DNA of 12,031 nt, taken from an uncultured Phycisphaeraceae bacterium (lineage in GTDB: Bacteria > Planctomycetota > Phycisphaerae > Phycisphaerales > UBA1924). Positions 1 to 12,031 of this stretch are shown piece by piece (positions within the stretch are counted from its first letter, which is position 1; each line of letters starts with the position of its first letter). Below the pieces are notes generated by a model that saw nothing but the letters and a program-made list of their open reading frames with translations, searched no databases and had not been told where the DNA came from. The stretch is taken from assembly GCA_964392425.1 (NCBI GenBank), contig CAYMQF010000001.1, positions 51,446 to 63,476 on the forward strand, in the 5' to 3' direction. The translations under genes were made by a program, and so were the position numbers.

Positions 1-16
1 TTCGGCGCAAAAACAA

Positions 17-47
17 CCGCCGGAGCCCATAAAGGAAACTCCGGCGG
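17..47 (-). terminator. Perfect 9-bp GC-rich inverted repeat (CCGCCGGAG, 13-nt loop, CTCCGGCGG). On the minus strand it is followed by TTGTTTTTGCGCC, so it is oriented as an intrinsic terminator for a minus-strand transcript
   Basis: Stem 17-25 pairs with 39-47. The + strand shows GCGCAAAAACAA immediately 5' of the stem, which is a U-rich tail in minus-strand RNA. No T-run follows it on the + strand. Confidence 0.4.
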
Positions 48-502
48 CGGCTTGGTGAGAGACGGTGTAGACCCCCGGCGACCAAAGCCGCGACCCCCGG
101 GAGGGAAACTCAAACAAATTCAGGACGCCCCAACGCGAACAGCCGTGTCGAAGCGGCGGCGGTCCGTCCCGCCAACGATCCACTCGCAGGCAAGACGATC
201 CACACTCAGCATAGCGACCAATCACGCCGCGTCCACTGTTTTTTTGAGCAAGAAATCGGGGGTACGACTCAACGCACAAAGCGGGGACTGCGTTTGCCGA
301 GAATATCGAGCCAGACGATCACTGACACACCCACAGGCTGTCCAGCGTCATGGCCAAGCTGCCCAGAGACAAACGACGGCCGTCGGATCGAGCCGCATGG
401 TTCAGACCATCCTCTGATGACTTGGACCGACACGTCCGAGAAATCGGAGCCGACAGGAAATCAGTGTAAGATCGAGTCGAGTGGGTCGGGGCAACCCCGG
501 AT

Positions 503-510
503 CGGGAGGA
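503..510 (+). promoter_or_regulatory. Shine-Dalgarno-like GGGAGGAG, 7 nt upstream of the TTG start of the beta-propeller gene
   Basis: GGGAGGAG at 503-510, spacer ttcctg, TTG at 518. Confidence 0.45.
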
Positions 511-517
511 GTTCCTG

Positions 518-1795
518 TTGAAGTGGGCCAATCATAAAATCAGCGTCGGGTTCGTCGCTCTCTTTCTGGTCAGCGAGATCGGCGCCCAGCCCTGCCAACC
601 TGCGTGGAGCGCGACGGCCGATGCGACGATTGTCAACGGGGGTGTCCTTGCGTTGCGTTCGGTCAGTGCGGGAGTCGTTTCGCCGGGGCTGTATGTCGCA
701 GGCTCGTTCACCATGATTGACAGCGTGCCGTTTTCTCGCATCGCTATGTGGGACGGCGCTGGCTGGACATCGCTCGGCGTCGGGCTCAACGAAGCAACAT
801 TCGCGCTCCATCTGCATCAGGGTTCTCTCTTCGCTGCGGGGCGGTTCATAATCGCTGGCGCTGTCTCAGCCAATCACATTGCGAGCTGGGATGGTGCTGT
901 CTGGACTGCATTGGGCAGTGGGCTCGACAACGATGCGCTCGCACTGACGACTTTTGATGCGGGGGCAGGCCCGGACCTGATCGCTGGCGGCTTGTTCACC
1001 GCGGCGGGTGGAGCAACCGCGCGAGGCATAGCCCGGTGGAGCGGCGGACAATGGAGCGCGATGGGAACCGGCTTGCAGGGAGGCGCCCGCGCAGCGACGG
1101 CGCTCGCGGTTCACGATGATGGCTCGGGCTCAGCTCTCTATGTAGGCGGCTCATTCCTTGGAGCCGGGGGAACGCCGTCACCCAATATCGTTCGTTGGGA
1201 TGGATCGTCGTGGTCGGCGCTAGGCAGCGGGCTCAACGGCGTCGTCAACGCACTGGCTGTCTACAACGGCGAACTCATCGCAGCAGGCGACTTCACCGCA
1301 TCCGGCGCAACATCAATGTCGCGGCTGGCGCGATGGGACGGCGTGGCGTGGTCAGCGTTTACCACAGGCGCCAACGGAACCATCACCGCTCTGCAAGTAG
1401 TCAATGCGCCATCGGGTCAACTTCTGCTCGCAGGCGGTTTGTTCTCCATGATTGGTTCAACTTCCGCTAGCAACATCGCTTTCTTCGATGGACTTGCATG
1501 GAGCGCGCTGGGCGCAGGCGCCAGTTCCCAGGTCCGCGCGATCGAACCAGTCACCGATGGCTGGCGGGTCGGCGCACTGGCGACCACCCCGGCAGGTTTC
1601 CCGGCACAATCCTTCAAAGAGTGGCTTCCCTGTCTGGCCACACCCGGCGATCTCAACGGCGATGGCTTCGTCAACAGTGCCGACCTTGCGACGCTCCTCT
1701 CCCAATGGGGTCTGGCTGGTGTCTCCGGCGATCTGAATGGCGACGGCGTCGTCAACAGTTCCGATCTGGCGACACTGCTCAGCAACTGGGGATAG
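518..1795 (+). CDS. Secreted beta-propeller-type repeat protein with a C-terminal double dockerin-like (Ca-binding) module
   Basis: 425-aa ORF with good GC3 bias. N-terminal signal peptide (MKWANHKISVGFVALFLVSEIGAQP). About seven ~48-aa repeats of the form (I/R)A-R/S-W-D-G-x-x-W-S/T-A-L-G-x-G-L-x-G-x-V-x-A-L-A-V...G-x-L-x-A-G-G-x-F. C-terminus carries two copies of GDLNGDG(F/V)VNS(A/S)DLATLLS(Q/N)WG, the dockerin type-I-like D-x-N-x-D-G motif. TTG start preceded by GGGAGGAG. Confidence 0.85.
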   Translation: MKWANHKISVGFVALFLVSEIGAQPCQPAWSATADATIVNGGVLALRSVSAGVVSPGLYVAGSFTMIDSVPFSRIAMWDGAGWTSLGVGLNEATFALHLHQGSLFAAGRFIIAGAVSANHIASWDGAVWTALGSGLDNDALALTTFDAGAGPDLIAGGLFTAAGGATARGIARWSGGQWSAMGTGLQGGARAATALAVHDDGSGSALYVGGSFLGAGGTPSPNIVRWDGSSWSALGSGLNGVVNALAVYNGELIAAGDFTASGATSMSRLARWDGVAWSAFTTGANGTITALQVVNAPSGQLLLAGGLFSMIGSTSASNIAFFDGLAWSALGAGASSQVRAIEPVTDGWRVGALATTPAGFPAQSFKEWLPCLATPGDLNGDGFVNSADLATLLSQWGLAGVSGDLNGDGVVNSSDLATLLSNWG

Positions 1796-1983
1796 CCGCC
1801 GGTGGGTTTCGCGTACACTGTTCTGTTCAGGAGTCGTCGCACGCGTTGACGTGTCTCGGGAATAGGCGGGGCGGACTTGCAACGGGGTCAGACGAAATCT
1901 CAGTCAATCAGAAGCGAATAATGAATCGGGTGGCTCGATGTTCGTGTCGGTCTTTTACAGCCGCCTGCGCATTTCATTTATAG

Positions 1984-1992
1984 AAAGAGGTG
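1984..1992 (+). promoter_or_regulatory. Shine-Dalgarno-like AAAGAGGTG upstream of the flotillin ATG
   Basis: aaagaggtg at 1984-1992, 4-nt spacer, ATG at 1997. Confidence 0.45.
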
Positions 1993-1996
1993 TCTC

Positions 1997-3550
1997 ATGT
2001 GGACAGTTGCAGTCATAGTTGGCGGTTTGGTGATCGCGGGGACGATACTTTCGAGTGTCCCTCGGGCGCCAAAGTCGACCCGGCCCTTCATCGTGCTTGC
2101 AGCACTGGGGGTGTTGTTCGCCGCGGTCTTCGCCAGTTCGTTCCGATATGTCGGTGAAAACCAGGTCGGCATCGTGATCAAGAATGTCGGTCCGAGTTTG
2201 CCGCCGGGGCAGATCATCGCCACCGCTGGGGAAAAAGGACCGCAAGCGGCAGTCCTCCCGCCGGGTTGGCATTCATGGCTCTGGCCGGTGATCTACGACG
2301 TGCAGGTCGAACGGATCATCGAGATCGGGCAGGACGAAATCGGCATCTTGACCGCCCGCGACGGCCAGCCTCTTCCCGCGGGGAGTGTCTACGCGCCGGA
2401 ATGGGCCGACAGTGAAATCAAGAATATGCTCAATGCGAAGTATTTTCTTACGGATGGCGGCGGGTACAAAGGGCCGCAAACCACGGTGCTGACGCCCGGC
2501 AAACATCGTCTCAACACCAAGTTGTTTCAAGTTGAAAAAGCGCCCGTGACCAACGTCGCGCCGGCGACCGTTGGGGTGATCAAATCCAACGTCGGTCTGG
2601 CGCCAAAGATCTCGCCTGGAGAGGTGACACCATTGGTCGCTCGAAGCGAGCGGGGCATCTGGCGCACACCACTGCCCCCGGCGAAGTACTACCTCAACAC
2701 GAAGGCGTACGAGTTTATCATGATCTCGACACAGAAAAAAACCGTGCGATACATCAAGGCGCGCGGTGAGGGTGAAGAGCGAGAGATCACCGTGCGATCA
2801 TCGGATGGATTCACGTTCCCCGTGGACGTCCGCGTCGAATACATCATCGAACGGGCCGACGCGCCGATTGTGGTCGATCAGTTTGGTGATGACGGCGCCG
2901 CACTTCAGGAGCGAATCAACTCCGCCGTCCGCGCGACGTTTCGCAACAACGCCGAAGGCGTCAAAGCCCTTGATTATGTTCGGCAGCGATCGCTCCAAGA
3001 GTCCCAGTCGGAAATAGCGCTGGCTGAGGAGTTGAAGCCCTACGGCGTGACCGTCAGCGCCGTCCGCATCGGCGATGTCGGCGACGAACTCACGCTCGGC
3101 TCACTGCTCAAAACGCAGACCGATCGCGAAATCGCCCTGCAGGAGCAAGTGACGTTCCAAGAGCAACAGCGAGCCGCAGAACAGCAAAAAGCACTCACAC
3201 GCACTCAGCAAGAAGCGCAGGAGGAAAAACGCCTGGCGACCGCGCAATATCAGGTGCAAATCGCTGAGCAGCAAAAGCAGGAGCGCATCATCGCCGCCCA
3301 GGCTGAGGCGGAGTCCATCCGCATCGAAGCGGAGGCCCAGGCAGAGGCGTTCCGCGTGATCGCTTTGCAGATCGGGCAGGGCAACGCCGCACTTATTGAG
3401 CTGATGAAAATCATCGGCGAGCGTGGCATCGCCATCACACCCCGCGTCATGGTGACCGGCGGACAGGCAGGCGCCAGCGATGCGCAAACCACCGCGCTGA
3501 TCGGAACCATGCTCGACTCGATGGTGAGCAAGGAGCCGGCGCAGAAATAA
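1997..3550 (+). CDS. Flotillin-like SPFH/band-7 family membrane protein (FloT/YqiK type)
   Basis: 517 aa. N-terminal hydrophobic hairpin (VAVIVGGLVIAGTILSSV ... FIVLAALGVLFAAVFASSF). SPFH-like core. Long Glu/Ala/Gln-rich coiled coil with EA repeats (AEQQKAL...EAEAQAEAFRVIALQ) and a flotillin-type C-terminal tail (GNAALIELMKIIGERGIAITPRVMV). ATG with upstream SD. Strong GC3 bias. Confidence 0.9.
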   Translation: MWTVAVIVGGLVIAGTILSSVPRAPKSTRPFIVLAALGVLFAAVFASSFRYVGENQVGIVIKNVGPSLPPGQIIATAGEKGPQAAVLPPGWHSWLWPVIYDVQVERIIEIGQDEIGILTARDGQPLPAGSVYAPEWADSEIKNMLNAKYFLTDGGGYKGPQTTVLTPGKHRLNTKLFQVEKAPVTNVAPATVGVIKSNVGLAPKISPGEVTPLVARSERGIWRTPLPPAKYYLNTKAYEFIMISTQKKTVRYIKARGEGEEREITVRSSDGFTFPVDVRVEYIIERADAPIVVDQFGDDGAALQERINSAVRATFRNNAEGVKALDYVRQRSLQESQSEIALAEELKPYGVTVSAVRIGDVGDELTLGSLLKTQTDREIALQEQVTFQEQQRAAEQQKALTRTQQEAQEEKRLATAQYQVQIAEQQKQERIIAAQAEAESIRIEAEAQAEAFRVIALQIGQGNAALIELMKIIGERGIAITPRVMVTGGQAGASDAQTTALIGTMLDSMVSKEPAQK

Positions 3551-3620
3551 GAACGGTCGATGCGCAAGAAGCAGTGTGCAGCGCATCGAATCGTGTGTCA
3601 CCGTTTGGCAAAAACAACAA

Positions 3621-3658
3621 CGGCGGTCCGGAGTGCCGGGCCGCCGTCGTTTTCAATC
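3621..3658. terminator. Candidate bidirectional intrinsic terminator between the convergent flotillin gene (+) and FN-repeat gene (-)
   Basis: Inverted repeat CGGCGG-t-CCGG agtg CCGG-g-CCGCCG (3621-3646). It is flanked by an A-run (aaaaacaacaa, 3611-3620) on one side and tcgtttt (3647-3653) on the other, so a U-rich tail follows the hairpin in both orientations. A second 9-bp inverted repeat lies at 3557-3589 (TCGATGCGC...GCGCATCGA). Confidence 0.5.
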
Positions 3659-3709
3659 TCCTCGCTGTCGCTCGCGATCATGGCGAGCCCGTCTCTCACC
3701 ACCAGCGGT

Positions 3710-4264
3710 TCACGCAGCCTTGCAGGTGTTCTGTGCGGTCGGGTTGGCGAAGGGGCCAAAGCCGAAGGGGAAGCCGGGGACGAACCCGAAAGGCATCTGC
3801 GGCATGTTCGAAGGCATGCCGTTGTTCTCATTCATGTTTTCGTTTTGACCGTTGGCGAAGGGCATTCCCCAGCCAGCCATCGCCCACGGGTTGAAGTTCA
3901 TCGCGTTCATCGGATTGCTCCACGGGTTGAATCCGAAGGAGTTGAACGGGTTGGCGCCGAACGAGTTCATCGGGTTGAAGCCGTTGAAGTTCTGGAAGTT
4001 CGAGTTGAATGGCGTATTGAACCCATTGAAGTTGTTCTGGTTGTTGAAGCCATTGAGGCCGTTGAAACTGTTCAAGTTGCTGAAGCCATTGAAGTTCGGT
4101 GTGTTCGAGTTGAACGGCGTATTGAAGCCGTTGAAACCATTGAAGTTGTTGAAGCCGCCGAAGTTCGGGTTGGACCCAAAGCCGCCGAAGCCGAAGTTGT
4201 TGAACGGCGTGTTGAACGGGGCGCTGAAGGGCGTCATAAAGGGATTCATCTGTTCGATCTCCAT
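3710..4264 (-). CDS. Asn/Phe/Gly/Pro-rich low-complexity repeat protein (FN/FG-type repeats such as NFNGFNTPFNSN); no signal peptide; function unknown
   Basis: The minus-strand frame has strong C/G third-position bias (TTC/AAC/GGC codons) throughout the repeat. The two mirror + strand frames and the other minus frame do not. Likely start is ATG at 4262-4264 (MEIEQMNPF) or ATG at 4247-4249 (MNPFMTPF), the latter preceded by GGAG with a 9-nt spacer. The longer ORF extension to 4384 has poor GC3 and is probably 5'UTR. Stop TGA at 3710-3712. Confidence 0.6.
   Translation of the reverse strand: MEIEQMNPFMTPFSAPFNTPFNNFGFGGFGSNPNFGGFNNFNGFNGFNTPFNSNTPNFNGFSNLNSFNGLNGFNNQNNFNGFNTPFNSNFQNFNGFNPMNSFGANPFNSFGFNPWSNPMNAMNFNPWAMAGWGMPFANGQNENMNENNGMPSNMPQMPFGFVPGFPFGFGPFANPTAQNTCKAA
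3890..4235. repeat. Degenerate short-period (6-9 nt) tandem repetitive DNA (GTTGAAGCC / GTTGAAGTT units) with an internal roughly 100-bp-spaced duplication
   Basis: Repeated ttgaagccgttgaag / ttgaacggcgtattgaa units. Near-identical blocks at about 4003-4036 and 4100-4150 (cgagttgaa(t/c)ggcgtattgaa(c/g)cc...attgaagttgtt). The region is open in three long overlapping frames because of the repetition. Confidence 0.65.
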
Positions 4265-4536
4265 TTCTATTGCCAGTTGAGTGTGGCGCCGTGTGACTGC
4301 GTGCACACATGGTGAATGGCCGTCGCCTACGGACGGGGCCGGTTGATCCTGAAGAGCCATATCTGGACGGTCATCAGGGGTCATCCAGAGCCTTGCGACT
4401 TGCGGGCAGGCTCACTCACCACCACGGGGGTCTGCATCGGCGTGAACGGTCGGCGACTTGGCAGTGGATCACGATTTTCTGTCGGTTTCCTCAAACGCCG
4501 CGATCAACCGACCGCCTCCCGGTACGCTGCTGATCT

Positions 4537-5511
4537 ATGACGCGAAAAGCGGCCATCATGTTGGCGCTCCTCACTGCGATTCTCGCAGCAGCTATCGCAC
4601 TGCGATTGGTCGTTGGGCCGGAGGGTTTCGACCCGCCTCGCGACAGCGTCGAATGGGCGCTGCGATGGGATCGCATCCTCATCGCAATCACCGTCGGCTC
4701 CGCGCTTTCAGCCAGCGGCGTCATGCTCCAATCCCTTCTGCGCAATCCACTTGCGGCGCCAGCCATCCTCGGGCTCACCAGCGGCGCCGGGTTCGGCGTC
4801 ACGCTCGCCAGCTTTCTCGGTTTCACTTCAGCAGCAGCGTTGGGCGCGATCAGCGCGACCGCCGCAGCAGCAGTGCTCGGCTCCATCGGCGCCCTTGCGA
4901 TGGTCTACCTGCTCGCACAACGGCGGGGACTCATCGAGCCGATCTCGCTCATTCTTGTCGGCGTGGTGGTGAGCCTGATCTTCGGCGCCGGGATCGTTCT
5001 TCTCCAACATCTCATGCCCGATCGCGGCCTTGTCTCCACAACACGCTGGCTCCTCGGGTCCATCCGTGATGATGCGCCCACGTCGCTCGTCTGGACAGTG
5101 CTGATCTTCACTTTCGCAGCGGTGTCAGCGGGCGCCTGGCTCGGCCCCGCGATGGACGCTGCAGCACTCGGCGATGACGAAGCGCAAAGCGTCGGCGTGC
5201 GCATCCATCGACTTCGACTCATTCTCCTGGCGCTCAGTGGCGCACTCACCGCAGGCAGTGTGATTCTCGCTGGGCCCATCGGCTTTGTTGGATTGATCTG
5301 TCCCCATGCGGTTCGCTTGCTCATGGGGCCGACCAATCGGTGGGTGATGATCGGCTCTGCGCTTCTCGGCGCGTCGTTGATTGTCGCTGCAGACGCGATG
5401 ATCCGCGTGATTGATCTGGGCGCCGGGCGGATGCCTATTGGTGTGCTGACCGCTCTTTTGGGCGGCCCCGCGTTTCTTTGGCTGCTTCGATCACGGTGGA
5501 TTCGAGCATGA
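4537..5511 (+). CDS. ABC transporter permease, FecCD/BtuC family (iron-siderophore / heme / cobalamin-type importer)
   Basis: 324 aa, multiple transmembrane segments. Conserved FecCD motifs: ...SGVMLQSLLRNPLAAPAILGLTSGAGFG... ATG start at 4537. Stop overlaps the next start (ATGA at 5508-5511). Confidence 0.9.
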   Translation: MTRKAAIMLALLTAILAAAIALRLVVGPEGFDPPRDSVEWALRWDRILIAITVGSALSASGVMLQSLLRNPLAAPAILGLTSGAGFGVTLASFLGFTSAAALGAISATAAAAVLGSIGALAMVYLLAQRRGLIEPISLILVGVVVSLIFGAGIVLLQHLMPDRGLVSTTRWLLGSIRDDAPTSLVWTVLIFTFAAVSAGAWLGPAMDAAALGDDEAQSVGVRIHRLRLILLALSGALTAGSVILAGPIGFVGLICPHAVRLLMGPTNRWVMIGSALLGASLIVAADAMIRVIDLGAGRMPIGVLTALLGGPAFLWLLRSRWIRA

Positions 5512-6359
5512 CTCTCCGCGCTGAAAACATCACGTTTGGCTATCGACGCCGAGCGCCGGTATTGAACGAAGTATCGCTGACGATCGAGCCCGGGTCGGTG
5601 ACGGCGATCGTCGGGCCCAACGGCTCGGGCAAGTCCACACTTCTCAGGCTGTTGGCTGGCGTCGCATCGCCATGGTCCGGGCAAGCTTTGCTGGATGGCG
5701 ATTCGATCGCGGCTCTGTCTGCGAAAGATCGTGCTGCAAGGCTTGTGTATGTTTCGCAAAGGCCGACCATTGCCGGGCCGTATTCGGTTGAGCAGGTGGT
5801 CGCGATGGGGCGGTACGCACTGTCGCGCGATGATGACGCGGTGCTCTGCGCGATGCGATCGCTTGAACTTGAAGAGCATTGCAATAGGCCGGCGCTGGAA
5901 CTGTCGATCGGTCAGCAGCAGCGGGTAGCCATCGCACGGGCGTTGGCGCAGTTGGGGGGTGTCGCCGCGACGGGCGAGACGCCCATCCCACCTGTCGATC
6001 AAGTGCAGTGTGGTCATCTCAATGGGAAAGTATTTCTCGCTGACGAGCCGACCTCTGCGATGGATCCACGCTACGTCGCGCTGACCATGCAGTTGCTCCG
6101 CTCTCTCGCAGGGCAAGGCGTTGCGGTGGGCGTCGTGCTCCACGACTTGTCATCAGCGCTGCGGTGGGCGGACCAAGTGGTGCTCCTGACGATTGCCGGG
6201 CGCGTCGCTGCAGCGGGGAAGGCGGGTGAAATCCTCACGCCCAATACACTGGAAGAAATCTACGAGGTGCCCTTCGAGTTGATCGAGCAGGGGGGTCGGG
6301 TCGCGCTGCTGGCCGTCGCTCCCGAGCGGGCATCGCCCACACTTTCCCCGAGCGTGTAG
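5508..6359 (+). CDS. ABC transporter ATP-binding protein (FecE/HmuV/BtuD-like) partnered with the upstream permease
   Basis: Walker A GPNGSGKSTLL. Signature LSIGQQQRV. Walker B VFLADEPTSAMD. H-loop VLHDLS. Preferred start is ATG 5508 (MTLRAENITFGY...) overlapping the permease stop; the ORF-track TTG at 5478 is a less likely alternative. Confidence 0.9.
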   Translation: MTLRAENITFGYRRRAPVLNEVSLTIEPGSVTAIVGPNGSGKSTLLRLLAGVASPWSGQALLDGDSIAALSAKDRAARLVYVSQRPTIAGPYSVEQVVAMGRYALSRDDDAVLCAMRSLELEEHCNRPALELSIGQQQRVAIARALAQLGGVAATGETPIPPVDQVQCGHLNGKVFLADEPTSAMDPRYVALTMQLLRSLAGQGVAVGVVLHDLSSALRWADQVVLLTIAGRVAAAGKAGEILTPNTLEEIYEVPFELIEQGGRVALLAVAPERASPTLSPSV

Positions 6360-6368
6360 AATGTCGCC

Positions 6369-7196
6369 ATGTTCCAAAACGGTTGGGTATTCTGGATCAT
6401 CATCGGCGCCACCGTGGTGCAGTGGATCTTCGGCAAGCTCCGTGAGCAGGCTGAGCTGACCCGCGCCAAACAGGGTCGCGAAAAACGACGCGTCGACAAC
6501 CTTCGGACGGGGCAAGGGGGTAGCGCCGGCGCATCCACCGTGAGCAGGTCCGCCCCAACCATCACCCAGCATGATCTTCAGGCTCGTCGCGAGGCGCAGC
6601 TCAAGGCGCTCCGCGATCGTCAGCGAGCTCTCGGCCAGTCGCAGACAGCCTCGACTCCAGCACCGCCGCGCACGACGCCCCGACCGGCCCCCAGCGCCTC
6701 AGCGCAGGCTTCCAGTTTTCCCACCACATCTTCTCGGCCTGTTCCTCAACAGCGATCGCTTCCCACGCCTCAGACCTCCCGGCAAGCCGCCGTCGCAGCC
6801 CAACGGGCGGCCCGCGCCAAGCAGATCCGCCTCAATCGTCAACGCCATCTTCAACAGCAACAGCAAAAACAGCAGGCCAAAGCGCAAGCCCAAGCTGCGC
6901 AGAGTTCGTCAGCGGGCGATTTACGGATCAGTAAACCGAAAAAATCGCGCATCTCCGCTCCCAAACAATCCCGCATCGCCGCTCCCAAACTGTCCCGCAT
7001 CGCCGCGCCCAAACAATCCCGCATCAGCCAGCGAGCCTTACTGGAGCAGCGTGAGATTCGGCCGACGACCACCTCGAACTTGCATGGAGAACGGGACGGC
7101 GGATCGTTGGCGCCGAGGACGCTCGACGATTGGCGCCGGGCGATCATCGCATCGGAGATTCTCGCTCCTCCCGTGTCGATGCGCGAGATGGAGTGA
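6369..7196 (+). CDS. Membrane-anchored low-complexity protein. It has an N-terminal TM helix and a Pro/Gln/Ser/Thr/Ala-rich linker, then basic SRIAAPKQ tandem repeats and a short C-terminal domain; function unknown
   Basis: 275 aa. Single N-terminal hydrophobic helix (WVFWIIIGATVVQWIFGKL) followed by a positively charged stretch, so the bulk is probably cytoplasmic. Long disordered region. Tandem peptide repeat SKPKKSRISAPKQSRIAAPKLSRIAAPKQSRIS. GC3 bias is good, in contrast to the overlapping Arg/Pro-rich alternative frame 6571..7410. Only 9 nt downstream of the ABC ATPase stop and 12 nt upstream of the peptidase start. Confidence 0.6.
   Translation: MFQNGWVFWIIIGATVVQWIFGKLREQAELTRAKQGREKRRVDNLRTGQGGSAGASTVSRSAPTITQHDLQARREAQLKALRDRQRALGQSQTASTPAPPRTTPRPAPSASAQASSFPTTSSRPVPQQRSLPTPQTSRQAAVAAQRAARAKQIRLNRQRHLQQQQQKQQAKAQAQAAQSSSAGDLRISKPKKSRISAPKQSRIAAPKLSRIAAPKQSRISQRALLEQREIRPTTTSNLHGERDGGSLAPRTLDDWRRAIIASEILAPPVSMREME
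6944..7024 (+). repeat. 24-bp tandem repeat, 3 full copies plus a partial one (tc[c/g]cgcatc[t/g]ccgc[t/g]cccaaac[a/t][a/g]), in-frame and encoding SRI(S/A)APK(Q/L)
   Basis: Copies at 6944-6967, 6968-6991 and 6992-7015, plus a partial copy from 7016. They differ at only 1-3 positions. Confidence 0.7.
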
Positions 7197-7208
7197 CGCT
7201 GAGCCGGT

Positions 7209-8327
7209 GTGCCCGCGTTCGATATACTCCCCGGCCCGATGCCCACCAAGAATGCCCCGCCATTTCGCGCCCGGATCAAAAAGCTGCGTGCTGCGCTGGG
7301 CTCCCACGAGGTCGACGCCATCCTCGTCATCAATCCCCCCGACATCCGCTACCTCACCGGCTTCCACGGTGAAGACAGTTGGCTCGTCGTGTCAGGCCGA
7401 TCGACGGTGATCCTCAGCGATTTTCGTTTTCAGGAAGAACTGGCTGACGTTGAAGGCGCCCGCGTCGTCATCCGCACCGGCCCGATCGACCGTGCCGCCG
7501 TCGATCTTCTGGACCGCTTCAACCATGTCGCGGTGCAGGCGGAGCACATGACGATCTCCCTGCGCCAGCGATTGGCTCGGCTCGTCGGCTCACGTCGCCT
7601 GCGCAACACCACGGGCGTGCTCACCAAGCTGCGCATTATCAAAGACGCCAGCGAAGTCGCCATCATCCGCAAAGCCGTGCGCATTCAGGAAAAGGCATTG
7701 CTCGCGACGCTCGAAACCGTCGCGCCGGGGCAGAGCGAGCAGGACATCTGTGCTGAGCTTGAATGTCATATGAAAAAGTTTGGCGCAGCAAGCGTGAGCT
7801 TTGAGTCCATCGTCGCTGCCCAGACCAATGGGTCGCTGCCTCACTACACGCCGGGCCGGATGCGGACGAAGGCCAACCAACCGCTGCTCATCGACTGGGG
7901 CGCCCGCGTCGGCGGATATTGCTCGGACATGACCCGCACCATCGCGTTTGGCCGATGGCCCAAGAAGCTCGCCGAGGTGTACGAGATCGTTCTCGAAGCT
8001 CAGCAGGCGGCGATCGACGCGATCGAACCGGGCAAAAGTTGCGCAGTCATCGACGCCGTCGCCCGCGAGATCATCACCAAAGCTGGGTATGGCGATGCGT
8101 TCGGCCATGGGCTGGGCCACGGGATCGGGCTGGACATCCACGAAGCGCCGGGAGTGAACAAACAATCGGAGATCGTGCTCGCCCCTGGCATGGTCATCAC
8201 CGTCGAACCAGGCATCTATCTGCCCGGCATAGGAGGCGTGCGGATCGAGGATGACGTGCTCGTCACCGAGCGAGGTCGGCGAAATCTTTGTTCACTTCCA
8301 AAATCGTTAGAATGGTCGACGCGATGA
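7209..8327 (+). CDS. pepP: Xaa-Pro aminopeptidase / prolidase, peptidase family M24B
   Basis: Creatinase_N-like N-terminal half. C-terminal pita-bread domain with metal-ligand motifs (...DWGARVGGYCSDMTRT..., HGLGHGIGLDIHE, ...VEPGIY...GVRIEDDVLVTE). GTG start at 7209; an in-frame ATG at 7239 (MPTKNAPPFRARIKKLR) is an alternative start. Stop TGA overlaps the accB ATG (ATGA at 8324-8327). Confidence 0.85.
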   Translation: MPAFDILPGPMPTKNAPPFRARIKKLRAALGSHEVDAILVINPPDIRYLTGFHGEDSWLVVSGRSTVILSDFRFQEELADVEGARVVIRTGPIDRAAVDLLDRFNHVAVQAEHMTISLRQRLARLVGSRRLRNTTGVLTKLRIIKDASEVAIIRKAVRIQEKALLATLETVAPGQSEQDICAELECHMKKFGAASVSFESIVAAQTNGSLPHYTPGRMRTKANQPLLIDWGARVGGYCSDMTRTIAFGRWPKKLAEVYEIVLEAQQAAIDAIEPGKSCAVIDAVAREIITKAGYGDAFGHGLGHGIGLDIHEAPGVNKQSEIVLAPGMVITVEPGIYLPGIGGVRIEDDVLVTERGRRNLCSLPKSLEWSTR

Positions 8328-8782
8328 TTGATCAAAAACGACTAGCGCAGCTCATCCAACTCATGGTCGACAACGACCTGTCTGAGCTGAATATTCAGGA
8401 CAAAGACCAGACCGTGGCGCTCAAGCGGCAGCTCAATGCTCCGCCCGCTGTTGCGACTGCGGCGCCCATGCTGCAAGCGCAACCGCCGCCAGTTCCCGCA
8501 GCGACGGTCCCGGCGATTGTCGAGGCGGATGCGGACGCTGGGCTCGTTGCCATCGAATCCCCCATGGTCGGCACGTTCTACACCAAGCCCAACCCCGATA
8601 CGGACGTGTTCGTCAAAGTCGGCTCACCCATCGGGCCCGACACCGTCGTGTGCCTGATCGAGGCGATGAAAGTCTTCAACGAAGTGCAGGCGGAAATGAG
8701 CGGCGTCGTCGAACGCGTCCTCGTTGACAACGGTGAGCCTGTCGAGTTTGGCCAAAAGCTGTACTTGGTTCGGCCCAACTGA
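8324..8782 (+). CDS. accB: Biotin carboxyl carrier protein of acetyl-CoA carboxylase
   Basis: Pro/Ala-rich linker followed by a biotinyl domain carrying the EAMK biotinylation motif (VVCLIEAMKVFNEVQAE). Typical N-terminus MIDQKRLAQLIQLMVDNDLSELNIQD. ATG 8324 overlaps the pepP stop; the ORF-track TTG at 8288 is an unlikely extension. Confidence 0.9.
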   Translation: MIDQKRLAQLIQLMVDNDLSELNIQDKDQTVALKRQLNAPPAVATAAPMLQAQPPPVPAATVPAIVEADADAGLVAIESPMVGTFYTKPNPDTDVFVKVGSPIGPDTVVCLIEAMKVFNEVQAEMSGVVERVLVDNGEPVEFGQKLYLVRPN

Positions 8783-8806
8783 GCCAAACGGGGCGCACAA
8801 GAGACA

Positions 8807-10150
8807 ATGTTCAACCGAATCCTTATCGCAAACCGAGGCGAGATCGCTCTCCGGATCATTCGTGCCTGCAAAGAGCTGGGCGTCGAGTCGGTCTGTGTGT
8901 ACTCGCAAGCGGACGCCGGGGCGCCGTACCTCGATCTTGCCGACCGTTCGATCTGCATCGGGCCGGGACCCGCGGCGCAGAGCTATCTCGACATCTCGCG
9001 GATCATCTCAGCAGCGGAGCAAGCGAGCGCCGACGCGATCCATCCCGGCTACGGCTTCCTCGCGGAAAACGCTCACTTCGCAAGCGTCTGCGCGGACTGC
9101 GGCGTTGAGTTCATCGGCCCATCGCCCGACGCCATGCAACAGCTTGGAGACAAGATTCGCGCCAAAGCGCTCGCGCGCGAAGCGAAAGTCCCCGTCTTCC
9201 CCGGCTCAGACGGCGCCATCAACAGCCCCGAAGAGGCCATCGAAGAAGCTCAAAAAATAGGCTATCCCGTCATCGTCAAGGCAACGTTCGGCGGTGGGGG
9301 GCGCGGCATGCGCATCGCCCGCAACAAAGATGAACTCATCACGGGAGTCGAACGAGCGTCGCGCGAAGCGGAGGCTGCCTTTGGCAATGGGTCCGTCTAT
9401 CTCGAAAAGTTCCTCGAATCGGCAAGGCATGTCGAAGTACAGGTCATCGGCGATAAGTTTGGGTCAGCCGTCCATCTCTTTGAGCGCGATTGCTCGATCC
9501 AGCGACGCCATCAGAAGCTCATCGAAGAGTCCCCGGCGCCTGGCATCGACCAACGCCGCAAGGACGAAGTGTGCAAGCGCGCCGCCGGGTTGTTGCGCAA
9601 AGCGAAGTACGCTGGCGCTGCGACGGTGGAGTTCCTCGTCGATGAAAAGCAAAATTTTTACATGCTCGAAGTGAACACACGCCTGCAGGTCGAGCATCCT
9701 GTCACAGAGATGGTCACCGGGATTGATATCGTCAAGACGATGATTCGTATTGCAGCGGGCGAGCCGTTGCCCTTCAAGCAGCGCGACATCAAACGGCGTG
9801 GACACGCGATGGAATGCCGAATCAACGCGGAGGATCCCGATCGCAACTTCGCGCCGTGCCCCGGCAACATCGTCCGTTTCGATCCGCCGGGCGGACCGGG
9901 CGTGCGCATGGACACGCACTGCGTTGCGGGCAGCCGAGTCCCGCCTGATTATGACTCGATGATCGGCAAGCTGATCGTTCACGATGATGATCGCGCTTCG
10001 TGCATTGCGCGGATGGACCGGGCGCTGAACGAACTCAAGATCGAGCCGATTCGCACGACGACGCCGTTGCAGATCAAGCTCATGCGCAACGCATCGTTCC
10101 AAAAGGGCGGCGTGGACATCCACTTCCTCGAACGCCTGCTCAAAAGCTGA
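8807..10150 (+). CDS. accC: Biotin carboxylase subunit of acetyl-CoA carboxylase
   Basis: 447 aa. MFNRILIANRGEIALRIIRACKELG N-terminus. ATP-grasp motifs. Canonical AccC C-terminal domain ...EHPVTEMVTGIDIVK...KLIVH... Lies 24 nt after accB. Confidence 0.95.
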   Translation: MFNRILIANRGEIALRIIRACKELGVESVCVYSQADAGAPYLDLADRSICIGPGPAAQSYLDISRIISAAEQASADAIHPGYGFLAENAHFASVCADCGVEFIGPSPDAMQQLGDKIRAKALAREAKVPVFPGSDGAINSPEEAIEEAQKIGYPVIVKATFGGGGRGMRIARNKDELITGVERASREAEAAFGNGSVYLEKFLESARHVEVQVIGDKFGSAVHLFERDCSIQRRHQKLIEESPAPGIDQRRKDEVCKRAAGLLRKAKYAGAATVEFLVDEKQNFYMLEVNTRLQVEHPVTEMVTGIDIVKTMIRIAAGEPLPFKQRDIKRRGHAMECRINAEDPDRNFAPCPGNIVRFDPPGGPGVRMDTHCVAGSRVPPDYDSMIGKLIVHDDDRASCIARMDRALNELKIEPIRTTTPLQIKLMRNASFQKGGVDIHFLERLLKS

Positions 10151-10302
10151 CTCGCAAAAACTCTGCTGAGACACGTTGGAGCTGGGCGATTGGGGCAGTG
10201 ATCGCGTCCTTCCTCAATATTTTTTTGATCGGCGCGAAAACCGACGGTCGGTGACGTTGTAGACAGAGTAGGCGGGCGCCGTCCGCTGTAGGCTCATCTA
10301 TT

Positions 10303-10309
10303 TCAGGAG
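10303..10309 (+). promoter_or_regulatory. Shine-Dalgarno AGGAGAT, 7-8 nt upstream of the ATG of the secreted STN-like protein
   Basis: caggagatacaaccATG. Confidence 0.5.
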
Positions 10310-10317
10310 ATACAACC

Positions 10318-11313
10318 ATGTCAAAGCATGTTGCGCTCAAGGCGCTGGTCGTAATGTTCGGTGTCGTCGCTATGTCACTGATCGCTACGCCTTCCGCCAT
10401 CGCGCAGGAGAACCCCGCGGGCGCCGCTCTGAATCAGGATTTGTACTTTGATCTCGACTTCCCCGGCGGAACGCTCGAACAGTACCTCGATGCGATCCGT
10501 AAAGCGCACCCCGGCTCCAACGTCAAGCTCTCCGATGAATCGAAAACAGCGCGCATCCCAGCGATGAAACTTAACGGTGTGACACTCGGCGCCGCTGTCA
10601 AGCTGGTAAATGGAGACACTCTCAACACCGCCGGTGACACAGTTATCATTTGGAACACTCCCGTGAAAATCGCTGGGCGGATCGAGAGGGCATATCGCCT
10701 CGGTGTGACCATAATGATCGAGGCATCCGCCAAAGGGAAGGGAGAAAAATCATCAGATCAACAAATCAAAGGGGGTCGGTCCAACGTCTGGAGTCTGCGC
10801 GATCTGGTTGATGCGGGCATGAAGATGGACGACGTGCTAGGAGCTGTGCGCGTGGCGCTCAAGACGATCGACAAGCCGTCCCAGATTCGCCTTCATGAGC
10901 CGACCTCGCTGTTGATCGTGCGAGGCACGAAGGAACAACTGGAGCTTGTCGACCAGACCGTGTCAGCGATGGCCGAGGATGTCAGAAAACGATCCGGGAA
11001 AGGGGAGTGGACGGCAGAGCAGATCGACGATCTTCAAGGCGAACTCGTCAAGGCGCAGGTGGAGAGGCGTATCGCGGAGAAGAGACTCGAAATATCGTCG
11101 GAATCGTTGAAACGTTCACGACAGAACTTGGAAAAACGCCGGCCGGACCTGACAGATGATCAGATTGTGGGTGCCGAACAGGCGGTCACTAACTGGGAGC
11201 TTGACATAGTACATATCATTGGGAAGTTGCAGATCGCTCAGGACAAGGTCGAACGGCTCACCAAACGCCTCAAACGTTTGCAAGGCGCCGACTCTGAGTC
11301 TGCTTCGCAATAA
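10318..11313 (+). CDS. Secreted/periplasmic protein. It carries an STN-like (secretin/TonB N-terminal signalling) domain, a secretin-N-like domain and a C-terminal coiled coil, and has no secretin or TonB-receptor barrel
   Basis: Signal peptide MSKHVALKALVVMFGVVAMSLIATPSAIA|QE. Residues ~45-115 (FDLDFPGGTLEQYLDAIRKAHPGSNVKLSDESKTARIPAMKLNGVTLGAAVKLVNGDTLNTAGDTVII) fit the STN pattern. ...IRLHEPTSLLIVRGTKEQLELVDQTVSAM fits the secretin_N 'RTNSLIVRG..EQL..V..LI' motif. The last ~110 aa are heptad-rich (ELVKAQVERRIAEKRLE...LQIAQDKVERLTKRLKRLQ). Domain calls are by eye and not verified. Confidence 0.8.
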   Translation: MSKHVALKALVVMFGVVAMSLIATPSAIAQENPAGAALNQDLYFDLDFPGGTLEQYLDAIRKAHPGSNVKLSDESKTARIPAMKLNGVTLGAAVKLVNGDTLNTAGDTVIIWNTPVKIAGRIERAYRLGVTIMIEASAKGKGEKSSDQQIKGGRSNVWSLRDLVDAGMKMDDVLGAVRVALKTIDKPSQIRLHEPTSLLIVRGTKEQLELVDQTVSAMAEDVRKRSGKGEWTAEQIDDLQGELVKAQVERRIAEKRLEISSESLKRSRQNLEKRRPDLTDDQIVGAEQAVTNWELDIVHIIGKLQIAQDKVERLTKRLKRLQGADSESASQ

Positions 11314-11367
11314 TACGATTGAAGGCTGTTGTGTCATGATGTCCGCCGTTTCCCCCGAGAATGATCC

Positions 11368-11928
11368 TTGCAAAGTGTCTTCGAGATCACGTCTGCGATC
11401 GCGTCGGGCTCGTCCGATGCTGACGCGCTCGTCGATGCGTTCAGCAGGCTGTACGACTCGAAGTTTGATTTCGTTCATCGGCTCATCGTGCGAAAGACCG
11501 GCGTCGATGAATCTGCTGCGATGGACATTGTGCAGGAGACGATGATGCGCGTGATCCGCCACATCAAGCCGATGCGGACCGAGGCCGACCTTGACGCCTG
11601 GCTGACGCGGGTCGCGCTCAATGCTTCGTACGATCGACTTCGCGCGGACCGACGCCGACGAGCCCGCGAGATGGAGAGTGTGAATCACCGAAACTCGATC
11701 GAGTCAGTGCAGAATTTGGTCGGCATGTCCGCCAATGTCGAGGCGTTGCGCGAGGAGATCGCTGCACTGGATGTAGGCTCGTTTGACCTTCTTTCCATGC
11801 GGTTTCGCGCGGGCATGACGCTCGAAGCGATCGGGCGCAGGCTCGGCGTTGGCGCTGGGGCGGCGGACGGGCGGCTCCGCCGAGTGCTGGCGCAGTTGCA
11901 ACAACGCCTTGAGGAGCAGGAGCTATGA
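11368..11928 (+). CDS. ECF-type (group 4) sigma-70 family RNA polymerase sigma factor
   Basis: Region 2 (FDFVHRLIVRKTGVDESAAMDIVQETMMRVIRHIKPMRTEADLDAWLTRVALNASYDRLRADRRRRAR) and region 4 (LSMRFRAGMTLEAIGRRLGVGAGAADGRLRRVLAQLQQRL). TTG start at 11368 with no clear SD, so the exact start is uncertain. 54 nt after the upstream gene. Confidence 0.85.
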   Translation: MQSVFEITSAIASGSSDADALVDAFSRLYDSKFDFVHRLIVRKTGVDESAAMDIVQETMMRVIRHIKPMRTEADLDAWLTRVALNASYDRLRADRRRRAREMESVNHRNSIESVQNLVGMSANVEALREEIAALDVGSFDLLSMRFRAGMTLEAIGRRLGVGAGAADGRLRRVLAQLQQRLEEQEL

Positions 11929-12031
11929 CGGGCGACACGCGCGACAACAAGCTCTCTCCCGATGGTCAACTTCGGCGTGACGTGATGCGCACGGAGCTGT
12001 GCCAACGGGCGCTCGAGCATCACGCGCATCG
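11925..12031 (+). CDS. 5' end of a translationally coupled downstream ORF that runs off the window; by position probably the cognate anti-sigma factor
   Basis: ATG at 11925 overlaps the sigma stop (ATGA at 11925-11928). GGAG motifs sit 3-10 nt upstream. Frame is open to the window end (MTGDTRDNKLSPDGQLRRDVMRTELCQRALEHHAH...). Only 35 codons are visible. Confidence 0.45.
   Translation, partial: MTGDTRDNKLSPDGQLRRDVMRTELCQRALEHHAH

Follow-up and report, generated by a model that had tools for sequence, protein, structure and literature searches.

Does the minus strand between positions 3710 and 4264 of a planctomycete contig encode a protein, and what could such a protein do if it is built almost entirely of Asn, Phe, Gly and Pro? 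The window, which is the whole stretch of DNA that was analysed, is 12,031 nucleotides long. An initial annotation had described an FN/FG-repeat disordered protein at this position, with a likeness to FG-nucleoporins and prion-like domains. It had also suggested that the host might be a planctomycete. The best matches of accC support this assignment, since they are to Phycisphaerales/Phycisphaeraceae at 65-72% identity, and the flotillin homologues are named as Phycisphaerales/Planctomycetota.

Coding frame, start site and terminator

The minus-strand frame had been chosen by its codon bias, and two measures agreed with this choice. GC3 was 0.85 in the chosen frame and 0.36 and 0.41 in the other two minus-strand frames, and the synonymous-codon score of 0.22 was the best of the six frames (0.08-0.24 in nine neighbouring genes). 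Phe and Asn codons ended in C in 85% of cases, versus 66% in nine other genes of the window (Fisher p = 0.0014). As a property of codon usage, this excess is compatible with high expression; the orthologues gave a mixed effect. The gene and its immediate signals are as follows.

3710..4249, minus strand: coding sequence of the low-complexity protein, 179 aa, MNPF...CKAA and then the stop codon, defined by ORF, GC3, codon score, orthologue frame, start and stop, and dN/dS
4259..4262, minus strand: Shine-Dalgarno sequence GGAG, 9 nt upstream of the ATG at 4249, invariant and at the same spacing in 8 of 8 orthologous loci
3609..3647, minus strand: intrinsic-terminator-like GC-rich hairpin (hairpin 3620-3647, then UGUUGUUUUUG), from a terminator scan, RNA fold z = -3.0

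The GGAG sits within ATGGAG at 4259-4264, and it always stands 9 nt before ATGAAC in the 8 loci. Three of the 8 loci have CTG or ACG instead of ATG at the position equivalent to 4264, and every independent gene call on the orthologous contigs begins at MN[PT]F. Starts at 4264 (MEIEQ...) or 4384 were ruled out by the GGAG conservation, the missing ATGs and the orthologue gene calls. The predicted true start is the ATG at 4249 (MNPF...), and the N-terminal MEIEQ of the initial annotation overlies the ribosome-binding site and is not part of the protein. A hairpin with a U-rich tail was found 40-70 nt past the stop codon in 9 of 9 loci (the window and 8 orthologous loci), with stem sequences that differ among them. 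The hairpin at 3620-3647 also serves the convergent plus-strand flotillin gene; a terminator hairpin is present also in locus L089, from which flotillin is absent.

The 179-aa product contains 26% N, 20% F, 13% G and 12% P, and its only three charged residues are at positions 137, 141 and 177. When read from 4264, the product of 184 aa would contain N 25.5%, F 19.0%, G 12.5%, P 11.4% and M 6.5%, with E2, E4, E142, E146 and K182 as the only charged residues. The absence of a signal peptide and a TM segment had been noted before and was borne out. No signal peptide and no basic or hydrophobic signal-like stretch was found on inspection of the N-terminus, and no TM segment was found in the 184-aa reading (top 19-residue Kyte-Doolittle mean, 0.65).

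Orthologues and selection

At least 10 orthologues of the low-complexity gene were found via synteny in Phycisphaerales metagenomes and MAGs, with products of about 150-220 aa. All of them retained the frame, the MN[PT]F start and the K[AV]A-stop end despite many indels. GC3 in the sense frame was 0.81-0.97 in 7 of the 7 full-length loci scored. The dN/dS of the low-complexity gene was 0.19-0.45; for the same pairs, that of the adjacent flotillin was 0.08-0.22. Loss of the ORF at orthologous loci had been proposed as the observation that would speak against a gene. This comparison was run and failed to refute it, as the frame was kept in every orthologue.

An alternative is that the region is non-coding repetitive DNA, or that the real gene lies on the opposite strand. 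On the opposite strand, the frame directly antisense to the gene is also free of stops, both in the window and in most orthologues, and imperfect tandem repeats occur in the DNA. However, the antisense frame is open because TTA, CTA and TCA codons are nearly absent, and the antisense frames put the G+C excess on codon position 1 or score poorly on codons. The conserved start, stop, Shine-Dalgarno sequence and sense-strand terminator, with a dN/dS below 0.5, also argue against this explanation, which the orthologue comparison has already refuted and which retains almost no probability. These results show that the ORF at 3710-4249 on the minus strand is a real, monocistronic protein-coding gene.

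Homology searches and distribution

No relatives of the window protein were found by word-indexed HMMER among 5.8 billion clusters or by exhaustive phmmer among 1.84 billion representatives. Both blanks are explained by the bias correction, which pushed the true L082 orthologue to E = 16, and by the lack of most family members in the searched protein collection. The composition-bias correction costs 117 bits between true orthologues, and with such a loss similar families have probably been missed systematically by standard homology searches, as this one was. The protein search of metagenome contigs yielded 207 pattern matches, none of which was confirmed by tblastn, possibly because of low-complexity masking or composition-based score adjustment. 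The scan of genome contigs with flotillin as the query gave no loci. A degenerate DNA scan of metagenome contigs for the C-terminal motif gave 22 matches with one genuine case (L096, which is the same as L086), and a profile search with alignment A1 added only 3 further members. Nothing in Pfam, NCBIfam, PADLOC, the PDB sequences or Rfam matched the protein or the locus in a meaningful way: the window protein had no Pfam match at E<=0.01, and no PDB sequence matched a family protein at E<=10. The matches to Chorion_1 (E = 0.71) and mir-8229 (E = 0.62) were rejected as noise.

A family member was absent at the loci of the close relatives L083, L114 and L002-L035. L002 and L014 have fecCD, and a periplasmic binding-protein gene sits where the family gene would be. 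An accC scan of genome contigs gave 80 loci, and none of the Planctomycetota loci among them carried a family member. Judged by these sequence comparisons, the family is shown to be previously undescribed and has so far been found only in one subclade of the Phycisphaerales (Planctomycetota).

Gene neighbourhood

The gene has a conserved neighbour on either side, and the divergent intergenic region contains a conserved element.

1997..3550, plus strand: YqiK/flotillin-type SPFH membrane protein, convergent (Pfam Band_7, E = 9e-11); context
4436..4459, minus strand: bipartite element AAGTC-N14-CCGAT in the divergent intergenic region common to fecCD, with the same spacing in 7 of 8 loci
4537..6359, plus strand: FecCD permease and ABC ATPase, divergent (Pfam FecCD, E = 1.5e-71; ABC_tran, E = 2.7e-27); context

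The flotillin gene was adjacent and convergent to the low-complexity gene in 8 loci. The synteny with flotillin that had been put forward for checking thus holds in these loci and is not universal, as L089 has the low-complexity gene without flotillin. The fecCD genes were divergent from the low-complexity gene in all 7 loci in which that side is visible, and in L089 the pair stays together through an inversion. The divergent fecCD operon is linked to the gene at least as consistently as flotillin is. Of the 6 loci with a visible fecCD start, 5 have the AAGTC-N14-CCGAT element about 77 nt away from it, and L089 has it 45 nt away; the distance from the element to the start of the low-complexity gene is 94-234 nt.

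NfeD, the usual operon partner of SPFH/flotillin proteins, is likewise a small gene beside a YqiK-type flotillin. This identity was rejected, as the product lacks both an NfeD domain and a TM segment, the two genes are convergent rather than operonic with an own or bidirectional terminator between them, and the linkage is broken in L089. With flotillin convergent, the FecCD importer divergent and the gene monocistronic, the gene context offers no functional handle.

Protein architecture and aromatic pattern

Three parts of the protein were distinguished in alignments of the family.

4175..4249, minus strand: N-terminal motif MN[PT]FxxPFxxPF...FGG, residues 1-25 (alignments A1 and A4)
3842..4249, minus strand: D/E/K/R-free repeat core, residues 1-136, with imperfect FNGFN / NTPFNSN units and an aromatic residue every 3-4 positions
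3713..3868, minus strand: C-terminal module, residues 128-179, [FM]G.P ... [ED]NNG[KM] ... P[FMI]x[FYM]xPxFP[FY]G[FY]xP[FY] ... K[AV]A-COOH (alignments A5, A1 and A4)

All 9 full-length members share M1, N2, F4, P7, F8 and F21. In the C-terminal module of about 50 residues, where nearly all charges of the family proteins fall, P3, P26, P31, P34, P39, K50 and A52 are invariant in 10 sequences (alignment A5), and F33 and G36 are nearly so. The terminal CKAA was rejected as a CaaX-like lipidation signal because the Cys is missing in the lineage of L082, L086, L091 and L115.

The core is rich in Asn, Gly, Pro, Thr and Ser, aromatic residues (or Met) recur in it at intervals of 3-5 positions, and its DNA repeats match at only 64-80%. 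The repeat unit varies by lineage (FNGFN/NTPFNSN; NTPWNGFG; INPMSM; NPFNSINGNPFIS) while the composition is kept. Among family members, Asn ranges from 10 to 26%, Pro from 11 to 18%, Gly from 7 to 27% and F+W from 11 to 22%. Counted from residue 1, the D/E/K/R-free run is 136 residues in the window protein and 114-183 in the relatives (9 of 9 full-length members). In a background of 1,522 coding-like ORFs from 1.5 Mb of loci, the longest such run was 20 residues at the median and 65 at the 99th percentile. The extreme, almost uncharged and highly atypical composition claimed at the outset was therefore confirmed. Among the dipeptides, FN dominates in the window protein with 18 occurrences, ahead of FG with 9, and GLFG does not occur.

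The window protein has 38 aromatic residues per 179, and the family has 13-22% aromatics with a median spacing of 3-5 (9 full-length members). Adjacent aromatic pairs were rare, with 0 in the window protein versus 7.9 expected (patterning z = -2.2) and 0-3 in the family versus 3-10 expected. The aromatics were more even than in shuffled controls in 7 of 9 members (z = -1.6 to -2.9), although any short tandem repeat gives even spacing automatically, and so the evenness does not count as separate proof that liquid-like behaviour was selected for. The patterning was without significance in L088, whose repeats are Met-rich INPM, and in L089. A collagen-like Gly-X-Y helix was rejected, since Gly is not at each third position. 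AlphaFold2 gave a mean pLDDT of 45, a pTM of 0.11 and no secondary structure from an alignment of 4 sequences, a depth at which low confidence is weak evidence for disorder. The modelled product is probably disordered.

Proposed mechanism and alternatives

We tentatively favour a cytoplasmic, self-associating disordered protein that would form condensates or gels. It is our best reading of the sequence, held with slightly less than even confidence. What selection would preserve is the composition and the spacing of the stickers, not the sequence, and the retention of both while the sequence turns over would be the signature of a sticker-and-spacer intrinsically disordered protein. By prediction, the product combines disorder, multivalent and evenly patterned aromatics and uncharged polar spacers, which define this class. 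Evenly spaced aromatic stickers typify phase-separating prion-like domains (PMC8638251; bioRxiv 10.1101/2021.01.01.425046). Multivalent aromatic self-association in the cytoplasm may then lead to a dense, water-poor condensate or gel, and the conserved termini may be short linear motifs that dock the protein to a partner or control its turnover. A protein with 20% aromatics and zero core charge could also be simply insoluble or amyloid-like rather than liquid.

We also considered a functional amyloid or a prion-like switch, in which cross-beta fibrils of the Asn-rich charge-free core would build an aggregate of a heritable or structural kind. Segments rich in F and N are classic amyloid formers, and a composition of 14-26% Asn with more than 110 residues without charge is what marks yeast-type prion domains. 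In bacteria, N-rich disordered or prion-like candidates account for about 0.15-0.4% of proteins (PMC6400439). However, Pro (11-18%) and Gly (7-27%) throughout the core break up long beta-strands, and even aromatics with few adjacent pairs are the pattern of liquid-like, not solid, assemblies (PMC8638251). Yeast-type prion-like domains are regions of at least ~60 residues rich in N/Q/G/S/Y and poor in charged and hydrophobic residues. Set beside them, the family shows a charge-free length of 114-183 aa together with its Asn content, but the F+W (11-22%) and Pro contents are atypical. Of the features of curli CsgA/Fap-type amyloids, neither a Sec signal nor a secretion/nucleation operon (csgBEFG, fapF) was found, the neighbours being flotillin and FecCD/ABC. 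An amyloid is unlikely on this evidence.

The protein may instead be a bulk or structural deposit, such as an amide-nitrogen store, or an inert filler without specific interaction. Cereal prolamins (omega-gliadin / C-hordein) are amide-, Pro- and Phe-rich and almost uncharged, consist of short degenerate repeats (omega-gliadin PQQPFPQQ) and self-associate into dense deposits. The family protein shares the amide, Pro and Phe richness, the near-zero charge and the short degenerate repeats, and its repeat core is free to evolve while the composition stays. The strong Shine-Dalgarno sequence, strong terminator and raised C-ending codon bias would suggest abundant expression. However, the conserved N-terminal motif and the 50-aa C-terminal module with its invariant Pro, Lys and Ala argue for specific recognition, and the nitrogen content itself is not conserved, as Asn ranges from 10% to 26% among members. 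Prolamins also differ in that they belong to the secretory pathway of eukaryotes, have Gln instead of Asn as the abundant amide residue, and bear no sequence relation to the family, and we know of no bacterial precedent for a prolamin-like deposit protein. We regard a deposit as improbable.

About equally improbable is an exported or surface-matrix protein, serving as adhesive, envelope or pore material and leaving the cell by non-classical secretion with its termini as signals. Conservation extends to both termini, with the MN[PT]FxxPF motif at one end and the C-terminal module at the other, and the syntenic block also encodes secreted dockerin-bearing proteins and haem peroxidases, which elsewhere cross-link extracellular matrices. 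However, there is no Sec/Tat-like signal, basic n-region, hydrophobic h-region or TM segment in any member (highest KD19, 1.19). Moreover, the gene has no secretion-system genes next to it, the ABC system beside it is an importer of the FecCD type, and the dockerin and peroxidase genes do not share its orientation.

To our knowledge, the bacterial condensates studied to date involve folded proteins with disordered tails (PopZ, SSB, RNase E, Rho). If the condensate reading is true, the family would offer a natural and minimal model of phase separation driven by aromatics, in which a conserved, autonomous bacterial gene encodes nothing but a charge-free, 20% aromatic sticker-spacer polymer. FG-domain-like chemistry would then have been invented independently in evolution. 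The family shows unusually clearly that composition, absence of charge and sticker spacing can be preserved by selection while the repeat sequence turns over. A bolder proposal, which we consider a long shot, is that Phycisphaerales independently evolved a stand-alone, FG-domain-like cohesive former of a 'selective phase'. Its termini would dock at a membrane site, with flotillin microdomains or the binding-protein-less FecCD importer as candidates, and the protein would there give the bacterium either a counterpart of the permeability phase in nuclear pores or a compartment resembling a hydrophobic solvent.

Comparison with known systems

The N-terminal domain of Clostridium botulinum Rho and the SSB linker are bacterial, N/Q/G-rich, disordered and sporadic in distribution, like the present family (PMC6400439; PMC4703818). 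However, they are attached to conserved enzymes or to proteins that bind DNA, and they are neither aromatic-rich nor wholly charge-free, whereas the planctomycete gene is autonomous with conserved termini.

The FG domains of Nup98, Nup100 and Nup116 (GLFG type) resemble the family in disorder, charge depletion, N/G/S/T-rich spacers and regular Phe as cohesive units. Nup98-type FG domains show extreme charge depletion with about 50 FG motifs, one per ~12 residues, phase-separate at micromolar concentrations, and have a saturation concentration that falls 3-5-fold per spacer residue removed (PMC9918544). The sticker count is comparable, with about 50 FG in Nup98 and 38-46 aromatics in the F/W-rich members (23-33 in others). 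The stickers themselves differ, being GLFG or FxFG in the nucleoporins, where hydrophilic spacers of about 5-20 residues lie between the FG motifs, and FN, NTPF and NTPW here, and they occur once per ~12 residues over 500-700 aa there and once per 3-5 residues over 150-220 aa here. The nucleoporins also have a structured anchor and the NPC context, whereas the planctomycete protein stands alone and has no homology to them.

It is very unlikely that the protein is truly FG-nucleoporin-like and forms the permeability barrier of a pore or compartment in planctomycetes, whether as a homologue or as a functional analogue. In favour of this are the charge-depleted, N/G/T/S-rich and Phe-rich composition, the planctomycete host and the 6-20 FG dipeptides per protein, set against a loose count criterion of 5 FG in 200 residues (bioRxiv 10.1101/076430). 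However, none of 9 family members matched the nucleoporin FG families (Pfam Nucleoporin_FG/FG2) or a Nup domain at E<=1, there is no anchor domain in a protein that is low-complexity throughout, and the aromatics are mainly in FN, NTPF and NTPW contexts and 3x denser than in Nup98 (spacing 3-4 versus ~12; PMC9918544). The family is also limited to one Phycisphaerales subclade, being absent at the loci of close relatives, and scaffold or transport-receptor genes are not nearby. The resemblance first noted thus stands as one of composition and fails as family membership. As far as sequence can tell, the likeness to cohesive FG domains and prion-like domains is physico-chemical only, and the protein is not an FG-nucleoporin homologue.

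The prion-like domains of hnRNPA1, the TDP-43 CTD and FUS are likewise G/N/S-rich, with few charges and evenly patterned aromatics (PMC8638251; 10.1101/2021.01.01.425046). They differ in being attached to folded RNA-binding modules and in having some Arg, Lys and Asp, whereas the family protein is low-complexity from end to end, with no D/E/K/R in its core. Compared with them, the planctomycete protein has about 2x the aromatic fraction, Tyr almost absent and much higher Pro. The TDP-43 CTD likewise uses F, W and M together with N, G and S.

Coding frame and start of the low-complexity gene

The minus-strand ORF ends with its stop at 3710 in the ORF scan. The initial annotation had described its product as Asn/Phe-rich and nearly charge-free, and the composition agrees with this description. 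The 184-aa product read from the start proposed there contains 25.5% N, 19.0% F, 12.5% G, 11.4% P, and 6.5% M, and four Glu and one Lys make up all of its charged residues. The maximal 19-residue hydropathy mean was 0.65, and the N-terminus has no basic or hydrophobic stretch. Therefore, the protein has neither a TM segment nor a classical signal peptide, in agreement with the initial annotation. The choice of frame by C-ending codons was also sound. GC3 was 0.85 in this frame and 0.36 and 0.41 in the other two minus frames, and its synonymous-codon score (0.22) was the best among the six frames and in line with the nine neighbouring genes (0.08-0.24). The in-frame extension upstream to 4384 has a GC3 of 0.47 and looks non-coding. 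The DNA repeats under the ORF match only 64-80%, and are not a recent microsatellite-like expansion.

The proposed N-terminus, MEIEQ, had to be abandoned. Its 'ATG GAG' contains the invariant GGAG ribosome-binding site, CTG or ACG replaces this ATG in three loci, and the five intervening codons are not conserved. Gene callers picked the MN[PT]F start on all other contigs. These results place the coding sequence as follows:

3710-4249, minus strand: low-complexity CDS, 179 aa (GGAG spacing, upstream ATG absent in three loci, independent gene calls)

Host and family members

The best matches of the window biotin carboxylase (65-72% identity) lie in Phycisphaerales/Phycisphaeraceae MAGs, and the closest flotillin homologues come from Phycisphaerales/Planctomycetota MAGs. 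Both bear out the earlier guess of a planctomycete host. Close homologues of the window flotillin (Pfam Band_7, YqiK-type) share 66-85% identity. Contigs encoding them were fetched, and the position adjoining flotillin was inspected. Syntenic orthologues, which the initial annotation had proposed looking for, were found in most of these contigs as minus-strand genes without a Pfam match. A profile search with the syntenic orthologues added three further members.

Family members (L, loci on fetched contigs, all minus strand and convergent to flotillin; P, proteins from the profile search)
L082: 212 aa
L084: partial, 101 aa
L085: partial, 67 aa
L086 (= L096, found twice): 181 aa
L087: 197 aa
L088: 178 aa
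L115: 216 aa
P0121: 221 aa
P0122: 148 aa, RMH27316.1 'hypothetical protein', Planctomycetota MAG GCA_003696725.1
P0123: 172 aa

L001, a JGI contig of 2.4 kb, includes the same flotillin as the window together with the final 70 codons of the low-complexity gene, which had already been gene-called there. Two loci with flotillin at 66-70% identity (L083 and L114) have unrelated genes at this position, and none of the 80 accC-anchored loci has a family member. In the genomes sampled so far, the family does not extend beyond a narrow subclade. The N+F composition scan also surfaced an ORF-like stretch of perfect 9-nt tandem repeats, (RFN)n/(LNR)n/(GLN)n, in a gammaproteobacterial accC-anchored locus (L064:12300-13034, minus strand). 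It looks like simple-repeat DNA unrelated to the family.

Evidence for a real gene

Every full-length member starts with MN[PT]F and ends with K[AV]A-stop, and sense-frame GC3 was 0.81-0.97 across all full-length loci scored. The directly antisense frame is likewise open, a trivial consequence of the missing TTA, CTA, and TCA codons, and its G+C excess falls on codon position 1. Frame-disrupting indels among orthologues had been named as evidence against a gene; the orthologues differ by numerous indels, yet the ORF stays open. The closest pairs gave dN/dS ratios of 0.19-0.36, pairs further apart gave 0.32-0.45, and flotillin in the same genome pairs gave 0.08-0.22. Selection on the low-complexity gene is thus purifying, but relaxed.

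GGAG lies exactly 9 nt upstream of the ATGAAC start in all eight loci. In the window and in 8/8 orthologous loci, the stop codon is followed at a distance of 40-70 nt by a GC-rich hairpin and then a U-rich tract. The stem sequences differ between loci and the pairing is kept. Locus L089, where pepP and not flotillin lies downstream, also has this hairpin and tract. These results indicate that the low-complexity gene forms a monocistronic unit equipped with translation and termination signals of its own. The window also has the following element:

3620-3647: single GC-rich hairpin of 12 bp separating the flotillin gene from the convergent low-complexity gene, with a T-rich tract to either side; probably a bidirectional terminator

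Phe/Asn codons are C-ending in 85% of cases, compared to 66% in the other nine window genes (p = 0.0014), which would fit high expression, with an effect that is inconsistent in orthologues.

Homology searches

The window protein had no match in Pfam, in a word-indexed search of 5.8 billion clusters, or in an exhaustive phmmer search of 1.84 billion representatives, and no relative in the PDB, NCBIfam, or PADLOC. In a local power test, phmmer still detected in-register relatives with about 60% of positions randomly substituted. The true orthologue L082 reached only E = 16 at the size of the 1.84-billion-representative database, because the HMMER compositional-bias correction strips 117 bits between it and the window protein. 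No exact sequence of the window protein or of five orthologues called as genes on public contigs was present in a collection of 15 billion proteins. Given both observations, the empty searches are poor evidence on the existence of relatives. Standard pipelines are in effect blind to families of such extreme low complexity. The family is unannotated, its sole named member being a 'hypothetical protein'. It has no detectable relatives and appears restricted to uncultured Phycisphaerales.

Family anatomy and chemistry

The alignments (A1, A4, and A5) showed a three-part anatomy. The N-terminal motif is MN[PT]Fxx-PF-xx-[PST]F ... FGG. The core varies in length and has a lineage-specific repeat unit:

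Core repeat units
Window: FNGFN/NTPFNSN
L086, L091, L115: NTPWNGFG
L088: INPM[SG]M
L087: NPFNSINGNPFIS

Their common denominator is N-[TS]-P-[FWM] / NP[FWM] turns. The C-terminal module of about 50 residues reads [FM]G.P - x(6-12) - [ED]NNG[KM] - x - P[FMI]x[FYM]xPxFP[FY]G[FY]xP[FY] - x(6-9) - K[AV]A-COOH. Certain Pro, Lys, and Ala positions in this module are invariant.

What the family conserves most strikingly is chemistry, not sequence. D/E/K/R are absent from the first 114-183 residues in 9/9 full-length members, and all charges lie within the C-terminal module. In 1,522 coding-like ORFs from 1.5 Mb of fetched DNA, the longest charge-free run had a median of 20 and a 99th percentile of 65; family members made up most of the top of this ranking. 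Aromatics account for 13-22% of the proteins with a median spacing of 3-5, and were more evenly spaced than in shuffled sequences in seven of nine members (z = -1.6 to -2.9). Adjacent aromatic pairs are almost missing (0 observed and 7.9 expected in the window protein). AlphaFold2 with a shallow 4-sequence alignment predicted no secondary structure (pLDDT 45, pTM 0.11).

Genomic neighbourhood

The convergent neighbour is flotillin in eight distinct loci. Flotillin is absent from L089 and L090, where the gene lies between fecCD and pepP. The divergent neighbour is the FecCD-ABC operon in 7/7 loci with that side visible, and in L089 the low-complexity gene, fecCD, ABC, and third gene are inverted as one block. 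Neither flotillin nor FecCD-ABC is co-transcribed with the low-complexity gene. The context is a conserved address and gives no mechanism. Further features of the region were observed:

518-1795, plus strand: Rax2-like beta-propeller protein upstream of flotillin, C-terminal double dockerin/EF-hand tail
4436-4459, minus strand: bipartite element AAGTC-N14-YCGAT between the low-complexity gene and fecCD
4537-6359, plus strand: FecCD/ABC operon, in this clade without a periplasmic substrate-binding-protein gene
6369-7196, plus strand: third gene of the operon, 275 aa, one N-terminal hydrophobic helix

The bipartite element occurs with identical internal spacing in 7/8 loci (window, L086, L087, L088, L089, L091, and L115) and matches no Rfam family. 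Its distance to the fecCD start codon is about 77 nt in five of six loci with a visible start (45 nt in L089), and its distance to the low-complexity gene start is 94-234 nt. Read towards the latter, it has ECF-sigma-like spacing (AAG-N17-CGA). More distant Phycisphaerales (L002:5713-6930 and L014:3828-5105) have a substrate-binding-protein gene directly upstream of fecCD, exactly where the low-complexity gene stands here, on the opposite strand. Beyond its helix, the third-gene product is a long Q/R/K/P/S/T-rich, probably disordered region in which SRI[AS]APKQ recurs in tandem. Pfam, NCBIfam, and PADLOC gave no match for this product, which is conserved at 36-64% identity across orthologous operons. 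In the orthologous loci (L082:1-3276, L086:1-1384, L088:1-1318, and L115:1-2305), the block upstream of flotillin also contains animal-haem-peroxidase genes, one or two per locus and partly with dockerin. Putative secreted proteins of these two kinds are an unusual pair.

Comparison with known systems

The features observed here are those of a conserved, apparently translated polymer that has no fold and no charge, spaces its aromatics evenly, and keeps its ends conserved. They fit self-associating disordered proteins of the sticker-and-spacer class. We consider strong self-association the most likely behaviour of the window protein, as its 179 residues include 38 aromatic stickers and it lacks charge; a condensate, gel, or solid would result. 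With lower probability, the protein may be an amyloid, a storage deposit, or an exported matrix protein. Both conserved termini resemble short linear motifs. Ala-Ala-COOH degrons are recognised by ClpX or tail-specific proteases, and the invariant K-[A/V]-A-COOH terminus recalls them, which offers a lead. Aromatic sticker-spacer disordered proteins are well known in eukaryotes. We know of no description of a bacterial version that stands alone, is wholly charge-free, and has conserved termini.

Within the reach of sequence methods, FG-nucleoporin homology is excluded. The protein also departs from features that define that family, having no anchor domain and a different FG motif type and spacing. 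The FG-type resemblance suggested in the initial annotation stands as a physical likeness, not as homology. Physically, the protein comes closest to the charge-depleted cohesive FG domain of Nup98. The roughly 50 FG motifs of this domain occur at one per ~12 residues, and water is a poor solvent for the domain; shortening the spacer lowers the saturation concentration 3-5-fold for every residue taken out (PMC9918544). The second-closest analogue is the prion-like domains, in which condensation is driven by evenly patterned aromatics (PMC8638251; 10.1101/2021.01.01.425046).

Follow-up and report, generated by a model that had tools for sequence, protein, structure and literature searches.

ECF sigma factors and their anti-sigma factors form a major branch of bacterial signal transduction. 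In systems of the FecA-FecR-FecI type, the FecR-type regulator combines an N-terminal anti-sigma domain, a transmembrane (TM) segment and, in the periplasm, a FecR domain whose C-terminus forms an STN subdomain, and the TonB-dependent transducer continues after its signalling domain into a plug and a 22-strand barrel. RpoE-RseA-RseB is an autoregulated operon in which the soluble periplasmic protein RseB binds the periplasmic domain of RseA and shields it from proteolysis. In PupB-PupR-PupI, the periplasmic domain of PupR ends in an STN subdomain and the STN-fold signalling domain of PupB binds and stabilises PupR (PMC7186176). The signalling domain of FoxA likewise binds FoxR without a signal and shields it from proteolysis; when overproduced as a free domain it inhibits signalling, and FoxA is apparently processed to a form that no longer carries the domain (PMC11637429).

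The window analysed here, a stretch of 12,031 nucleotides, contains the start of what is probably a conserved and autoregulated three-gene ECF sigma module of Planctomycetota (Phycisphaerae) and Verrucomicrobiota. The cassette encodes a periplasmic protein (gene 1), an ECF sigma factor (gene 2) and a small membrane protein (gene 3) and probably represents an undescribed envelope-signalling module. Keyword searches of the literature returned no description of the trio, and neither secretin nor STN nor Verrucomicrobia is named in the main text of the ECF reclassification paper.

As in FecA-FecR-FecI, PupB-PupR-PupI and FoxA-FoxR-FoxI, the ECF sigma factor has a single-pass membrane protein as its partner (a putative regulator in the cassette), and a periplasmic domain of N0/STN fold (only predicted in the cassette) is encoded together with both. 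In those systems, however, the domain is part of a TonB-dependent transducer, whereas in the cassette it belongs to a free secreted protein with no barrel or plug, in which an N0/STN-like domain that the STN HMM does not match precedes a domain resembling Secretin_N and a hairpin of helices. The product of gene 3 shares the single TM segment with FecR-type regulators but has neither a FecR domain nor a class I anti-sigma domain, the similarity of the sigma factor to FecI is only weak and local, and the order of protein, sigma and regulator is a further difference. With RpoE-RseA-RseB the cassette has in common a soluble periplasmic protein in an operon with an ECF sigma factor and a single-pass anti-sigma factor (putative in the cassette). 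Yet the gene order differs, gene 1 shows no similarity to RseB in its Pfam and NCBIfam matches and has a different predicted fold (that of secretin N-domains), and gene 3 matches no curated anti-sigma family, that of RseA included. Compared with the secretins GspD, EscC, InvG and PilQ, gene 1 is without the C-terminal secretin barrel, is only 331 aa long with a hairpin at its end, and is encoded beside a sigma factor and not a secretion or pilus system.

Layout of the cassette and its promoter motif

All coordinates are positions in the window on the plus strand (+). Gene 1 (10318 to 11313, +) is an ORF for a 331-aa secreted protein which, according to AF2 and Foldseek, consists of a signal peptide, an N0-like domain, a Secretin_N-like domain and a helical hairpin. 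An AGGAGA ribosome-binding site, read from the sequence, lies at 10305 to 10310 (+), 7 nt before its ATG. Gene 2 (11368 to 11928, +; 186 aa), assigned as an ECF sigma factor from Sigma70_r2/r4 and TIGR02937, begins with a TTG start directly after an in-frame TGA, 54 nt from the stop of gene 1 in the window sequence. The TGA of gene 2 and the ATG of gene 3 overlap as ATGA, so that the third ORF begins at 11925; the window includes its first 35 codons only (11925 to 12031, +), the beginning of a single-pass membrane protein and putative anti-sigma factor. The three genes are co-oriented and closely spaced, and no terminator-like site was found within the cassette. The sequence-only reading of the window had described an ECF sigma factor 54 nt downstream of gene 1 whose stop overlaps the next start as ATGA, and both statements hold.

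About 60 nt upstream of gene 1 lies an ECF-type promoter-like motif, GCGAAA-N15-CGTT (10234 to 10258, +), which is the sole match in the window, with 0.05 expected by chance. This lineage-specific version of the motif is present at the same relative position in two related loci (L001 and L087). Loci of the Verrucomicrobiota type carry an analogous bipartite motif, GAAGGATTT-N~15-CGTGT, which lies ahead of gene 1 in 53 of the 62 non-redundant loci, compared with a single match in 578 kb elsewhere. GCGAAA-N15-CGTT is a putative promoter, and the conservation of an ECF-type motif upstream of gene 1 argues for one autoregulated operon. The leader between the promoter motif and the ribosome-binding site contains a conserved GGCGGG..GCGTC box. 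A conserved leader hairpin was also considered and rejected, as folding was no better than that of shuffled sequences (z -0.22).

Conservation of the three genes

The three-gene arrangement expected from the window recurs in related genomes. Of 50 related loci, 48 have the sigma gene next after gene 1, and a gene 3 homologue follows the sigma gene in 44 of 45; inspection of the sole miss for gene 3 (L006) revealed a divergent version of it. Complete trios occur in a Phycisphaerales MAG with 35% identity (L001), in a locus with 54% identity (L086) and in three further MAG loci, two of which are labelled Verrucomicrobiota (L004, L005) and one Bifidobacteriaceae (L003), the last probably mis-binned. 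Two more loci are partial: L087 holds gene 1 and a cut sigma gene, and L089, with 93% DNA identity, holds the sigma gene and gene 3 and, where the contig begins or ends, a remnant of ~35 nt from the 3' end of gene 1. Loci with organism labels come mainly from Phycisphaerales and Verrucomicrobiota, and among the soil and peat metagenome loci recovered the cassette is abundant. The overlap between the sigma gene and gene 3, ATGA in the window, measures 4-14 nt in most relatives. As the gene order is kept in nearly every related locus examined, the association is more than chance, and since the flanking genes vary between trio loci, the three genes travel as a unit.

The sigma factor

By its sequence, gene 2 is an ECF (group 4) sigma-70 factor, as had been read from the window; members of this group have regions sigma-2 and sigma-4, lack regions 3 and 1.1 and measure ~170-220 aa. 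It matches Sigma70_r2 (Pfam, 1.1e-11) and TIGR02937 (NCBIfam, 7.9e-19, exceeding the cut-off), and its Sigma70_r4 match (Pfam, 4.6e-5) is slightly under the cut-off with 23.3 bits against 24.1. Pfam and NCBIfam reported no other sigma regions in the 186 aa, and no specific NCBIfam equivalog was reached. The same 186-aa product has a database record, and its cluster includes two JGI members named ECF sigma. The protein is not FecI-like, as BLASTP against E. coli FecI gave only 21.6 bits over 42 residues. With a trio-sigma HMM built in this analysis, the sigma factors of the trios reach values of 1e-36 to 1e-103, compared with 5e-5 to 5e-15 for other ECF sigma factors in the same loci.

A secreted protein with predicted secretin-type N-domains

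The N-terminus of gene 1, with a K/H-rich start, a hydrophobic core and AIA|Q at residues 29/30 in the sequence, reads as a Sec signal peptide (residues 1-29, 10318 to 10404, +; predicted cleavage AIA|Q), for which the structural model gives a helix at residues 5-19. An N-terminal hydrophobic segment is present in 141 of 154 gene 1 relatives. In the AF2 model (pLDDT 87.5), a pair of small alpha/beta domains, at residues ~44-133 and ~154-204, precedes helices 205-277 and 280-330. The ORF at 10318-11313 (+), its sequence features and this model bear out the earlier description of a 331-aa signal-peptide protein with no beta-barrel. The "roughly 110-aa coiled coil" of that description has to be replaced by a 126-aa antiparallel helical hairpin, which occupies residues 205-330 (10930 to 11307, +).

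Domain 1 (residues ~40-135, 10435 to 10722, +) is predicted to have an N0/STN-like fold, judging from the AF2 model and Foldseek. Its secondary-structure elements in the AF2 model follow the order beta-alpha-beta-beta-alpha-beta-beta-beta, which we take to be consistent with the N0/STN topology (beta-alpha-beta-beta-alpha-beta-beta), and it holds an invariant F-x-L-D-F-P-G-G motif. Domain 2 (residues ~153-204, 10774 to 10929, +) is a beta-alpha-beta-beta unit resembling Pfam Secretin_N, sub-threshold here, and holds an H-x-P-T-S-L-L-I-V-R-G motif. The best Foldseek matches of the model are the N0-N1 periplasmic domains of secretins (PilQ, EscC, GspD, InvG). All of the top six are secretin periplasmic N-domains with a probability of 0.98-1.0, marginal E-values of ~5e-3 and low TM-scores; we ascribe the latter to the two gene 1 domains being oriented differently with respect to each other. 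The alignments, of ~180 columns, cover N0 and N1 of EscC, GspD and InvG.

At the level of sequence, the two domains fare differently. The "secretin-N-like" label is supported for the family, in which Secretin_N matches 52 of 78 relatives at E<1 (Pfam, best 9.2e-7); in gene 1 itself, the match (E 0.006, 17.1 bits) is below the Pfam cut-off of 28.2. A weak NCBIfam match to the Amuc_1098 pilus secretin was the only other family similarity, as Pfam and NCBIfam gave nothing in gene 1 beyond these two. The proposed "STN-like" domain was not recovered by sequence. STN (PF07660) did not match gene 1 and was absent from the list of the 25 families matched most often among 78 members. Profile searches of PDB sequences, run once for the full family and once for just domain 1, returned no STN, and domain 1 gave nothing at E<=10. 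The hhalign comparison with the signalling domain of E. coli FecA showed no similarity (probability 0.1%), and that with the C-terminus of E. coli FecR was also negative for STN. As STN went undetected in every sequence test, the term "STN-like" derives from the fold alone. Pfam likewise found no Secretin barrel domain, the model containing only the two small domains and the hairpin, and no Plug or TonB_dep_Rec in the 331 aa. Together, these results support the description of gene 1 as a barrel-less secreted protein of secretin-type N-domains and a helical hairpin.

The gene 1 family is large (2451 cluster representatives at E<=1e-3) and modular. Domain 1 is duplicated in some relatives, with the number of N0-like modules varying widely from 1 to 3, and the presence of the helical hairpin varies as well: it is long in the lineage of the window, while many members are without it. 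None of 154 relatives was fused to an anti-sigma or TM module. The long relatives that were inspected contain duplicated N0-like modules or extra C-terminal sequence.

A small membrane protein translationally coupled to the sigma factor

Gene 3 beyond the window was read from L089, a metagenome contig 93% identical in DNA that was reached via the 90% cluster of the sigma factor. The full-length product has 163 aa and comprises cytoplasmic residues 1-43, a basic stretch, a single hydrophobic segment and a periplasmic tail of ~100 aa, and it matches the gene 3 family profile (hhalign probability 92.7%). This strongly indicates a single-pass inner-membrane protein. In the AF2 prediction, residues 3-62 form one long helix at the N-terminus, residues 63-119 are disordered, and a small unit of helix, hairpin and helix closes the chain; the periplasmic tail is thus mostly disordered on its own. 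Confidence in the periplasmic part is low, and a fold search with this model gave only noise. Conservation is highest in the N-terminal 45 residues and in the C-terminal motif, where the tail ends in a conserved helix and beta-hairpin with a D-[DE]-E-L-L motif. Judged from the model, the periplasmic tail looks like a fold-on-binding segment that would need a partner.

The view of the downstream ORF as an anti-sigma factor stands in part: the TM segment is present (in L089), and an anti-sigma domain is not recognisable. Four gene 3 homologues matched no Pfam family, and NCBIfam gave no anti-sigma family, only a weak match to NF052375 ("antisigma", E 0.023) far under the cut-off. A PDB profile search with gene 3 yielded nothing above noise, the family profile has no similarity to E. 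coli FecR (hhalign probability 0.2%), and a class I anti-sigma domain was not recognised with Pfam, NCBIfam or PDB profiles. Class I anti-sigma factors have a four-helix cytoplasmic domain of ~80-90 aa, often with a zinc-binding motif, and the cytoplasmic part of gene 3, one predicted helix of ~43 residues, is far shorter. Short membrane anti-sigma factors with ~45 cytoplasmic residues do exist, namely those of class II (CnrY type). Based on its translational coupling to the sigma gene, its co-occurrence in 44 of 45 loci and its conserved cytoplasmic N-terminus, gene 3 is a putative anti-sigma factor.

A possible mechanism and its alternatives

The best explanation for the cassette as a whole, to which we give an even chance of being correct, is an autoregulated module in which gene 3 would be a minimal anti-sigma factor and gene 1 would set its stability. 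The N-terminal helix of gene 3 would hold the sigma factor at the membrane, and the gene 1 protein would bind the periplasmic tail of gene 3 via its N0/STN-like sheet, thereby setting the stability of this tail against periplasmic proteases. This would parallel the protection of FecR/FoxR/PupR-type regulators by the signalling domain of a TonB-dependent transducer and that of RseA by RseB. The sigma factor would be released once the gene 1 protein is titrated or displaced by a signal from the envelope, and it would then re-induce all three genes and thus create negative feedback. A sensor or adaptor role of the gene 1 protein toward the anti-sigma factor, as proposed by the sequence-only reading, is plausible from this analysis. 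More tentatively, and with less than an even chance, the cassette could be a widespread barrel-less relative of cell-surface signalling in the PVC group (Planctomycetota and Verrucomicrobiota), in which a free periplasmic protein with secretin-type N0/N1 domains would take the place of a TonB-dependent transducer's signalling domain, gate the proteolysis of a new class of minimal single-pass anti-sigma factors and so control an autoregulating ECF sigma factor.

Equally, the gene 1 protein might act as a protective co-regulator or be a mere output of the sigma factor. As an explanation of the locus, the latter, in which the module is real and gene 1 encodes an envelope protein that is induced on activation of the sigma factor and has no control over gene 3, seems less likely. 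The N0/N1-like domains and hairpin of such a protein might, for example, attach to a secretin, a pilus, peptidoglycan or some component of the outer membrane. Gene 1 is first behind the ECF-type motif, a position that is common for regulon products and would fit a regulator equally well, and one gene 1 homologue (L052) keeps the promoter motif without an adjacent sigma gene or gene 3. The wide variation in the number of N0-like copies (1-3) and in the presence of the hairpin would also suit a structural or adaptor protein better than a regulator that co-evolves tightly with its partners. Membrane-fusion proteins and periplasmic adaptors such as HlyD and LipC have a similar hairpin of two long antiparallel helices, but the matches are limited to the helical part and no membrane-fusion family was matched significantly. 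In Pfam, HlyD_D23 matched only in a neighbouring BCCP protein (E 0.11). A simple regulon member would not usually be so closely tied to the sigma gene, however, which adjoins gene 1 in 48 of 50 loci from two phyla with changing flanks. Moreover, domains of the N0/STN type are known to bind the periplasmic domains of anti-sigma factors, and the tail of gene 3, with its resemblance to a segment that folds on binding, would need a partner.

Alternatively, gene 3 might not be an anti-sigma factor at all, the sigma factor being controlled in another way (transcriptionally only or by a distant regulator) and genes 1 and 3 forming a separate periplasmic and membrane pair. The lack of a Pfam or NCBIfam anti-sigma family, with the weak NF052375 match as the only hint, the lack of PDB or FecR similarity and the mere ~43 cytoplasmic residues would all fit this explanation. 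It is nevertheless improbable, as the translational coupling to the sigma gene is conserved, gene 3 follows the sigma gene in all but one of the 45 loci, its cytoplasmic N-terminus is among its most conserved parts, and the cytoplasmic part of CnrY-type anti-sigma factors is about as short. Chance adjacency, or decay of gene 1 from a secretin or TonB-dependent transducer as its sub-threshold Pfam match and missing barrel might suggest, is hardly credible and was rejected together with the pseudogene reading, given a family of 2451 cluster representatives with signal peptides throughout, a confident fold prediction, and conserved gene order and promoter motif.

Implications

The cassette ties an ECF sigma factor to two protein families without a curated description, as the families of genes 1 and 3 are labelled solely as hypothetical proteins with no Pfam domain in the collections searched. 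If the gene 1 protein controls gene 3, anti-sigma factors would have in domains of the STN/N0 type a general and portable kind of partner that does not depend on TonB-dependent receptors. This would fit the observation that the signalling domain of a transducer protects an anti-sigma factor (PMC11637429). As the module is compact and its promoter motif clear, it would offer a convenient system for testing this idea and for defining what may be a new class of minimal anti-sigma factors.

Organization of the cassette in the window

The sequence-only reading had placed a 331-aa ORF 54 nt before an ECF sigma factor gene that overlaps the next ORF by ATGA, and coordinates as well as Sigma70_r2 and TIGR02937 matches agree with this. 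Gene 1 (331 aa, 10318-11313, + strand) encodes a predicted secreted protein, and its start is preceded by AGGAGA. After the 54-nt spacer follows gene 2, the sigma factor gene (186 aa, 11368-11928, +), whose TTG start codon stands right behind an in-frame TGA. The sigma stop codon (TGA) overlaps the ATG of gene 3 at 11925; gene 3 is an ORF on the same strand that encodes a small membrane protein and leaves the window at the 3' end after 35 codons. Genes for an M24 peptidase (7209-8327), a biotin carboxyl carrier protein (8288-8782) and a biotin carboxylase (8807-10150) lie upstream in the same orientation (+), the last separated from gene 1 by a gap of 167 nt. No terminator-like site was found in 9900-12031.

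At 518-1795 (+) the window encodes a repeat protein of 425 aa whose N-terminus resembles a signal peptide. It has two C-terminal GDLNGDGxVNSxDLAxLLSxWG units and matches the GC-type dockerin domain NF041540 below threshold (23.7 bits, cut-off 29); a similar dockerin-ended protein is found just upstream of the cassette in the related locus L006. A 224-aa ORF (3710-4384, -) may encode a low-complexity protein: N, F and G are frequent, short FNGFN/FNNF-like repeats are numerous and the N-terminus looks normal. It overlaps several opposite-strand ORFs and lies in DNA of lower GC (0.566). The ORF at 6369-7196 (+, 275 aa) has a high content of Q, P, S and R, carries repeated SRI(A/S)APKQ units and has no NCBIfam match.

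Conservation across lineages

The order and strand of the three genes are the same in the Phycisphaerales MAG loci L001/L002 (35% identity) and in L086 (54% identity). They are also kept in L087, where the sigma gene after gene 1 is cut, and in L089, where the contig edge leaves the sigma gene, gene 3 and no more than the final ~35 nt of gene 1. MAG loci with the trio further include L004 and L005, labelled Verrucomicrobiota, and L003, labelled Bifidobacteriaceae. The L003 trio (CAYPSF010000028.1) is of Verrucomicrobiota type, with HMM scores and gene spacing identical to those of the peat metagenome locus L009, and this contig is probably mis-binned.

A metagenome scan returned 263 relatives, from which 80 loci were kept and counted with HMMs built from the trio genes. 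The arrangement, whose conservation in related genomes had been proposed as a check, is indeed kept: the sigma gene lies directly 3' of gene 1 in 48/50 loci with sufficient downstream DNA and a gene-3 homologue directly 3' of the sigma gene in 44/45, although near-duplicates among these loci mean that not all are independent events. In the sole miss among the 45, L006, a divergent gene 3 was recognised when the locus was inspected. Gene-1 homologues of L052 and L054 have no sigma gene after them. In L052 (3818-4606) a variant of the ECF-type promoter motif precedes the homologue, HIT-family, NrdR-like and EF-P-like genes follow in place of sigma gene and gene 3, and this copy may be an orphan regulon member.

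The flanks of the trio vary between lineages. A convergent class I/II aminotransferase gene follows gene 3 in Phycisphaerae-type loci (L001, 12062-13312; L089, 1152-2525), and several Verrucomicrobiota-type loci instead have an aminotransferase-like gene immediately 5' of the trio; a further one was noted in L006 (5535-6785).

A putative autoregulated promoter

ECF promoters typically have a -35 element rich in A and, at a spacing like that described here, a -10 element that contains CGT. Verrucomicrobiota-type loci share GAAGGATTT-N~15-(G/C)CGTGT upstream of gene 1. In 53 of 62 non-redundant loci its relaxed form, AGGAT-N14-19-CGT[GAC]T, is present in the 260 nt before gene 1; both strands of the remaining 578 kb together hold one match. 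The window and the Phycisphaerae-type loci L001 and L087 have GCGCGAAA-N15-CGTT in common at the same relative position, and in the window this has a single match (10234-10258; 0.05 expected by chance). We infer that the motif is an ECF-type promoter. Together with the short spacers and the overlaps, this argues for a single sigma-dependent, autoregulated operon.

In all four Phycisphaerae-type loci (window, L001, L086, L087) the leader that separates the promoter-like motif from the ribosome-binding site (10262-10300 in the window) contains a conserved GGCGGG(A/C)GCGTC box. The small hairpin that this box can form gains nothing in stability over shuffled sequence (z -0.22).

The sigma factor

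Judged from its sequence, gene 2 is an ECF sigma factor. It matches Sigma70_r2 (1.1e-11), Sigma70_r4 slightly under the cut-off (4.6e-5) and, exceeding the cut-off, TIGR02937 (7.9e-19); no specific NCBIfam equivalog was reached, and similarity to E. coli FecI is weak and local only. An identical record of the 186-aa product exists, two JGI members of its 90% cluster are named ECF sigma, and the sigma group may already be catalogued. The trio-sigma HMM scores trio sigmas at 1e-36 to 1e-103 and other ECF sigmas of the same loci at 5e-5 to 5e-15. Window and L003 sigmas share 34% identity over region 2, including an RV(I/V)RHIK motif.

Gene 1 as a free secretin-N-type protein

A word-indexed search with gene 1 gave five relatives only. 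When 1.84 billion cluster representatives were searched with a full profile, 2451 proteins matched at E<=1e-3 and 1477 at E<=1e-10. The family is large. An N-terminal hydrophobic segment is present in 141/154 members. One to three modules with an invariant F-x-L-D-F-P-G-G motif precede a single H-x-x-T-x-L-L-I-x-R-G module and an optional coiled-coil tail; relatives with two or three tandem N0-like modules before one Secretin_N-like module include P0008, P0011, P0013-P0017, P0019 and P0125.

The proposed secretin-N similarity stands at the family level, as 52 of 78 relatives, each scanned singly, match Secretin_N (best 9.2e-7), but the window protein itself stays below threshold (residues 185-217, E 0.006, 17.1 bits, cut-off 28.2). 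Apart from scattered weak coiled-coil matches, the window protein and these relatives hit no other Pfam family. For the window protein, NCBIfam gave nothing beyond two weak, far sub-threshold matches, among them the Amuc_1098 pilus secretin in its N-domain region (E 0.006). The proposed STN-like character is supported by fold only and not by sequence: STN is absent from the 25 families most frequently matched by the 78 members, domain 1 alone as a profile found no match among PDB sequences, and comparison with the signalling domain of E. coli FecA by hhalign was negative.

The AlphaFold2 model (78-sequence alignment, mean pLDDT 87.5) comprises a signal-peptide helix (residues 5-19), domain 1 (~44-133, beta-alpha-beta-beta-alpha-beta-beta-beta), a low-confidence linker (~134-153), domain 2 (154-204, beta-alpha-alpha-beta-beta) and an antiparallel hairpin of two long helices (205-277 and 280-330). 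Secretin periplasmic fragments rank highest in Foldseek against the PDB (PilQ 6w6m, the pilus-machine model 3jc8, EscC 3gr5, GspD 3oss and 3ezj, InvG 2y9k), with probabilities of 0.97-1.0, E-values of only 5e-3 to 2e-2 and low TM-scores. The alignments cover ~180 columns and therefore span both N0 and N1. We ascribe the low TM-scores and modest E-values to the two domains being oriented differently relative to each other. From profile matches and model, gene 1 is concluded to be a predicted free, secreted unit of N0-like and N1-like (Secretin_N) domains with a helical hairpin.

Gene 3 and the proposed mechanism

The JGI contig L089, which shares 93% DNA identity with positions 11280-12031 of the window, supplies a near-native full gene 3 product of 163 aa. 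The cytoplasmic part of this product (residues 1-43, ending HRKARRRAAQ) is followed by a single hydrophobic segment, SIMGLFLVAITVWGAILATSAM, and a C-terminal periplasmic tail of ~100 residues ending in ISDEELLEMLAKMGRRTGIAHIDGKTILT. It aligns with the profile of gene-3 homologues at an hhalign probability of 92.7%. Neither Pfam nor NCBIfam has a model of this family, which has no relatives among PDB sequences and no FecR similarity and is labelled 'hypothetical protein' at source. The AlphaFold2 model of a Phycisphaerales homologue (pLDDT 71) shows a long cytoplasmic and transmembrane helix (3-62), a disordered stretch (63-119) and a small helix, beta-hairpin, helix unit (120-162); a fold search with it returned noise only. 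The presumed anti-sigma factor thus has the transmembrane segment, but none of the known anti-sigma domains can be recognised in it.

The analysis shows the products' anatomy, fold and topology, the cassette conservation and the promoter motif; beyond these, a mechanism can be proposed. Gene 3 would be a minimal anti-sigma factor acting via its conserved N-terminal helix, and gene 1 would bind the gene-3 periplasmic tail and modulate gene-3 proteolysis. RseB-RseA is a functional analogue of such a pair. The closest precedents of the trio are cell-surface signalling systems. PupR, whose periplasmic domain ends in an STN subdomain, is stabilised by the STN-fold signalling domain of PupB, to which it binds (PMC7186176). 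When no inducer is present, the signalling domain of FoxA binds FoxR and shields it from proteolysis. Overproduction of this domain in free form inhibits signalling, and FoxA is apparently processed to a form without it (PMC11637429).

In the main rival reading, gene 1 would simply be an induced envelope protein. The orphan gene-1 copy of L052 and the varying number of gene-1 domains speak for it; the near-obligate linkage and the partner-seeking look of the gene-3 tail speak against it. A sensor role for gene 1 is a reasonable hypothesis, and the observation behind it in the sequence-only reading was largely right. No curated family covering gene 1 or gene 3 was found, nor a description of the trio in the literature searched. 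The trio can be read as an ECF sigma/anti-sigma module whose secretin-N-type periplasmic partner is undescribed and whose putative minimal membrane regulator had gone unrecognised.
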